A DNA stretch of 64,000 nt, taken from the NCBI GenBank assembly GCA_963708065.1, contig CAVPRZ010000004.1, positions 511,863 through 575,862 of the forward strand. The letters run 5' to 3'. This DNA is from an uncultured Chloroflexia bacterium (GTDB taxonomy: Bacteria > Chloroflexota > Limnocylindria > Limnocylindrales > CSP1-4). Below are positions 1-64,000 of this stretch, in pieces; within the stretch, counting starts at the first letter, position 1; every line of letters begins with the position of its first letter. Both the position numbers and the translations under genes were made by a program. Below the pieces are notes generated by a model. That model had not been told where the DNA came from. It saw only the letters and a list, made by a program, of their open reading frames with translations, and did no database searches.

Positions 1-1259
1 GTCTCCGCGTGCGACAGCGCGTCGCGATACGGTCGATCGGACGACATCGCGTCGAGCGCGTCGGCGACGGCCACCACCCGGGCGCCGAGGGGGATCGCCT
101 CGCCGGCCAGGCCCTTCGGGTAGCCCGAGCCGTCGAACGCCTCGTGGTGGTGGAGGACGATCTCCGCGCCCGATCGGAAGAGGTGGAACTGACCCAGGAT
201 CCGCGAGCCGATCTCGGTGTGGAGCCACATCGTCGTCTGCTCCTCGGCCGTGAGCGGACCCGGCTTGAGGAGCACCCGGTCGGGGACGCCGATCTTGCCC
301 AGGTCGTGGACCGATGCGGCCTGCTCGATCAGCTCGACGAGATCCTCGTCGAGGCCGAGCTCGGTGGCGATCGCGACGGCGTGACCCGCGACTCGCGCCG
401 AGTGGCGGAACGTCGAGCTGTCCCGGTCGTCGACGACCTGGGCCAGGCTGCCGACCGCCGAGCGGGTCTCCCGTTCGAGCTGGCGGATGTACTGGAGAGA
501 TCGGGCAATGACCGCGCCGGGGATCGCCAGCAGCGTCGTCCAGAGCGGCTCGATGACCCAGATCAGCGCGAACAGGACGCCGATCACGCCCGCGCCCGCC
601 TCCGCGAACACCGTGCTCCGGCCGTTCGTCCGGATGAGGTACAGCAGCGGCCGCCCGGTCGACAGGGCGACGATCGCGCTCATCAGCACGTCGTTGACCA
701 GGTGGTAGACCAGCGAGACGACGACCACCATCGTGACCAGCGCCAGGTGGTCGCGCTCGGCGATGAGGACCCGCGGATCGCCGATCAGGCTGACCGCCAG
801 CGAGGCCAGCGAGATCGTCAGGACATGGCACGCCGTGTTGAAGGCGATCCGCTGGATCGGCCGGCGGTGGATCAGCTCCTCGACGAGGACGGCGAACCCG
901 ACCGAGATCGCCGCGAATGGGGCCGGCACGAGCAGGATCGTGGCGATGTGGCCGATCGTCGCCACCGAGACCTCGCCACCGCGGGGCAGCTCGACGGCGA
1001 TGAACTCCAGGACGATCGAGAGGACCGTCAGGACCGCGAAGGCCCAGGTCCACGATCCATCGGTGGATGCCCAGGTCGCCCGGGGCAGGAACAGGCTCGC
1101 GAGCGCGGACAGGCTGAGGAGCGTGATGAACCGCGGGACGTCGAGCCGGAGCCGCGCCCGCAGCCAGGCCGCGGCGCGCTCGGGGAGCTGCGCGCCGATC
1201 CGCGGTCGTGGCCGGGACGTCTCGTGGGAGAAGCTCAAGCGAATCCTCGTCGTCGCCAC
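1..1259 (-). CDS. Membrane-bound HD-GYP cyclic dinucleotide phosphodiesterase (runs off window start)
   Basis: Manual minus-strand translation gives HHHEAFDGSGYPKGLAGEAIPLGARVVAVADALDAMSSDRPYR and an upstream VHDLGKIGVPD motif; multi-TM N-terminus; in-frame GTG at 1259. Confidence 0.9.
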   Translation of the reverse strand, partial: MATTRIRLSFSHETSRPRPRIGAQLPERAAAWLRARLRLDVPRFITLLSLSALASLFLPRATWASTDGSWTWAFAVLTVLSIVLEFIAVELPRGGEVSVATIGHIATILLVPAPFAAISVGFAVLVEELIHRRPIQRIAFNTACHVLTISLASLAVSLIGDPRVLIAERDHLALVTMVVVVSLVYHLVNDVLMSAIVALSTGRPLLYLIRTNGRSTVFAEAGAGVIGVLFALIWVIEPLWTTLLAIPGAVIARSLQYIRQLERETRSAVGSLAQVVDDRDSSTFRHSARVAGHAVAIATELGLDEDLVELIEQAASVHDLGKIGVPDRVLLKPGPLTAEEQTTMWLHTEIGSRILGQFHLFRSGAEIVLHHHEAFDGSGYPKGLAGEAIPLGARVVAVADALDAMSSDRPYRDALSHAE

Positions 1260-1484
1260 CCGAGAGCGGCGGACGACCGAGCCACGCCGGCACCACGAGC
1301 CGGTCCATTGCACCGCTTCGAGTACGGCCCGGGCAGCCCCACGAAAGTCCCATCGGAGTTCCGTGACCGAGCGTGCGGCGGTGCGTCCACGCCCCGCCTC
1401 GAAGCCAACTCGCAGCGATCCGCTCTACCATCGCTCCCGCGCAGGCTGCGTCACGGGACCGGCGCGCAACCCGTCCGGGGTCCG

Positions 1485-2051
1485 ATGATCGAGAGCTTCC
1501 TCAATTCGACGCCGTGGCTGTGGCCCGCCCTGGCCCTGGCCGTATCGATCAGCCTGGTCCTGTTCCGACCGCTGGCCCGCGCCCTGCACGCCCCGCGGGC
1601 GGTCGCCTTCCTGATCCTGCTGGGCCTCGGCGGGATCGTGGCGCTGACGCTGACCCCGCGCGAGGACGCGTTCTCGCTGTTCAACGTCCAGGACTGCTTC
1701 GTCCGATGGGTCCCGCCGATCGGGGTCGGCCGGGTCCTCAACCTCGGCGAGCGCGGCCTGAACGTCCTGCTCTTCCTCCCGCTCGGACTCGGACTCGGTC
1801 TGCTGCCCCGGTCGCGAGCCAAGCTGGCGCTGGTCGCCGGCGCGCTCGCCCTCCCGTTCGTCGTCGAGGGGGTCCAGTACCTCGCGCCGGCCCTGGACCG
1901 GAGCTGCTCGACGGTCGACCTCGTCGACAACCTGACCGGCCTGCTGGTCGGGCTGGTGGTCGGGCTGGTGGGCCGGTTCGTCCTCTCCCTCGCCGAGCGG
2001 GGCAGGCGGGGACCCGCCGCGACCGAGCTCGAGGCAGGCGACCGCCTGTAG
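1485..2051 (+). CDS. VanZ-like membrane protein
   Basis: Hydrophobic helices; LNVLLFLPLG, VEGVQ and DLVDNLTG motifs typical of VanZ family; real start is ATG 1485 inside track ORF 9..2051. Confidence 0.75.
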   Translation: MIESFLNSTPWLWPALALAVSISLVLFRPLARALHAPRAVAFLILLGLGGIVALTLTPREDAFSLFNVQDCFVRWVPPIGVGRVLNLGERGLNVLLFLPLGLGLGLLPRSRAKLALVAGALALPFVVEGVQYLAPALDRSCSTVDLVDNLTGLLVGLVVGLVGRFVLSLAERGRRGPAATELEAGDRL

Positions 2052-2115
2052 ACCCTGGTACCCGGCAGGACCTTCGGGGGTCGGACGGCCCGGCCGGCGC
2101 TGCTACGCTCGCCGC

Positions 2116-2541
2116 ATGGATCGGGGGTTGCGCACCCTGGTCTTGATCGTGGCCGTCGTCGTGGCGGCCTGCGGGAGCGCGGGCGGGAGCCCCTCCGGCC
2201 ATGCCGCGAAGGCGACCGCGAGGGTCGCCACGCCGAAGCCGCTCCCGACGATCGCCATCGCCAACGGGCTGTCGGTCAAGGGCGCCGGCTCGGCGTCAAG
2301 CTCCTCGGCGACGCTCAAGGGCGACTACGTCCTCAGCACGAGCATCAAGACGAAGAAGGGCTGCAGCTGGTCCGTCCGGCTCCAGGGCCTCGCAAAGCCG
2401 GTCCTCGACAGCGGCTCGGCCAAGGGCGGCGGGACCCATCGACTGTCGGTCGACGCCCTGGGCGTCGAGCAGGGCAGCTACCGGCTCGTCGTCAAGACCT
2501 CGAAGTGCGGGACGTGGTCCGCGGTGCTCAAGCGGCCGTGA
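2116..2541 (+). CDS. Hypothetical lipoprotein
   Basis: Signal peptide ending VAAC; Lys/Ser-rich beta-strand domain; TGnTACGCT -10 box 6 nt before ATG. Confidence 0.7.
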   Translation: MDRGLRTLVLIVAVVVAACGSAGGSPSGHAAKATARVATPKPLPTIAIANGLSVKGAGSASSSSATLKGDYVLSTSIKTKKGCSWSVRLQGLAKPVLDSGSAKGGGTHRLSVDALGVEQGSYRLVVKTSKCGTWSAVLKRP

Positions 2542-2567
2542 GGGAGCGCTCATGCCACTTGTGAGAG

Positions 2568-2642
2568 TGGTGAGCCGGGCGGGATTCGAACCCGCAACCA
2601 AATGCTTAAGAGGCACTTGCTCTGCCGTTGAGCTACCGGCCC
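2568..2642 (-). tRNA. tRNA-Lys (CTT)
   Basis: Cloverleaf GGGCCGG-TAGCTCA...CT-CTT-AA...GGTTCGAATCC...ACCA. Confidence 0.95.
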
Positions 2643-2677
2643 GCGGGGATCGTAGCGCATCCCGCGCTCGGACGACC

Positions 2678-4215
2678 TCAGCCGGGCTGGTTGTCGATCT
2701 GCGCCTTCTGGAGGCGGCCCGAGTAGTCGACGTAGATCGACTTCCACTCGGTGTACGTGTCGAGCGCCGCGTGGCCGGCCTCGCGGTGGCCGTTGCCCGT
2801 CTCCTTGATCCCGCCGAACGGCAGGTGGGTCTCGGCGCCGATCGTCCCGGCGTTGACGTAGACGATCCCGGTCTCGAAGTCGCGCATCGCCCGGAACGCG
2901 GTGTTCACGTCGCTCGTGAAGATCGACGACGACAGCCCGTAGCGGGTCTGGTTGAGCGCGGTCACCGCCGCCGGGTAGTCCGGCACGGGGATGACCGACA
3001 GGACCGGCCCGAAGATCTCCTCCTGGGCGATCCGGTCCATCGGCTTGACCGCGGCGAAGATCGTCGGCTCGAAGAAGTGACCGCGATCGAGCCCGTCGCC
3101 GGTCGCCCGTCGCCCGCCGGTCACGAGCTCGCCCTCGCGCCGGCCGATCTCGACGTACGAGCCGACCTTGTCGACCGCGGCCGCGTTGACCAGCGGCCCG
3201 ACGTCGGTCGTCGGCTCGAGGCCGGAGCCCAGGCGCAGGTCGCGCGCGCGTCGCTCGAGGCGCTCGAGCAGCGGCGCGACGACCGCCTCCTCGACGATCA
3301 CCCGCGAGCAGGCCGTGCAGCGCTGGCCGGTCGTCCCGAAGGCCGACCAGACGATCCCGTCGGTCGCCAGGTCGAGGTCGGCGTCGGCCAGGACGACGAT
3401 CCCGTTCTTGCCGCCGAGCTCGAGGCTGAGCCGCTTGAGCCGGCGGCCCGCGAGCTGGGCGATCCGCCGGCCGGTCGCCGTGTTGCCGGTGAAGCTGATG
3501 ACCGGCACGTCGGGGCTCGTCGACGAGCGCGTCGCCGACCTCGCCGCCCGGGCCGGTCACGAGGTTGACCGTCCCGGGCGGGAAGCCTGCCTCGGCCATG
3601 AGCTCGACGAGCAGCGTGGCGCAGTGGGGCGTGTCGCTCGAGGGCTTGAGCACGACGGTGTTGCCGGTCACGAGCGCCGGCATCATCTTCCAGCACGGGA
3701 TGGCGATCGGGAAGTTCCAGGGGGTGATGATCCCGGCGACCCCGAGCGGCTGGCGGACGCTCATCGCCCACTTGTCGGGCAGCTCGGACGGGGTCGTGTC
3801 GCCGAACATCCGGCGGCCCTCGCCGGCCATCAGGAAGGCGATGTCGATCCCCTCCTGGACGTCGCCGCGGGCCTCGGCGAGGACCTTGCCCATCTCGCGG
3901 GTCATCGCCCGGGCGAGCCGCTCCTTGTGCTCGGCCATGAGCGCCCCGAAGCGGTAGAGGATCTCGCCGCGCTTCGGGGCCGGCGTCGCGCGCCAGGCCG
4001 GGTAGGCCGTCTCGGCGGCCCGGATCGCCCGGGCGGCGTCGGCCGCGTCGGCGGCCTGGAAGCGGCCGATCACGTCGCGGGTGTCGGCCGGGTTGACCGA
4101 CGTCGAACGTCCGGCCGGTCGCCGACTCGACCCACTCCCCGTCGATGAACAGCCGCTGGAGCGGCGGCTCCGCCGAGCCGGCCGGCCCGGTCGCGGTCGT
4201 GGCGGTGTCGGTCAT
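2678..4215 (-). CDS. NAD(P)-dependent aldehyde dehydrogenase (frameshifted near 4100 and 3510)
   Basis: ITPWNFP, FTGNT, LELGGKN, FGTTGQRCT and EEIFGPV motifs spread over three frames. Confidence 0.9.
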
Positions 4216-4216
4216 C

Positions 4217-5461
4217 TCACACCCTCTCGAACGCCATCGCCACCGAGCCTCCGCCGCCGAGGCAGAGCGTGGCCAGGCCGTAGCGGCCCTGCCGCCGCCG
4301 GAGCTCGTGGAGGAGGGTCGCCACGATCCGCGCGCCGCTCGCCCCGATCGGGTGGCCGAGGGCGATCGCGCCGCCGTTCACGTTGACCTTCGACCAGTCG
4401 AAGCCGAGCTCGCGGCCGTCGGCCAGGACCTGGGCCGCGAAGGCCTCGTTGATCTCGACCAGGTCGAACGCCTCGATCGGGAGGTCGATCCGCTCGAGCA
4501 GGCGCCGGACGCCGGTGATCGGGGCGAGGAACAGCCACTTCGGCTCGACCTCGGCCTGCGCGTAGCCGACGATCCGGGCGAGCGGCTTGAGGTCGAGCTC
4601 CTCGACCGTCCGCTCGCTGACGACGACCGTGGCCGCCGCGCCGTCGGTGATCCCCGGGGCGTTGCCGGCGGTGACCGACCCCTCGGGCGCCGGACGACCC
4701 GGCTCCGGCTCGGGGAGCGCGAACGCGGGCCGCAGCCTGGCCAGCGCCTCCGGCGACGTGTCGCGACGCGGGCCCTCGTCGACCGCCACGACGGTCTCGC
4801 GGCCCTTGGCGTCACGGACGGTGACCGCGACGAGCTCGGCGGCAAAGCGCCCCTCGTCGATGGCGGCGATCGCGCGACGGTGGCTCTCGAGGGCGAACGC
4901 ATCCTGGTCCATCCGGGTCACCCCTTCGTGCGCCGCGACCCGCTCGGCGTGGGTGCCCATGTGGCAGTCCTCGATCACGCACCACAGGCCGTCCGCGATC
5001 GTCGCGTCGCGGACGACGCCGTCGCCGAGCCGGTAGCCGAAGCGGGCGTTCGGCAGGAGGTACGGGGCGAGGTTCATGTTCTCCATCCCGCCGGCAACAA
5101 CGACCTCGGCATCGCCCGCCCGGATCTCCGCGGCCGCGAGCATGATCGCCTTGAGCCCCGAACCGCAGACCCGGTTGATCGTCGTGGCGCTCGTGGTGAC
5201 CGGCAGGCCGGCCCGGAGCGCCGCCTGGCGGGCGGGTGCCTGCCCGACGCCGGCCTGGAGGACCTGGCCCATGAGGACCTCGTCGACGGCCGTCGCCTCA
5301 CCGAGATCGGCCTGCTGCAGCGCGGCTCGGATGGCGACTCCGCCCAGCTCGACCGCCGGGGTCGTGGCGAACGCCCCGCCGAACTTGCCGATCGGCGTTC
5401 GCACGGCGCTGACGACGAAGACGTCGCCGTTGGGGTTGTGAGGTTCGCGCTGGGAGCTCAT
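4217..5461 (-). CDS. Acetyl-CoA C-acyltransferase (thiolase)
   Basis: INRVCGSG, NEAFA, GHPIGASG and LCLGGG motifs. Confidence 0.95.
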   Translation of the reverse strand: MSSQREPHNPNGDVFVVSAVRTPIGKFGGAFATTPAVELGGVAIRAALQQADLGEATAVDEVLMGQVLQAGVGQAPARQAALRAGLPVTTSATTINRVCGSGLKAIMLAAAEIRAGDAEVVVAGGMENMNLAPYLLPNARFGYRLGDGVVRDATIADGLWCVIEDCHMGTHAERVAAHEGVTRMDQDAFALESHRRAIAAIDEGRFAAELVAVTVRDAKGRETVVAVDEGPRRDTSPEALARLRPAFALPEPEPGRPAPEGSVTAGNAPGITDGAAATVVVSERTVEELDLKPLARIVGYAQAEVEPKWLFLAPITGVRRLLERIDLPIEAFDLVEINEAFAAQVLADGRELGFDWSKVNVNGGAIALGHPIGASGARIVATLLHELRRRQGRYGLATLCLGGGGSVAMAFERV

Positions 5462-5614
5462 CGGTCGAATCTACGCTCTTGCGGTCGCACGCCACTGGAC
5501 CTAGTGTCCGCCTGACGACAGTTTCGCGGTACGCAGTGCGCTAGGAGAGGGCGCCGGAGCGACCTAGGCTCCGACGAAAGCACGGGCAGACTGTCCGCCT
5601 CGGGAGGTACACGG

Positions 5615-6772
5615 ATGAACGCAGCGGAGATGTCGGGCGAGGGCCTGGCGATCCAATTCGATCCGGAAGAGACGTTCGACGCCGCGATCGTGGTCAGCGA
5701 TCCGACGACCGACGCGCTGCGGAAGAGGATCGCGGCAGCGGGTCCGCTGCGCGTGCGCCTCGGCTCCGATGACGACACGAGCGGCAACGCGCTGGCGATC
5801 AGCGGCGACGCCGTGACCGTCCAGGTCTACCTCGATGACGATGACACCGAAGGTCACGCGATGACCCTACGGTTCCCGTCGGCCCAGGACGCCGCCGAAT
5901 TCCGGCGCAAGGTCCTCCTCACGGGCGCCCTGGCGGCGACGATCGCGGTCGGCGCGACGGCGATCAACGTCGGCGCGCTGTCACCGTCGATCGGGGCGCC
6001 GGCGCCACAGGCCGTGACGACGTCGGCCTCGCTCCACGGCGACGAACTGGCGGGCGTGCGGGCCCCGGTCAGCGTGACCGTCACCCCCGCGACCCACGGC
6101 GACGAGCTCACCGGCGTCCGTGTCCAGCCCGACCGGGCGACGCACGGCGACGAGCTCGCGGGCATCCGGGCCCAGGTCGCTCCGGCCACCCACGGCGACG
6201 AGCTGACCGGCGTCCGGACCCCAGCGACGACGAGCGTGACCCCGGCCACCCACGGCGACGACCTGACCGGCGTCAGGACGCAGTCGACGACGGCGGCCAC
6301 GCCGGCCACCGGCGACGAGCTCATCGGCGCCCGGACCCAGGCCGCGATCCCGTCGATCGCCACTCCCGCTACCCCCGCAACCCACGGCGATGAGCTCGCG
6401 GGCGTGCGAACGCCGACCGTGACCCAGGCCGCGCCGGCCACCGGCGACGAGCTCATCGGCGCCCGGACCCAGGCCGCGATCCCGTCGGCGGAGACGTCGG
6501 CCACGCTCCACGGCGACGAGCTCGCGGGCGTGCGAGTCCAGGCACCGGAGACGTCGGCGACGCTCCACGGCGACGAGCTGGCGGGCGTCCGGACCCAGGC
6601 CGAGACCTCGGCGTCGCTCCACGGCGACGAGCTGGCGGGCGTCCGGACCCAGGGCGAAGAGACATCGGCGACCGGGCATGGCGACGAGCTCATCGGAGCG
6701 CGGACCCAGGCCCCGGTGAGCGACGACGAAGGCACGAACCCGGCTCCTGGAAACAACTTCCGCGGCCGCTGA
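5615..6772 (+). CDS. Hypothetical single-pass membrane protein with 12 (H)GDEL-x-G-x-R repeats
   Basis: GGAGG RBS before ATG; acidic N-domain, one hydrophobic helix, repeat region; downstream hairpin. Confidence 0.8.
   Translation: MNAAEMSGEGLAIQFDPEETFDAAIVVSDPTTDALRKRIAAAGPLRVRLGSDDDTSGNALAISGDAVTVQVYLDDDDTEGHAMTLRFPSAQDAAEFRRKVLLTGALAATIAVGATAINVGALSPSIGAPAPQAVTTSASLHGDELAGVRAPVSVTVTPATHGDELTGVRVQPDRATHGDELAGIRAQVAPATHGDELTGVRTPATTSVTPATHGDDLTGVRTQSTTAATPATGDELIGARTQAAIPSIATPATPATHGDELAGVRTPTVTQAAPATGDELIGARTQAAIPSAETSATLHGDELAGVRVQAPETSATLHGDELAGVRTQAETSASLHGDELAGVRTQGEETSATGHGDELIGARTQAPVSDDEGTNPAPGNNFRGR
6030..6710 (+). repeat. 12 imperfect intragenic repeats (core CACGGCGACGAGCT.GCGGGCGT.CG) with variable Thr/Ala/Pro linkers
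   Basis: Counted directly in DNA and protein. Confidence 0.9.
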
Positions 6773-6791
6773 CCTGACCCCAGCGCCGCCC

Positions 6792-6821
6792 GACGCGCCG
6801 TCTCGCCCGAGACGGCGCGTC
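6792..6821 (+). terminator. Strong hairpin downstream of the repeat protein
   Basis: GACGCGCCGTCTC-GCCC-GAGACGGCGCGTC, perfect 13-bp stem; no U-tract. Confidence 0.6.
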
Positions 6822-6898
6822 ACCCTGTCCGGCGCGATTCGGGTCCGGACCGACTGGGGCAACCGCCAGGTGAGCGCGGCGGGTCATGATCGCCGGCG

Positions 6899-7672
6899 AT
6901 GAGCGACATGCGGCTCGGGGCTGCCTTCCGTTCGGTTCGAGTCCGCGGTGGCAGGCGCCAGGCCGACGTCGCTGCGGCCGCCGGCGTCTGTGCGACGACC
7001 GTATCGCGCATCGAGCGAGGGCGAATCAGCGGAACGACTCTCGACACGTTGCGCGCAGTTGGATCGGTGCTGGAGCTGCGGATCGACGTGGTGGCTCGCT
7101 GGCGAGGGGGCGAGCTGGACCGATTGGTCAATGCCCGCCACTCGGCGCTCCACGAAGCGTTCGCGGCCCGGCTCGAGCGGTCTCCCGGATGGGCCGTTGC
7201 GCCCGAGGCGTCCTTCTCGATCTACGGCGAGCGCGGGGTGGTTGACGTCCTCGCCTGGCACGGTGCTTCGCGGATGCTCCTCGTCGTCGAGCTCAAGTCC
7301 GAGCTGGTCGACATCCAGGAGTTGATCGGGACCCTGGACCGCAAGCGCCGGCTCGCGCCAAGGATCGGCCGAGAACGGGGCTGGGATCCGGTCGACCTCG
7401 CCGCGTGGGTGGTGGTCGCCGAGGGCCGAACGAATCGTCGCCATGCGGCCGCTCACCGCGCGGTGCTCCGGACGGCATTCCCGGACGACGGCCATCGGCT
7501 CCGATCGTGGCTGGCCAGCCCGGACGGACCGGTCAACGGCCTCTCATTCCTGCCATACGGTCACGGGGAAAACCTTCGCCGGGGGCTCGCGGCCCCGCAC
7601 CGGGTCCGAGTGACCAAATCGGCCCGGATCCGGCCCCGGTCCGTGTCAGACGGTCCTGGAATGACCGGCTGA
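6899..7672 (+). CDS. XRE-family HTH protein with C-terminal PD-(D/E)xK nuclease-like domain
   Basis: QADVAAAAGVCATTVSRIERG HTH; GVVDVLAW...LVVELK nuclease-like motif. Confidence 0.8.
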   Translation: MSDMRLGAAFRSVRVRGGRRQADVAAAAGVCATTVSRIERGRISGTTLDTLRAVGSVLELRIDVVARWRGGELDRLVNARHSALHEAFAARLERSPGWAVAPEASFSIYGERGVVDVLAWHGASRMLLVVELKSELVDIQELIGTLDRKRRLAPRIGRERGWDPVDLAAWVVVAEGRTNRRHAAAHRAVLRTAFPDDGHRLRSWLASPDGPVNGLSFLPYGHGENLRRGLAAPHRVRVTKSARIRPRSVSDGPGMTG

Positions 7673-7805
7673 CGGGCACGGAGGGCTCTTGGACCGGACA
7701 CGACCCGGCGAACGTTCGCGTCATGACCGGATGACAGGGGCGAGCGGCGCGGGCGCGTGGCCGGAGCGGGCGGAGTGGCGCGTGGCCGAGCGGACGAGAG
7801 AGCGC

Positions 7806-7890
7806 CGCGGGAGCCGAGCGCCTCGCGCGGGAGCCGAGCGCCTCGCGCGGGAGCCGAGCGCCGAGCGCGGGAGCCGAGCGCCGCGCGCGG
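7806..7890 (+). repeat. Intergenic tandem repeat, about 4 x 20 bp (GAGCCGAGCGCCTCGCGCGG)
   Basis: Units at 7811, 7831, 7851 and 7871, head-to-tail with no spacers. Confidence 0.9.
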
Positions 7891-7950
7891 GGGGCTGGCG
7901 ACGCACTGCCTCCACGTTCGCGGGCCGTTGGGCGAGCGTAAGATGCGCCC

Positions 7951-10900
7951 GTGGCCGAACCCGACGCGGCTCCGGCGCCGTATCGTCCCGACCCGCACGA
8001 GCCGGCAACCCTCGCCACGCTGCGGGTCGTGGCCGCCTCGGCCGACGACGCGTTCATCGTCACCGACCTCGAGGCGCGGGTCCGGGTCTGGAACGCCGCG
8101 GCGGAACGGCTGTACGGCATCGAGACCGGCGCGGCGGTCGGGCAGTGGATCTACGAGCTGACCGACGCCACGATCGTCGGCGAGGTCGACGTCCCGAACT
8201 GGCTCCCTCGCGAGATCGCCCTGGCGACGGGCGCATGGCACGGCCGGGTCGTCGAACGACCCCGGATCGGACGGGCGGTCGGTCGGGAAGTCGTGGTCGA
8301 GACCGCGCTCAGCCGCCTGGTCGACGAGGACGGTGAGCTGCTCGGCGTCCTCAACATCAAGCGCGACATCACCACCGCGTACCGGCTCGAGCGCGAGCTG
8401 GCGACCCTGGGCAGCCTGGCGACGGCGACCGGTCGAGCGCGGTCGCAGGTCGAGATCGCCGAGACGGCCATCGAGCTCCTGTGCACGGCCAGCGGAGCGC
8501 AGGTCGGCGCGATCGCCCGCCTCGAGGGCGACCAGGCGGCGATCGTCGCCAGCCGCGGCCTGGACGCCGCGACCCGTGCCAAGGTCGCCCCGATGGCCGA
8601 CCGCGACAGCCCGATCCTGGTGGCGATCCAGGCGCCCGGCACCGTGCTGGCCGGCCCGCTCGACGCGTTGTCCCTGAGCCCAGCCGGTCGATCGGTCCTC
8701 GCCGCGGTCGGGCTCGGTGCGATGGCCGCGGTCGGACTCCACCGCGGCGATGAGCTCATCGGCGCGCTGGCGCTCGCCTGGTCGGATGCGACCGACCCCC
8801 GACCATCGTCGGCCAGCCTGCTCCAGGCTGCCGCCCACGTCGAGCGAGCGCTCGAGAACGCTCGGCTCATCGAGGAGATCACCGCGCGGGTCGAGGCGGA
8901 ACGCGGCCTCCTCCGCCGTCTCGACGTGCTCGACGAGCTGACGGAGCTGGGCCTCGCCGTCCGGACCCCCGACGAGCTGGCCGACCGATCGGCTCGGCTC
9001 GTGCGCGAGGCGCTCCAGGCGTCCGGGATCGCCTACGGCCTGTTCACGGCCGACGGCTCCGCCTACGAGGCAACCCGCCTCGTCGACATCCGCTCGCCGA
9101 TGGCCGACTACCTCGCGAGCTCATCGCCCGCCGAGTGGCAGGTCTTCCGGCGCTGGGTCGCCGGCGAGGGGAGCATCTTCGAGGCCTATGAGCCCGGGCG
9201 GTTCGACGACGACGTCCTCGCCCTCGCCGCCGCCTCGGGGGTGACGGCATACGCGGCGATCCCGATCCGGGTCGATGGCCAGCTGGCCGGCGGCATCGTG
9301 GCCTACTTCGACCGGCCGGCCATGGAGCTGGAGGTCAGCCAGGAGACCCTCGACTCGGTTGCCCGGATCGTCGGGATCTCGCTGGCCAACTTCCGGCTCC
9401 GCGACCGCCTCGAGGCGTCCCAGACGCGCTACCGGAGCCTCTTCGAGCTGGCCCCGGATGCCTACGTGGTGTGCGATGCCGAACGCTGGATCGTCGATGC
9501 CAATGCCGCCGCAAGCGTCCTCCTCGGCCTGCCCCTCGACGAGCTGCGGGCGCGCCACATCGGCGACTTCCTGCGCACCGACGAGGCGACCCGGGCCTCC
9601 GCCCTCGAACTCATCGGCCGGGAGGGGCGCGGCGTCTTCGCCGGCCTCGGCTACCGGGCCGACGGGAGCCCGTTCCCACGCGAGGCCGAGGTCGCCGGGA
9701 TCGAGCTCGGTGACGAGCGCGGCTACCTCGTCCGGATCCGCGACCTGACCGAGCAGCAGCGCCTCCAGACCGAGCTCGTCCAGGCCCAGAAGATGGAGAC
9801 GGTCGGGATCCTCGTCTCGGGTGTCGCCCACGAGCTCAACAACCCGATCGCCTCCATCATCGGGCTGAGCACGCTCATCGGCCGTGACCCGACCCTGTCG
9901 GCCGACCTGCGCGAGAGCGCGACGCTCCTCGTCGACGAGGCGCAGCGAGCCGGACAGATCGTGCGGACGTTCCTCGACTTCGTCCGGTCGCGGCCCCCGG
10001 AGCGCCACCCGACCTCGCTCAAGCCGCTGATCGAGACCGTCCGCGAGCTCCAGTCGTACTCGCAGAAGGGCGGGATCACGTGGGTCATCGACGTCGAGCC
10101 CGGCCTGCCCCGGGTCGCGATCGACCGGTCGCAGATCCAGCAGGTCCTGATCAACCTGACCTCGAACGGGATCCAGGCGATCCTGGCCGACCGGCCGACC
10201 GGCCGGCTCGAGGTCACCGCCCGGCGCGGCCCGCCGTCCGAGACCGGACCGACCGTCCGTATCACCGTCACGGACGACGGCCCCGGCGTGGCCGCCTCGG
10301 ACCGGACGAAGCTGTTCGTGCCCTTCTTCACGACGAAGGCACCCGGCGAAGGCACCGGCCTCGGGCTGCCCGTCTCGTTCGACATCATCCGGCGCCACGA
10401 GGGCCGGCTCCGGTTCGAGCCGGGTCCGGGCGGTCGCGGCGCCCGCTTCGTGATCGAGCTCCCGGTCAACGCTCCGGCCCCGCGGTCCGGGAGCGCGGTG
10501 GCGCCTATCGCCGAGCCGCCGCCGGCCGGCACGGCGGTTCCCCGGCCGGGTCGACGGCGTGGCGGGCGTGCCCGGGCGGCCCCGGCCGCAGCCCGCCGGC
10601 CGCGGGCCCTCGTCCTCGATGACGAGGAGTCGATCCGCACGTTCCTGCGCAAGGCGCTGACGGCGGCCGGGTTCGAGACGATCGCGGTCGCCGACGGTGA
10701 GACCGCGGTGAGCGAGGTCCGCGCCGCCCCGATCGACGTGGCGCTGGTCGACCATCGGATGGCCGGGATGACCGGGATCGACGCGTTCGAGGCGGCCGTC
10801 GCCATCCGGCCGGCCCTCGCCGAGCGCTGGATCTTCATGAGCGGCGACGTGCTCAACCCCGACCTCAACGCCTTCGCCGAGGCGCGCGGGATCCCCCTCC

Positions 10901-10977
10901 TGGCCAAGCCGTTCGATCTCACCACGGTGACCCGGGCCGTCAGCGACGTCATCGAGCGCCTCGGGCTGGCCAGCTGA
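7951..10977 (+). CDS. Hybrid sensor histidine kinase (PAS-GAF-GAF-PAS-HisKA-HATPase-REC)
   Basis: VAHELNNP H-box, NLTSNG, DDGPG, FFTTK-GTGLGL; C-terminal receiver domain (LVLDDE...VDHRM...AKPF). Confidence 0.95.
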   Translation: MAEPDAAPAPYRPDPHEPATLATLRVVAASADDAFIVTDLEARVRVWNAAAERLYGIETGAAVGQWIYELTDATIVGEVDVPNWLPREIALATGAWHGRVVERPRIGRAVGREVVVETALSRLVDEDGELLGVLNIKRDITTAYRLERELATLGSLATATGRARSQVEIAETAIELLCTASGAQVGAIARLEGDQAAIVASRGLDAATRAKVAPMADRDSPILVAIQAPGTVLAGPLDALSLSPAGRSVLAAVGLGAMAAVGLHRGDELIGALALAWSDATDPRPSSASLLQAAAHVERALENARLIEEITARVEAERGLLRRLDVLDELTELGLAVRTPDELADRSARLVREALQASGIAYGLFTADGSAYEATRLVDIRSPMADYLASSSPAEWQVFRRWVAGEGSIFEAYEPGRFDDDVLALAAASGVTAYAAIPIRVDGQLAGGIVAYFDRPAMELEVSQETLDSVARIVGISLANFRLRDRLEASQTRYRSLFELAPDAYVVCDAERWIVDANAAASVLLGLPLDELRARHIGDFLRTDEATRASALELIGREGRGVFAGLGYRADGSPFPREAEVAGIELGDERGYLVRIRDLTEQQRLQTELVQAQKMETVGILVSGVAHELNNPIASIIGLSTLIGRDPTLSADLRESATLLVDEAQRAGQIVRTFLDFVRSRPPERHPTSLKPLIETVRELQSYSQKGGITWVIDVEPGLPRVAIDRSQIQQVLINLTSNGIQAILADRPTGRLEVTARRGPPSETGPTVRITVTDDGPGVAASDRTKLFVPFFTTKAPGEGTGLGLPVSFDIIRRHEGRLRFEPGPGGRGARFVIELPVNAPAPRSGSAVAPIAEPPPAGTAVPRPGRRRGGRARAAPAAARRPRALVLDDEESIRTFLRKALTAAGFETIAVADGETAVSEVRAAPIDVALVDHRMAGMTGIDAFEAAVAIRPALAERWIFMSGDVLNPDLNAFAEARGIPLLAKPFDLTTVTRAVSDVIERLGLAS

Positions 10978-11030
10978 AGCCGGTGGGTTCGGCCTGCCGA
11001 CACGGGGCCGCCACGCGACGGCGAGGGGTC

Positions 11031-11892
11031 CTAGCGCGGGTAGCTGAAGAACCCGCGCCCGGTCTTCTGGCCGAGGTGGCCGGCCGCGACGAGCTCCTCG
11101 AGCACCTCGGGCGGGCGGAACTGCTCGCCGCCGAGTCCGTCGTGGAGGACGCCCAGGATCCCGAGGCAGACGTCGAGCCCGATGAAGTCGGCCAGCTCGA
11201 GCGGGCCCATCGGATGATTGAGCCCCACCTTCGCCCCCGTATCGATGTCCTCAGCGGTCCCGACGCCTTCCTGGAGGGCACGCATCGCCTCCGCCAGGAA
11301 CGGCATCAGGATCCGGTTGACCAGGAACCCGGGCCGATCGGCGCTGACGATGACCGACTTGCCGAGCTCGCCGGCGAGGCCACGGATGGCCGCCTCGGTC
11401 GCTGCGTCGGTGGCGCTCCCGCGGATCAGCTCGACGAGCGGCATGACCGGGACCGGGCTGAAGAAGTGCATCCCGGCGAACCTGCGCCCGACGCGCCGGC
11501 GCAAGGGCCGCTGCCAGCAGGTCGATCGAGATCGAGCTGGTGTTCGAGGCGAAGATCGAGCCCTCCGGCGCCCGCGCATCGAGCTCGCGCCACAGACCGG
11601 TCTTGACCGCGACATCCTCGAACACCGCCTCGACGACGAGGTCGGCCGAGCCGGCGGCCGCCAGGTCGTCGGTCGCCACGATCCGCCCGAGCGTCTCGTC
11701 CCGGGCCGTGTCCTCGAGGCGGCCCTTGGCCACGGCCCGCTCGAGGTTCCCGGCGATCCGCTCTCGTCCGGCCACGGCCCGGCCGAGGTCGGGCTCGTAG
11801 AGGGTCACCTGCTTGCCGATCGCCGCGTGGACCTGGGCGATCCCGTGGCCCATCAGCCCGGCGCCGGCGACGAAGACCCGCTCGATCGTCAC
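11031..11892 (-). CDS. 3-hydroxybutyryl-CoA dehydrogenase (frameshift near 11500)
   Basis: GAGLMGHG, SNTSSI, GMHFFSPVP and HPMGPLELADFIGLD motifs. Confidence 0.9.
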
Positions 11893-12930
11893 GATCCGCC
11901 CTCCCGCCCGATCGACCCGAGCAAGCGATCGGCGGCCGTGAACGGGTCGAGCTCGTGGTCGGCGACCGCGCGGAGGGTCGCCTCGGCGTCATCGGCGAGC
12001 GGTGCCGCCCGGAGGCGCTCGGCGATTCGATCGGCCAGGATCGCCCGGACCTGCGCCTCGGCCCGGGCGAGCCGGGCCGCACCCGCCGGGCCGTCCGCGC
12101 TCGCCGCCGACGGGTCGGGCCGGCGTCGATCGAGCGCCCCGAGGAGCTCGGCGACCCCCTCTCCCGTCGCCGCAGTCGTGATCATCACCTCCGGTCGCTT
12201 CGGCGCCGCGCGCGAAGCGCTGCGGGAGCCGGCCACGGCTCCCCCGTTGCCCGGCCGGTTCCCGGCCGCCGGCGCGGCCACGAGCATCGCCCGCAGCTGG
12301 GCCGCCGTCCGGGCGGCACCCGGCCGGTCACCCTTGTTGACGACGACGATGTCGGCGACCTCGAGGAGGCCGGCCTTGATCGCCTGGACCTCGTCGCCCA
12401 TCTCCGGCGCCTCGAGGACGACGGTCGTGTCGGCCGATGAGGCAACCTCGACCTCGCTCTGGCCGGTCCCGACTGTCTCGACGAGGACGAGCTCGAAGCC
12501 GACCGCGTCGAGGACCGCACAGGCCGCCCCCGTCGTCGAGGCGAGCCCGCCGGCGTGGCCGCGGGCGGCCATCGAGCGGATGAACACGTCGGGGTCGCCG
12601 GCGTAGGCCTGCATCCGGACCCGGTCGCCGAGGATCGCGCCGCCGGTGATCGGGCTGGACGGATCGACCGCCACGACCGCGACCGACCGGCCCGCCCGGC
12701 GCAGCTCGGCGATCAGCGCCGCGACGAGGGTCGACTTGCCCGAGCCCGGCGGCCCGGTGATCCCGACCAGGTGGGCCCGTCCGGCTCGTCGGGTAGAGCC
12801 GCCGGAGGGCGGCCTCGGCGACCGGGGTCCGGTTCTCGATCGCGGTGAGCACCCGGGCGAGGGCGCGCCGATCGCCGGCCAGGGCCGCCTCGGCGAGCTC
12901 CGTCCCGCGCTCGACCGGGTCGCCGGCCAC
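11889..12930 (-). CDS. meaB: Acyl-CoA mutase-associated GTPase MeaB (frameshift near 12790)
   Basis: ALARVLTAIEN, AVDPSSPITGGAILGDRVRM, ETVGTGQSE and NKGD motifs. Confidence 0.92.
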
Positions 12931-13334
12931 TAGGCGCGGGGGCGCGCGTTCGCCCGGATGAACTCGGCGACCTCGCCGATCGTCGTCCCGGGCCCGAAGA
13001 CAGCCGCCACGCCGGCGGCCTTGAGCGCGGGCACGTCGTCGTCGGGGATGATCCCGCCCGCGGTCACGAGGACGTCATCGAGGCCCTGCTCGTGGAGGAG
13101 CGCGCAGATCCGCGGCAGGAGCGTCATGTGGGCGCCCGACAGGATCGACAGGCCGACGACGTCGACGTCCTCCTGGAGCGCCGCCGAGGCGACCATCTCG
13201 GGGGTCTGGCGGAGCCCGGTGTAGACGACCTCGAAGCCCTCGTCGCGCAGCCCGCGGGCGAGCACCTTCGCCCCGCGATCGTGGCCGTCGAGCCCGGGCT
13301 TGGCGATGAGGACCTTGATCGGCCGGTCGGTCAT
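12930..13334 (-). CDS. Cobalamin-binding small subunit of acyl-CoA mutase
   Basis: [11 protein letters not shown]12-binding motif, SILSGAH, GGIIP. Confidence 0.95.
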
Positions 13335-13418
13335 GGGCCCATTGTAGGGTCCCGGACAGGCGTCGCGGCCCGGTCGGAAGGCCGGGCCGCGACGGTTCTG
13401 GGCTGTATGGAGCGAGGG

Positions 13419-14546
13419 TCAGGGCTTGATCCGGAGCACCTCGCCGCCACCGATCGACACGCTGTTGTTCGAGACGTAGATCGCCCCGTTCCGGCCGACG
13501 GCGACGCCGCCGGGGGCGGTCAGGCGACCCGGCACGAGCTCGGTCACGACCCCATGCTTGACCTTGAGCAGGGCGCCGACCGTGTCGGTCCCGGCAAACA
13601 GGCCGGCCACGCCGGACTTGACGATCTCGGTCACGTACAGCGTCCCGTACTTGCCCCAGGCGAGCCCCACGATCGACGTGAAGCCGTCCATCCACAGGGT
13701 GCACGGCCCGCTCGTGGCGGTGGGATCGCAGGTGACGTTGCGCGCCCACGGCGCGACCCGCCAGATCCGCGAGGTCCCGGCCTGGAACGGGAAGCCCTTG
13801 AGCTCACCGACGTACCAGTAGCCGTCGGGACCGACGGCCACCGAGGTCGGAACGGCCTCGGCCGGCAGCGTGAGGCCCGGCGGGACCCCGAACGACGGCG
13901 GCAGCGAGTCCGTGGTGATGAGCTCGTTCGGGAACCGGGCGACCGTGACGATCTTCCCGCCCTTGATGAGCAGCAGGTCGTTGCCGGCCGCGTCGGTCAC
14001 GAGCGTCCGTCCGCGCGACAGGGCGGCGATCCCGTAGGGGTTCGACTCGGTCGGGTTGGACGGCTGGTCGAGGTCGGTCGGGTCGGGGTCGGTCACCTGG
14101 TAGGCGCCGATGTCGCCGAGGATCGCCGGCGTGCTGTGGCCGCGGATCCGGACGGCCGTCTCGAACAGCTTGTTGACGTCCTGGGGACCGCCGCCGATCG
14201 TCGCGACGATCCGGCCGTCCCGTCCGACCGAGACGCCGACGACGCCAGACACCTCGCCCTCCGGCGAGATGACCGAGGGGAGTCGGCCGCGGACGGTTCG
14301 CACGTGCGTGCCGCTGATCGCGGCGATCTTGCCGGTCAGGCCGTACCCGCTGGGGCCGCCCACCCCGGCCGCCGCGACCAGGACCCGGCCGTCCCAGGTG
14401 ACCGCGACGCCGCGCGGGTTGTTCAGGTGCTTGGCGATGACCTTGACCGATGGTCCGTGGGCCTCCATGGGCCCGGCCAGCGCGAGCGACAGGCCGACGA
14501 CGGCCGCGACTGCAAGCCCGATGCGTCGGGCGCGGCGATTCCGCAT
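13419..14546 (-). CDS. Secreted ScyD/ScyE-family beta-propeller protein
   Basis: Signal peptide; SNPYG, TDAAGNDLL and EAVPTSVAVGPDG..YVGEL.GFPF motifs; AAGGAGG RBS. Confidence 0.85.
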   Translation of the reverse strand: MRNRRARRIGLAVAAVVGLSLALAGPMEAHGPSVKVIAKHLNNPRGVAVTWDGRVLVAAAGVGGPSGYGLTGKIAAISGTHVRTVRGRLPSVISPEGEVSGVVGVSVGRDGRIVATIGGGPQDVNKLFETAVRIRGHSTPAILGDIGAYQVTDPDPTDLDQPSNPTESNPYGIAALSRGRTLVTDAAGNDLLLIKGGKIVTVARFPNELITTDSLPPSFGVPPGLTLPAEAVPTSVAVGPDGYWYVGELKGFPFQAGTSRIWRVAPWARNVTCDPTATSGPCTLWMDGFTSIVGLAWGKYGTLYVTEIVKSGVAGLFAGTDTVGALLKVKHGVVTELVPGRLTAPGGVAVGRNGAIYVSNNSVSIGGGEVLRIKP

Positions 14547-14725
14547 GAGCATCCCTCCTTGATCGGGCCCGGCATCGCCCGGATCCACGTCGGGACGGCC
14601 CGATCCCGGTGTGTTTCGCTGGGGGCGCCCACGATCGTGGCACGCGAGCACCACTTCGTACAGCCCGAACCCCGATCGCGTGGTGCGTCCGCGCACCACT
14701 TCCCTCTCGGCCGCCGGATCGGCAG

Positions 14726-15481
14726 TCAGCTGCGCGCGCCGCCCGAGACGGTGATGACCTCGCCGTTCACGAACGTGTTGTAGCCGGATCCCAGCCAGAC
14801 CACGACCCGGGCCACGTCGTCGGGAACGGCCAGCCGGCCGAGCGGGATCTGCCGCGCCATGGTCGCCTGGCGATCGGGCGGGACCGACGGGACGCCATCC
14901 CGCTCGGTGACGATCGTCGTCGGGGCGACGGCGTTGACCAGGATCCCGGACGGTCCGAGCTCCTTGGCGAGCGACCGGGTCAGCCCGACGATCCCGGCCT
15001 TCGCCGCCGCATAGTGGGCGGCCCGGGCGACCCCGACGAGACCCGATCGGGAGGCCAGGTTGACGATCCGACCGAACCCCGCGGCGGCCATCGCCGGGGC
15101 GGCCGCGCGCGACACCCGGAACGTCACCCCGAGCATGTCGTCGACGACGCTCGCCCAGCTCGCCTCGTCGGTGTCGGCGAGGGCCTCGGTCCGGTAGTGC
15201 GAGGTGTTGTTCACGACGACGGCCAGCGGGCCGAGCTCGCGCTCGACCGTCTCGACGAGCCGTTCCACCGCGGCGGGGTCGCCCAGGTCGGCCCGGATCG
15301 CCACCGCGCGCCCCCCGGCGGACACGATCCGGGCGGCGACGCCTTCCGCTCGCTCCGCGCTCTTCCGATAGTGGACGGCCACGCGGGCGCCCTCGACCGC
15401 GAACCGTTCGCAGAACGTCGGACCGGCCCCGCCGCCGGCCCCGGTGACGAGGACGACCCGGTCGCCCAGCCCCGCGTCCAT
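14726..15481 (-). CDS. SDR family oxidoreductase (FabG-like)
   Basis: VTGAGGGAG, YAAAK and VNAVAP motifs. Confidence 0.9.
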   Translation of the reverse strand: MDAGLGDRVVLVTGAGGGAGPTFCERFAVEGARVAVHYRKSAERAEGVAARIVSAGGRAVAIRADLGDPAAVERLVETVERELGPLAVVVNNTSHYRTEALADTDEASWASVVDDMLGVTFRVSRAAAPAMAAAGFGRIVNLASRSGLVGVARAAHYAAAKAGIVGLTRSLAKELGPSGILVNAVAPTTIVTERDGVPSVPPDRQATMARQIPLGRLAVPDDVARVVVWLGSGYNTFVNGEVITVSGGARS

Positions 15482-15491
15482 GCCGGGTCGC

Positions 15492-16173
15492 TCAGGCGCC
15501 GGGAGCGCGACGCTCGAGGTGAGCCAGGAACTCGGAGCGGGTCTTGTCGCGCGACCGGAACAGGCCGAGGACGGCGCTGGTCGTCATCACCGTGCCCGGC
15601 TTGCGCACGCCGCGCATGGACGGCGCACAGGTGGGTCGCCTCGAGCACCACGCCGACACCCTGGGGCTGGAGGTTGTCCTGGAGGAAGTACGGCGATCTC
15701 CTGGGTCAGCCGCTCCTGGACCTGGAGGCGGCGGGCGTACATCTCGACGACCCGCGGGATCTTCGACAGCCCGAGGACGCGCCCGTGCGGGATGTAGGCC
15801 ACGGCCGCCGAGCCGAAGAACGGCAGGAGATGGTGCTCGCACAGGCTGTAGAACGGGATGTCCTTGACGACCACCATCTCCGAGTAGTCCACCTCGAAGA
15901 TCGCCCCGTTGATGAGGCGGGCCGGGTCGACGTGGTAGCCGGCGGTCAGCTCGGTGTACATCCGGTGGACCCGGGCGGGCGTCCCGCGGAGACCCTCGCG
16001 GTCGGGATCCTCGCCGATCTCCGTCAGGATCTCGCGGACGGCGGCCTCGACCCGGCCGTTGCCGTCGGGCGCGCGCAGGGAGCCGCCCTCGATCGGCTGC
16101 CGTCGGCTCCTCGCCCAATCTCGGTCTCGATCTCGGCGACGATCTTGCGGACGTGCTCGGGCAGGACGCTCAT
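15492..16173 (-). CDS. folE: GTP cyclohydrolase I (multiple frameshifts)
   Basis: [60 protein letters not shown]. Confidence 0.92.
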
Positions 16174-16252
16174 CGTTCTCCTCTACGCCGCCGATGGTAA
16201 CCCGGGTTCGCGGGCTCGTCGCCCCGTGGTTGCCGCCGGTCGTCTGGCGCGG

Positions 16253-17372
16253 CTAGCTGCGCGTGCCGGTCGCGCCCCAGCCGCCGGCCGGGACGAGGTC
16301 GAGCGGACGTCCCTCGACGCCGCGCAGCCAGGCCCGGGCGTTCTCGCCGAGGGTCGGCCGGTGGTAGCCGCCCTCCTGGAGGATGACCAGCCGCCGCCCG
16401 AGCGCCGCGACCCGCCGGCCGATCTCGTGGTAGACCGGGGTCGTGAGGGCGAAGTCGCAGATCGGATCGTGGCCGTACGTGTCGAAGCCAAGCGAGACGA
16501 CCACGACCGACCCCGGCGTCTCGGCGATCGCCTCGAGCGCCCGGTCGAGGACCTCCAGGTAGCGCTCGTCGGTCGACGCCCGCCTCGAGCGGCAGGTTGA
16601 GGTTGGCGCCCGCCCCCGGTCCCTCGCCCGTCTCGTCGGCCCGCCCGAGGAAGTACGGGTACTGGCGGTCCGGATCGGCGTGGATCGAGGCGTACAGGAC
16701 GTCGCCGCGGCGCCAGAAGATCTGCTCGGTGCCGTTCCCGTGGTGGTAGTCGAGATCGAGGATCGCGACCCGCTCGCCCGTCCGGCCGACGATCGACTCG
16801 GCCGCGATCGCGGCGTTGTTGAAGTAGCAGTAGCCGGCGTACATCGAGCGGGCCGCGTGGTGCCCCGGCGGGCGGCACAGGCCGTAGGCGGCCGTCTCAC
16901 CCCGATCGAGCACGAGGTCGACCGTCGTGAGCGCCGCGTCGACCGCCCCGCGCGCCGCGCCGTACGTGCCGGCGACGATCGGCGTCGACGTGTCGAGCGC
17001 CCAGTGGCCGGTCCGCCCGAGGATCGCCGGCCGGTTCGCGGACGTGGCGCCGGGACTCGGGGCCGAAGCCCTCGAACAGGCCGCCCACCGAGAGCGTGTC
17101 CGGGATGAGCGCGACGTCGGCCGACGCCCTCCCGGCGGGCCTGCGGCCAGGCCTCCTCGAGGAAGCGGACGAGCCCTGGGTCGTGGACCGCGAGGATCGG
17201 GTCGAGGCCGTGGTCGGTCGGCTCGCCGATCCGGAACCCGCCGTCCGCCTCGAGGGCCACCCGGATCCGTTCCGCCCGCTCGGGAACCTCGTAGGCCGGG
17301 ATCGACGCCCCGGCGATGCGTCTCGCGCACGACGTCGTGGGCCAGGTGGACGGGCGTGTAGACGACGCGCAT
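16253..17372 (-). CDS. Histone deacetylase family protein, acetylpolyamine amidohydrolase-like (frameshifted)
   Basis: EVPERAE, RPPGHHA, GYCYFNNAA, DLDYHHGNGT, SLGFDT and QEGGY motifs. Confidence 0.9.
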
Positions 17373-17408
17373 CGGGACCTCCGGGAGGGCAGCGGCTCAG
17401 CGTCGATG

Positions 17409-18354
17409 CTAGCGGGCCGCGAGCCGCAGGATCGCCCCGGCCAGCTCGGCAGGGCGGTAGCGGGGCAGGTTGTGGCCGTCCGCGGGGAACCAGCCGACGT
17501 CCGGCCGCGGGCAGGCCGGCCGCGCGACGGGCCGCGCCGAGCTCGGCCAGGGCGGCCTCCTTGGCCCGGTCCTCGTCGTCGACGGCGACGAGCGCAACGA
17601 CCGGGACGTCGAGCTCGGCGAGCGTCTCGAACGGCCGGAACGCGAAGATCGCCTCGACCGACCGCTCGAGCGCATGCGGCCGGATCGCCGGAACGACGTG
17701 ACCGGCCGGGACCTCCACGACCGTTGCCCGGGCCGCCCGCTCCTCGTCGGTGTCCCAGTGGGCCGGGTCCCAGGCGCGCCGGTCCTCGAGGAACGCGTCC
17801 ATCGAGCGCATGACCTCGGGCGGCTCGGCCAGGTCCCGCAGCCACTCGGCCGGGGTCGCCCCGGTCTCCGCCGCGACGTCCTGCCAGCCCCCGTCGACGA
17901 GGACGAGCCCGGCGCAACGATCAGCCAGCTCCCCGGCCGCCCAGGCCGCCACCATCCCGCCGTAGCCGTGCCCCGCGAGGACGACCCGTCGGGGCCGGGC
18001 GGGGTCGTCGGCGCCGACGAGGCCGGCACCCTCGGCCACCGCGACGAGGTCCCCGGCCAACGTCTCGGGGTCGTACGGATCCGTCGGAGCGTCCGAGAGG
18101 CCGTGGCCGCGCAGGTCGACGGCGACCGTCCGGACCGCGCGGCGGAGCCGGCGCGCGACGGCCGTCCACGTCCAGGCCGTGCCCGCGAGGCCATGGACGA
18201 GCAGGACCCCGGTCGCGTCCAGCGCGTCCGGCCCGCCCCAGTCCAGGAAGTGGATCCGCTCGCCCGGCGCCAGCTCGACGACGAACCCGTCGGGCTCGGC
18301 CGCGCGATCCGGCTCGGGCGACAGCGCCGCGAGGTCGGCGGCAGGCAGGTCCAT
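17409..18354 (-). CDS. Alpha/beta hydrolase fold protein (frameshift near 17505); GHGYG at nucleophile elbow
   Basis: LVHGLAG, DLRGHGLSD, LVLVDGG, C-terminal GHNL. Confidence 0.85.
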
Positions 18355-18375
18355 CCGACCTAGGATACGGGCGTC

Positions 18376-18789
18376 ATGTCCAAGCGACGCCGCGGTGCCC
18401 GATCCGCCTTCGCCAGCCGCCGTCGCGCCGATGAGCGCTTCGAACGGCTCGTCGAGCGCGCCCTCGACGGGATCCCGCCGCCCTTCTCGGCCGCCCTCGA
18501 CGAGGTCGCAATCGTCATCGAGGACGATGCCTCCGACGAGCAGCTCGACATCGCCGGGCTGGGCCGCGAGGACGCCCTCTACGGGCTGTACGAGGGGACG
18601 CCACGGACGGCCTGGGGCGCCGACCTCGTGCCGTTCCCGAACAAGATCAGCCTCTTCCGGATCCCGCTCGAGGAGGACTTCCCCGACCCCGACGACCTCG
18701 CCGAGGAGGTCCGGGTGACGGTGATCCACGAGCTGGCCCATCACCTCGGGATCGACGACGACCGGCTCGAGGAGCTCGGCCTCGACTGA
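18376..18789 (+). CDS. Zincin-like metallopeptidase family protein
   Basis: LYGLYEG and TVIHELAHHLGIDD (HExxH). Confidence 0.9.
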   Translation: MSKRRRGARSAFASRRRADERFERLVERALDGIPPPFSAALDEVAIVIEDDASDEQLDIAGLGREDALYGLYEGTPRTAWGADLVPFPNKISLFRIPLEEDFPDPDDLAEEVRVTVIHELAHHLGIDDDRLEELGLD

Positions 18790-20017
18790 TCAGCCGAACT
18801 CGTTGAGGATGGATCCCGCGGCCAGCAGGAGGCCGATCAGGATTCCCACGATCATCGGCCAGCTCAGCCAGGCGGGCCGGTCCCGGGGCAGCTCCCCGGG
18901 CACCTCGTCCCGCGCCCGGTCGAGCCCACCCGAGTAGCCGGTCAGGCCGAGGAACGCGACGACCTGGGTGGCCGAGGTGAGCGCCCCGACCGAGAACACC
19001 AGCGTCCAGCCGGCAAACAGGGCGAGCAGGATCAGGCCGGCGCCGACGACGAACCCGGCGAGGTTGCCCGGATCGAGCGACCGGATCTCGGCGCTGAACG
19101 GCTCGAGGATCCGGCCGGCGAGGTCCAGCCCGGCTGCGGCCGCGAACAGCAGCAGGTAGTTGGCCACGACCGAGAAGAGCGACAGCACCAGGGCGAGCCG
19201 AAATCGCGCCCGGGCCAGCCGGACCGAGCGGCGGATCGCCTCGACCGAGCCGACGTCGCCGAGGACGATCCCGACCGCCACGTAGACGAACGGGGCCATG
19301 ATCACCCCGACGAGCAGGTTGGTCCCGACCAGGGGCACGTCGGTGTCGGGCCCGAAGATCGGGTTGACGACACCGAGGATGAGCTGGTTGAGGACCGCAT
19401 CGACGATCGTCAGCAGGGCGGTCGCCCGGAACATCCGCCAGAACACGGTCCGCGATCGGCGGAGCCCCTCGCGCAGGCTGAGCGGCCGTCCGGTGCTCGC
19501 GCCGCCCACGATCGCCAGGCCGATGATCTGGCTCTCCAGGGCGACGGCCACGAGGGCGAACAGGAGGAGGTAGAGCGCCGCCACGTCGAGCCCGGGCTGC
19601 TCCGACGGCAAGGCAGCCTCGAAGTCGATGCTGAATGCCGGATCGGCCACGATCGCGATCAAGGCCGGGCCCATCGTCAGCAGGCCGAGCAGCCCGATGT
19701 AGAGGGATGCGTTGCGGAGCGGTCCGCGAGCCTGGGTGACGAGATCGAACGCCCCCGACAGGACCGCCCCGACTCGCGGCCAGACCGGAGCGGCGGGAGG
19801 GCTCGCAACGGGGAGTGGCTCCGGCGCGGTCAGTGGCTCCGCGGCGGGGCAGTGGCTCCGCGACGGGAAGTGACTCCGCGGATGCCGGCGACGGAGCCAG
19901 CGTCGGCTCCTGAGCCGGTGCCGGCGCCGGCTCCCGGGCCTCGAGACCGGTCGCGAGATCCGCGAACGGGCCGTCCGACCCGGGCCCGGGCGCCTCGGGT
20001 GGTCCGGCGTCGCTCAT
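18790..20017 (-). CDS. Hypothetical multi-pass membrane protein with Pro-rich N-terminus (frameshifted)
   Basis: Hydrophobic ORF 18790..19674 extends upstream across indels to an ATG at 20017 overlapping the upstream gene's stop. Confidence 0.7.
19814..19878 (-). repeat. Four ~18-bp imperfect repeats encoding AEPLPx-like units
   Basis: AGTGGCTCCG at 19814, 19832, 19851 and AGTGACTCCG at 19869; the 19-bp spacing marks an indel. Confidence 0.7.
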
Positions 20018-21033
20018 CGAGCGTCCCCGGGGAGCGACCCGGCCGCGGTGATCAGCTCGTGGAACCGGTCGAGCGCGACGTTGCCACCGGAGGCGACGAC
20101 GCAGACCGTCTCGCCAGCGCGGATCGGGATCCGCCCGTCGAGCACCGCCCCGAGCGCGGCCGAGCCGGCCGGCTCGAGGACCTGCTTCATCCGCTCGGCG
20201 GCGAAGCGGAGCCCGGCGAGGATCGTCGCGTCGTCGAGCAGCACGATCCCGTCGAGGTAGCGGCGACACATCGCCAGCGTCCACTCCCCGGCGAACGGCG
20301 CCCCGAGGCCGTCGGCGACGCTTCTCGGCTGGATCGTGACGACCTCGCCCCGCTCGAGCGCAAGCGACATGGCGTTCGACGCCTCCGGCTCCACGCCGTA
20401 GACCCGGACGCCCGGCCGGCGCTCCTTGACGGCTGCGGCAACCCCGCTGATGAGCCCGCCGCCCCCGATCCCGACCACGACGACGTCGACGTCGGGAAGG
20501 TCCTCGACGATCTCGAGCCCGAGCGACCCGTGGCCGGCGATCACGTCCGGATCGTCGAACGGGTGGGCGAACGTGAGCCCGCGCTCAGCGCGGATCTCCT
20601 CGAGCCGGACGAGCGACTCACCCACGTGCTCCCCGTGAAGGACGACCTCCGCTCCGTAGCCCACACAGGCCTCGACCTTCGACCGGACGGCGCCGGCCGG
20701 CATCACGACGACGGTCGGCACGCCAGCCTGGCCGCCGGCCCAGGCGTAGGCCTGCCCCGCGTTGCCGGCCGACAGCGTGATGATCCCCGCCCGACGCTGA
20801 TCGGCGGTCAGCGCCGCCACCTTGGCCGTCATGCCGCGCGGCTTGAACGAGCCCGTGACCTGGAGCTGCTCCGCCTTGACGAGCAGCCGGTCGCCCGCCA
20901 GCCGCGTGCCGCTCGCTGCCCGGACGAAGCGAGCCGCGGTCGATGAGCCGAGGATCGGCGTCCGATGGACGCGGGTCGCCACGACCTCACGGGCCGCGAG
21001 GATCCGCTCGAGCGGCACGAGTCGGTCGGGCAT
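20014..21033 (-). CDS. Threonine/serine dehydratase family PLP enzyme
   Basis: KAEQLQVTGSFKPRG, SAGNAG, HPFDD, GGGGLISG and SGGN motifs. Confidence 0.92.
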   Translation of the reverse strand: MPDRLVPLERILAAREVVATRVHRTPILGSSTAARFVRAASGTRLAGDRLLVKAEQLQVTGSFKPRGMTAKVAALTADQRRAGIITLSAGNAGQAYAWAGGQAGVPTVVVMPAGAVRSKVEACVGYGAEVVLHGEHVGESLVRLEEIRAERGLTFAHPFDDPDVIAGHGSLGLEIVEDLPDVDVVVVGIGGGGLISGVAAAVKERRPGVRVYGVEPEASNAMSLALERGEVVTIQPRSVADGLGAPFAGEWTLAMCRRYLDGIVLLDDATILAGLRFAAERMKQVLEPAGSAALGAVLDGRIPIRAGETVCVVASGGNVALDRFHELITAAGSLPGDAR

Positions 21034-21134
21034 CGCCGCAGTATCGCAGACAGGATCGGCAAATCCGCCGTGGCCGGGCCCGGCCACGGCCGGGAAACGA
21101 GACGCTGCCGTGGACTTGCGTGTTTGCGCAATCA

Positions 21135-21458
21135 ATGATAGTCTCGGTGCGTGCTGGAGACGGCGGCCCGACCACGACCACGACCGAGCTCGACCGACAG
21201 CGGTTCGCCGCGGTCGGCCGGGCCCTCGCCGACCCCAAGCGGCTGTGCGTCCTCGAGTCGCTCGCCGCGGGGGAGCTCTCCGTCGGCGACCTGTCGACCC
21301 GGGTCGGCTGCCAGGTCCCCAACATGAGCCAGCACCTCGCGGTGCTCCGGAGCGCCGGGCTCGTCGCGACGCGGCGCGATGGCAGCACCGTCTTCTACCG
21401 CCTCGCGGACCCGCGAGTCCTCGAGGCCTACCGACTCATCCAGACGATCGCCCGGTAG
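21135..21458 (+). CDS. ArsR/SmtB family transcriptional regulator (start uncertain)
   Basis: ALADPKRL, SQHLAVLRSAGLV and TVFYRL motifs. Confidence 0.9.
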   Translation: MIVSVRAGDGGPTTTTTELDRQRFAAVGRALADPKRLCVLESLAAGELSVGDLSTRVGCQVPNMSQHLAVLRSAGLVATRRDGSTVFYRLADPRVLEAYRLIQTIAR

Positions 21459-21503
21459 GGCGACCCACGGTCCCCGCGGAGCGGGAGAAAGGATCCGGGC
21501 CCG

Positions 21504-21891
21504 ATGGCCGAGATCAAGGTAGTGACCGACGCGACGTTCGAGGAGATCGTCCTCAAGAACGAGCGTCCGGTCGTCGTCGACTTCTGGGCGACCTGGTGCG
21601 GGCCGTGCAAGATGGTCGCACCCGAGATGGAGAAGATCGCCGCGAAGTACGACGGGCAGGTCGACGTCGTCAAGGTCGACGTCGACGCGAACCCCGGCCT
21701 CTCCCGGGCGTTCAACATCATGAGCATCCCCACGATCGCGTTCTTCAAGCCCGGCGCCCAGCCGCAGGGCGTCGTCGGCTTCCGTCCGATGGAGCAGCTC
21801 GAGGTCGCAGTTCGGCCTCGCCGAGTTCAACCGGCCGAAGGTGGCCGAGGCCAGCCCGGCCGAGGCTCCCGCGGGCGACGCCGGCGCCTGA
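21504..21891 (+). CDS. trxA: Thioredoxin (frameshift near 21810)
   Basis: VDFWATWCGPCK and IMSIPT; corrected C-terminus ends at TGA 21889-21891. Confidence 0.92.
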
Positions 21892-21923
21892 CCCCGCCGC
21901 CGGCACACCGGCCCGTCACCATG

Positions 21924-21948
21924 GAGACCCCGGCACGTCCGGGGTCTC
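21924..21948. terminator. Hairpin between convergent genes
   Basis: GAGACCCCGG-CACGT-CCGGGGTCTC, 10-bp stem. Confidence 0.6.
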
Positions 21949-21985
21949 GGTCTGTCCGGGGCCGGCGGGCCGGAGCGCCGGGCGA

Positions 21986-22303
21986 TCAGTCGGTGGCGGC
22001 CCGCCAGGCGCTCTCGAACCACGCCGTCGCCCGGTCGACGGCGTGACCGTCGAGGATCGCCGGTCTCAGGGTGACCCAGCCCCGGCCGCGGGTCGACGGC
22101 TCCGTGTCGGGGGTCCGGAGCGCCGCGGCGGCCACCGACGGGGTGAGGTGGAACGCGGCCCAGGCGCCGTCGGGATCGACGGCGGCGAACGGCCGGCCAC
22201 CACGGAGGTACTCGAGATGACCGTCGGCGCCGGCCTGTCGCTCGATCGGAGCGGTCAACCTGCCGGCGGCTGCCGCGACGACGTCTGCCAGCGTGTCGCT
22301 CAC
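21986..22303 (-). CDS. Hypothetical protein
   Basis: GTG start overlapping upstream TGA (GTGA); protein-like C-terminus GWVTLRP...[10 protein letters not shown]. Confidence 0.65.
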
Positions 22304-22789
22304 GCCACCTCGCGGCCGGCCGAGGCGAGGACCGCCGCGGAGATCGTCCAGGTGGGCCTCGTAATGGTCGATCGTCTCCGTCAGGAAGAACTCCTCGTAC
22401 TCGCTGCTCTTGATCCAGCGCGTCTCGGGGACGACCGTCAGGTAGCCGCGCAGCTCGCCGGGGACCGTCCGGAACCGCTGCCGCACCTCGTCCATCGGCA
22501 GGGCGAGCCAGGCGAGCCGGATCTCCTCGTTGATCTCGTCGCCGCGGGCGTCCCAGTCGGCGTCGGCAGCATGCTTGGCCGGGCTGTCCTCGCCGACCGC
22601 CAGCTCACGGGCGACCTCGAGGGCGACCTCGAGCCAGGCGACGAGGTGGGCCATCAGGTCGCGCCCGGACCAGCCGTGGACGCTGTCGAGCTCGGGCGCG
22701 AGATCCGCGTCGGTCAGCTCGTCGAGCGCCTCGTAGGCGCGCCAGCCGTCGCGCTCGTCCTCTAGGAACGACAGGGCATCGAGGTACAT
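22300..22789 (-). CDS. DinB/ClbS-DfsB-like four-helix bundle protein (C-terminal frameshift)
   Basis: [14 protein letters not shown] and DHYEAH motifs. Confidence 0.75.
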
Positions 22790-23133
22790 CGGGTCGAGGA
22801 GCCGCCCGGCGGCCAGCGACTCGAACACGTCGGGGCGTCTCGCCTTCGCGAACGAGGCACGCTGCCCAAGGCTACCCCGGCCGAGTCCCGACCAGGCGCT
22901 GCGCTGCCGGACGACGGCTGGGCGATCGCCCGCAGCAGCATCACCAGGCCGACGCTCGCAAGAACTGTGCAAGTCGCCTGTCGGTGACGCCAGGGCCACG
23001 AACGCCTTCGACGAGCGCCGCAGGCGTAGTGGAGCGACATCCCGACGAAGACGAGCCCGAGCAGGACAGCGGCCGCACCCGCGGCCGCGAGGTAGAACTC
23101 GTGCCAGCCGGCAATGGCCTCGGACAGGCTCAC
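22790..23133 (-). pseudogene. Small membrane protein, badly degraded or low-quality sequence
   Basis: Intact N-terminus [24 protein letters not shown], then the frame breaks repeatedly. Confidence 0.55.
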
Positions 23134-23136
23134 AGG

Positions 23137-24818
<1,682 letters not shown>

Positions 24819-24859
24819 GAGCCGCGACGATAGCACGGGGCGGTGCGTCGGCCGGACGG

Positions 24860-25454
24860 TCAGTGGAAGGCGTCGGCCGCCGCGTTGATGTCGCCGTCGA
24901 CCGTGTCGGCGGCCAGGATCACCCGCACCCGGCCCGGCCGATCCCCGGGCCAGACGAGGATCCGCTGGAACGACGAGTCGCCGTTGAGGAAGTCCAGCCG
25001 ATGCCCGGGCGCGCCGCCGATGGTCGGCTCGGTCGTGGTGAGGTCGTGGATCTTGGAGTTCGCCTGGGCACCCGCCAGGTACGACTCGTAGACCGCCTGA
25101 TCGGTCAGGCCAGCCGCCTCGAACACGACCAGGCTGATCGCCTTGCCACCGCCGCGGTCCCAGGTCGCCGCCCCGAAGTGGGCCTCGCGAGATGCCCGCC
25201 TCGGCGAGCTTGCCGAGCGTGGCGGCCGAGCAGTAGCGGCCCGATTCCCGGTTGGTCGCGGCGGTCCCGTTCAGCGTCGTCGGGATCTTCGCCTCGAGCT
25301 CCGGGTAGGCGCCGGCCATCGCCTGCTGATCGGCGCCGGCGCACGGCTGGGTCGGGTCGAACGAGGCGTCGGCGACCTGATCGGCGCAGCCGGCGGCCAC
25401 GACGCCCACGAGCGCCACGGCAGCCACGATCCGAACCGCACGAGGGGGGAGCAC
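24860..25454 (-). CDS. Hypothetical lipoprotein (frameshift near 25190)
   Basis: Lipobox VAAGC; continues into ORF 24860..25126. Confidence 0.7.
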
Positions 25455-25607
25455 GCGTCGAATCTAGCGCGGGCGTCCGGAAGGCGCCGTCTCGGGCCCT
25501 GCAGCCGGCCACCCTCACAGCCAACCTTGCCGTTCGGTACCTCCGTCCTGGAATGGTGCGTCGATGCGCCCCACCATCGCCCGCCCGGACACCGGACCAG
25601 TCGGCTA

Positions 25608-25636
25608 TTGGCGCGGACCGGGCGGGGGTCTACGGT
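25608..25636 (+). promoter_or_regulatory. Sigma70-type promoter TTGGCG-N17-TACGGT
   Basis: Consensus-like hexamers with 17-bp spacer, about 7 nt upstream of the structured RNA candidate. Confidence 0.55.
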
Positions 25637-25642
25637 AGTTGC

Positions 25643-25834
25643 ACGCCGTCGAGCGAGCCACGGGGACGAACCCTGAGGCGTCGGTCACGGGTCGGAGCAG
25701 CGAACGAGCCGAACGTCGAGGACCGGGCAGGGCATATCGCCACGACCGGTCGAACAAGGCCCGACGAGGCACCGGCCACGAACCGAGCAACCATGAGCGA
25801 TCGGCCGGCAGGCCCGGGGACTCGGTACGACGGC
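25643..25834 (+). ncRNA. Candidate rod-shaped structured RNA (6S/Ms1-like)
   Basis: Nested pairings: GCCGTCG/CGACGGC, CGAG/CTCG, CGGG/CCCG, CCTG/CAGG, TCGGT/ACCGA, GGTCGG/CCGGCC, GACCGG/CCGGTC; ~190 nt; no credible ORF. Confidence 0.55.
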
Positions 25835-25865
25835 AGGCATCATCAGATCATTCCGCGCTTCCCAT

Positions 25866-25898
25866 ACGATCGCCCCCGAGGGCACCGGGGGCGATCGT
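25866..25898. terminator. 13-bp hairpin, possibly bidirectional terminator
   Basis: ACGATCGCCCCCG-AGGGCAC-CGGGGGCGATCGT. Confidence 0.65.
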
Positions 25899-25951
25899 CG
25901 CGTCTGGCGCCGGACTCAGGCTTCACCCGGGACCGACGGCGGACCCCTCGA

Positions 25952-26658
25952 TCAGTCGGTCGGGGGCCCGGGCGGCCGGCGCGACGGACGCGATCGTCGG
26001 ACGATCCCCCGCCGGTCGAGGTCGTCGCGCAGGACCCGGGCGGCGGCCAGGAGCTCCGGATCGCGCGAGATCGTCGACGCCATCCAGTCGACGTAGGACG
26101 GCTCGAACGCCGCGATCTCGCCGAGCGTGTGGCCGTGGAACTTGCCGAACGGCATGACGGTCGTGGTCGCCGTCTCGAGGCTCGGCGGGCGTGGCGGCCG
26201 GAAGCGCCGGAGTCGCGATCGGACGAGCGGCCCGTTCGGATCCGACGCCCGCCGCGGGTCCGGTGTCGCCGACCCGGGCCCGGATCGGCGGCTGGCCCGG
26301 CGGGTGGGCGCGCCGGCCGTCGGGCCGGCTCGTCGTGGCGTTCCGGGGCCGGAGGATGTCGGTCGTGTCGAGCCGGGCGGTGACCGGCCGGGTCGGCTTG
26401 GGGGGAGGCGGCCCGCCGGGTCGACGGGTCGCACCCTGGTGCGCCGGTCGGGCGACCCCGACCCGGTCGTCGCGGAGCTGCTCGTAGGCCGCGTTGATCT
26501 CGGCCATCTGTCGCGTGGCGACCCTCGACGGCAGCTGGATCGCCACCGATGAGGTCTGGGTGGTGCTCGCGGGCGAGACGGCGCCAGGCGGCCTTGATCG
26601 CGCTGGCCGATGCGCCGGGCTTGAGCCCGAGCACGACATGGGGGTCCCGCCTGGTCAC
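25952..26658 (-). CDS. J-domain protein with C-terminal MPFGK-type small domain (frameshifted; 3' end approximate)
   Basis: DPHVVLGL...AWRRLAREHHPD...MAEINAAYEQL; C-terminal VMPFGKFHGHTLGEIAAFEPSYVDW. Confidence 0.8.
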
Positions 26659-26698
26659 CCATCCAGTCTAGCCGCCGTCGCTTGACAGGCCGGTCCGG

Positions 26699-27779
26699 GT
26701 GTCGTCCCCTTGGAGCGTGCCTTCGCTCCGCCGTGCCGGCGTCGTCGCCGGCCTGACGCTCGCTCCGCTCGTGGCCGCCCTCCGGTTCGCCCACGTCTAC
26801 CGGGTCCGAGCGGGGTTCCCCAATCGCCGTCCACCCCGCTTCGACCCGACCGATCTCGGCCTGTCGTTCGAGGAGACCGTCGTGCGGTCGGACGGCGGCG
26901 ATCTCCCGGCCTGGTTCATCCCGGCCCGCGGCGGGGCGCCGGGTCCCGGTGTCGTCCTCGTCCACGGCTGGGACTCGGCCCGCGACCGGACCCTGCCGAC
27001 CGCTCGGTTCCTGAACGCCGCGGGCTTCCACTGCCTGACGTTCGACGTCCGCGGCAACGGGGCGAACCCGCCGGAGATCCTGCCGCTGAGCGCCGGCGAG
27101 TTCGGCGCCGACGCCGCGGCCGCGTTCGAGGTCCTGCTCGCCCGGCCCGAGGTGACCCGCGGAGCGATCCTCGGCCACTCGATGGGCGGGACCGGGGCGA
27201 TCCTCGCCGCGGCCGCCGACCCGCGCGTCGCAGCGGTCGTGAGCGTGTCCGCGCCGGCCGATCCGCGGCGGATGGTCCACCAGACGTTCCGCCTCGCCCG
27301 CCTCCCGATCCCCGGCCCGGTCGCCGCGCCGCTCGCCTGGCTCACCAGCCGGGTCTACGTCCGGCCACGCGGTCATGCCCTCCGCGCGATCAGCGCCCGG
27401 CACGCCGTCGCGCGCTACCGCGGCCCGATCCTGGTCGCCCACGGTCGGGACGATTCGGTGATGCCCGTCGAACACGCCCACCGGATCGCCCGATCCGCGA
27501 TCGCGGCGCGGCGAGACGCGGGGACGCCGGCCCGGGTCGAGCTGCTCGTGGTCCAGTCGGGCGCCCACAGCTGGTCGTACGAGGACGAGACGTACCGCCG
27601 CACCGTCGCGGCGTTCCTCGCTCGCGAGCTCGGTGGCCCGCTCGAGCCCGAGGCGGCGGCCGATGCCGCGGCGGCGGTCGATGCACGTCGCCTGCCGGAG
27701 CCCGAGACGGCCCTCGTCGGGGACCGGGCCGCGTCGCCCGCGCTGGCGATGGTCGGCCGTACGCCGGCGCGACCCGTGA
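26699..27779 (+). CDS. Alpha/beta hydrolase (serine)
   Basis: VLVHGW, GHSMGG, HGRDDSVMP and GAHS motifs; 3' boundary inferred from GTGA overlap. Confidence 0.85.
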
Positions 27780-28297
27780 CCGCCTGGGACGCGGTCCGCG
27801 CCAAGCGGGCGATCCGCCGGTTCGACGATCGCCCACTCGGGGCCGATGAGCTCGATCGCCTCCTCCGGGCCGGACGCCGGGCGGGCAGCTCGAAGAACCT
27901 CCAGCGCTGGGACTTCATCGTCGTCCGCGACCGGGACCGGCTGGGCCGGCTCGCCGCTGTCGGCCCGTGGGCCGGTCATCTCGCGGGCGCCGCGGTCGCC
28001 ATCGCCCTCGTGACCCCCGACCCTCGGGCGGCCGACTCGCCGCTGTCGGTGATGTTCGATCTCGGGCAGGTCGCCGAGAACATGATGCTCGTGGCCTGGG
28101 AGCTCGGGATCGGCAGCGTCCCGGCGACCGTCTACGACCAGGCTCTGGCGCGCGAGATCCTCGGCTACCCCGAGGACCACCACTGCGAGTACCTGCTCTC
28201 GTTCGGCTATCCGGCCGACCCGGGCGCGCTCACGGCGCCGCTGCGACCCGGAGGTCGCCGGCCGCTGGCCGAGATGGTCCACGAGGAGCGCTGGTAG
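27776..28297 (+). CDS. Nitroreductase family protein (in frame with upstream hydrolase in this assembly)
   Basis: KRAIRRF, AGSSKNLQRWDFIVV and ENMMLVAWELGIGS motifs. Confidence 0.88.
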   Translation: MTAWDAVRAKRAIRRFDDRPLGADELDRLLRAGRRAGSSKNLQRWDFIVVRDRDRLGRLAAVGPWAGHLAGAAVAIALVTPDPRAADSPLSVMFDLGQVAENMMLVAWELGIGSVPATVYDQALAREILGYPEDHHCEYLLSFGYPADPGALTAPLRPGGRRPLAEMVHEERW

Positions 28298-28315
28298 GTC
28301 CGGCCGGTCAGGCCC

Positions 28316-29404
28316 TCACTGCCACTGGAACCGGCGGGCAGCGAACCCGAAGCAGGCGATCGTCCAGACGACCAGGATGACGACGCAGACCCACAGCGGG
28401 GCATAGGCCGCACCGCCGACCATCACCTGGCGGAGCGCGTCCGAGAGGTAGGTCAGGGGCAGGAACCGGGCGACCGTCTGGAGGGCGTCCGGCATCAGCG
28501 CGATCGGGAAGAACGTCCCCGACAGGAACATCATCGGGAACTGGACGGCGCTGGTCATGCCGTTGGCCGCATCCTCGGTCTTGGCCAGCGTGGCGATCAC
28601 GTAGCCGAGCGAGGTGAACGCCAGCGAGCCGAGGATGGCCAGGAAGGCGATCGCGATCAGGCTCCCGATGATCTTCACGTCGAAGGCCGCGACGCCGACC
28701 CCGACGATGAGCACGAACTGGACCAGGGCGATGATCAGCCGCATGATCACGTTCGAGCCGATCAGCTGCCAGCGCCGGAGCGGCGTCGCCGCGAGCCGCT
28801 TGAGGATCAGCTTCTGGCGGTCGGCGACGAGCGGGATCGCGGCGAAGATGCCCGTCTGCATGAGGGCCATCCCGAGGATGCTCGGGACCAGGTAGGAGAC
28901 CGCGTTCAGCCGCTCGGTCTGGATCGGCCGGGGCTGGCCGGCGATCGCCACCGGCTGGCCGCCCAGGTTGACCACCGCCAGGGTCCCGGTGACGTAGGAG
29001 GTCATCGCCCCGGTCGACGACTGCTGGCTCGGATCGACGTAGTAGGTGATCGTCGCCGGCTTGGTCGGGTCCGCCTGGGCCGTCGCGAGCGCGGCGGCGT
29101 AGCCGCGTGGGACGACGATGACCCCCGAGTTGTCGCTGTCCTTCATCTCCTGGAGGGCCGGGTCGAGGGCCGAGTCGACCAGCTTGACGTTGGGGGCGGA
29201 GGCGAACGCCGCGCGCAGCTGGGCCGAGGCCGGCGAGGCGTCCTGGTCGACCCAGGCGACGGTGATGCTGTTGTCGCCGCCGGAGAAGATCGCCCCGAAC
29301 AGGACGACGAAGATCAGCGGGAAGGCGAGCGTCCAGAACAGCGCCTGGCGGTCGCGCAGGTAGCTGCGGATGTTGGCGATCGTCAGCGCCCGGAGGGCTC
29401 GCAT
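28316..29404 (-). CDS. ABC-2 type exporter permease
   Basis: LFWTLAFPL, ILKRLAATPL, PMMFLSGTFFP and LPLTY motifs. Confidence 0.9.
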   Translation of the reverse strand: MRALRALTIANIRSYLRDRQALFWTLAFPLIFVVLFGAIFSGGDNSITVAWVDQDASPASAQLRAAFASAPNVKLVDSALDPALQEMKDSDNSGVIVVPRGYAAALATAQADPTKPATITYYVDPSQQSSTGAMTSYVTGTLAVVNLGGQPVAIAGQPRPIQTERLNAVSYLVPSILGMALMQTGIFAAIPLVADRQKLILKRLAATPLRRWQLIGSNVIMRLIIALVQFVLIVGVGVAAFDVKIIGSLIAIAFLAILGSLAFTSLGYVIATLAKTEDAANGMTSAVQFPMMFLSGTFFPIALMPDALQTVARFLPLTYLSDALRQVMVGGAAYAPLWVCVVILVVWTIACFGFAARRFQWQ

Positions 29405-29414
29405 CGCGGCTGCC

Positions 29415-30349
29415 TCAGTCCCGAGCGCCCGGCCGGTCAGGTCGAGGAACACGTCCTCGAGGGTGGCCTTGCGCACCCCGAGGTTCCCGGGCTCGATCCC
29501 GCGCGCCTCGGTGAGGGCGAGGAGCGCGCCGATCGTGGCGGGCACGTCCCGGGTGTACAGCCAGGTCGTCTCCTCGTCGTGCTTGACCGAGGTCACCGCC
29601 GGCAGCCCGGCCAGCTCGGCGTCGTCGAGGTCCGGGGTCCGGTCGAAGCGGACCGCTCGCTCGTGGAAGCGCCGGTCGATGAGCTCGCTCGAGGTGCCCA
29701 TCTCGAGGATCTTGCCGTGATCCATGATCGCCAGCCGGTTGCAGAGGTGATCGGCCTCCTCCATGTAGTGGGTCGTCAGGAGGATCGTCTTGCCCTGCTC
29801 GCGGAGGCGCTCGATGAGGTCCCAGAGCGAGCGCCGGGCGGCCGGATCGAGCCCCGTCGTCGGCTCGTCGAGGAAGACCACCTCGGGGTCGTTGACGAGG
29901 GCGAGCGCGACCGCCAGCCGCTGGCGCTGGCCGCCGGACAGCTCGCGGGTCTGGGCCGTGCGCCGCTCGCCGAGGTCGAGGAAGTCGACCAGCTGGTCGG
30001 TCGGCAGGGTCCGGGCGTAGAAGCTGCGGAAGAGGTCGAGGACCTCGACGACGGTCAGCTTCGGATAGAGCTCGGCGGTCTGCAGGGTGACCCCGATCCG
30101 CTCCTTGAGCGCGTCGGGCCGGGCGACCGCGTCGATCCCGAGGACCTCGAGCTGGCCACCGTCCGGCTCGCGGAGCCCCTCGAGCATCTCGACCGTGGTC
30201 GTCTTGCCGGCGCCGTTCGGACCGAGGAGACCGAAGACCTCGCCCCGGGCGACGTCGAACGAGACGCCGTCGACCGCGCGAACGTCGCCGTACGCCTTGC
30301 GGACGTCACGGACGCTGATGACGACATCGTTCGACACGGCGAGGGTCAT
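29415..30349 (-). CDS. ABC transporter ATP-binding protein
   Basis: GPNGAGKTT, LSGGQRQR, FLDEPTTGLD, TTHYMEEA; probable true stop TGA at 29415-29417. Confidence 0.92.
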
Positions 30350-30436
30350 GGGTCGGCGCGAATTCATGCCACGCGATCGCGACCGGCGCCGGGTGGGCCA
30401 TTGGCCGGTCGGCTCGCCCGTCGGCCGCGCTCGGGG

Positions 30437-31668
30437 TCAGGCGGGCTCGGCCTCGGGCGCCGGGGCGCCGATCGCGAGGTACGACGCGATGGCCTTCTCG
30501 AGGCCGACGTCGCGGCCGGCCTTCTCCGAGAGCAGCCACTTGTGCTCGAGGACGTCGCAGTAGGCCTGGACGAGATCACGATCAGCGTGGATCGCGCTCC
30601 GCAACCGGCTCACCGTTGGCTCGTACACGTCGTGGAGCCAGCGGGCGGCCCCGGCGGCCCCGTCGATCGGCCGCTTCTCGAACCACTCGAGCCAGGCCCG
30701 GTACTCGCGCAGGTCGTTCATGAGGATCCGGGCCTGGCCCTCGAGGGCCCGGATCCCGGTGAGCCGCTCGAGCTCGCGGATGTGGAACCGACGGGTCGTG
30801 ACCGCCACGCGCAGCCGGAGCTTGCCGGCCCGGTCGCCGGGCTCGAGCTCGATCTCGTCGACCGAGAAGCCCAGGTCGTTGAGCCGTCGGACGCGGGCCC
30901 CCACCGCGAACCGGTCATCGGCGCCAAGCTGGACCTCGGCGTGGAGCTCGTCCCACAGCGCCCGGTAGCGGGTCCGGACGCTCTCGGCCTCCGCGATCGG
31001 GGTCGTCGAGCTCGTCGGCCTGGCCCTGGTAGGCCGCGAGGTCGGCCAGGCCGTACGCGACGTTCTCGACGAGGACCTCGAGGTCGTAGGCGCGCTGGCC
31101 CGTCCGACAGCGACGGGTGGACCTCGCTCGTCTCGGCGTCGACGAGGAAGGCCTGGATCTTGTCGCCGTCGCGCCGGAAGAGGGTGTTCGCGAGCGAGCA
31201 GTCGCCCCAGTAGACCCCACCACGATGGAGGTCGACCAGCAACGAGGCCATCGCGTCGAGGAGCCGGTCGCGATAGGGCTCGGAGCCGGACCCGAGCCGC
31301 ATCAGCAGGCGGCGGTACTGGAGCGAGTGAGCGAGGTAGGAGGTGACGAGGATCGCCTCGGACCGGTCGGGCGCCTCCGCCAGTCCGACCGGGGCGACCG
31401 CCGGCAGCTCCTCGGCCTCGAGCCGGCGGAGGACCTCGTACTCGTGCCGGGCGATCTCGAGCGGCTCCTCCTTCAGCGCGTAGAGCCGGTCGCCGTCGAG
31501 CACGAACCGGACGAGGTGACGCGACGGTCCGACCGGGAGCTCGCGGAACTCGATCGCGCCGCTCGGCCAGTCGCCGAGTGGCAGCTCCCAGGGCAGCCCG
31601 AGCAGCCCGGGTGCCGCCGTGCGCAGGCGGAGATGCGGGAACGGGGCCGTCCCGGGCGAGTCGGTCAG
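30437..31668 (-). CDS. DUF4032 domain kinase-like protein (frameshifted; start approximate)
   Basis: LPWELPL, GPSRHLVRF, YWGDCSLANTLFRRD, LVDAET and VLEHKWLLSEKAGRDVG motifs. Confidence 0.85.
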
Positions 31669-32105
31669 AGTCGCTTCCGCAGGTAGGCGGTGACCGTGGC
31701 GTCGTAGCCGACCGCCTCGTACAGGTGGCGGGCCTCGGGCCGGTGGTGGGCGGCGGTCACCTCGATGAACGCCGCGCCGCCCTCGAGGGCGACCCGCTCC
31801 GCCGCTGCCATGAGGTCGTGACCGACGCCGCGACCGCGTGCCCCCGCGTCGACGACGAGAGCGAGGATCCGGGCGATCGTGTCGTCGTGCTCGAACCGGG
31901 GCATGACGTGGACCGCGACGAAGCCGAGGATCTCCCCGGCGTCCTCGGCCACGATCACCTGGCCGTTCGCCGCGCAGAACCGGTCGATCCGGTCGCCGAT
32001 GGTCGAGGTCGCGGCCGGGTAGCCCTCGTCGGTGAACAGCGCGGCGATCCGCTCGGCATCGGCAGTCGTCGCCGGGCGGAGGGTGATGGGCTGCTGGTCG
32101 ATCAT
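31665..32105 (-). CDS. GNAT family N-acetyltransferase
   Basis: LVVDAGARGRGVG and ARHLYEAVGY motifs. Confidence 0.9.
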   Translation of the reverse strand: MIDQQPITLRPATTADAERIAALFTDEGYPAATSTIGDRIDRFCAANGQVIVAEDAGEILGFVAVHVMPRFEHDDTIARILALVVDAGARGRGVGHDLMAAAERVALEGGAAFIEVTAAHHRPEARHLYEAVGYDATVTAYLRKRL

Positions 32106-32647
32106 GCCCCGGATGGTACCCCGACCAGGATGAGCTGGGGACCGGCGACGGGTCGCCCGAGGACGAGCGCCGCCTCCCCGAACGGACCGCGGCCGGGTCG
32201 GCAGCGGATCCCAGATGCGGCGAGCGCCTCGACGCCGGAGACGAGCCCGTCCGATGGCAAGAGGTAGAGCGCCGTCGGACCCTCACCGCGGTGCGCGAGG
32301 GCTGCCGCGAGCCGCCCCTCCGTGTTCGGCTCGAGCAGGACGAGGACCGGTGCCGGCGAGACTGGCCGCCAGGTCCACGCCGAGGCCCCGAGGAGGAGGT
32401 CGGGCTCGGCCGGGCCGATCGCGCCGCCCAGATCGTCCGGACCGAGCTCGACCGCGGCCCGCGCGAGCTCGACCGTCGCCCAGCCCACGCCGACCGTCAC
32501 GAGCCGGACGCCGCCGAGCGACAGGTGCTCGCGATCCGGGTCGCCGTCCGCTGCCCCACCGGGGCCGCCATCGCGCATCCGGTCGGCGCCGGTCAGCCCG
32601 GCCTCGCGGGCAAGCGCCCGGGCGATCGCGACCGGATCGGCGGTCAC
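32102..32647 (-). CDS. Hypothetical protein (VOC/glyoxalase-like)
   Basis: GWATVELARA and LLEPNTEGRLAAALAHRGEG; translationally coupled on both sides. Confidence 0.65.
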   Translation of the reverse strand: MTADPVAIARALAREAGLTGADRMRDGGPGGAADGDPDREHLSLGGVRLVTVGVGWATVELARAAVELGPDDLGGAIGPAEPDLLLGASAWTWRPVSPAPVLVLLEPNTEGRLAAALAHRGEGPTALYLLPSDGLVSGVEALAASGIRCRPGRGPFGEAALVLGRPVAGPQLILVGVPSGA

Positions 32648-33501
32648 AGCAGGATGAGGTCGGGCGACGGTCCGCCGAGGATCGCGAACCCCAGCCGACG
32701 GTAGAGCGCCAGTGCCCGCTCGTTCGACGCATAGACGCCGAGGTAGACCGGGTCGTCGCCCGCCTCGAGCGCTCCGTCGATCAGGGCCCGGGTCACGGCC
32801 TCACCGAGGCCGAGGCCCTGCCGGCCGCGAGTGACGCCGATCGCGGAGAGGTAGCTCATCCGGTCGTGGCCATGGCGCCGGCCGACCGCCACGGGCTCGC
32901 CGTCGATCCGGGCCAGCCGGACGTCGATCTTCGGATCGTCGAGGCCGGACAGGATCTCCTCCGTCAGCCGCTCCACTCGGTCGCCGGTCACCTGGAACGC
33001 CTCGCCGATGAGGTGGGCGGCGGCTCGCGAGGCGGAGGCGCCACGGTCCGGAGCGTCCCGGCCGATCCGCTCGACGACCGTCCCGACCGGGAGTGGCCTG
33101 GGCGCGACGGCAAGCGGGTCGCGGACCAGGATCATCACCAGCCCGCCCTCGAGGTCGGTGAACCTCCGGGCGCGAAGCCGGTCGGCGATGTCCTCCGGCT
33201 GGAGGAACCCGGGTGCGAGCCAGACGTAGGGCTGCCGGTCACGGGCGACGAACTCCCGGATCGCGGCCTCGAGGCGGGCGATGAACGCGTCCGGGTCGTC
33301 CGGCCAGCGGATCGCGGCGAGCCGGTTGAAGAACGGATCCGGGTCGACCGGATCGAACACCGCCACCGCGTCGCCGAGATCGACGAGCTCGCGCCCGGGT
33401 CCGAGCGCGTCGACCCGCGTCTCGTGGATCTCGAGACGGTGCAGCAGGCCGGCATCCACCCCGTACCATGGCGGTCCGAAGCGCTCGCGCCAGGTGTCCA
33501 T
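32644..33501 (-). CDS. GNAT family N-acetyltransferase
   Basis: IGVTRGRQGLGLG and NERALALYRRLGF motifs. Confidence 0.88.
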   Translation of the reverse strand: MDTWRERFGPPWYGVDAGLLHRLEIHETRVDALGPGRELVDLGDAVAVFDPVDPDPFFNRLAAIRWPDDPDAFIARLEAAIREFVARDRQPYVWLAPGFLQPEDIADRLRARRFTDLEGGLVMILVRDPLAVAPRPLPVGTVVERIGRDAPDRGASASRAAAHLIGEAFQVTGDRVERLTEEILSGLDDPKIDVRLARIDGEPVAVGRRHGHDRMSYLSAIGVTRGRQGLGLGEAVTRALIDGALEAGDDPVYLGVYASNERALALYRRLGFAILGGPSPDLILL

Positions 33502-33618
33502 CGCCGAACCTTATCGCCGCGGTCACGCCGGCCGCCGAGAACCGCCGGGTGGCGGGACGACGTATGGACTGTGCGGCGATCAGCCGCGTGCCGGCGCGGC
33601 AAGCCCAGGAGGATGGAA

Positions 33619-34038
33619 GTGACCAGACCAGCGATCGCGTCCCCGAGGATCGGGGGCCTGTTCCTCGTCGTCGCCCTGCTCGCGGCGGCCTGCTCGTCGG
33701 GTACCGCGACGACGGCGCCCACTGCGGCTCCGCCGACCCAGGCGCCGGCAGCGACGGCGGCCAGCCCGGCCGGCGGCGGTGGGGCCGCCGGCAGCGCCGT
33801 GACGATCAAGGACTTCTCGTTCGACCCGGCCACGCTGACGGCCAAGGTCGGCCAGGAGATCACCTGGACGAACCAGGGCAACGCTTCGCACACCGTGACT
33901 TTCGATGCGGGCGGGCCGGACAGCGGCACGCTCGCCTCGGGCGCGACGTTCAAGCACACCTTCGACGCGGCGGGCTCGTTCACCTACCACTGCAACTTCC
34001 ACTCGTCGATGACGGGGACGATCACCGTCACGCAGTAG
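33619..34038 (+). CDS. Cupredoxin (plastocyanin/amicyanin-like) lipoprotein
   Basis: AGGAGG RBS, lipobox AAAC, HTVT and YHCNFHSSMTG type-1 Cu ligands. Confidence 0.9.
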   Translation: MTRPAIASPRIGGLFLVVALLAAACSSGTATTAPTAAPPTQAPAATAASPAGGGGAAGSAVTIKDFSFDPATLTAKVGQEITWTNQGNASHTVTFDAGGPDSGTLASGATFKHTFDAAGSFTYHCNFHSSMTGTITVTQ

Positions 34039-34117
34039 GAGGCCGGCCGCGCCGGCCGCCGCCCGAGACCCGGGCTCGATCCGGGCCCTCGGCAGGCCGG
34101 AGGCCCGATCGGGCCCG

Positions 34118-35131
34118 TCAGCCCGGGCGCTCGACCGCGAAGAGCGTGGCTCCCGAAGGCAGCTCGATCGCCTCCGGGGTCGGGACGTCCGCGTCCTCGA
34201 ACTGGGCCAGGTACCCGGCGAGGTCCCAGATCCGGGTGCCCTGGTAGAGCTCGTCGATCTGGATCCCCCAGACCATCGCGCCGTGGAGCGAGCGCGACTC
34301 CTCGACCGTCGGCGGGAGGCACCAGTCGAGGACGACGAGCCGGCCGGCCGGCCGGACCGCCGCCCACGCCGCCCGCAGGGCGGCGACCGGATCGGGCAGC
34401 TCGTGCAGCGCGTCCTGGAAGTAGACGAGGTCGAACTCGGCCTCGAACGGGAGCGACGCCGGGTCGCGGTTCTCGATCGAGATCCGGTCCCCGAGCCCGG
34501 CCTCGGCCACGTGACGGAGCGCCCGGCCGACCGAATCCGACTCGAACTCCACGCCGACGAGGGTCGTCTCCGGGAACCGCCGGGCCAGCGCGATGAGCCA
34601 CCGGCCGCCACCGCAGGCGACATCGAGGACACGCCCGCCGGCCGCGAGCGCGGCCGCTAGCTCGGGCAGCGCCGCGAGCCCCTCCTGGAAGAACACGGCG
34701 ATGTCCTGGGCCGTGACCGCCTCGATCGCTCGATGGAACCGGGCCGGCCGCTCGGGGATCGTCCGACCGGTCCGGAAGTACTCGGCCAGGCGCTCGTAAT
34801 CGAGGCTGCTCACGACCGTCGACACGAACTGGCCGCCGAGGAACTCCGGCCGGTCGTTGTCGAGGAGGATCGTCATGACCTCGTCGACCCCGCGAACCCG
34901 TTTCCCGTCGAACGAGACGAGCTCGACGGCGTCGGCCAGCCGGACCCAGGCCTCGACCGGCTCGACGAGGCAGCGGCTGGCGAGCGCGAGCTCGTCGGGC
35001 GGGATCCCGCCCGGACCGGCATCCCGGATCCGTGCGAACAGGCCGAGCTCGAGCCCGAGATACGCCGCCCACGACGTGTAGAACCCGCCGAGGCTGCCGG
35101 CCAGCTCGTCGAAGCGACGGTCGATCGACAT
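34118..35131 (-). CDS. Class I SAM-dependent methyltransferase with N-terminal winged helix
   Basis: VLDVACGGG, FDLVYFQDALHE and LVVLDW motifs. Confidence 0.88.
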   Translation of the reverse strand: MSIDRRFDELAGSLGGFYTSWAAYLGLELGLFARIRDAGPGGIPPDELALASRCLVEPVEAWVRLADAVELVSFDGKRVRGVDEVMTILLDNDRPEFLGGQFVSTVVSSLDYERLAEYFRTGRTIPERPARFHRAIEAVTAQDIAVFFQEGLAALPELAAALAAGGRVLDVACGGGRWLIALARRFPETTLVGVEFESDSVGRALRHVAEAGLGDRISIENRDPASLPFEAEFDLVYFQDALHELPDPVAALRAAWAAVRPAGRLVVLDWCLPPTVEESRSLHGAMVWGIQIDELYQGTRIWDLAGYLAQFEDADVPTPEAIELPSGATLFAVERPG

Positions 35132-35223
35132 AGCCCGGATTGTCGCATGCGGCGTTGCCCGGACGAGTTCGAGACGCCGACCGGACGAGATCCAAACAAC
35201 CCGCTCCTGCGAAGTAGCAAGTG

Positions 35224-35239
35224 ACACCGGATCCGGTGT
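35224..35239. promoter_or_regulatory. Perfect 16-bp palindrome in divergent promoter region (possible operator)
   Basis: ACACCGGATCCGGTGT. Confidence 0.4.
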
Positions 35240-35279
35240 ACGATCCACCCGTCCGGCACGCGCCCAGAGGAGCCACCCG

Positions 35280-37353
35280 ATGCGAACCCTCGCCCGCCCC
35301 ATCGGCCTCGGCCTGGCGGCACGGGGCGACGTCGATGACGTCGTCCGCTGGGCGCGCGCGGCGCGCGACGGTGGGCTCGAGTCGATCTGGATCCACGACT
35401 CCTACTTCGAGCGCGACGCGATCAGCTTCGGCAGCGCCGTCGCGAGCGCCCTGGCCGGGGACGGCGAGGACGACGGCGAGGCCGGCTTCCGGGTGGCGCT
35501 CGGGGCCGTGAACCCGTTCACCCGGCACCCGGTCGTGCTGGCGATGACCGGCTCGGCCCTCGACGAGATCCTGCCCGGCCGGATCGTGATGGGGCTCGGG
35601 ACCGGGCTCCCCCTCCGGCTCAAGCAGATGGGCATCCCCTACGAGCCGGAGGCGGCGGTCGCGCGGGTGTCGGAGACGATCGACCAGCTGCGCGCGCTGT
35701 GGGCGGGCGAGCGGCTGCCGTCGGCCACGCCGGGCCTGCCCCCGATCCAGCCGATGTTCCCGCCGACCCACCGGATCCCGCTCGTCATCGCCGCCTACCG
35801 GCGCGAGTTCGTCGCCCTCGCCGGTCAGAAGGCCGACGGCTACCTGGCCCGGCCGGCCGAGTCGATCCCGTCGCTCCGTGGGATCCTCGAGCGCCTCCGC
35901 GCGGCCGCCATCGAGGCCGGACGCGATCCGGCCGCGATCGAGACGGCCGGCTATCTCCTGTCGCTCGTCGACGAGACCCGGCGCGAGGCGCTGAACCGGG
36001 CAAAGCGCGAGCCGTTCGTCATCTACATGATGTCGGTCCTGTCGGACGTCTCGCTCCGGCGGGCCGGCTTCGAGGCCGAGCTGCGCGACCGGATCGCGGC
36101 CGCCTGGCGGGCGGAGGACTACACGACCGCCGGGAACCTCATCCCGGACGAGCTCCTCGACGCGTTCATGCTGTGCGGGACCCGCGAGGACGTCGCGGCG
36201 AAGGCGATGGCGTTCCACGCCGAGGCGGGCCTCGGGCTGCCGCTCCTCCAGCCGGTCCTCCAGGAGGATCGCCAGGTCGACGAGCTGATCGCGGCGGCCT
36301 CGCTCTACGCGGCGCTGCCGGCACCGGCCGGGAGCCGCGCGGTCGAGCGGCCCGCCGTCGTCGGGGCGTCGGGACCGGCGGCGGAGGTGGCGCTCGGAGC
36401 CGGGGGCGGGCTGGCCGACGATCGCCGGCTCGGGACCGGGTCGTGGCTCCGGCGGCGTGCCGGCGCGACCTGGGAGATCCTGCGCCCGTTCGCCTACACG
36501 GCCTCGGTCATCCCGGTCCTCGCCGGGGCGGCCCTTGCCGCCGTCGACGGCCTGTTCTCATGGGGTCCGTTCATCGCCGCGCTCATCGGAGGGGTCCTCC
36601 TCCACACCGGGACGAACATCGTCAACGAGATCTACGACGTCCGCCAGGGGATCGACACGATCACCTCGCCGCGGGCCAGCCACGCGATCGTGAAGGGCCG
36701 CCTCACCGAGCGCGGGGCGTACGCGATCGCCCTGGCCGCGTTCGCCCTGGCCGTCGTCGTCGGGCTCTACCTCGTCGGCGCTGCGCGGGCCGGCGATCGT
36801 GGTCCTCGGGCTGATCGGGCTGGCCGGGGGCTACTTCTACACGGCGCCGCCGTTCCAGTTCAAGTTCCACGCGCTCGGGGTCCCGCTCGTGTTCGTGCTC
36901 ATGGGCCCGCTCATGGTCGTCGGCTCGTACTTCGCGATCAGCGGGGCCTGGTCGGTCACCGCGCTCATCGTGTCGATCCCGGTCGGCTGCCTGGTGGCGG
37001 CGATCCTCCACGGCAACGAGTGGCGCGACATCAGCGAGGACACCCGGGCCGGGATCGTGACCCTGTCGTCGCGGATCGGGCGCGAGTGGGCCCACTACTC
37101 GTACGTCGGGCTCGTCCTCGCCGCCTACATCAGCCTCGGGCTGACGGTAGCCGTCGGCCTCGTCCCGGCGACCACGATGATCGCGATCGCCTCGCTGCCG
37201 TACCTCGTCCGGGTGATCCGGGCGGCCGAGCTCGGCGCGAGCGGCCAGGCCCGGGCGATCGCCATGATCGACCTGCGGACGGCCCAGCTCCACCTCGCCT
37301 TCGGCGGCATGCTCGTGGCCGGGATCCTCCTGTCCGGGGTTCCCCGTGGCTGA
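35280..37353 (+). CDS. LLM-class flavin/F420 oxidoreductase fused to MenA/UbiA-type prenyltransferase (frameshift near 36780)
   Basis: N-terminal ESIWIHDSYFERD, NPFTRHPVVLA, GRIVMGLGTG; C-terminal LRPFAYTAS, NEIYDVRQGID, NEWRDISEDTRAG. Confidence 0.85.
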
Positions 37354-38065
37354 GGCTTCGGCCGGGCCGGTCCTCGAGCGGCCGGACGACCGGCCGGGCC
37401 CGCTCGCCCTGGCCGTCGGGCTTGGCGCGGCGGCAGCCGCGTTCGGCGCGGTCTTCAGCGGCCCGCGCGAGCGGTTCTGGAGCCGGATGACCCTGACCGG
37501 GCTCGGCCTCGGTGGCTGGGCGCTGCTGACGAGCCGGCCGGCCCGGCGGATCGAGTTCGGACCGTGGCGGATCCTCGCCGGCCTGTGCTCGGCCGCCGTC
37601 CTGTACCTCACCTTCGGCCTCGGCGACCGGTTCGCCCGGCGCTTCGTCCCGGGCGGCGACGCCGAGATCCGCGAGATCTACGCGCTCCGGACGCTCCGCC
37701 CGCGCCCCGAGATCGCCGCCCGGCTCGCCTTCGTCATCGGACCCGCGGAGGAGATGTTCTGGCGCGGTCTCGTCCAGGCCGCGCTGATGCGCCGGTTCGG
37801 GCGCTGGCGGGGTTCCGCGCTCGCGACGGCGGCCTACGGTGGCGTCCACGTCACGAGCGGCAACTTCACCCTGCTCGGCGCGGCGACCACCGCCGGCGCC
37901 CACTGGTGCCTGCTCTACGCGCTCGGGGCTCCGCTCGGGGCGCTCGTCGTGAGCCACGTCGCCTGGGACATCTGGATCTTCCTCGTCCAGCCGACCGGCG
38001 AGATCGAGGCGATCGACCCGGCCGGGCGGCTCGTCGCGCTACGGGTCGACCCGGCGGCCGCCTGA
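37346..38065 (+). CDS. CPBP (Abi/Rce1-like) intramembrane glutamic protease
   Basis: PAEEMFWRG, YGGVH and SHVAWD motifs. Confidence 0.88.
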   Translation: MAEASAGPVLERPDDRPGPLALAVGLGAAAAAFGAVFSGPRERFWSRMTLTGLGLGGWALLTSRPARRIEFGPWRILAGLCSAAVLYLTFGLGDRFARRFVPGGDAEIREIYALRTLRPRPEIAARLAFVIGPAEEMFWRGLVQAALMRRFGRWRGSALATAAYGGVHVTSGNFTLLGAATTAGAHWCLLYALGAPLGALVVSHVAWDIWIFLVQPTGEIEAIDPAGRLVALRVDPAAA

Positions 38066-38142
38066 GGAACGGGCGAACCGGGTCCCGCCCCGGGCGAGAT
38101 CGGCCCTCGGACGCCGTCCCAGGCCACGGCCCGCGGCCGGGA

Positions 38143-38170
38143 TGCAACCGGCCGGGACCGCGGCGTGTTA
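38143..38170 (+). promoter_or_regulatory. ECF-type promoter (TGCAACC...CGTGTTA), likely autoregulatory
   Basis: AAC-containing -35 and CGT-containing -10 just upstream of the ECF sigma gene. Confidence 0.45.
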
Positions 38171-38180
38171 TGAACCGGTG

Positions 38181-38852
38181 ATGGACGACACGACGCTCCT
38201 GGCCGCCCTCGCCGCCGACCTCGACGCGGCCTTCGAGTCGCTCGTCCGCGCCCGCCAGGACCGGCTCTACTCGATCGCCCTGCGCCTGCTCGGCGACCCG
38301 GACGAGGCGGAGGATGCCGCCCAGGACACGTTCGTCCGGGCCTACCGGGCGCTCGGGACGTGGGATCGGACGCGGATCCTCGATCTGCGCCTCGACGCGT
38401 GGCTGGCCACGATCGTCGTCAACGCCGCGCGGACACGGCTCCGCCGGCGGGGGTCCGGCGGGCGACGCGAGTCGCTGACGTTCCTCGACGAGCTCGACCA
38501 CCCCGCCGCCGCCCGATCCGAGGGCCCCGAGGCGCACCTGGCGCGGCGCGAGGCCGAGACGGCCTGGTCCGTCCGGCTGCTCGCCCTGCCCGAGCGCTAT
38601 CGAGCGCCGATCGTGCTCCGCCACGTCGACGGCCTCGGCTACGACGAGATCGCCGTGGTCCTCGAGCGGCCCGAGGGCACGGTCAAGGCGCAGGTCCATC
38701 GCGGGCTGGCCCTGCTTCGGGCGATGGTCGAGGCCGAGGCTCGCGCCGACCAGGGGCCGACCACCCGACCGATCCCGCCGGGCAACCTGCCCGATGCCCC
38801 CGACCAGACGATGGCCGGCCGCTCACCCGAGCTCCAGGAGATCCGACGATGA
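38181..38852 (+). CDS. ECF RNA polymerase sigma factor
   Basis: AEDAAQDTFVRAY, AWLATIVVN and GYDEIAVVLERPEGTVKAQVHRG motifs. Confidence 0.92.
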   Translation: MDDTTLLAALAADLDAAFESLVRARQDRLYSIALRLLGDPDEAEDAAQDTFVRAYRALGTWDRTRILDLRLDAWLATIVVNAARTRLRRRGSGGRRESLTFLDELDHPAAARSEGPEAHLARREAETAWSVRLLALPERYRAPIVLRHVDGLGYDEIAVVLERPEGTVKAQVHRGLALLRAMVEAEARADQGPTTRPIPPGNLPDAPDQTMAGRSPELQEIRR

Positions 38853-39661
38853 CCGCCCCGCTCAGCCCGCCCTCCGACGCCGCCCTGGCGGCCGACCTGG
38901 CGTCCCTCTCGACGACCGCTCCCGAAACGCTCCTGCCGCGGTCGCTCATCGCGGTCGGGCTGGCCGACGCCTACGCCGCCATCGACTCGCCGATCGGGCC
39001 GCTGTTCGTCGCCTTCAACGGGCTCGGCGTGGCTGCCGTCGAGCAGGCCCCCGACGGGGCCGCGTTCGAGCGTTTGCACGTCGAGCGGTTCGGACGTCCG
39101 GCGTACCGTGTCGCGACCCTGCCGGCCCGGCTCGCGCATGCGATCGACCGGCGCCTGGGCGGCGACCGCCGGGCACGGATCGCGCTTGACCTGCGCGGCA
39201 GGAGCGCGTTCGAGCGCGACGTCTGGACGAAGGCGCTCGAGATCCCGCGCGGCGAGGTCCGCCCGTACGGCTGGATCGCCGCGGAGATCGGGCGGCCGAA
39301 GGCGGTTCGGGCGGTCGGGACCGCCCTCGGGCACAACCCCGTCCCGCTCATCGTGCCCTGCCACCGGGTCGTCCGGAGCGATGGCCTGATCGGCAACTAC
39401 TCGCTCGGCGGCCCGGCCAACAAGCGGACGATCCTGTCGGCCGAGGGGCTCGACCCGGACGAGCTGGAGTCGCTCGCCCGGGCCGGGATCCGCTACGTCG
39501 GCTCGGACACGACGAAGATCTACTGCCTGCCGTCGTGCCACGCCGCGCGGCGGGTCACCGAGCGCCACCGGGTCGAGTTCCACTCGGCGGCCGAGGGCCA
39601 CCGCGCGGGCTACCGCGCCTGCCGCCTGTGCCGGCCGTCCTCGGTCACGGTCGCGGCCTAG
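38849..39661 (+). CDS. ogt: Methylated-DNA-protein-cysteine methyltransferase with C-terminal Ada Zn-binding domain
   Basis: RAVGTALGHNP.PLIVPCHRVV active site; C-terminal TTKIYCLPSC...GYRACRLCRP. Confidence 0.92.
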   Translation: MTAPLSPPSDAALAADLASLSTTAPETLLPRSLIAVGLADAYAAIDSPIGPLFVAFNGLGVAAVEQAPDGAAFERLHVERFGRPAYRVATLPARLAHAIDRRLGGDRRARIALDLRGRSAFERDVWTKALEIPRGEVRPYGWIAAEIGRPKAVRAVGTALGHNPVPLIVPCHRVVRSDGLIGNYSLGGPANKRTILSAEGLDPDELESLARAGIRYVGSDTTKIYCLPSCHAARRVTERHRVEFHSAAEGHRAGYRACRLCRPSSVTVAA

Positions 39662-39719
39662 CACCGACTTCGCCCCGCGCGTCCTGCAACCCCGCGGCAT
39701 CACGGGGTATGCTGCGGAC

Positions 39720-40769
39720 TTGGACCAGTTGACTGAGCCAAAGACCACGACGCGCCGCGCCAGCGCGAGCCCGCTCGCGATCTGGGCCGGGCTCCTGACG
39801 ATCTACTTCGTGTGGGGCTCGACCTACATCGGGATCCGGGTCAGCGTCGAGTCCATCCCACCGTTCCTGATGGCCGCGACCCGGTTCCTCATCGCCGGGA
39901 CGCTCCTCCTCGCCTGGGAGGTCGTCGCGGCCTGGCGGATCCGCCGGGACGCCACCGTCGCGCAGGACGAGCGGCCGGCGCTGCCGACCCGCCGGGAATG
40001 GCGCGACTCGGCCATCGTCGGTGGGCTCCTCCTCTTCGGCGGGATGGGCATGGTCGCCCTGGGCGAGAAGACGGTCCCGGCCGGGATCGCCGCGATCCTC
40101 ATCGCGCTGCTCCCGGTCTGGGTTGCCGTCCTCGGCCGGATCTTCTTCGGCGAGCGCCTTCCGGCCGTCGCGATCCTGGGCATCGTCATCGGACTCGTCG
40201 GCGTCATCGTCCTGGTCGGCCCGATCGGCACCGGTGGCGGGCTCGCGTTCGACACGTTCGGGATCGCCTGCCTGCTGCTCTCGCCGATCTGCTGGGGCAC
40301 CGGCTCGCTCTTCTCGTCACATCGGGCGGTCCTCCCGCGGCGTCCGCTCACCGCGACCGGGCTCCAGATGATCTGTGGCGGGGCGCTCCTGCTGATCGGC
40401 TCGGTCCTCGTCGGCGAGCTCGCCACGTTCGACGTCGCGGCGGTCACCTCCCGATCCTGGCTCGGGCTCATCTACCTCACGACCGTCGGCAGCCTCGTCG
40501 GCTTCACGACCTACGTCTGGCTCCTCCGGGTCGCGCCGCTCCCGAAGATCGCGACCTACGCCTACGTCAACCCGGTCGTCGCGTTCGTCCTGGCCGGGAT
40601 CCTGCTCGGCGAGGCGATCGAGCCACGGACCGTCCTGGCCGGAGGGATCATCGTCTTCGCGGTGGCGCTCATCGTGACGGCCCGGAGCCGCGTCAGCCGG
40701 TCCACGGAGACGAGGCTCGCTCCAGAGGGCACGACCGGCGGCTCGGCGGTGCCGATCTATCCGGACTGA
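39720..40769 (+). CDS. EamA/DMT family transporter (YedA-like)
   Basis: IYFVWGSTY and YAYVNPVVA motifs; about 10 TM helices. Confidence 0.92.
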   Translation: MDQLTEPKTTTRRASASPLAIWAGLLTIYFVWGSTYIGIRVSVESIPPFLMAATRFLIAGTLLLAWEVVAAWRIRRDATVAQDERPALPTRREWRDSAIVGGLLLFGGMGMVALGEKTVPAGIAAILIALLPVWVAVLGRIFFGERLPAVAILGIVIGLVGVIVLVGPIGTGGGLAFDTFGIACLLLSPICWGTGSLFSSHRAVLPRRPLTATGLQMICGGALLLIGSVLVGELATFDVAAVTSRSWLGLIYLTTVGSLVGFTTYVWLLRVAPLPKIATYAYVNPVVAFVLAGILLGEAIEPRTVLAGGIIVFAVALIVTARSRVSRSTETRLAPEGTTGGSAVPIYPD

Positions 40770-40799
40770 AGTCCGCCCACCTGGGCGGTCGGGTCGATC

Positions 40800-42924
40800 T
40801 CAGCCCTCGGCCAGGACCGTCCGAGACACCCGCCTGGCGAGCGCCATCGCCGTGAGCATCGGGTTGACGCCGAGCCCGGTCGGGAAGAGCGACGTGTCGG
40901 CGACGTAGAGGCCGGGCACGATCGCATCCCGCCCACGGGATCCCGAGCGAACCCGGCCGGCCGGGTCGCAGGCGTGGGTCCGCGGGTCCGCCCCGAACCG
41001 CGCCGTGCCCATCTGATGGGCGCTGAACACGGAGCCCCGGTTCGGCCCGAAGTCGAACCGGCCGAGCTCGCCGACGAAGCGATCGAATGCGCGGGGTCTC
41101 CTCGCCGGGCCCGAGCCCCTCCGAGCGGTGCCGGAGCGCGGGCGTGCCCAGGGCGATCATCTCGGGCGCCCCGGCCGCCCTGGCGATCCGGGCCATCGTC
41201 GCGAGCCCGTGGCGGAGCGTGGCCACCCCGACCCGGTCGAGCCGGTAGTCGATCCGGGCTCCCCCACCGGGTCGGGCGCGGACGCGCCCGGTTCCACCGT
41301 CGCGAGTGATCGCGATGAGCGGGGCGATGAAGCGCAGGCGGTCCATCAGCGCGGCGTGGGCCGCCCGCCCCTCCCACGGCAGCGCGAGCGCAATCAGGCC
41401 TGGATGACCGGGCGCCGATTCGACGGTATAGCCGTTCCGCCCGCGAATCCCGTCGACGAAGGCGAGCGACCGGGCCGCCTGGAGCGGTCCCCGCCACATC
41501 TCGATCGGCTCGGCATGGACCGCCGCGACGACGGATACCGGATGCACGAGCAGGTAGCTGCCGAGCGCCGGGTGGTCGATCCCCGACCGCTCGAGAACGA
41601 CGGGCGTGCGGAGCGCCCCGGCCGCGACGACGACCTGGTGGGCTCGTACGATCACCCGGCGGCGGGCCGTCGGGTAAGCCCCGATCGTCCTGGCCCGCGA
41701 CGATGATGTCGCCCACCCGACGGTCGCCTCGACGCCGACCGCGCGACCGTCCTCGATCAGGACCCGGTCGACGCGCGCGTCGACGAGGAAACGCGCTCCG
41801 AGTCGCGCCGCCGCCGCGAGGTGGGTCCGGAGCCCAGACTGCTTGCTTCCGGCTCGGCAGCCGAACGGGCACGAGCCGCAGGCCGCGCAACCACGGGCGT
41901 TGCGAAAGGTCGGGCCTGCGTCCATCTCCAGGGCCTGGGCGCCTCGGATCAGCATCGAGTCCTTCGGCGGGATCGGGGCGCTCTCGGTGACGGACAGCTC
42001 CAACGCGAGGGCGAGGTAGTCGGCGTCCGTCTCAAGCCCCTCGAAGCCGTCGATCCCGTGGGCCCGGGCCCACCCCTCCCGGACGGCGTCGGGTGCCTTC
42101 ACCGAGGTCATCCAGTTCACCGTCGTCCCTCCGCCGAGGCCTGCCCCGGCGAGGATCGACACGGCGCCGTCCCAGGAGGCCGTCAGCCCGTGGTCGAGGT
42201 ACAGCCGATCGAACGCGTCGAGCTCCGTCCGGGGCATCGCCGGCTCGGCCAGGAACGGGCCGGCCTCGAGGACGATCACCGACCGGCCGGCCTCGGCCAG
42301 CGCCTGGGCGACGACCCCGCCGCCGGCCCCCGAGCCGACGACCGCGACGTCGGCCTCGAGCACGACCGGATCGGCCACCTCGCCCGCGCCCGGTGGCAGG
42401 AGGGCGAGTGGCGCGATGGCCGTGGGTTCCGCCGTCAGGCCCGGATCGTCGCGCTCGTAGCCGATCTCGGCCCAGCGCGGGTTGACGACATCTCCATCGC
42501 CCGGATCCGCGTACGCCAGGAACGACAGCAGACGCCGGAACGCCTGGTAAGCCGACCGACGAAGCGCGAGCCGCGACCGACCCCAGCCCAGGAGATACGC
42601 CTCGCGGCCGGTCGGGTCGAGGTCGCCGAATCGGACCGGCCGGCCGGTCAGCGCGAGGTTGGCCGGGCGCGACTCGAGGAGGCGCAGGGCGAGCCGGAGC
42701 TGGCGCACCTGCGCCGAGTCGAGCCCGAGGTCGAGCGACTCCGCGGCGAGGACAGCCCGGCGCGACCCGCCGCCCGCGACGAACGCGTCCGAGAGCCGGG
42801 CCAGGGTCTGGAGCTCGACCGGAGTCCAACCGGCCGGAGCCGGTGGCGCTGCCGTGTCCGATCCACTACGGGCCGATGAGCCTGCCGAGTCCGATCCAGC
42901 CCCCTCGGAAGCCGGTCCGCTCAC
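40800..42924 (-). CDS. GMC family oxidoreductase (long-chain alcohol oxidase-like; frameshift near 41090)
   Basis: [31 protein letters not shown] and GVNPMLT motifs. Confidence 0.9.
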
Positions 42925-44137
42925 GAGGGCGGGGCGCCCCGCTCCCAGCCCTGGGCCGGCCAGGGCTCGCAGCGGAGCGGCCGGTCCTCGCGATAGCCGA
43001 GGGCGTAGTCGGCCTGGATGAGCGTGTGGAGCTGGCTCGTGCCCTCGTAGATGACGGCGGCCTTGGCGTTGCGCAGGTAGCGCTCGACCGGGAACTCGTT
43101 GCTGTAGCCGTTGGCGCCGTGGATCTGGATCGCGTCGAGCGCGGCCTGGACGGCGTGGTCGGTCGCGTGCCACTTGGCGAGGCTCGTCTCGCGCGTGTTG
43201 CGCAGGCCCTGGTTCTTGAGCCAGCCCGCCCGCCAGACGAGGAGCCGGCCCATCTCGGTCCCGCGCGCCATCGTGGCGATCATCTGCTTGACCAGCTGGT
43301 GGCGGCCGATCTCCTCGCCGAACGTCTGCCGCTCGTGGGCGTACTTGACGCTGGCGTCGAGGCAGGCCTGGGCCAGGCCGACCGCGCCGGCGGCCACGGT
43401 GTAGCGGCCCTGGTCGATCGCGCTCATCGCGATGAGGAAGCCCTCGCCCTCCTCGCCGAGCCGGTTCTCGACCGGCACCGCGCAGTCGTCGAGGTTGACC
43501 AGCCCGGTGTTGCCGGCCCGGATCCCGAGCTTGCCGTGGAGCGTGCCGGTCGTCAGGCCCTTGAACCCGCGCTCGACGATGAACGCCGTCACGCCCCGGT
43601 GCCGCTTCGCCCGGTCGACGGTCGCGAAGACGAGGAAGTGGTCGGCCAGGTCGGCCAGGCTGATCCACATCTTCTGGCCGTTGAGCAGGTACCGGTCGCC
43701 GTCGCGGCGGGCGGTCGTCTGGAGCGCTCCGGCGTCGGTGCCGACGCCGGGCTCGGTCAGCCCGAACGTGGCCAGCTTCTCGCCCCGGGCCTGGGGCACG
43801 AGGTAGCGCTGGCGCTGCTCCTCGGTCCCCCACTGGAGGAGCGTCAGCGAGTTCAGCCCGACGTGGACGCTCTGGACGACCCGGAACGCGGTGTCGGCCC
43901 GCTCGAGCTCCTCGCACAGGAGCGCGAAGCTGATGTAGTCCATCCCGGAGCCGCCGTAGGCCTCGGGGATCGGCGCGCCGAGGAAGCCGAGCTCGCCCAT
44001 CCGGGCGAAGACCTCGCGGTGGACCTCGCCCACGCTCGTCCCAGTCGCGGATGTTGGGCAGGATCTCGGCCTCGGCGAACGCCCGCGCCGACTGCTGCGA
44101 CGAGCCGGTTCTCGTCGGTCAGGCTGAAGTCGATCAC
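42921..44137 (-). CDS. Acyl-CoA dehydrogenase (N-terminal frameshifts)
   Basis: [34 protein letters not shown] and IYEGTSQ motifs. Confidence 0.92.
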
Positions 44138-44384
44138 GGACGGCGGTCCTCGTGGCGGTGGGTCGCGATCGGCGGGCGGTCGGCTCATTCTAGGGCCGCC
44201 CGTTCGAGGCAGACGAACCGTCCATGGTGTTCCGACGACCCATCCCACCCCTCCCGAACGGCCTCTCCGAGGGCGGCCGTCCGGCACGAGTCCGGGCTCG
44301 GGCGGCCCACCTATACTCGGGCCGCGAGACGCCCCGACCGCGCGCGATCCGCTCGCTCCGCTCCGTCGAACCGCCGAGGACCCC

Positions 44385-45686
44385 ATGGAAGAAGTCGAGA
44401 TCCTGGACGTCGCCGCCCCGTCCCACGAGTCGCCTCACCTCTCCCCGGTCCTGGGACGCTACTTCGAGCGAAGCTGGAGCCACGGTGAGGGGCATCGCCT
44501 GTACGACACGGCCGGCAGGGCCTACCTCGACTTCGCCAACGGGATCGCCGTCACGGCGCTCGGGCACCATCACCCGGCCGTCACCGCCGCGATCCACGCC
44601 CAGGTCGACCGGCTCATCGGCCCGACCGGGGCGATGGGCTACGCGAACCGGTCAAGATCCTCGCCCGGATGCTCGTCGCGACGCTCCCGCCGCCGATCGA
44701 CACGGTCTTCTTCCTGAACTCGGGCTCGGAGGCGATCGAGGCGGCCCTCAAGCTCGCCCGTCGGGCGACCGGCCGGCCGGCGATCATCGCCTTCCACGGG
44801 CGCCTTCCACGGCCGGACGCTCGGGGCGACCTCGGTCACGAGCTCCAGCCTCAACTACCGGGCGGGCTACGAGCCGCTCCTCCCGTCGGTCTACCTCACC
44901 CCGTTCCCGGCGGTCTACCGCGACTTCGGCGGCGACGAGGCGTTGGCCACGCGGACGTGCATGGACGCGCTCGAGCGCCTGACGAGCTCGGTGGTGCCGG
45001 CGGAGAGCGTGGCCGCGATCTTCATCGAGCCGGTCCAGGGCGAGGGCGGCTACCAGCCGGCTCCCCTCCCCTTCATGCGCCAGCTGCGCGCCTTCTGCGA
45101 CGCCCACGGGATCCTGCTCGTCGCCGACGAGGTCCAGACGGGTTACGCCCGGACCGGCCGGATGTGGGCGTTCGAGCACGCCGGGATCGTCCCGGATGCG
45201 GTCTGCATCGCGAAGGCGATCGCCAACGGGCTGCCGCTCTCGGCCCTGGCGACGAGTCGCGACCTCCAGGAGCGCTGGGGCAAGAGCGCCCACGGCACGA
45301 CGTACGGCGGCAACCCGGTCGCCTGCGCGGCCGGGATCGCCGTGCTCGACACGATCGAGCGCGAGGGCCTCGTGGCGAACGCCGCGGCGCGCGGGGCGGA
45401 GCTCCGGGCCGGCCTCGAGCGGTTCCAGGCCGAGGACACCCGGATCGGCGACGTCCGCGGACCGGGGCTCATGATCGGGGTCGAGTTCGTGGCCGATCGG
45501 GCGACGCGTGAGCCCGACGGCGAGCTCGCCGAGGCGATGGTCGCGGCCTGCGCGGACGACGGCCTGCTCGTCCTGTCGTGCGGCCCGGCCCACCAGGTCA
45601 TCCGCTGGATCCCGCCGATCGACGTGTCGGCCGCCGAGGTCGACGAGGCGCTCGCGATCTTCTGGGGTGCCCTCGGCAAGGTCTGA
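44385..45686 (+). CDS. Class-III aminotransferase (GabT-like; frameshifted)
   Basis: [42 protein letters not shown] and HGTTYGGNP motifs. Confidence 0.9.
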
Positions 45687-45780
45687 GGCGGGACGGCAAC
45701 GAGCGCCCGTCGGTCGACGGACGCTCGCGGAAGACGGACTCGAGTTGTGGCCGCCCGCTGCGGGGCGGCGACGGCGATCC

Positions 45781-45975
45781 CTAGCGGTTGCGGGCCAGGA
45801 AGTTCATCACGTCCTCGTAGCGGAAGCGGCGATCGCCCCGCTTGCAGACGCGGTAGAACGGGAGCTCGCCGCGATCGCCCAGCCGCTTCACGGTGTTCAC
45901 GTGAAGGTGGAGCATGTCGGCGACCTCGCTCGCGGTGAGCATGGGCCCGAGTTCGTTGATGGCCATGGATGCCAT
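45781..45975 (-). CDS. Small HTH DNA-binding protein (excisionase/BldC-like)
   Basis: MLTASEVADMLHLHVNTVKR...GELP..R...GDRRF; 64 aa. Confidence 0.88.
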   Translation of the reverse strand: MASMAINELGPMLTASEVADMLHLHVNTVKRLGDRGELPFYRVCKRGDRRFRYEDVMNFLARNR

Positions 45976-46266
45976 TGTTCGTTCAGCCTCGTCTAAGCGT
46001 CTTCCGGCCGTATTCGTGCCCGTCCGGAGGCGACGGGTGGACTCCGGCCGGCTGCTGGGGGGAGCGTATGGGTGCGCCCGCCCGGGCGCCAAGCCGTACG
46101 TTGGTCCCATCCGCGGGTACCAGACCGCTCTGGACCCCGGCCCGACCAACCCGCACCGCCGGTGCCGGGCATCGACGTGGGCGACGGCCTCGACATGACG
46201 ACGCCCCCGCCGATTCGGTCCGGGGACCGGGGCGAGGGCGCCGTCGTGGCTCACCAGACGGTGAGA

Positions 46267-46449
46267 TCAGACCGAGTTGCCGACGTTGCTGATCATCGAT
46301 GAAAGCGTGCCGCCGAGGAAGATCAGGGACAGAATCGCGACGATGGCGATGAGAACGAGGATGAGTCCGTATTCGACGAGCCCCTGACCCTGCTCCGTCG
46401 GCCGCCGAGGCAATCGTCCGGAGACGACGAGCTGACGGACCGCGCGCAT
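46267..46449 (-). CDS. flp: Flp/Fap type IVb pilin
   Basis: GQGLVEYGLIL cleavage motif followed by hydrophobic helix; AAAGGAGGTG RBS. Confidence 0.9.
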   Translation of the reverse strand: MRAVRQLVVSGRLPRRPTEQGQGLVEYGLILVLIAIVAILSLIFLGGTLSSMISNVGNSV

Positions 46450-46567
46450 GATGCTCTGAGCACCTCCTTTCCGCCCGAAGTCCCCTCGAATGAGGAGCGT
46501 GGGGGCGGTGCGACCCCCGGGTGTGCAATACCCGACCGAGAGGCCCGGTAGGCCAATCGGCGAGGCC

Positions 46568-46596
46568 ATCGTGGATGGGGGTCCTGGGTGTGTCAA
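46568..46596 (-). promoter_or_regulatory. Sigma70 promoter TTGACA-N17-CACGAT for flp
   Basis: Perfect -35 hexamer, 17-bp spacer. Confidence 0.6.
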
Positions 46597-46676
46597 GGCG
46601 CCGTCTGGGCTATCCGGTGCCCCTGTGCCACGTACCAGAGTCCCATACGGATGGGGCGCGGATGCACCACCCGAGA

Positions 46677-47210
46677 TCAATTCTGGGGCACCGCCGACGA
46701 CTCCGACTGGATCGGGATCGCGACGACCTCGGTGGCATCCACGGGCTCATCGTCGCGCCGGCTGATGATCGCCACGCCGCCGAACACGGCAAGGACGTGG
46801 AGGACGAGCCGCGGGCCCGACTCGTCGATCGGACCGGCCCCGCGCGCGCCACCGACGCCGCCGGCGAAGGCCCGCCCGCGGACGTCGACCGCCCACGACG
46901 ACGGCAGGTCGATCTCCAGCCCGCCGAAGATCGCCCGAATACGGAGGTCCGCCCCGGCGGGATCGAGCGTGGCCTGGCGCAGATCGAGCTTCCCGCCGCC
47001 ATACCATAGGTCGAGATCGCCGCCCCGGAAGGCCCCCGCCCGGCTCGTCGCGTCGAGGTTGTCGAAGATCACCGCGCGGTCGATCTCGTCGGCCGTCTCA
47101 TCGAACGGCGGCTGTTCGCCCCGGCGCAGCTTCTCGCGGTAGGCCACCGCCATCGAAGCGACCATGCCGCCGATCGCCAGCAGACCGAGCAGTCCCAGAA
47201 GGCGACGCAT
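46677..47210 (-). CDS. LiaF/DUF2154-like envelope stress protein
   Basis: YGGGKLDLRQATL, IFGGLEI and VFGGVAI beta repeats; N-terminal TM. Confidence 0.75.
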   Translation of the reverse strand: MRRLLGLLGLLAIGGMVASMAVAYREKLRRGEQPPFDETADEIDRAVIFDNLDATSRAGAFRGGDLDLWYGGGKLDLRQATLDPAGADLRIRAIFGGLEIDLPSSWAVDVRGRAFAGGVGGARGAGPIDESGPRLVLHVLAVFGGVAIISRRDDEPVDATEVVAIPIQSESSAVPQN

Positions 47211-47322
47211 CCCTGTCCTCCCCTCCCTGGATCGAGGCGCGCGCCCCCGGGGCGTTGCCCGATCGGGACCACTATCGCATGCTCCGAGCCGGCGCGGTCG
47301 ATGGTCCGGCTACCATGCCCTG

Positions 47323-48906
47323 ATGCCAGCGGACGAGCCCGTTCCCGGCGCGCCGATCCGCCCGGACGCCACCGACGCCCGGCTCGCCCTTCTCTCGCCG
47401 GCCATCGTCGCAGGCATCGCCCTCGCCGTCTACGTGCGGACGCTGCTGCCCGGGATCGCCTTCGGCGACTGGGGCGAGATGCAGACGGTCCCGCACGTGC
47501 TCGGCGTCGCCCACCCGACCGGCTATCCGACGTACGTCCTGCTGGCGTGGCTGGTCCAGCTCGTCCCGCTCGGGTCCGTGGCGTTCAAGCTCGACCTGTT
47601 CTCCGCGCTCCTCGTCGCGGCTGCCCTGGCCACCGTCTGCGCGATCGCCCAGCGCCTCGGCGTCCGCCCACTCCTGGCGATCCCCGGTGCCCTCGCCCTG
47701 GGCGTCGTCGGCACGGTCTGGGCGGCCGCCACGGTCGCCGAGGTCAACCCGCTCCACCTGCTCTTCTGCGCCCTGCTCATCCACCGGGCGCTCGTCTGGG
47801 AGGCGCGTCGCCGGACAGGCGACCTGGTCCTCGGGGGCCTGCTCATCGGACTTGCGCTCGGGAACCACCTGCTGACCCTGTTCGTCGCCCCGCTCATCGT
47901 CCTGTACGTGCTGTGGGTGGGCCGCCGCGACCTGCTCCATCGTCCGTGGATCCTGGTCCCGGCGGCGCTTGCGGTCGTCCTCGGGCTCGCCGTCTACGCC
48001 TACATCCCGCTCGCGGCCGCCCGGTCACCGGTCCTGCCCTACAACCACCCCACGACGTTGGACGACGTCTGGTGGCTGGTCAGCGGCCGCCAGTTCCGCG
48101 ACCAGTTCGACTTCCTCTCCGCGAAGGGCCCGGGCGAGTTCGTGGCCTCACTCGGAGCGCTGCGCGGCCTCGCGGTCTCCCGGGCGACGGCGATCCTGCC
48201 GGTCCTCGGCCTCGCCGGCGTGGCCTTCCTGCTCGTCCGGCGGACTGCGTTCGGGCTGCTGTGCGTCGCGATCCTGGTCAGCGGCGCGTATGTCTGGGCC
48301 AACTACCTGCGCCTCGAGCACTACCTGCTCGTGCCCTGGCTGGTGCTGGGGATCGGGGCGACGGTCGCACTCGAGGCCCTGGCAGGCGGGGTGTCGCGGG
48401 TGCTCCGCCGGCTCGGTCGGTCCGAGCGGATGGTCGGCTGGTCGGGCTCGGTCGTCGGGCTGGCCGCGCTCGCGTTCGCGGTCGGCCTGGCCGGCCTCAA
48501 CTTCGGGAGCTACGACCGGAGCGCGGACCGTTCCGGTGACGACTACGTCGACGCCATCCTCGCGGCGCTGCCGGAGAACGCTGCCATCCTGTCGTACTGG
48601 GACGCCTCGACCCCGCTGTGGCACGCCGAGTACGTCGAGGGCCGCCGGCCCGACGTCCTGATCGTCGACGACACGAACATCGTCTACGAACGATGGGGGA
48701 CCCGCGAGAACCGGATCGCCTCGCTCATCTGCGACCGACCGGTCTTCATGATCAGGCTCGATCCGCGCGACTACGAGCCGACGCTCGAGTCCTATCGGCT
48801 CACCCCGCTGGTCGACGTCCGGGTGGCGGCCGGCGGCCCGAGCGCGGTCGTGACCCGTCAGGTCTATCGGGTGGAGCCGAGGGATCCGTCGACCTGCGGC
48901 GGCTGA
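47323..48906 (+). CDS. DUF2723 / TMEM260-like GT-C glycosyltransferase
   Basis: GDWGEMQ..PHVLGVAHPTGYPTY, AEVNPLH and LGNH motifs; multi-TM. Confidence 0.85.
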   Translation: MPADEPVPGAPIRPDATDARLALLSPAIVAGIALAVYVRTLLPGIAFGDWGEMQTVPHVLGVAHPTGYPTYVLLAWLVQLVPLGSVAFKLDLFSALLVAAALATVCAIAQRLGVRPLLAIPGALALGVVGTVWAAATVAEVNPLHLLFCALLIHRALVWEARRRTGDLVLGGLLIGLALGNHLLTLFVAPLIVLYVLWVGRRDLLHRPWILVPAALAVVLGLAVYAYIPLAAARSPVLPYNHPTTLDDVWWLVSGRQFRDQFDFLSAKGPGEFVASLGALRGLAVSRATAILPVLGLAGVAFLLVRRTAFGLLCVAILVSGAYVWANYLRLEHYLLVPWLVLGIGATVALEALAGGVSRVLRRLGRSERMVGWSGSVVGLAALAFAVGLAGLNFGSYDRSADRSGDDYVDAILAALPENAAILSYWDASTPLWHAEYVEGRRPDVLIVDDTNIVYERWGTRENRIASLICDRPVFMIRLDPRDYEPTLESYRLTPLVDVRVAAGGPSAVVTRQVYRVEPRDPSTCGG

Positions 48907-48909
48907 CGT

Positions 48910-48985
48910 TGGCGTCCCCGGCAGGATTCGAACCTGCGACCTTCCGCTTAGAAGGCGGTCGCTCTGTCCACTGAGCTACGGGGAC
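48910..48985 (-). tRNA. tRNA-Arg (TCT)
   Basis: GTCCCCG-TAGCTCAG...CT-TCT-AA...GGTTCGAATCC...GCCA. Confidence 0.95.
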
Positions 48986-49377
48986 GGGCTTGGTTGGTCG
49001 GTTTGAGCGTAGAAGCTGGGATTGGCGACCAGGCGGATGCCAGCGACCGTTAGCACGACGCTCCGCTGGACAGCTGACAGAGCACGCCGTGACAGCCTGG
49101 TCAGTCTACGCGACTGCGTCGCCCGTCGACCGCGATGCGAACTCGGGCTCCGAAGACACCCCAGGCTACGTCGCGGCTCTCGATGGCCCCTCTCGCCCAC
49201 GTCGCACACACCGGCGTGACGAGCAACGCCCGGTCCGTCCGGCGGGAGCAGCTGGACGCCTGCTTCGCCGCCAGCCGAGAACACACTGCACCGTCCACGA
49301 GTATGGCGATCTGAACGTCTTCTGGCGGTGTGGCGTCTGGGCAGCATCCGACCGAAAACGAAACGGGCGAACCCGGG

Positions 49378-50226
49378 TCAGCGGCGGCGAACCCGATGGG
49401 CGCCGCGGTAGGGATCGCGCCGCCGTCGTCTCACGCCGCGGTAACCGAGGAGTCCCAGACCAACCACGAGGACCACCATCCCGGGCAGCACGAAGCTCGC
49501 GGGACCCGTGTTGTCAGGCGGCACGGTCGGAGCGCTCGCAATTGGCGAGTGGCTCGGTCCTCCGGTGGATGGCGCCGAGGGCACGTTCGAATGTCCATCA
49601 GACGGAGACTCGCTCGCTGGCGCGCTCGATCCAGGTCCAGGGACGATGACGGCGAAGTCGCCGAACTCGGTCACGACCGCGATGAAGCTTCCACCAAAGC
49701 CGGCGGATGAGGTCTTGAGCGGCTGCCACGACCCGTTGGCGAACCGCGCAATCGTCGCTTCGCCCTGGGCGGGATCGGTCGCGCGAAGGACGACGCTCAC
49801 ACGGGCGGATGCCAGCGCCGTGAGCGCCACGCCAGTGTCATCGACCAGGCTCATTCGATAGACGTTGCCGTCGATGTGGCCGTCGTTCGGAGCGCCCACG
49901 GACGGAATGGGTTCGATCGAGACGTGGATCGTGCGGGCGCCGGCCTGGACGGTGAGGCCCTCGGGTGGCGCGAAGATCTGGGCTTGGGGCTCAAGCTCTG
50001 GCGTTGCGACGGCGACCAGCGGACTCTTGCCGGCCCGGATGGCGATGTCGGCGGTCGCACCCTTCGCTCCACCCAGCTGGCCCGGGGGAGGGTCGAGCCA
50101 GCGGTAGGGCTCGATCGGCACGATTCCGTCATACAGCGGCGGCGCGGCCGGCAGCGCAAGACGGGCCGCGACGATGAGCAGGAGTCCGGCGCCGAAGACG
50201 GACAAGACGGCGGCGCGCCGTGGCAT
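49378..50226 (-). CDS. Exported protein with C-terminal TM anchor (PPLYDG family, paralogue 1)
   Basis: N-terminal hydrophobic helix, PPLYDG..EPYRW, GNVYR, C-terminal TM plus Arg tail. Confidence 0.75.
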   Translation of the reverse strand: MPRRAAVLSVFGAGLLLIVAARLALPAAPPLYDGIVPIEPYRWLDPPPGQLGGAKGATADIAIRAGKSPLVAVATPELEPQAQIFAPPEGLTVQAGARTIHVSIEPIPSVGAPNDGHIDGNVYRMSLVDDTGVALTALASARVSVVLRATDPAQGEATIARFANGSWQPLKTSSAGFGGSFIAVVTEFGDFAVIVPGPGSSAPASESPSDGHSNVPSAPSTGGPSHSPIASAPTVPPDNTGPASFVLPGMVVLVVGLGLLGYRGVRRRRRDPYRGAHRVRRR

Positions 50227-50811
50227 CTAGAGCCACCAGGTGGCGAGATCGGCGATCGAGTGGGCGACGGCCGGTGCGGCGATCCCGCCCGTCGCCAGAC
50301 GCAGACCGGCCAGCCACAGGCCAACCCCCAGATCGAGCGGCACGACCTGCCAGCCGTACAACGGCACGTGCATGAGCGCGAACACGAGACTCGTCACCAC
50401 AACAGCGCCGAGCGTGCCCAGGCTCCCATCGAGATCGTCGAACAGCGCACCGCGCAGAACGAGCTCCTCGGCGCTGGCGACGAGGATCGTCACGGCGGCC
50501 CACGGAGCGAAGGCGGCTGACGGTGCGAGCCACGGGAGCTGGCCGGATCGCGTCACCACCGCGACCACGATCAGGACCGCACCGCCCGCCGCCCCGACGA
50601 CGTACGACGAGCGGCGCTCGGGTCGCGGCCGCCAGCCTCCCCCGAGACCCGCCGCGAGCAGGCCGGCCCCAAAGATCAGCCCGATCGTCACGGCTCCGGC
50701 TGCGCCCCGGGTGGTCAACGCCCAGCGTAGCCCGACGATCGCGGCCAGCCCCACGAGGATGAGCGCAGGCCGGACGATCCCACCGGCGGGACGAACGGCG
50801 CTCGCGGTCAT
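50227..50811 (-). CDS. CPBP intramembrane protease
   Basis: AEELVLRG, FALMH and AHSIAD motifs. Confidence 0.85.
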   Translation of the reverse strand: MTASAVRPAGGIVRPALILVGLAAIVGLRWALTTRGAAGAVTIGLIFGAGLLAAGLGGGWRPRPERRSSYVVGAAGGAVLIVVAVVTRSGQLPWLAPSAAFAPWAAVTILVASAEELVLRGALFDDLDGSLGTLGAVVVTSLVFALMHVPLYGWQVVPLDLGVGLWLAGLRLATGGIAAPAVAHSIADLATWWL

Positions 50812-52214
50812 CGGTCGAGCGGGACGAAGCCGACCTCGCCGGTCTGGTACGTCGGCGGCCAGACGAACGTGTACGAGCGAACCGCCTGCCACTGCCAGAT
50901 CACCGCGGCCGCTCGTTCGTTCTGGCCGAGGCTCCCGAGATCGGATGAGAAGCGAAGCCCGGCACCGTTGGGCAGCGATCCTGTCGGCAGGTCGATCGAG
51001 CGCGCCGCAGCCGCGACAGCGGAGGCATCGAGCGAACCAGCTCTGGCCGCGGACGGCAGGACGTCGTGGAACAGGGCCCAGGCGGCGGCAAAGCCCGACA
51101 GGCCTTCCTCGCTCGGGCCGGCCGCGGCAGAACCCGCCGCGACCGGTCCGCTGATCGGGTATTCGGACGGGCTTCCCGCGGGTTCTGACCCGTATCCGCG
51201 TGCCCCGTAGTCGCCTGACGGGCTCGACCCACGACCGCGTGCCGCCCAGGAGGCGGCGAACCGGTCGTACAGCGCCCGGGCGGCGGGATCAAGCGCCGAG
51301 GGCTGGAAGCCGCCCGTCGGGCGATCCGAGGCGAACACGCCGATCGCATCTGGCCCGAGGTCGCCCGCGAAGTCGGGATCGCATTCGGCCATCGTCGAGC
51401 CGATGAGCGCGCCGACCCGAAGGTTCGCGGCGATCATCGCCCGGCGGAACGCGACGCCGTCGGGGATGTGCGAGGCGAGAATGACCACGTCAGGTCGAGC
51501 CGCCTCGAGCCTGGCCATCACGGCCGGGAAGTCTGGGACCGTCAGGTCGTACTGCTCGCGCGCCACGATCGGCACGCCTTCGTTCTCGGCGCCGGCGGCA
51601 GCCGCGTCGGCCACGGATCGGGCGTAGTCGTCGGCGGCGGCCACGATCGCGACCCGCAGCTGAGTCGGCGCCTTTGCGAGCCGCGGCGCGATCTGGCTTG
51701 CAGCGAACGCTGCCGAGTTCGACCCGAGGTTCGAGCCGCTCGCGCCGACCCGGAAGACGAGCGGCAAGCCGCGGCCGGTCAGCCGGTCGGCCACCGCCCC
51801 CGCCTCCCAGTACACGAGACCGTCGTCGTTCGCGGCCTGGCTGGCCGGGATCGACAGTGCCGATGAGTACGCGCCGATCACGACGCTTGCTCCGTCGGCT
51901 CTGAGCGCGGCCATGACCGCGGGCGCATTGTCGGCAGATTCGAGGTCGCGGACGTCGAGGACGATCCGCCGACCCTCGATGCCCCCGGCGGCATTGACGA
52001 AGTCGGCCGCCGCCCGGACTCCGGCGAGCTCTTCCTGCGCGAGGCTCGCCGCGTTGCCATTCAGCGGAAACACGGCGCCGATCCGGACGTCGCCGGCCGC
52101 GCTGACAGGGGAGGTGGAGCGCGGTTGAACGGGCGAGGCGCACGCCACTGCCGCGACGAGCACCACGGCCGCAAGAAACAGGGCCGACGATCGGCGAGAG
52201 GAGCTGGCGGACAT
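50808..52214 (-). CDS. Periplasmic-binding-protein type 1 (LivJ-like) substrate-binding lipoprotein
   Basis: Lipobox AVAC; VRIGAVFPLNG, NAAGGIEGRRIVL, IGAYSS; GAGGAGG RBS. Confidence 0.85.
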   Translation of the reverse strand: MSASSSRRSSALFLAAVVLVAAVACASPVQPRSTSPVSAAGDVRIGAVFPLNGNAASLAQEELAGVRAAADFVNAAGGIEGRRIVLDVRDLESADNAPAVMAALRADGASVVIGAYSSALSIPASQAANDDGLVYWEAGAVADRLTGRGLPLVFRVGASGSNLGSNSAAFAASQIAPRLAKAPTQLRVAIVAAADDYARSVADAAAAGAENEGVPIVAREQYDLTVPDFPAVMARLEAARPDVVILASHIPDGVAFRRAMIAANLRVGALIGSTMAECDPDFAGDLGPDAIGVFASDRPTGGFQPSALDPAARALYDRFAASWAARGRGSSPSGDYGARGYGSEPAGSPSEYPISGPVAAGSAAAGPSEEGLSGFAAAWALFHDVLPSAARAGSLDASAVAAAARSIDLPTGSLPNGAGLRFSSDLGSLGQNERAAAVIWQWQAVRSYTFVWPPTYQTGEVGFVPLDR

Positions 52215-52264
52215 GATGCCTCCTCGAACGGTCATGGTGCACCTGATCGGCTTCTGGGCGGTGC

Positions 52265-53050
52265 TCAACGCTGGCCACCGCGACGACGGCGAGCTCGCCT
52301 GCGCTTCGGGGACCGCGGCGGACCCTGAGGTGACGCTCCGCCGCTAGTGATCGGCCGCCGCCGATCACTAGCCTGGAGATAGCCGATGGCGAGGGCCGAC
52401 AGCACGGCCAGCACAACGCCCGCGGCGACGAGCCTCGGGTCCAGGCCAAGCAGGCCGGGATTCGGGGCTGCAATGAGGGCAAAGTCCCCGAGCGCAGTGG
52501 CGTTGGTCAGGTAGATGCCTGGCTGGCCCGAAGGCTCGGTCGGCAGCTCCTGCCAACCAGGGCCGACGTAGTACCCGATCGTTGCGGCGATGACGCCATC
52601 GGGCGCGCGCAGGACCACCGTCGGCCACGTTTCAGCATTGATCCTGAGCGGAGTGCCGGTCGAGTCGGACACGGCGAACCGATAGACGTTGCCCGCGATC
52701 GGGCCGTCCGAGGGAGTCGCCTGCGCGGCGACCGGCTGGACCGACACGTCGAGCGAGTCGACGCCGGTCGGGATCACGAATGCGCCCGGTGCGGCGATCA
52801 GCTGCGCCTGGGGCGGGCTCTCGGTGGTCGCCGCGACGATCTGCGGGCTTGTCGTGCCGGCGACCTGCAGCTGAGAGCTGAACGAGGTCGGCGAGCCGAC
52901 CTGACCCGGCCCCGGCGCAAGATAGCGATATGGTTCGCCAACCACGACGCCGTCGTACAGCGGCGGCGAGCCGAGCGGCGCCATGAGCTGGGCGACCACC
53001 ACGAGGGCCAGGCCGCCCAGGAGCGCAAGGAACGCCGCAGGCCATCTCAT
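52265..53050 (-). CDS. Exported protein with C-terminal TM anchor (PPLYDG family, paralogue 2)
   Basis: PPLYDG...EPYRY, PQAQL, GNVYRF; ATGA overlap with upstream gene. Confidence 0.75.
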   Translation of the reverse strand: MRWPAAFLALLGGLALVVVAQLMAPLGSPPLYDGVVVGEPYRYLAPGPGQVGSPTSFSSQLQVAGTTSPQIVAATTESPPQAQLIAAPGAFVIPTGVDSLDVSVQPVAAQATPSDGPIAGNVYRFAVSDSTGTPLRINAETWPTVVLRAPDGVIAATIGYYVGPGWQELPTEPSGQPGIYLTNATALGDFALIAAPNPGLLGLDPRLVAAGVVLAVLSALAIGYLQASDRRRPITSGGASPQGPPRSPKRRRARRRRGGQR

Positions 53051-53490
53051 TTGACCGTGAAGAAGACCTCCGGTGACCAGACTCGCGGATTGAACGGAGC
53101 GTGATCGGCGGCGACGAACTCGGCTTTGAGGACGTAGGTGCCCGGGTGAACCGGCAGGTCCTGCTCGAGTCCGTAGTTCATCGACACGAGCACGTTGTCG
53201 ACGTAGAGGTGCAGGTGGCCCTCGTCGGGGCGGATGTTCGTCGTCGTGGCGCTCACGATCTGGGCACCCGTCAACGACAGCACCACGTGGACGGTGGCTC
53301 CCGTGACGCTCTCCCCGGACACCGGCTTGACGATCGTGACCACGGCGGGTGACGACGGCCGATTGCCCGACGGGCTGGGGGCGGAGGGACCAGGGCTCGT
53401 CGGTGGCCCACTGGCCGATGGGCCGGCGCACGACAGCACGATCGTCGCGAGCAGGACCACAGCCAACGGCCTGTACCAATACCTGATCAT
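53047..53490 (-). CDS. His-motif Ig-like lipoprotein (putative metal binding)
   Basis: Lipobox VLSC; EGHLHLYVD and EFVAADHAPF motifs. Confidence 0.7.
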   Translation of the reverse strand: MIRYWYRPLAVVLLATIVLSCAGPSASGPPTSPGPSAPSPSGNRPSSPAVVTIVKPVSGESVTGATVHVVLSLTGAQIVSATTTNIRPDEGHLHLYVDNVLVSMNYGLEQDLPVHPGTYVLKAEFVAADHAPFNPRVWSPEVFFTVK

Positions 53491-53547
53491 CTCAGCCTCA
53501 TCTATGCGAGTGGATCAACGCCCGCGAACGGTCGCCGTCGAGGACGT

Positions 53548-55542
53548 TCACGAGCCCGGCGTGACGACAAGCTGGGCCTGGAGTTGTTCGCCGCCCGGTG
53601 CGGTTCCGACGATCGCAAGCGCCTGCGGGATGTCATGCGCCGTCAAGGTTGCGACGACGTGGCCCGGCTCGAGCGTCCGTACCGTCAGCCGACGAGGGTC
53701 GGTGGTCCCGGTCGTGACCGAGAGACCTATGTCCGTCGCCGGCAGCTCGCTGCCCGAGGCGTCGAAGAAGGTCACGTGCACGTCGTTCTGACCGGGCCGG
53801 TCGGGATCGAGATAGACCTGGACCGTACGGCCGGCGGTGAGATGGACGATGTACATCGTCGGAATGCCCGCCACCCGATTGACGTCCACCTCTGGAGGTG
53901 TCGCCTGAGCCACGACGGCGAGCGGCACCTCCACCGAGGAGGTCCCGTGCGCAACCAGGGCGACGATCTGCCACGTGCCGTCGATGGAGAGGTTGCCGCC
54001 CGTCGCACTGAAGACGCCCGCGTCGACGGGCGCCAGGTCAAGGCGAGAGCTCCCGATGTCCGATCGAGCCGGCACCGAGAAGCGCAGGGTCACGCCATCG
54101 GCGGCAACCGGCGCGGCGGTGTCGTAGTCGGTCACGATCGCCCGAAACGTGTTGAAGCCGGTCAGCCCGGGCGAGACCTCGAGGCGGAGCCGGACGGACG
54201 TCCCGAAGTCGCTGCCGCTGACCACGATTGGCTGCCGTCTCGGGCTCGGTGCCGGGGTCGGGCCAGACGCCGCGATCGACGTTGGGGGCGCGACGTTGAC
54301 GAGGGCGGCGGCCAGCAGGACGACCGTTGCGCCGACGACGATCTCGACCGAGCCGACCCGCCGGAGGCCTGTCAGGACGCGACCGGCGGCCGGGACGTTG
54401 CGGAAATGGTTGGCTGCCCCGAGCGCGGCGAGGACCGCGAGCAACGCCGTCTTGCCGATCAGGAGCCGCCCGAAATCGGTCGAGAACAGCGCGTCGATCG
54501 TCCCCACCTCGCTGATCCCGCGCAGGAGGCCGGTGATCGCGACCGCGACGATCCCAGCCGTCGCGACCCGTGAGAATCGTCTCGCCGCGCTCGCCGTCGC
54601 CCCGTCGGGAGGCCGGTGGCGGATCGTGGCGAGGAGGCCCACGAGACCGCCGATCCAGAACCCGACGGCGCCGACGTGGATGGACTGGATCACGACATCG
54701 AGAGCGGCCTGCCGGCCGGCCGCGGCATGGCTCGCCAGGACATCTGCGAGGAGAGCGCCGGCTGCGGCAAGGGCAACGATTGTCAGGACCAATCGATACC
54801 TTGCGACGCTGCGCGCGCCCAGAATGATGGCCGTGCCGGCAACGACGATGGGAACGACGCGTTCGACGATCACCGGTCCGAACGATGTACCCGAGACCTG
54901 CCCGACATCGACTCCGGCTTCGGCCAGCTCGTCCACGACCACCACGGCGGTGCCGACGGCGGCGAGCAGCCAGGCGGCCGGCAGGAGGCGTCCGACGATC
55001 GGGGCTGGCACTCGGGCCACGACCACCCCGAAGAAGCTCGCGCCCAGCAAGACGAGCAGCCCGACATACAACAGCCAGCGCCCCGCGATCGCGGCCGGCG
55101 AGGGCCCCGACGAGCTGGTTTGGGCCACCGGGTTCGCCCCGCCGCCCGATGCGGGCGCCGTACCAACGCCGAACGCGAAGGAGCCAGAGGCCCGGTGCCC
55201 GTCCACGGCCGACACCGTGCGCCAGGCGACGGTGTAGACGCCGCCGCCCAACGGTCGAAGTGGCACTTCAAGGGTCAGCGGGTCGCCGCTCGACGTCGCC
55301 GTAGGACCGGCCGTCACCGGGTTTCCGGACGAATCGAGTACGTTGATGGACGACAGCTTGGGATCAGGTCGCTCGCCGAACGTGATCGTCACCCTGGCCG
55401 GCGGAGTCGAGAGCGTGGAGCCGGGGCTCGGCGTCGACGACTGCGGCAGGGCGTGGGCGTCGGCCGACCCGGCCAGGGCAGGGAGGGCGATCAGCGCGAC
55501 CGCCGTCGCGCTGATCGCCAGCCTGGCCCATGATCGGACCAT
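53548..55542 (-). CDS. CopC-CopD fusion copper uptake protein (YcnJ-like) with C-terminal Ig-like domains
   Basis: ADA-HALPQSSTP mature His1, WRTVSAVDGH, ASHAAAG, HVGAVGFWIGGL, RRFS and FGRLLIGK motifs. Confidence 0.9.
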   Translation of the reverse strand: MVRSWARLAISATAVALIALPALAGSADAHALPQSSTPSPGSTLSTPPARVTITFGERPDPKLSSINVLDSSGNPVTAGPTATSSGDPLTLEVPLRPLGGGVYTVAWRTVSAVDGHRASGSFAFGVGTAPASGGGANPVAQTSSSGPSPAAIAGRWLLYVGLLVLLGASFFGVVVARVPAPIVGRLLPAAWLLAAVGTAVVVVDELAEAGVDVGQVSGTSFGPVIVERVVPIVVAGTAIILGARSVARYRLVLTIVALAAAGALLADVLASHAAAGRQAALDVVIQSIHVGAVGFWIGGLVGLLATIRHRPPDGATASAARRFSRVATAGIVAVAITGLLRGISEVGTIDALFSTDFGRLLIGKTALLAVLAALGAANHFRNVPAAGRVLTGLRRVGSVEIVVGATVVLLAAALVNVAPPTSIAASGPTPAPSPRRQPIVVSGSDFGTSVRLRLEVSPGLTGFNTFRAIVTDYDTAAPVAADGVTLRFSVPARSDIGSSRLDLAPVDAGVFSATGGNLSIDGTWQIVALVAHGTSSVEVPLAVVAQATPPEVDVNRVAGIPTMYIVHLTAGRTVQVYLDPDRPGQNDVHVTFFDASGSELPATDIGLSVTTGTTDPRRLTVRTLEPGHVVATLTAHDIPQALAIVGTAPGGEQLQAQLVVTPGS

Positions 55543-55547
55543 CGCTC

Positions 55548-56294
55548 TCAGGTCTGCCGGGGGCGACGGAGGACGAGCAGCAGAGCGGCGCCGCCGAGGA
55601 TGACCCCGAGCGCTCCGGCGAGGAGTCCCACGACAAGGGCGCTCGACGCCGCGTCGCGTGCCTGCGACGCGTTGGACTGGGCCGCGCTCACGGCGTCTGC
55701 GAGGGCGGCGTCCTGGCTCGGTGTCGAGGCGGCCGGCGAGGCGGCCGGCGCCGGGCTCGCCGACAGCCGGGCGTTGATCCGATCCAGGTTCGTCGTGACC
55801 TCGGTCAGCGACGGGAGCTTGGCCGGGAACTGGATGTCGGTGTCGTCGACGGCGGAGTTGAAGGTCGACTCGCTCGAGGTCGCCGTCTCATCGACCGTCG
55901 TGTCGTGGACCTTGCCGGTCAGGTGGAAGGTATAGTCCCCGGGCACCGTCGGGATCAGGGGCGCTTCGTAGTCGCCGGGCGTCCCCAGACCGGTATCCTC
56001 GTCGTACGTGGCGACGAGGTCGAGTGGAGCCGAGTCCTGGCCGCCCACGCTCACGACGATCTTGAGGTCGCCGTCGGCGATATCGGTGACGGGTTTGCCG
56101 CGGGCATCCTTGACGACGACTTGCACGGCATTGAGCTGGCCGACATAGGTCGGTTCGTGGACCCAGCCCAGGGCCACGCTGTACGGTCCGAAGTCCTTCA
56201 GGACGTGGGCCTGCGCCGAGCCGACGATGAGGGCGGCTGCAACGGCCGCGGTGGGCAGGGCGACGCCCAGGCGTCGCAATCGAGAAGTCTGCAT
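55548..56294 (-). CDS. Exported protein with predicted mature N-terminal His and C-terminal TM anchor (putative Cu-binding)
   Basis: Signal peptide AQA-H; GWVHEP; PTVPGDYTFHL; TM plus RRPR tail; GGAGG RBS. Confidence 0.75.
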   Translation of the reverse strand: MQTSRLRRLGVALPTAAVAAALIVGSAQAHVLKDFGPYSVALGWVHEPTYVGQLNAVQVVVKDARGKPVTDIADGDLKIVVSVGGQDSAPLDLVATYDEDTGLGTPGDYEAPLIPTVPGDYTFHLTGKVHDTTVDETATSSESTFNSAVDDTDIQFPAKLPSLTEVTTNLDRINARLSASPAPAASPAASTPSQDAALADAVSAAQSNASQARDAASSALVVGLLAGALGVILGGAALLLVLRRPRQT

Positions 56295-56296
56295 TG

Positions 56297-56441
56297 GAGC
56301 CTCCGCCGGCGCACCTCGCCCGAAGGTCGAGGGCCGATTGATCGCTGTCGGTATTGGGCGCCGCATCTGCGGTCCGCGGTCGCTTTCCGCACTCGCGTGA
56401 CGGTCGCGACCTCAGAGAGCGATCGGGCGAGGAGGGGCTCT
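56297..56441 (-). promoter_or_regulatory. RBS-sequestering structure overlapping RAPP codons of the leader gene
   Basis: CCTCGCCCGA (56432-56423) complementary to TCGGGCGAGG (56323-56314); GAGCC in the RAPP codons complementary to GGCTC at the GGAGGCTC RBS. Confidence 0.6.
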
Positions 56442-57062
56442 CCCGGCGATCTGGTGACTGACGATCGCGCCGTGGCGCGGGTTGATCCAGGGTAGATTCG
56501 GTCGAGCCGACGACTGTCGGGCGCGCGTCCAGCGAGCCCGAGCCGACACGATCCGCGCGATCAGCACTTCCCGGCGCCAGCGATACAGGCCTTCCACGAG
56601 GGCGGCGGCAAACGCGACCCCGGCGAAGACTGCAAGCGTGTCGTGATAGTCGCCCGAACCCAGGACGCTCAGACCGGGCGCCACCAGCCCGGCAGCAACG
56701 TGCTCGAGATTCTCGGCTGCGACAAACAGAACGAGCGCGCCGATCAGGACCTGCAGCCACGCCCGACCGATCAGTCGGATCGTCGTTCGGATCCCAGCCC
56801 AGGGGCTCTCAGCGCCGTCGAGGGCGCGCCCGAGCCTGGACAGTTGGGCCAGGCGTAGCGCGCCCGCAGCCACGAGCGCGAGCGCGAGGACCACGACCAG
56901 GGCGACGGTGGCCGTCCAGTGAGCGCCGTGACCAGTCCTTGCGAGCGCAGCGCCGGAGCCTTCGCCATACGTGAGCAGGAATGTCAGGTTGTGGGCGAGC
57001 GCGAACACGACGAGCGCCAGCGCCGCGGTCCGCGCTCGGTCACGCCAGGGATTCGATGTCAC
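56412..57062 (-). CDS. Four-TM His-containing membrane protein ending in RAPP motif (putative arrest-peptide leader)
   Basis: LAHNL, GHGAHW, ENLEH; C-terminus IAGRAPPRPIAL*; TAGAGT -10 box 6 nt before GTG. Confidence 0.75.
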   Translation of the reverse strand: MTSNPWRDRARTAALALVVFALAHNLTFLLTYGEGSGAALARTGHGAHWTATVALVVVLALALVAAGALRLAQLSRLGRALDGAESPWAGIRTTIRLIGRAWLQVLIGALVLFVAAENLEHVAAGLVAPGLSVLGSGDYHDTLAVFAGVAFAAALVEGLYRWRREVLIARIVSARARWTRARQSSARPNLPWINPRHGAIVSHQIAGRAPPRPIAL

Positions 57063-57724
57063 CCCGTGACTCTACGCGACGATGCTCAGGAACGCCCAAA
57101 CTGGCGGTTGGAGGCCCGGCGAGGACGGATCAGTCATCTACCTGCCGCCCCTGCTGCCGCCCTCGCTCCTTCCTCACGGGTAGCGCCCCTCGGTACGTGG
57201 CGTCGCACTCTCGGTTGCGCTGTCCGGCGGGCCGAGTCCGGCGACAGGCAATCGACCGACTCGGGCCAGGGTCGTGCGCATGGGACGCCCCCGATGGAAG
57301 TGCGGCCCAACCGACGGGGGACCATCGGTCGGGCACTGATCCAACCCTCGGCACTCGAGCCGGTGATCGCTGCCCTCCGGTCGTACCACCGAGCCCAGCC
57401 GATCGGAGCGGTCTTCCAGGCCCTATCCATCACCCGACGATGAGTCGCGGGGTTCCGCCTCGGAGGGCGTGGCAGCCCCTCCGGGAGGCAGGTCAGTTTC
57501 GCACGAACGAGGCGGCAATCCGCCGACGAACGGAGAGGCCGCCGTCGAGGGATACAGATCCCCGGGCGGCGGCCCGATGAGTCCGGGTGGCCTCTTCGCC
57601 GGCGGTGGCCGGACGGTGGGGACGGGCCCTCGTAACGCGTCTCGGTCACGGAGGGTGGCGGCTGGCCATCCTCCGGGCCGGCACGGGTCACGCGGTTCCG
57701 CACACAGCCTCAGACTCGACCGTA

Positions 57725-57818
57725 AGCGTACGCCTCCGGGCGCCGCAGGCAAGTCCAGATCGGTCCCCCCGATTGGGCCGATGGACCCCCTTGAATCGCC
57801 CCGTGCCCGTGCTATGCT
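57725..57818. promoter_or_regulatory. Back-to-back sigma70-like promoters
   Basis: Minus strand TTGCCT-N16-TACGCT (57752-57725); plus strand TTGAAT-N16-TATGCT with TGn extension (57791-57818). Confidence 0.45.
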
Positions 57819-57871
57819 CCGCGACCCGTCGTTCGACGGCCGGCACCTCCACCAGAGGATCGGGATCGACC

Positions 57872-59346
57872 TTGCCCGCACGCTCAGCGTCGCCCTCGCC
57901 GACCGTCGCGGCCAGCGCCACTGAGGCGCTCCCCATCCCGTCGACCGCTCCGACCACCGCCCAGCTGGCCCTCGGCCTGCCCGGCCTCGCGCCGATCGAG
58001 CTGCCCGCGCTCGCGATCGCCCCCGAGTGGAAGGACCAGCAGCGCCTGTGGGGCCACCGGCTCCATCCCGATGTGCTCGTACCTGGCGAGCTTCCCGGCC
58101 GCCCTCGCCCATGCCTTCATCGCCCGCTACTCCCGCCCCGGCGACGTCGTCCTCGACCCGTTCAGCGGGCGCGGGACGACCCCGCTCCAGGCCTGCGCCG
58201 AGGGCCGGATCGGCGTCGGCAACGACCTCAACCCGTTCGCCCACCTGCTGACGGCCGCCAAGGTCGAGCCCGCCTCGGAGGCCGAGACGCGGGTCCGGCT
58301 GACGTCGCTCCGGCTGCGCTGGGCCGGCGAGGCCGACGCGTGGTTTCGGCTCGCGCTCGAGGTGCTCGGCGCGGCCGGCCCGGACGGGGCGCGCGTGCCG
58401 CCCGCCGGGAGCGGGCTCCGACCGGGCGACGACGGGGCCGCGGCCGAGCCGGTCCCGGTCGAGGTCGCGCTGAGCTTCCACCCGCGGACCTTCGCCCAGC
58501 TCCTGTTCGTCCGCTCGGCGCTCCGGCTCGACGATCGGGTCGACCGGTTCCTCGCCGCCGCGATCACCGGCATCCTCCACGGCAAGAGCGCGACCTACCT
58601 CTCGGAGGTCATGCCCAACACGTTCAGCATGGCCCCCCGCTACGTCCGCGAGTTCGTGGCCCGGACCGGCTTCCGGTCGCCGGAGCGCGACGTCTTCGAC
58701 TGCCTCGAGGCCAAGCTCGGCCGGCTCCATCGCGAGCCGCTCCCGCCGGTCCGCGGGATCGCCCTGCTCGGGGATGCCCGCGACGCCGGCGTCCGGGCGC
58801 AGGCCGCCCTGCGCGAACGGGGTCTCCCGGATCGGGCCCGGCTGGTCGTCACGTCGCCGCCCTACCTGCGGGTCGTGAAGTACGGCTACTACAACTGGCT
58901 CCGCACCTGGTTCCTCGGGTTCGACGCCGCCGCGATCGACGCGGCGCTCGACGACGCCCACCACAAGACGGCCTACCTGCAGTTCCTCCGCGACGCGCTC
59001 GACGGCCTCCGGCCGGCCCTCGCCGACGATGCGGTCGTCGTGCTCGTCATCGGCGACGTCGAGGCCGACCGCGGCCGGCGGATCGCCCACGGCATCGGGC
59101 TGGCCGAGGCGGTCTGGGAGGCGGTCGGCCGCACCGGCCGGCTACCGCCTCGCGGGGATCGCCCTCGACGACGTCCATGCCGGCCGGAAGATGACCAAGC
59201 TGTGGGGCGACGAGGCCGGGCAGGCGACCAAGCTCGACCGGATCCTCGTGCTGGGCGCGTCGGAGGCCGGGCGCCGCCGGGCCGTCAACGGGGCCGGCCT
59301 GCCGGTCGACTGGGAGTGGCCGCCTCGGCGCCTGCGTGCCGTGTAG
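57872..59346 (+). CDS. Orphan DNA amino-methyltransferase (N4-C/N6-A; frameshifts near 58070 and 59130)
   Basis: HPMCSYLASFP, VLDPFSGRGTT (motif I), later VTSPPY (motif IV), VIGD. Confidence 0.88.
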
Positions 59347-59357
59347 GATTCCGCCCC

Positions 59358-59585
59358 ATGGAGCGGATGTACGACCCCGGCGAGCTCGCGGCCATGGACC
59401 CGCTGGTCCTCATGAAGAACCTCGACCACGTCCGGATGACGAGCCGGCGCCTCAGCTACATCCTCCAGCAGCAGGTCCATCTCTACGCGCCCGAGGCGAA
59501 CCAGCTCCGCGACCAGATCGACCGCTACGTCGAGGCCGAGCGCCAGATCGAGGGCGAGATGGCCCGCCGCCGGATCCGCGCCTGA
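59358..59585 (+). CDS. Small helical hypothetical protein (75 aa)
   Basis: Host-like codon usage; TAGGAT -10 box 8 nt before ATG; coiled-coil-like C-terminus. Confidence 0.75.
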   Translation: MERMYDPGELAAMDPLVLMKNLDHVRMTSRRLSYILQQQVHLYAPEANQLRDQIDRYVEAERQIEGEMARRRIRA

Positions 59586-59673
59586 CGGTCGGGCGAACCC
59601 CGGCACGCGGCCCATCTGACGGTCCTGGGCTGACCCCACCGCAGGGCACGGGACCCCATCGCCGGACGAGACA

Positions 59674-59700
59674 GGACCCCCGACCACGGGACGGGGGTCC
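59674..59700. terminator. Hairpin between convergent genes
   Basis: GGACCCCCG-N9-CGGGGGTCC. Confidence 0.55.
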
Positions 59701-59741
59701 AGGGATGAGTCCGGTTCGTCGCCCCACCTCGGGCGACTGGC

Positions 59742-60311
59742 TCAGGTCGCGGTCGCGGCGCTCCTGATCATCGACGGGGGCAGGGCGGGCCGGGTGGGCG
59801 TCGATCCGCCGGCGGGCGACGATCCGCCGGCGGGGGCGACGACGGGCTCGACCGATCCGGACCCGGACACCGACGCTGGCTCGACCGATGCGACGGCTCC
59901 GACGGCGACGATCGCCGGCTCAGCCGACGCGGGCCCGGATGCCGTGAGGATCGGCACGTCGATGACGGGTTCGTCGGGCACCGCCGCGATCCTGACCTCG
60001 ATCGCATCCGCGGCCGTGGACTCGACCGCGTGCGCAGCCGACCGACCGACCCGACCCCGCCGGTCGCCCTCCTCGGAGGCGACCTGGCCGGCGATCCGGG
60101 CCAGCTCGAGCGTCTGGTGAAGGCTGAACCCGATCCCGTGCTCCTCGAGCTCGGCGAATCGCCAGCCACGATACAGCCCGCGACCGGCGACGGCGCACAT
60201 CTCGTCGTACAGCTCCGGCCAGCCGACCCTTCGGCGCCGGTAGCAGAAACGGACGAAATCAATCGCGTCCGGAGACAGGCTCGGCGCTTCTACAGGCCTG
60301 CTGGAATCCAT
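59742..60311 (-). CDS. Hypothetical protein (folded N-domain plus low-complexity tail)
   Basis: GAGGAGGG upstream; DFVRFCYRRRRVGWPELYDEMCAVA.RGLYRGW. Confidence 0.75.
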   Translation of the reverse strand: MDSSRPVEAPSLSPDAIDFVRFCYRRRRVGWPELYDEMCAVAGRGLYRGWRFAELEEHGIGFSLHQTLELARIAGQVASEEGDRRGRVGRSAAHAVESTAADAIEVRIAAVPDEPVIDVPILTASGPASAEPAIVAVGAVASVEPASVSGSGSVEPVVAPAGGSSPAGGSTPTRPALPPSMIRSAATAT

Positions 60312-60470
60312 ACGATACGGTCCCTCCTCTCCTCGGCTCTCAGGGCGCGCTCGACCGCGGAAGCGGGCGGTCCGACCGCAGTTCGACGGGGTCCCGGCGA
60401 CCCTTCTCCCGGAGGGTCCGACGCCGTAGGGACTCATGGTAGGAGCCGCCGTCGGCGCGCGGTAGGGGGT

Positions 60471-60503
60471 TTGTCCACCATCTCGTCCACCAACTTATCC
60501 ACA
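60471..60503 (+). promoter_or_regulatory. Three tandem DnaA-box-like 9-mers at 12-bp period
   Basis: TTGTCCACC (60471), TCGTCCACC (60483), perfect TTATCCACA (60495). Confidence 0.7.
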
Positions 60504-60597
60504 CGAACGGGCGTTCGAGGGCCGGACGGTGCGGAACCGTGGGGTGGGCGGTGGAGGATGGCGCTGAACCGTCGGGTCCGGCACTGACCTGACCGCT

Positions 60598-61647
60598 TCA
60601 GGCCCTGCGGTGGACCCCGAGGCCGGGCTTGTCGGTCAGGCGCCAGCGGCAGTCGTCGCCGAGCTCCAGGCCCGTGAACGGGTCGGCCGCCAGGAGCAGG
60701 CAGCCGTCGAGATCGACCCACTCGGCCAGCGACGCGACGGCCGCCGAGGCGGCGATCCCGACGGTCGTCTCCTCCATGCAGCCCAGGAACGTCCGGAAGC
60801 CGAGCTCGCGCGCCCGGGCGAGCATCCGGGCCGCCGGGCCCACCCCGCCGCACTTCGCCAGCTTGACGTTGACCCCGTCGACGACCCCGACCAACGCGTC
60901 GAGGTCGTCGATCGTGACCGCGCTCTCGTCGGCCACGATGGGCAGCGACGAGGCCGCCTGGAGGGCTGCCAGGTCGTCGAGGCGACGGGCCGGGAAGGGT
61001 TGCTCGATGAGCTCGACCCCGTGGCGGACCAGCTCCGGCAGGAGCCGCTTGCCGCCCTCGAGGGTCCAGGCGGTGTTGGCGTCCACCCGGAGCGGCCCGG
61101 CGTAGACCGCGCGGACGGCGGCCAGCGTCTCGAGGTCGGCCGGCCCGCCGAGCTTGATCTTGAGCGCCGGGAACCGGACGGCGCGGGTCGCCCGCTCGGC
61201 GACGACGGCGGGCTCGTCGATCCCGAGCGTGAAGTCCGTCGGCGGGATCTCGGCCGACAGGCCGAGCAGCGCATGGACGGGGGTCCCGAGGACCTTGCCG
61301 GCCAGGTCGTGGAGGGCGATGTCGAGCGCGCACTTGGCCGCTCCGTGGTGGGCGATCCGGGCGTCCATCGCCGCCGCCGCCGCGATCAGTCCCGCCGCCG
61401 ACAGCTCGACGTCGCCGACGGCCTCGACGAGGAGCGGCAGGACGGCCCCGATCGTCTCGACCGTCTCGCCGTAGTAGGCGTCGGGGAACCCCTCGCCGTA
61501 CCCGACGAGGCCCGGGCAGTCGTCGGAGCGGACCTCGACGATCACGGTCTCGGCGACGCCGGTCACGTTCGATTCGTCGGTCCGGGCGATCCGGAACGGG
61601 TCGCGGAACGGGATCCGGACGACCTCGTGGGCCAGATGGAGGGTCAT
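60598..61647 (-). CDS. Dipeptide epimerase (L-Ala-D/L-Glu epimerase-like, enolase superfamily)
   Basis: LKIKLG, RVDAN, IEQP, ADES, NVKLAKCGG and DLDG motifs. Confidence 0.92.
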   Translation of the reverse strand: MTLHLAHEVVRIPFRDPFRIARTDESNVTGVAETVIVEVRSDDCPGLVGYGEGFPDAYYGETVETIGAVLPLLVEAVGDVELSAAGLIAAAAAMDARIAHHGAAKCALDIALHDLAGKVLGTPVHALLGLSAEIPPTDFTLGIDEPAVVAERATRAVRFPALKIKLGGPADLETLAAVRAVYAGPLRVDANTAWTLEGGKRLLPELVRHGVELIEQPFPARRLDDLAALQAASSLPIVADESAVTIDDLDALVGVVDGVNVKLAKCGGVGPAARMLARARELGFRTFLGCMEETTVGIAASAAVASLAEWVDLDGCLLLAADPFTGLELGDDCRWRLTDKPGLGVHRRA

Positions 61648-62723
61648 GACCCGGGCTCGAGCGCCGCGCGGATCGCGGCGAACAGGCGGGCGCCCCCGAA
61701 GCGGTATGGATCGTCGGTCGGCAGTCCGGTCAGCTCGGCCGTCTCGGCGATGACCCGCCGGGCGTCGCCGTCGTCGGGGTAGAGGGAGGTGTTGAGCGCC
61801 ACCGCGACGACCTTCGAGGGGGCGACCATGCCCGCGACCTGCTCGTGGAGCCGGATGAACTCCGGCAGCGGGGCGATCGGGAACGAGCGGTCGGGCAGGT
61901 GGTCGAAGTCGTGGTCGGCCAGGCCCGGCCGGTGGACCATGACCATCGCCTCCGGGGTACAGCCGTGGATCAGCCCGAGGGTGACGCTCGAGTAGGCCGG
62001 GTGGTCGAGCGAGCCCTGGCCCTCGACGATGATCCAGTCGCCGAGCTCCTCGGCCTGCTCGACGAGCCACTCGCAGGTGCCCTGGAGGAAGTCGGCGATG
62101 ACCCGGTCGACGGCGACGCCCCAGCCCTCGATCATCATCCCGGTCTGGCCGGTCGGTACGAAGACTCCGCTCAGGCCCGCCTCGACGGCCGCCCGGCGGA
62201 GCTCGAGAGCGACCGACATCTTGCCGATCGCGCAGTCGGTCCCGACGGTCAGGATCACGTGCTTGCCTGGTCCATGGAGCCGACCGACGGCGGTCTCGAG
62301 CCGGTCCGGCGGGCGCCGGTAGTCGACGATCCGGGCGCCGGAAGCGCTCGCGGCCGCAACGAACTCCGGATCGTCGCCGATGAACGTGTGGAGGCCGCTC
62401 AGGACGTCGAGCCCCGCGCCGAGCGCGGCGATGATCGTCGCTCGCCAGTCGGGCGGCAGCCGGCCGCCGGTCGGGGCGATCCCGATGAGCAGCGCGTCGG
62501 GCTCGAGCGCGAGCGCCTCGCCGAGCGTGGCGACCGCCGGCACGTCGAAGCGCGGGTCGAGGCCGACGAACTCGCTCGCCCGATGACCGGCGATCGAGGA
62601 GTCGAGCAGGCCGACGACGGTGTCCCGTCCGTAGCGCATGACCCCGAGCGCGGTCTTGGCGTTGTGGGCCCGGAACTGGCCCTCGGTCAGGATGACGAGC
62701 CGGCGATCGGGCGACGGGCGCAT
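61644..62723 (-). CDS. DUF1611 domain protein
   Basis: AKTALG, SGLH, VGTDCAIGKM, TGQTG and VEGQGSL.HPAYS motifs. Confidence 0.92.
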   Translation of the reverse strand: MRPSPDRRLVILTEGQFRAHNAKTALGVMRYGRDTVVGLLDSSIAGHRASEFVGLDPRFDVPAVATLGEALALEPDALLIGIAPTGGRLPPDWRATIIAALGAGLDVLSGLHTFIGDDPEFVAAASASGARIVDYRRPPDRLETAVGRLHGPGKHVILTVGTDCAIGKMSVALELRRAAVEAGLSGVFVPTGQTGMMIEGWGVAVDRVIADFLQGTCEWLVEQAEELGDWIIVEGQGSLDHPAYSSVTLGLIHGCTPEAMVMVHRPGLADHDFDHLPDRSFPIAPLPEFIRLHEQVAGMVAPSKVVAVALNTSLYPDDGDARRVIAETAELTGLPTDDPYRFGGARLFAAIRAALEPGS

Positions 62724-62773
62724 GGGACCTCGAGGGGCCGGCCCGGACGGGCGGCAGGTCGGGACGGGACGGT

Positions 62774-62850
62774 TGGTACCGCATACCGGATTCGAACCGG
62801 TGATCTCCGCCTTGAGAGGGCGGTGTCCTGGGCCTCTAGACGAATGCGGC
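62774..62850 (-). tRNA. tRNA-Glu (CTC)
   Basis: GCCGCAT-TCGTCTAGAGG...CT-CTC-AA...GGTTCGAATCC...ACCA. Confidence 0.95.
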
Positions 62851-62954
62851 GCCGCGATCGAGGACCGGCGCCGAGCGCCGGACCGGCCGGGATGATACCC
62901 CGATCGGCCGACGCCGGGCAAACCCAGCAGGACCGGCCGAGACCCTCGTCGGCG

Positions 62955-63875
62955 TTACAGCCGGTGCTGCTCGAGGAAGGCCCGGACGGCTTCCGCGACC
63001 TGGAGGTAGCTCGTCTCGCCGACGACCAGGCCGTAGTGGGAGTGAGCCCCGAACGGCTCGTACGGGGCGTCGAGCCAGGCCGCCAGGCGCTCGCTGTCGG
63101 GCTCCGGGACCTGGCGATCGAGCCCGCCGCCGATGACCAGCCTGGGCACCCCGGCCACCGCGCGTCGGTCGATCGGGACGCCGGCCAGCATCTGCCGCCG
63201 CGCCGCGCCCGCCTCGTTCGGCTTCTGGCCGAGCAGGTGCTGGATCCGCAGGACGTCGGCCAGGGTCAGGTCGCGCCGCTCGCGCTGGAGCTTCTCGGGC
63301 AGCGTCTCCCAGCCGAGGAGCACCTTGCCGTACGCTTCCGGGATCTCGCGCAGCTCGTGCGGCCGGGCCGGCGGCCGGAGCTCGCGCGGCAGCTCAGCCG
63401 ACAGCAGGACGAGCCCGCCGATCTCGTGCCGCTCGGCGGCCTTGAGGGCGAGCAGCCCACCCATCCCGTGACCGATGACGACCACGCCCGCGCCGAACCG
63501 CTCGATCGCCGCGACGACGTCGTCGGTGTAGGTGTCGAACGAGAGCGTCGCCGGGTCGGCCGTCTGCGACCAGAAATGGTTGCGCAGGTTGAGCGCGTGG
63601 CCCTCCCAGCCGCGACCGGCGAAGTAACCCAGGAAGCGCTCCCAGAGCCACGACCCGGCGAGCTCGCCGTGGACGAACAGGAGCGGCCGCCGACGCGATC
63701 GGCGCTCGGGCAGCCAGGACTCGATGTACAGCCCGCGCTCGACGAGCTCGATCTCGTCCTTGCGAACGGGGCGGCCCGGTTGGGTCGGTGCTGGGGCAGG
63801 TCGAGCGGAGAGGCGGAGGGGGGAATCCGCCTCTCCGCTCGAACCCGGAAGGGGGTCCGGGATCACCTCGGGCAT
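62955..63875 (-). CDS. Alpha/beta hydrolase fold protein; GHGMG at nucleophile elbow
   Basis: LFVHGE, ALNLRNH, VIGHGMGG, GGGLDRQVP and HSHY motifs. Confidence 0.85.
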   Translation of the reverse strand: MPEVIPDPLPGSSGEADSPLRLSARPAPAPTQPGRPVRKDEIELVERGLYIESWLPERRSRRRPLLFVHGELAGSWLWERFLGYFAGRGWEGHALNLRNHFWSQTADPATLSFDTYTDDVVAAIERFGAGVVVIGHGMGGLLALKAAERHEIGGLVLLSAELPRELRPPARPHELREIPEAYGKVLLGWETLPEKLQRERRDLTLADVLRIQHLLGQKPNEAGAARRQMLAGVPIDRRAVAGVPRLVIGGGLDRQVPEPDSERLAAWLDAPYEPFGAHSHYGLVVGETSYLQVAEAVRAFLEQHRL

Positions 63876-63928
63876 GCTACACCTCGAATCTGCGCGCGCG
63901 GGTGGCCTGCGAGCTCGACGTCATCGGG

Positions 63929-64000
63929 CTACCACTCGTGCGGGTTGATGACCAGGCCGGTGACCGGCTTGGGGTAGAAGTAGGTCGACTTCTGGGGCAT
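63929..64000 (-). CDS. C-terminus of DUF1015 family protein (partial)
   Basis: MPQKSTYFYPKPVTGLVINPHEW* matches the characteristic MPxKSTxFxPK tail. Confidence 0.8.
   Translation of the reverse strand: MPQKSTYFYPKPVTGLVINPHEW

What the first reader, a model, noticed from the sequence alone, without database searches (positions are those of the whole stretch)
56294..57062. Membrane-embedded RAPP arrest-peptide leader whose codons can lock the RBS of a copper-uptake operon
Seen: the first gene of the copper operon encodes a 4-TM protein with His clusters (AHN, GHGAHW, ENLEH) ending ...IAG-RAPP-RPIAL*. The mRNA at and just after the RAPP codons (GAGCC..CCTCGCCCGA, 56440-56423) is complementary to TCGGGCGAGG (56323-56314, a perfect 10 bp) and to the GGAGGCTC ribosome-binding site (56304-56297) of the next gene. 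Established: RAPP-type motifs stall ribosomes (ApdA/ApdP), and DUF2946 CruR/CutF-type leaders with RAPP regulate downstream Cu genes, but those are small CxxC proteins. Inference: a Cys-free, polytopic, His-based sensor; a ribosome stalled on RAPP would free the RBS, and Cu binding or membrane insertion would release the stall and shut off uptake.
Basis: partly seen in the sequence, partly recalled or inferred. Interest (0 to 1): 0.9.

Follow-up and report, generated by a model that had tools for sequence, protein, structure and literature searches.

The report
Membrane RAPP arrest leader before copper genes
A four-helix membrane protein that always ends in the ribosome-stalling motif RAPP sits in front of copper-handling genes and most likely acts as a stalling sensor for them, a kind of switch described in print in 2025, while the proposed RNA lock on the next gene's ribosome-binding site is real in this sequence but not conserved.

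Summary
The sequence facts are exact. ORF 56412-57062(-) encodes a 216-aa protein with four hydrophobic helices ending IAGRAPPRPIAL*.

The protein belongs to a large family with no Pfam or NCBIfam match (607 50%-identity clusters). RAPP or RGPP lies near the C-terminus in 195 of 204 members, and RAPP, H24, E117 and E120 are invariant in a 74-sequence alignment. The TM4-to-RAPP spacing is conserved. Downstream genes are copper-themed: an N-terminal-His Ig-like protein plus CopC-CopD, CopC plus CtaG, a cupredoxin, SCO1/SenC. This strongly supports an arrest-peptide sensor.

The RBS lock is weaker. The helix is unique in this locus by exact match, but it has pair probability about 0.2, competes with a local UUCG hairpin, and is not conserved or covarying. 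Family-wide, the arrest codons are biased toward anti-SD CUCC (25 of 48 loci against 16% expected).

The novelty claim is overstated. Fujiwara et al. (EMBO J 2025) described transmembrane RAPP/RGPP arrest peptides upstream of YcnI and copper genes, including a four-TM, His-based one. Verdict: a new member of a known kind. The direction of the copper response and the coupling step (RBS masking or Rho) are untested.

The parts
56412..57062 (-). Leader/sensor gene: a 216-aa four-helix membrane protein ending RAPP plus 5 residues
   Evidence: ORF. No Pfam or NCBIfam hit. 58 homologues and 607 representative clusters. AF2 gives four helices. Topology.
56430..56441 (-). RAPP codons AGA GCC CCT CCT, the predicted arrest site (Pro210 codon in the P site, Pro211 codon in the A site, by analogy)
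   Evidence: Sequence. R208, A209, P210 and P211 are invariant in 74 of 74 rows. The P/A-site assignment comes from the CruR toeprint in PMC12992588 section 14 and was not tested here.
56412..56429 (-). Variable 5-codon tail (RPIAL) and the TGA stop
   Evidence: The tail after the motif is 5 aa in 112 of 195 members, and its sequence is not conserved.
56423..56432 (-). 5' arm CCTCGCCCGA (second Pro codon plus tail codons), which lies inside a stalled ribosome's footprint
   Evidence: Pair probability with the 3' arm is about 0.2.
56314..56323 (-). 3' arm TCGGGCGAGG, 20-29 nt before the downstream start
56314..56333 (-). Competing local hairpin CCCUCGACC-UUCG-GGCGAGG, which uses the same 3' arm
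   Evidence: Present in the MFE of the free, stalled and IGR-only folds. Prediction only.
56297..56304 (-). GGAGGCTC: the Shine-Dalgarno GGAGG (56300-56304) of the next gene. GGCTC complements GAGCC at 56436-56440.
   Evidence: The spacer to the ATG is 5 nt.
55548..56294 (-). 248-aa protein with a signal peptide, an Ig-like beta-sandwich, a C-terminal membrane anchor and an invariant N-terminal His after cleavage (YcnI-like architecture, but not a DUF1775 member)
   Evidence: No Pfam hit. AF2 pLDDT 83. The best PDB fold match is the H. pylori copper protein CrdA, E=2.2e-4. H30 and E47 are invariant.
53548..55542 (-). 664-aa CopC-CopD fusion (YcnJ-like)
   Evidence: Pfam CopC 2.9e-20 and CopD 2.2e-18, with a weak YtkA hit at 0.099. 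NCBIfam hits CopD and CopC but below its cut-offs.
53047..53490 (-). 147-aa DUF4399 protein, next gene on the same strand
   Evidence: Pfam PF14347, 1.9e-6, 28.6 bits against a cut-off of 28.

Best explanation
The 216-aa ORF is a translation-arrest leader and sensor. It is an N-in/C-in four-helix membrane protein.

Its invariant polar residues (H24, H45, E117, N118, E120) lie toward the outer face. This follows from the positive-inside rule and is inferred.

Its cytoplasmic tail ends in RAPP, a motif that stalls ribosomes with Pro-tRNA in the A site. That is established for ApdA, ApdP, CruR and seven S. lividans proteins. It is inferred for this protein.

The stalled ribosome keeps the downstream copper-acquisition genes expressed: the N-terminal-His Ig-like protein, the CopC-CopD fusion and DUF4399. 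It could do this by covering arrest-site codons that otherwise pair with the next gene's SD region, or by blocking Rho.

A signal at the membrane domain then changes the pull on the nascent chain and releases the arrest. The most likely signal is Cu(II) binding at the His/Glu site, which would allow TM4 to pack or insert.

By analogy with CruR, copper would release the stall and turn uptake off.

What is shown here: family conservation, synteny, spacing and codon bias. What is inferred: stalling itself, the metal, the direction of the response, and the coupling step.
For: (1) Motif conservation. RAPP (193) or RGPP (2) lies within 20 aa of the C-terminus in 195 of 204 family proteins. Of the 9 exceptions, 3 have RSPP or RDPP and the rest look truncated or aberrant. 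R208, A209, P210 and P211 are invariant in 74 of 74 rows at 26-55% identity, while the tail sequence varies.

(2) Spacing. The distance from W162 to R208 is 43-46 residues in 127 of the 141 members with a recognisable xRWx motif; 56 members had no such motif. The tail is 5 aa in 112 of 195. CruR likewise keeps its sensor-to-RAPP spacing.

(3) Genome searches. The family is found in 21 of 401 genomes of the phylum and in 105 of 401 of the class at E<=1e-20.

(4) Synteny. Of 45 loci with an SD-supported downstream ORF:
- 32 have the window's N-His Ig-like protein.
- 6 have a CopC protein.
- 7 have something else.
Pfam on the other downstream genes gives a cupredoxin (L017), SCO1/SenC (L027), Caa3_CtaG after CopC (L003), Peripla_BP_6 (L013) and BNR (L026).

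(5) Sensor residues. H24, E117 and E120 are invariant, H45 is present in 70 of 74 rows and N118 in 70 of 74. 110 of 204 members have no Cys.

(6) Anti-SD codon bias. CTCC occurs in the R-A-P-P codons in 25 of 48 loci, against 15.7% expected from synonymous usage and 40 of 265 at other AP/PP dipeptides. The figure is 52% after collapsing to 42 clusters.

(7) Codon choice and pairing. Real arrest-region codons pair with their own SD region better than synonymous resamples. Fisher p is 3e-7 (-22..+3), 0.0013 (SD core) and 0.023 (-35..+3). A control stretch of the leader gives 0.98.

(8) SD accessibility. Modelled P(unpaired) of the SD core rises from 0.20 to 0.27 when the footprint is removed, in 31 of 42 loci (Wilcoxon 0.001).

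(9) Literature. RAPP is strongly excluded from proteomes and is refractory to EF-P. Transmembrane RAPP/RGPP proteins upstream of YcnI and copper genes arrest translation in an Arg-dependent way.
Against: - There is no experiment on this protein or this organism. Stalling, metal binding and regulation are all inferred.
- In the window's own locus the RNA tests are negative or weak. Fold z-score is -0.21. P(SD unpaired) goes 0.44 to 0.45, and for the SD core 0.17 to 0.13. P(SD paired to the footprint) is 0.10.
- The 10-bp helix has pair probability about 0.2 and loses by 3.1 kcal/mol to a structure with a local UUCG hairpin. Its synonymous-codon p is 0.85-0.91.
- The helix is not conserved and RNAalifold finds no covariation.
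- The U-ending codon bias also affects the second Pro (CCT in 11 of 48). It could therefore reflect decoding or tRNA selection rather than RNA pairing.
- Loci are related, so the p-values are overstated.
- The conserved membrane domain could have a function of its own.
- His/Glu/Asn ligands do not identify the metal.
- 3D clustering of the conserved residues was not measured, because no model coordinates were available to me.
Confidence: 0.7

Rival explanations
1. The protein is an arrest leader, but the coupling is CruR-like. The stalled ribosome blocks Rho access, and release of the stall lets Rho terminate transcription in the intergenic region. The RBS-pairing helix would then be incidental.
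For: - This mechanism is shown for CruR (PMC9426467, passages read).
- The genome encodes Rho (PF07497, 103 bits).
- Intergenic regions of the family have C>G skew in 39 of 42 loci, mean 0.138 against 0.05-0.07 in the flanking ORFs.
- There is no intrinsic terminator or Rfam element in the region.
- The helix is not conserved.
Against: - The window's own intergenic region has no C>G skew (-0.01).
- The intergenic regions are short (mean 69 nt) and predicted to be highly structured, which is unfavourable for a rut site.
- The CUCC and synonymous-codon signals are not explained by Rho.
Confidence: 0.25
2. The protein is chiefly a working membrane component of the copper pathway, for example a Cu(II)-binding relay or assembly partner for the anchored Ig-like protein or CopCD. 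The RAPP pause would only tune its own co-translational insertion or its stoichiometry with the downstream genes. It would not be a copper-responsive switch.
For: - The membrane domain is well conserved (mean column identity 41% in A1) and has invariant His/Glu residues.
- The family is long for a leader (about 215 aa).
- AF2 gives a confident helical bundle.
- In silico, SD opening is weak.
Against: - The same leader type precedes at least five unrelated families of copper proteins. That pattern fits a regulatory module better than a dedicated partner.
- RAPP is strongly avoided in proteomes (PMC12992588 abstract), so an invariant RAPP with a variable tail and fixed spacing argues that the arrest itself is the selected function.
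- The published four-TM RAPP proteins arrest translation.
Confidence: 0.12
3. The protein is an arrest leader with the opposite polarity, like CutF: copper binding induces or prolongs the stall and turns the downstream genes on.
For: - CutF shows copper-induced stalling that melts an SD-shielding stem-loop (bioRxiv 10.1101/2025.02.05.636593, abstract and passages read).
- CopC/CopD systems have also been linked to copper resistance.
Against: - The downstream sets (YcnJ-like CopC-CopD, SCO1/SenC, CtaG, cupredoxin) point to acquisition or cuproenzyme assembly rather than detoxification.
- No multicopper oxidase or efflux pump was seen next to the leaders that were examined.
Confidence: 0.2
4. 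RAPP and the complementary arms are chance features of a GC-rich ORF.
For: - R, A and P are GC-rich codons, so RAPP near a C-terminus is expected a few times per high-GC proteome (my own estimate, not computed).
- The energy tests on the helix are null.
Against: - 195 of 204 family members keep the motif.
- It is invariant at 26% identity.
Confidence: 0.02

Closest known systems
Transmembrane RAPP/RGPP arrest peptides upstream of YcnI-family and copper genes, e.g. S. lividans SLIV_18480 (Fujiwara et al., EMBO J 2025, PMC12992588)
   Same: - Under 300 aa, with four predicted TM segments.
- RAPP-type motif near the C-terminus.
- A same-strand, metal-related downstream gene.
- Conserved His residues proposed as a copper site.
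- Proposed to be a metal-sensing arrest peptide.
   Different: - SLIV_18480 has a predicted 3-His+Met site and paired Cys40/Cys127. This family has invariant His2Glu2(+Asn), and more than half of its members have no Cys.
- The host is Chloroflexota (class with Ca. Limnocylindrales), not Actinomycetota.
- Homology between the two could not be tested, because I had no SLIV_18480 sequence and the supplements were closed.
- Arrest is shown experimentally there and not here.
CruR (DUF2946) of Bordetella pertussis (Roy et al., mBio 2022, PMC9426467)
   Same: - C-terminal RAPP a few residues before the stop.
- First gene of a copper-acquisition operon.
- Conserved spacing of about 45 residues between the sensor element and RAPP.
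- GC-rich locus with a long intergenic region.
   Different: - CruR is a 145-aa exported protein with CxxC; this one is a four-TM protein without Cys.
- There is no DUF2946 match.
- CruR couples through Rho, and it is not known whether this one does.
- CruR's RAPP uses frequent codons. Here U-ending codons are enriched.
CutF (DUF2946) of Rhodobacter capsulatus (Ozturk et al., bioRxiv 2022 and 2025)
   Same: [quoted passage not shown]
- The sensor faces the periplasm.
   Different: - CutF has a signal peptide, CxxxC and a PPP motif.
- Copper induces its stall and turns on a detoxifying oxidase.
- Its stem-loop has been verified by mutation.
ApdA/ApdP, SecM and MifM monitoring substrates
   Same: - RAPP (ApdA/ApdP) or RAGP-type arrest.
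- An N-terminal localisation signal.
- Arrest released by pulling force.
- Arrest exposes the downstream gene's RBS.
   Different: - Those monitor Sec/YidC activity and precede secDF, secA or yidC.
- They lack a conserved polytopic domain with metal-ligand residues.
B. subtilis ycnKJI copper-uptake operon
   Same: - A CopC-CopD(-YtkA-like) fusion next to a membrane-anchored extracytoplasmic protein with an N-terminal His.
   Different: - The regulator there is the transcriptional repressor YcnK. Here the first gene is an arrest-type leader.
- The anchored protein here is not a DUF1775 member.

Membership tests
RAPP/RGPP-type regulatory arrest peptides (criteria used by Fujiwara et al. 2025) | Small protein (under 300 aa) with RAPP or RGPP close to the C-terminus | tested here: met
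   216 aa, with RAPP 5 residues from the end. 195 of 204 relatives are alike.
RAPP/RGPP-type regulatory arrest peptides (criteria used by Fujiwara et al. 2025) | N-terminal localisation signal (signal peptide or TM segments) | tested here: met
   Four hydrophobic segments, with positive-inside charge pattern giving N-in/C-in. AF2 gives four helices. No dedicated TM predictor was available.
RAPP/RGPP-type regulatory arrest peptides (criteria used by Fujiwara et al. 2025) | Same-direction downstream gene, with conserved association | tested here: met
   45 of 48 loci have an SD-supported same-strand ORF within 260 nt. 38 of the 45 are the N-His Ig-like protein or CopC.
RAPP/RGPP-type regulatory arrest peptides (criteria used by Fujiwara et al. 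2025) | Arg-dependent translation arrest shown by peptidyl-tRNA accumulation or toeprint | not testable with these tools
   Needs in vitro translation. No RNA or ribosome data are available for this organism (one search lists no RNA holder).
DUF2946 (CruR/CutF) | Match to the Pfam DUF2946 model | tested here: not met
   0 Pfam families at E<=0.1 and 0 NCBIfam families.
DUF2946 (CruR/CutF) | Conserved CxxC/CxxxC metal motif and a Sec signal peptide | tested here: not met
   The window protein has no Cys (the 216-aa translation), and 110 of 204 relatives have none. It has four TM segments instead of a cleaved signal peptide.
DUF2946 (CruR/CutF) | C-terminal RAPP or Pro-rich arrest motif heading a copper operon | tested here: met
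YcnI / DUF1775 (for the downstream 248-aa gene) | Match to the Pfam DUF1775 model | tested here: not met
   No hit for the window protein. DUF1775 is not among the 25 families listed (of 30) for the 27 members scanned at E<=1.
YcnI / DUF1775 (for the downstream 248-aa gene) | Signal peptide, N-terminal His after cleavage, a nearby Glu ligand and a C-terminal TM helix | tested here: met
   H30 (after AQA) and E47 are invariant in 27 sequences. AF2 gives a beta-sandwich at 30-145 and a C-terminal helix at 194-242. The features are taken from PMC8424229.
YcnI / DUF1775 (for the downstream 248-aa gene) | Fold similarity to solved YcnI | tested here: inconclusive
   No YcnI entry is among the 50 Foldseek PDB matches listed. 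The best match is CrdA (E=2.2e-4, TM 0.60 on the target). Generic Ig-like folds dominate the list.
CopC-CopD fusion (YcnJ-like) for 53548-55542 | CopC and CopD Pfam domains in one protein | tested here: met
   CopC 73.5 bits and CopD 67 bits, both above their cut-offs.

The most novel reading that the evidence does not exclude
A polytopic membrane protein reads extracytoplasmic Cu(II) with an invariant His2Glu2(Asn) site. It converts binding into packing or insertion of TM4, and so into the pulling force that releases a RAPP arrest about 45 residues downstream. This would be a one-protein, kinase-free mechanical relay from outside the membrane to the ribosome. In addition, the arrest codons themselves (GCU/CCU-CCN, giving CUCC) would double as the anti-Shine-Dalgarno element for the next gene.
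Probability: 0.25. Interest if true: 0.75.

Novelty: new member of a known kind. Interest (0 to 1): 0.5.

Why it matters
Fujiwara et al. 2025 left two questions open: what generates the force that releases RAPP arrests outside the Sec/YidC context, and whether such arrests really regulate downstream genes. This family is a clean system for both.

- It is large (607 clusters at 50% identity).
- It has an invariant candidate metal site on the outer face.
- It has a fixed TM4-to-RAPP distance.
- It has modular copper-related targets.

It also suggests that in these Chloroflexota the ycn-type uptake operon is controlled by a nascent-chain sensor in place of a YcnK-type repressor. Finally, it gives a testable codon-level signature: CUCC in the arrest codons as an anti-SD element.

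Tried and rejected
RNA tests that did not support the lock in this locus:
- Fold z-score.
- Footprint masking.
- Duplex energy against other ORF windows.
- Synonymous resampling for L001.
- RNAalifold on the 10 closest orthologues.

Annotation and structure searches of the leader that found nothing:
- Rfam.
- Promoter and terminator scan of the intergenic region.
- Foldseek against PDB, best E=1.2.
- The protein atlas gave only unnamed clusters, with commonest labelled phyla Actinomycetota, Chloroflexota and Vulcanimicrobiota. I treated this as a lead only.

Homology to the S. lividans four-TM arrest peptide could not be tested:
- A second word-indexed search with alignment A3 returned 58 hits and no informative names.
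- A cluster look-up named only one member, a Ca. Limnocylindrales MAG.

The downstream 248-aa protein had no PDB sequence hit below E=0.09.

Sequencing runs: no RNA holder is listed. I did not lay reads.

The supplementary files of PMC12992588 (Appendix Figs S5-S7 and source data) were closed. They may already list this family or Chloroflexota members.

Rows dropped before counts:
- A1 used 46 of the 58 hits. I left out P0001 and 11 near-duplicate 218-aa proteins.
- L019 and L046 were discarded as false motif picks. L018, L020, L021 and L025 had no leader.
- L029, L044 and L047 were excluded from the RNA tests because the downstream ORF call was doubtful or truncated.
- A2 used 27 of the 32 class-A proteins.

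Unpublished genomes:
- L013 (G145) and L040 (G604) are included in the locus counts.
- The statement about Peripla_BP_6 directly after a leader rests on L013 alone.
- G451, G478, G514, G651 and G669 contribute only to the tally.
Full report
**1. What is in the sequence**

On the minus strand, ORF 56412..57062 (GTG start, 216 aa) ends ...SHQIAGRAPPRPIAL*. The RAPP codons are AGA GCC CCT CCT at 56441-56430, and the stop is at 56414-56412.

CCTCGCCCGA (56432-56423) is the exact reverse complement of TCGGGCGAGG (56323-56314). GAGCC (56440-56436) complements GGCTC (56301-56297). GGAGG (56304-56300) lies 5 nt before the ATG at 56294.

The protein has four hydrophobic stretches: 12-30, 51-69, 97-115 and 142-160. 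K+R counts are 3 (N-terminus), 1 (loop 1), 5 (loop 2), 0 (loop 3) and 12 (C-tail). By the positive-inside rule this puts both ends in the cytoplasm and loops 1 and 3 outside. AlphaFold2 with 47 sequences gives four long helices and a disordered end (pLDDT 79, pTM 0.66). Foldseek finds no PDB match below E=1.2.

**2. It is a real, large family with no Pfam or NCBIfam match**

Pfam and NCBIfam give nothing. A word-indexed search found 58 relatives, one of them named as a Ca. Limnocylindrales MAG. A profile search of 1.84 billion representatives found 607 clusters at E<=1e-3 and 430 at E<=1e-10.

In genomes, the family is found in 21 of 401 sampled from the phylum. At E<=1e-20 it is found in 105 of 401 sampled from the class. 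It occurs in two families of that class and was not found in the three other families sampled there. The window's genome has a second copy on contig 6, and one genome has four copies.

**3. The RAPP end is the most conserved feature**

Of the 204 family proteins I held, 193 have RAPP and 2 have RGPP within 20 residues of the C-terminus. Of the 9 without, 3 have RSPP or RDPP and the others look truncated or aberrant.

In a 74-sequence alignment at 26-55% identity to the window protein, the only invariant columns are H24, E117, E120, R208, A209, P210 and P211. The residues after the motif vary freely, but their number does not: it is 5 in 112 of 195.

The distance from the conserved W at the cytoplasmic end of TM4 to the Arg of RAPP is 43-46 in 127 of the 141 members with a recognisable xRWx motif. 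56 members lacked that motif.

Distant members in another family of the phylum use RSPP.

An invariant RAPP with a fixed ruler to the last membrane helix and a free tail is what an arrest peptide looks like. Published work says RAPP and RGPP give robust, EF-P-refractory arrest and are strongly excluded from proteomes (PMC12992588, abstract and sections 13-15 read).

**4. Candidate sensor site**

H24 is invariant. G44, H45 and W49 are in loop 1. E117, N118 and E120 are at the outer end of TM3. P129 and G130 are in loop 3. All are invariant or present in at least 88% of rows, and by topology all lie toward the outside.

Cys is not conserved, and 110 of 204 members have none.

A His2Glu2(Asn) set is compatible with Cu(II) but does not identify the metal. 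I could not measure distances between these residues in the model.

**5. What lies downstream**

In the window the order is:
- the leader;
- a 248-aa protein (55548-56294);
- a 664-aa CopC-CopD fusion with a weak YtkA-like hit, the architecture of B. subtilis YcnJ;
- a DUF4399 protein.

The 248-aa protein has no Pfam hit. AlphaFold2 gives a confident Ig-like beta-sandwich (residues 30-145) and a C-terminal membrane helix. H30, the first residue after AQA, and E47 are invariant in 27 homologues. The best PDB fold match is the H. pylori copper protein CrdA (E=2.2e-4). It therefore resembles YcnI in architecture (N-terminal His, nearby Glu, C-terminal anchor, next to CopCD; features from PMC8424229), but it is not a DUF1775 member.

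Across 48 loci with a leader, 45 have an SD-supported same-strand ORF within 260 nt. Of these, 32 are this Ig-like protein, 6 are CopC proteins and 7 are something else.

Pfam on the other downstream genes gives a cupredoxin, SCO1/SenC, Peripla_BP_6 and a BNR protein. The gene after CopC is a Caa3_CtaG assembly factor.

One leader type in front of several unrelated copper-handling families argues for a regulatory module tied to copper acquisition or cuproenzyme assembly.

**6. The RBS lock: this locus**

In favour: the 10-bp complement is the only perfect complement of 8 nt or more between the 48 nt before the start and the 732 nt upstream, and it falls on the arrest window. None of 51 background windows reaches 10 bp; their maximum is 7. 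The 191-nt MFE contains it.

Against:
- That fold is no more stable than shuffles (z=-0.21).
- With more context the MFE replaces the helix with a local hairpin, CCCUCGACC-UUCG-GGCGAGG, on the same 3' arm. Forcing the helix costs 3.1 kcal/mol, and its pair probability is about 0.2.
- Masking a stalled ribosome's footprint leaves the SD as paired as before: 0.44 to 0.45 for SD plus start, and 0.17 to 0.13 for the SD core.
- 44 of 70 other ORF windows pair with the SD region at least as well.
- Synonymous recodings of the arrest region pair as well or better (p=0.85-0.91).

**7. The RBS lock: the family**

The intergenic regions (43-130 nt among the 27 N-His Ig-like loci printed) are not alignable even among the closest orthologues. 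The longest complement in the nearest orthologue is 6 bp, and 41 of 51 background windows match that. RNAalifold on the 10 closest orthologues finds no long-range helix: consensus -3 kcal/mol, with 5 local pairs.

A weaker, general signal does exist.
- The R-A-P-P codons contain CTCC, the complement of GGAG, in 25 of 48 loci. That compares with 15.7% expected from synonymous usage in the same genes and 40 of 265 at other Ala-Pro or Pro-Pro dipeptides. It is 52% after collapsing to 42 clusters.
- Real codons of the arrest region pair with their own SD region better than synonymous resamples. Fisher p is 3e-7 for -22..+3, 0.0013 for the SD core and 0.023 for -35..+3. An upstream control stretch gives 0.98.
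- The modelled SD core is more open once the footprint is removed in 31 of 42 loci (mean 0.20 to 0.27, Wilcoxon 0.001). In 12 loci the SD pairs with the footprint at P>=0.5.

Caveats:
- The loci are related.
- Several windows were tried.
- U-ending codons are also enriched at the second Pro, so tRNA or decoding selection is an alternative explanation.

**8. The rival coupling mechanism**

CruR works through Rho. The stall shields a rut site, and copper releases the stall so that Rho terminates transcription (PMC9426467, passages read).

Rho is encoded in this genome. Family intergenic regions are C>G in 39 of 42 loci, but the window's own is not (-0.01). No intrinsic terminator or Rfam element is present. 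I cannot decide between RBS masking and Rho.

**9. Comparison with what is known**

Since December 2025 the relevant comparison is Fujiwara et al. (PMC12992588). That paper reports:
- RAPP/RGPP ORFs under 300 aa are enriched upstream of YcnI-family, PCuAC, TonB-receptor and other genes.
- Most of those upstream of YcnI genes have TM segments.
- S. lividans SLIV_18480 has four TM segments and a predicted 3-His+Met site. Its downstream gene is metal-related, and it arrests translation in vitro and in vivo in an Arg-dependent way.
- The authors propose it as a metal sensor and ask where the releasing force comes from.

The window's protein fits that kind on every feature I could test. It is not a DUF2946 member. 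Whether it is homologous to SLIV_18480 is open: I had no sequence, and the supplements were closed.

My searches for RAPP, arrest peptides, YcnI, CopC and CutF turned up no paper on this Chloroflexota family specifically.

**10. Verdict**

The arrest-leader reading is well supported by comparative evidence (about 0.7).

The specific RBS lock is possible here (about 0.35), but it is not conserved and not favoured by folding models.

The direction of the copper response is a guess by analogy.

This is a new member of a known kind. It is of moderate interest, mainly as a clean system for the open question of how a metal signal is turned into release of a RAPP arrest.

Noticed in passing
L023 (own genome, contig 6, 272874-273527 +): The window's genome has a second copy of the leader family, ending ...DAGRAPPRPA*. 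It is followed after 97 nt by a 207-aa relative of the N-terminal-His Ig-like protein.
   Followed up: partly
L006, L022, L026, L027 (one genome, G124): One genome carries four leader copies in front of different genes: CopC (twice), a BNR-repeat protein and SCO1/SenC. This suggests a modular regulatory cassette.
   Followed up: partly
L014, L015, L017, L024: Distant family members in another family of the phylum end in RSPP instead of RAPP. They precede CopC, a cupredoxin or an unannotated 458-aa membrane protein. Whether RSPP arrests translation is unknown to me.
   Followed up: no
window 50808-52268 (-): A Peripla_BP_6 solute-binding protein lies on the same strand at the far end of the copper gene row. 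The same family sits directly after a leader in L013, which comes from an unpublished genome.
   Followed up: partly
window 56378-56411 (-): A 34-nt GC-rich hairpin (GGUCGC...GCGACC) is predicted immediately after the leader's stop codon. It has no U-tract. Its conservation was not tested.
   Followed up: no
window 58071-59585 (+): A 504-aa ORF with an N6_N4_Mtase DNA methylase domain (1.2e-15) lies about 1 kb upstream of the leader, on the opposite strand and pointing away from it. I did not find a convincing gene in the region between them (57063-58070).
   Followed up: no
L003, L006, L008 intergenic regions: In the CopC-type loci the sequence just after the stop (TCCCACCC) can pair with GGGTGGGA-like sequence upstream of the SD. 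This hints at alternative hairpins. It was seen by eye only.
   Followed up: no
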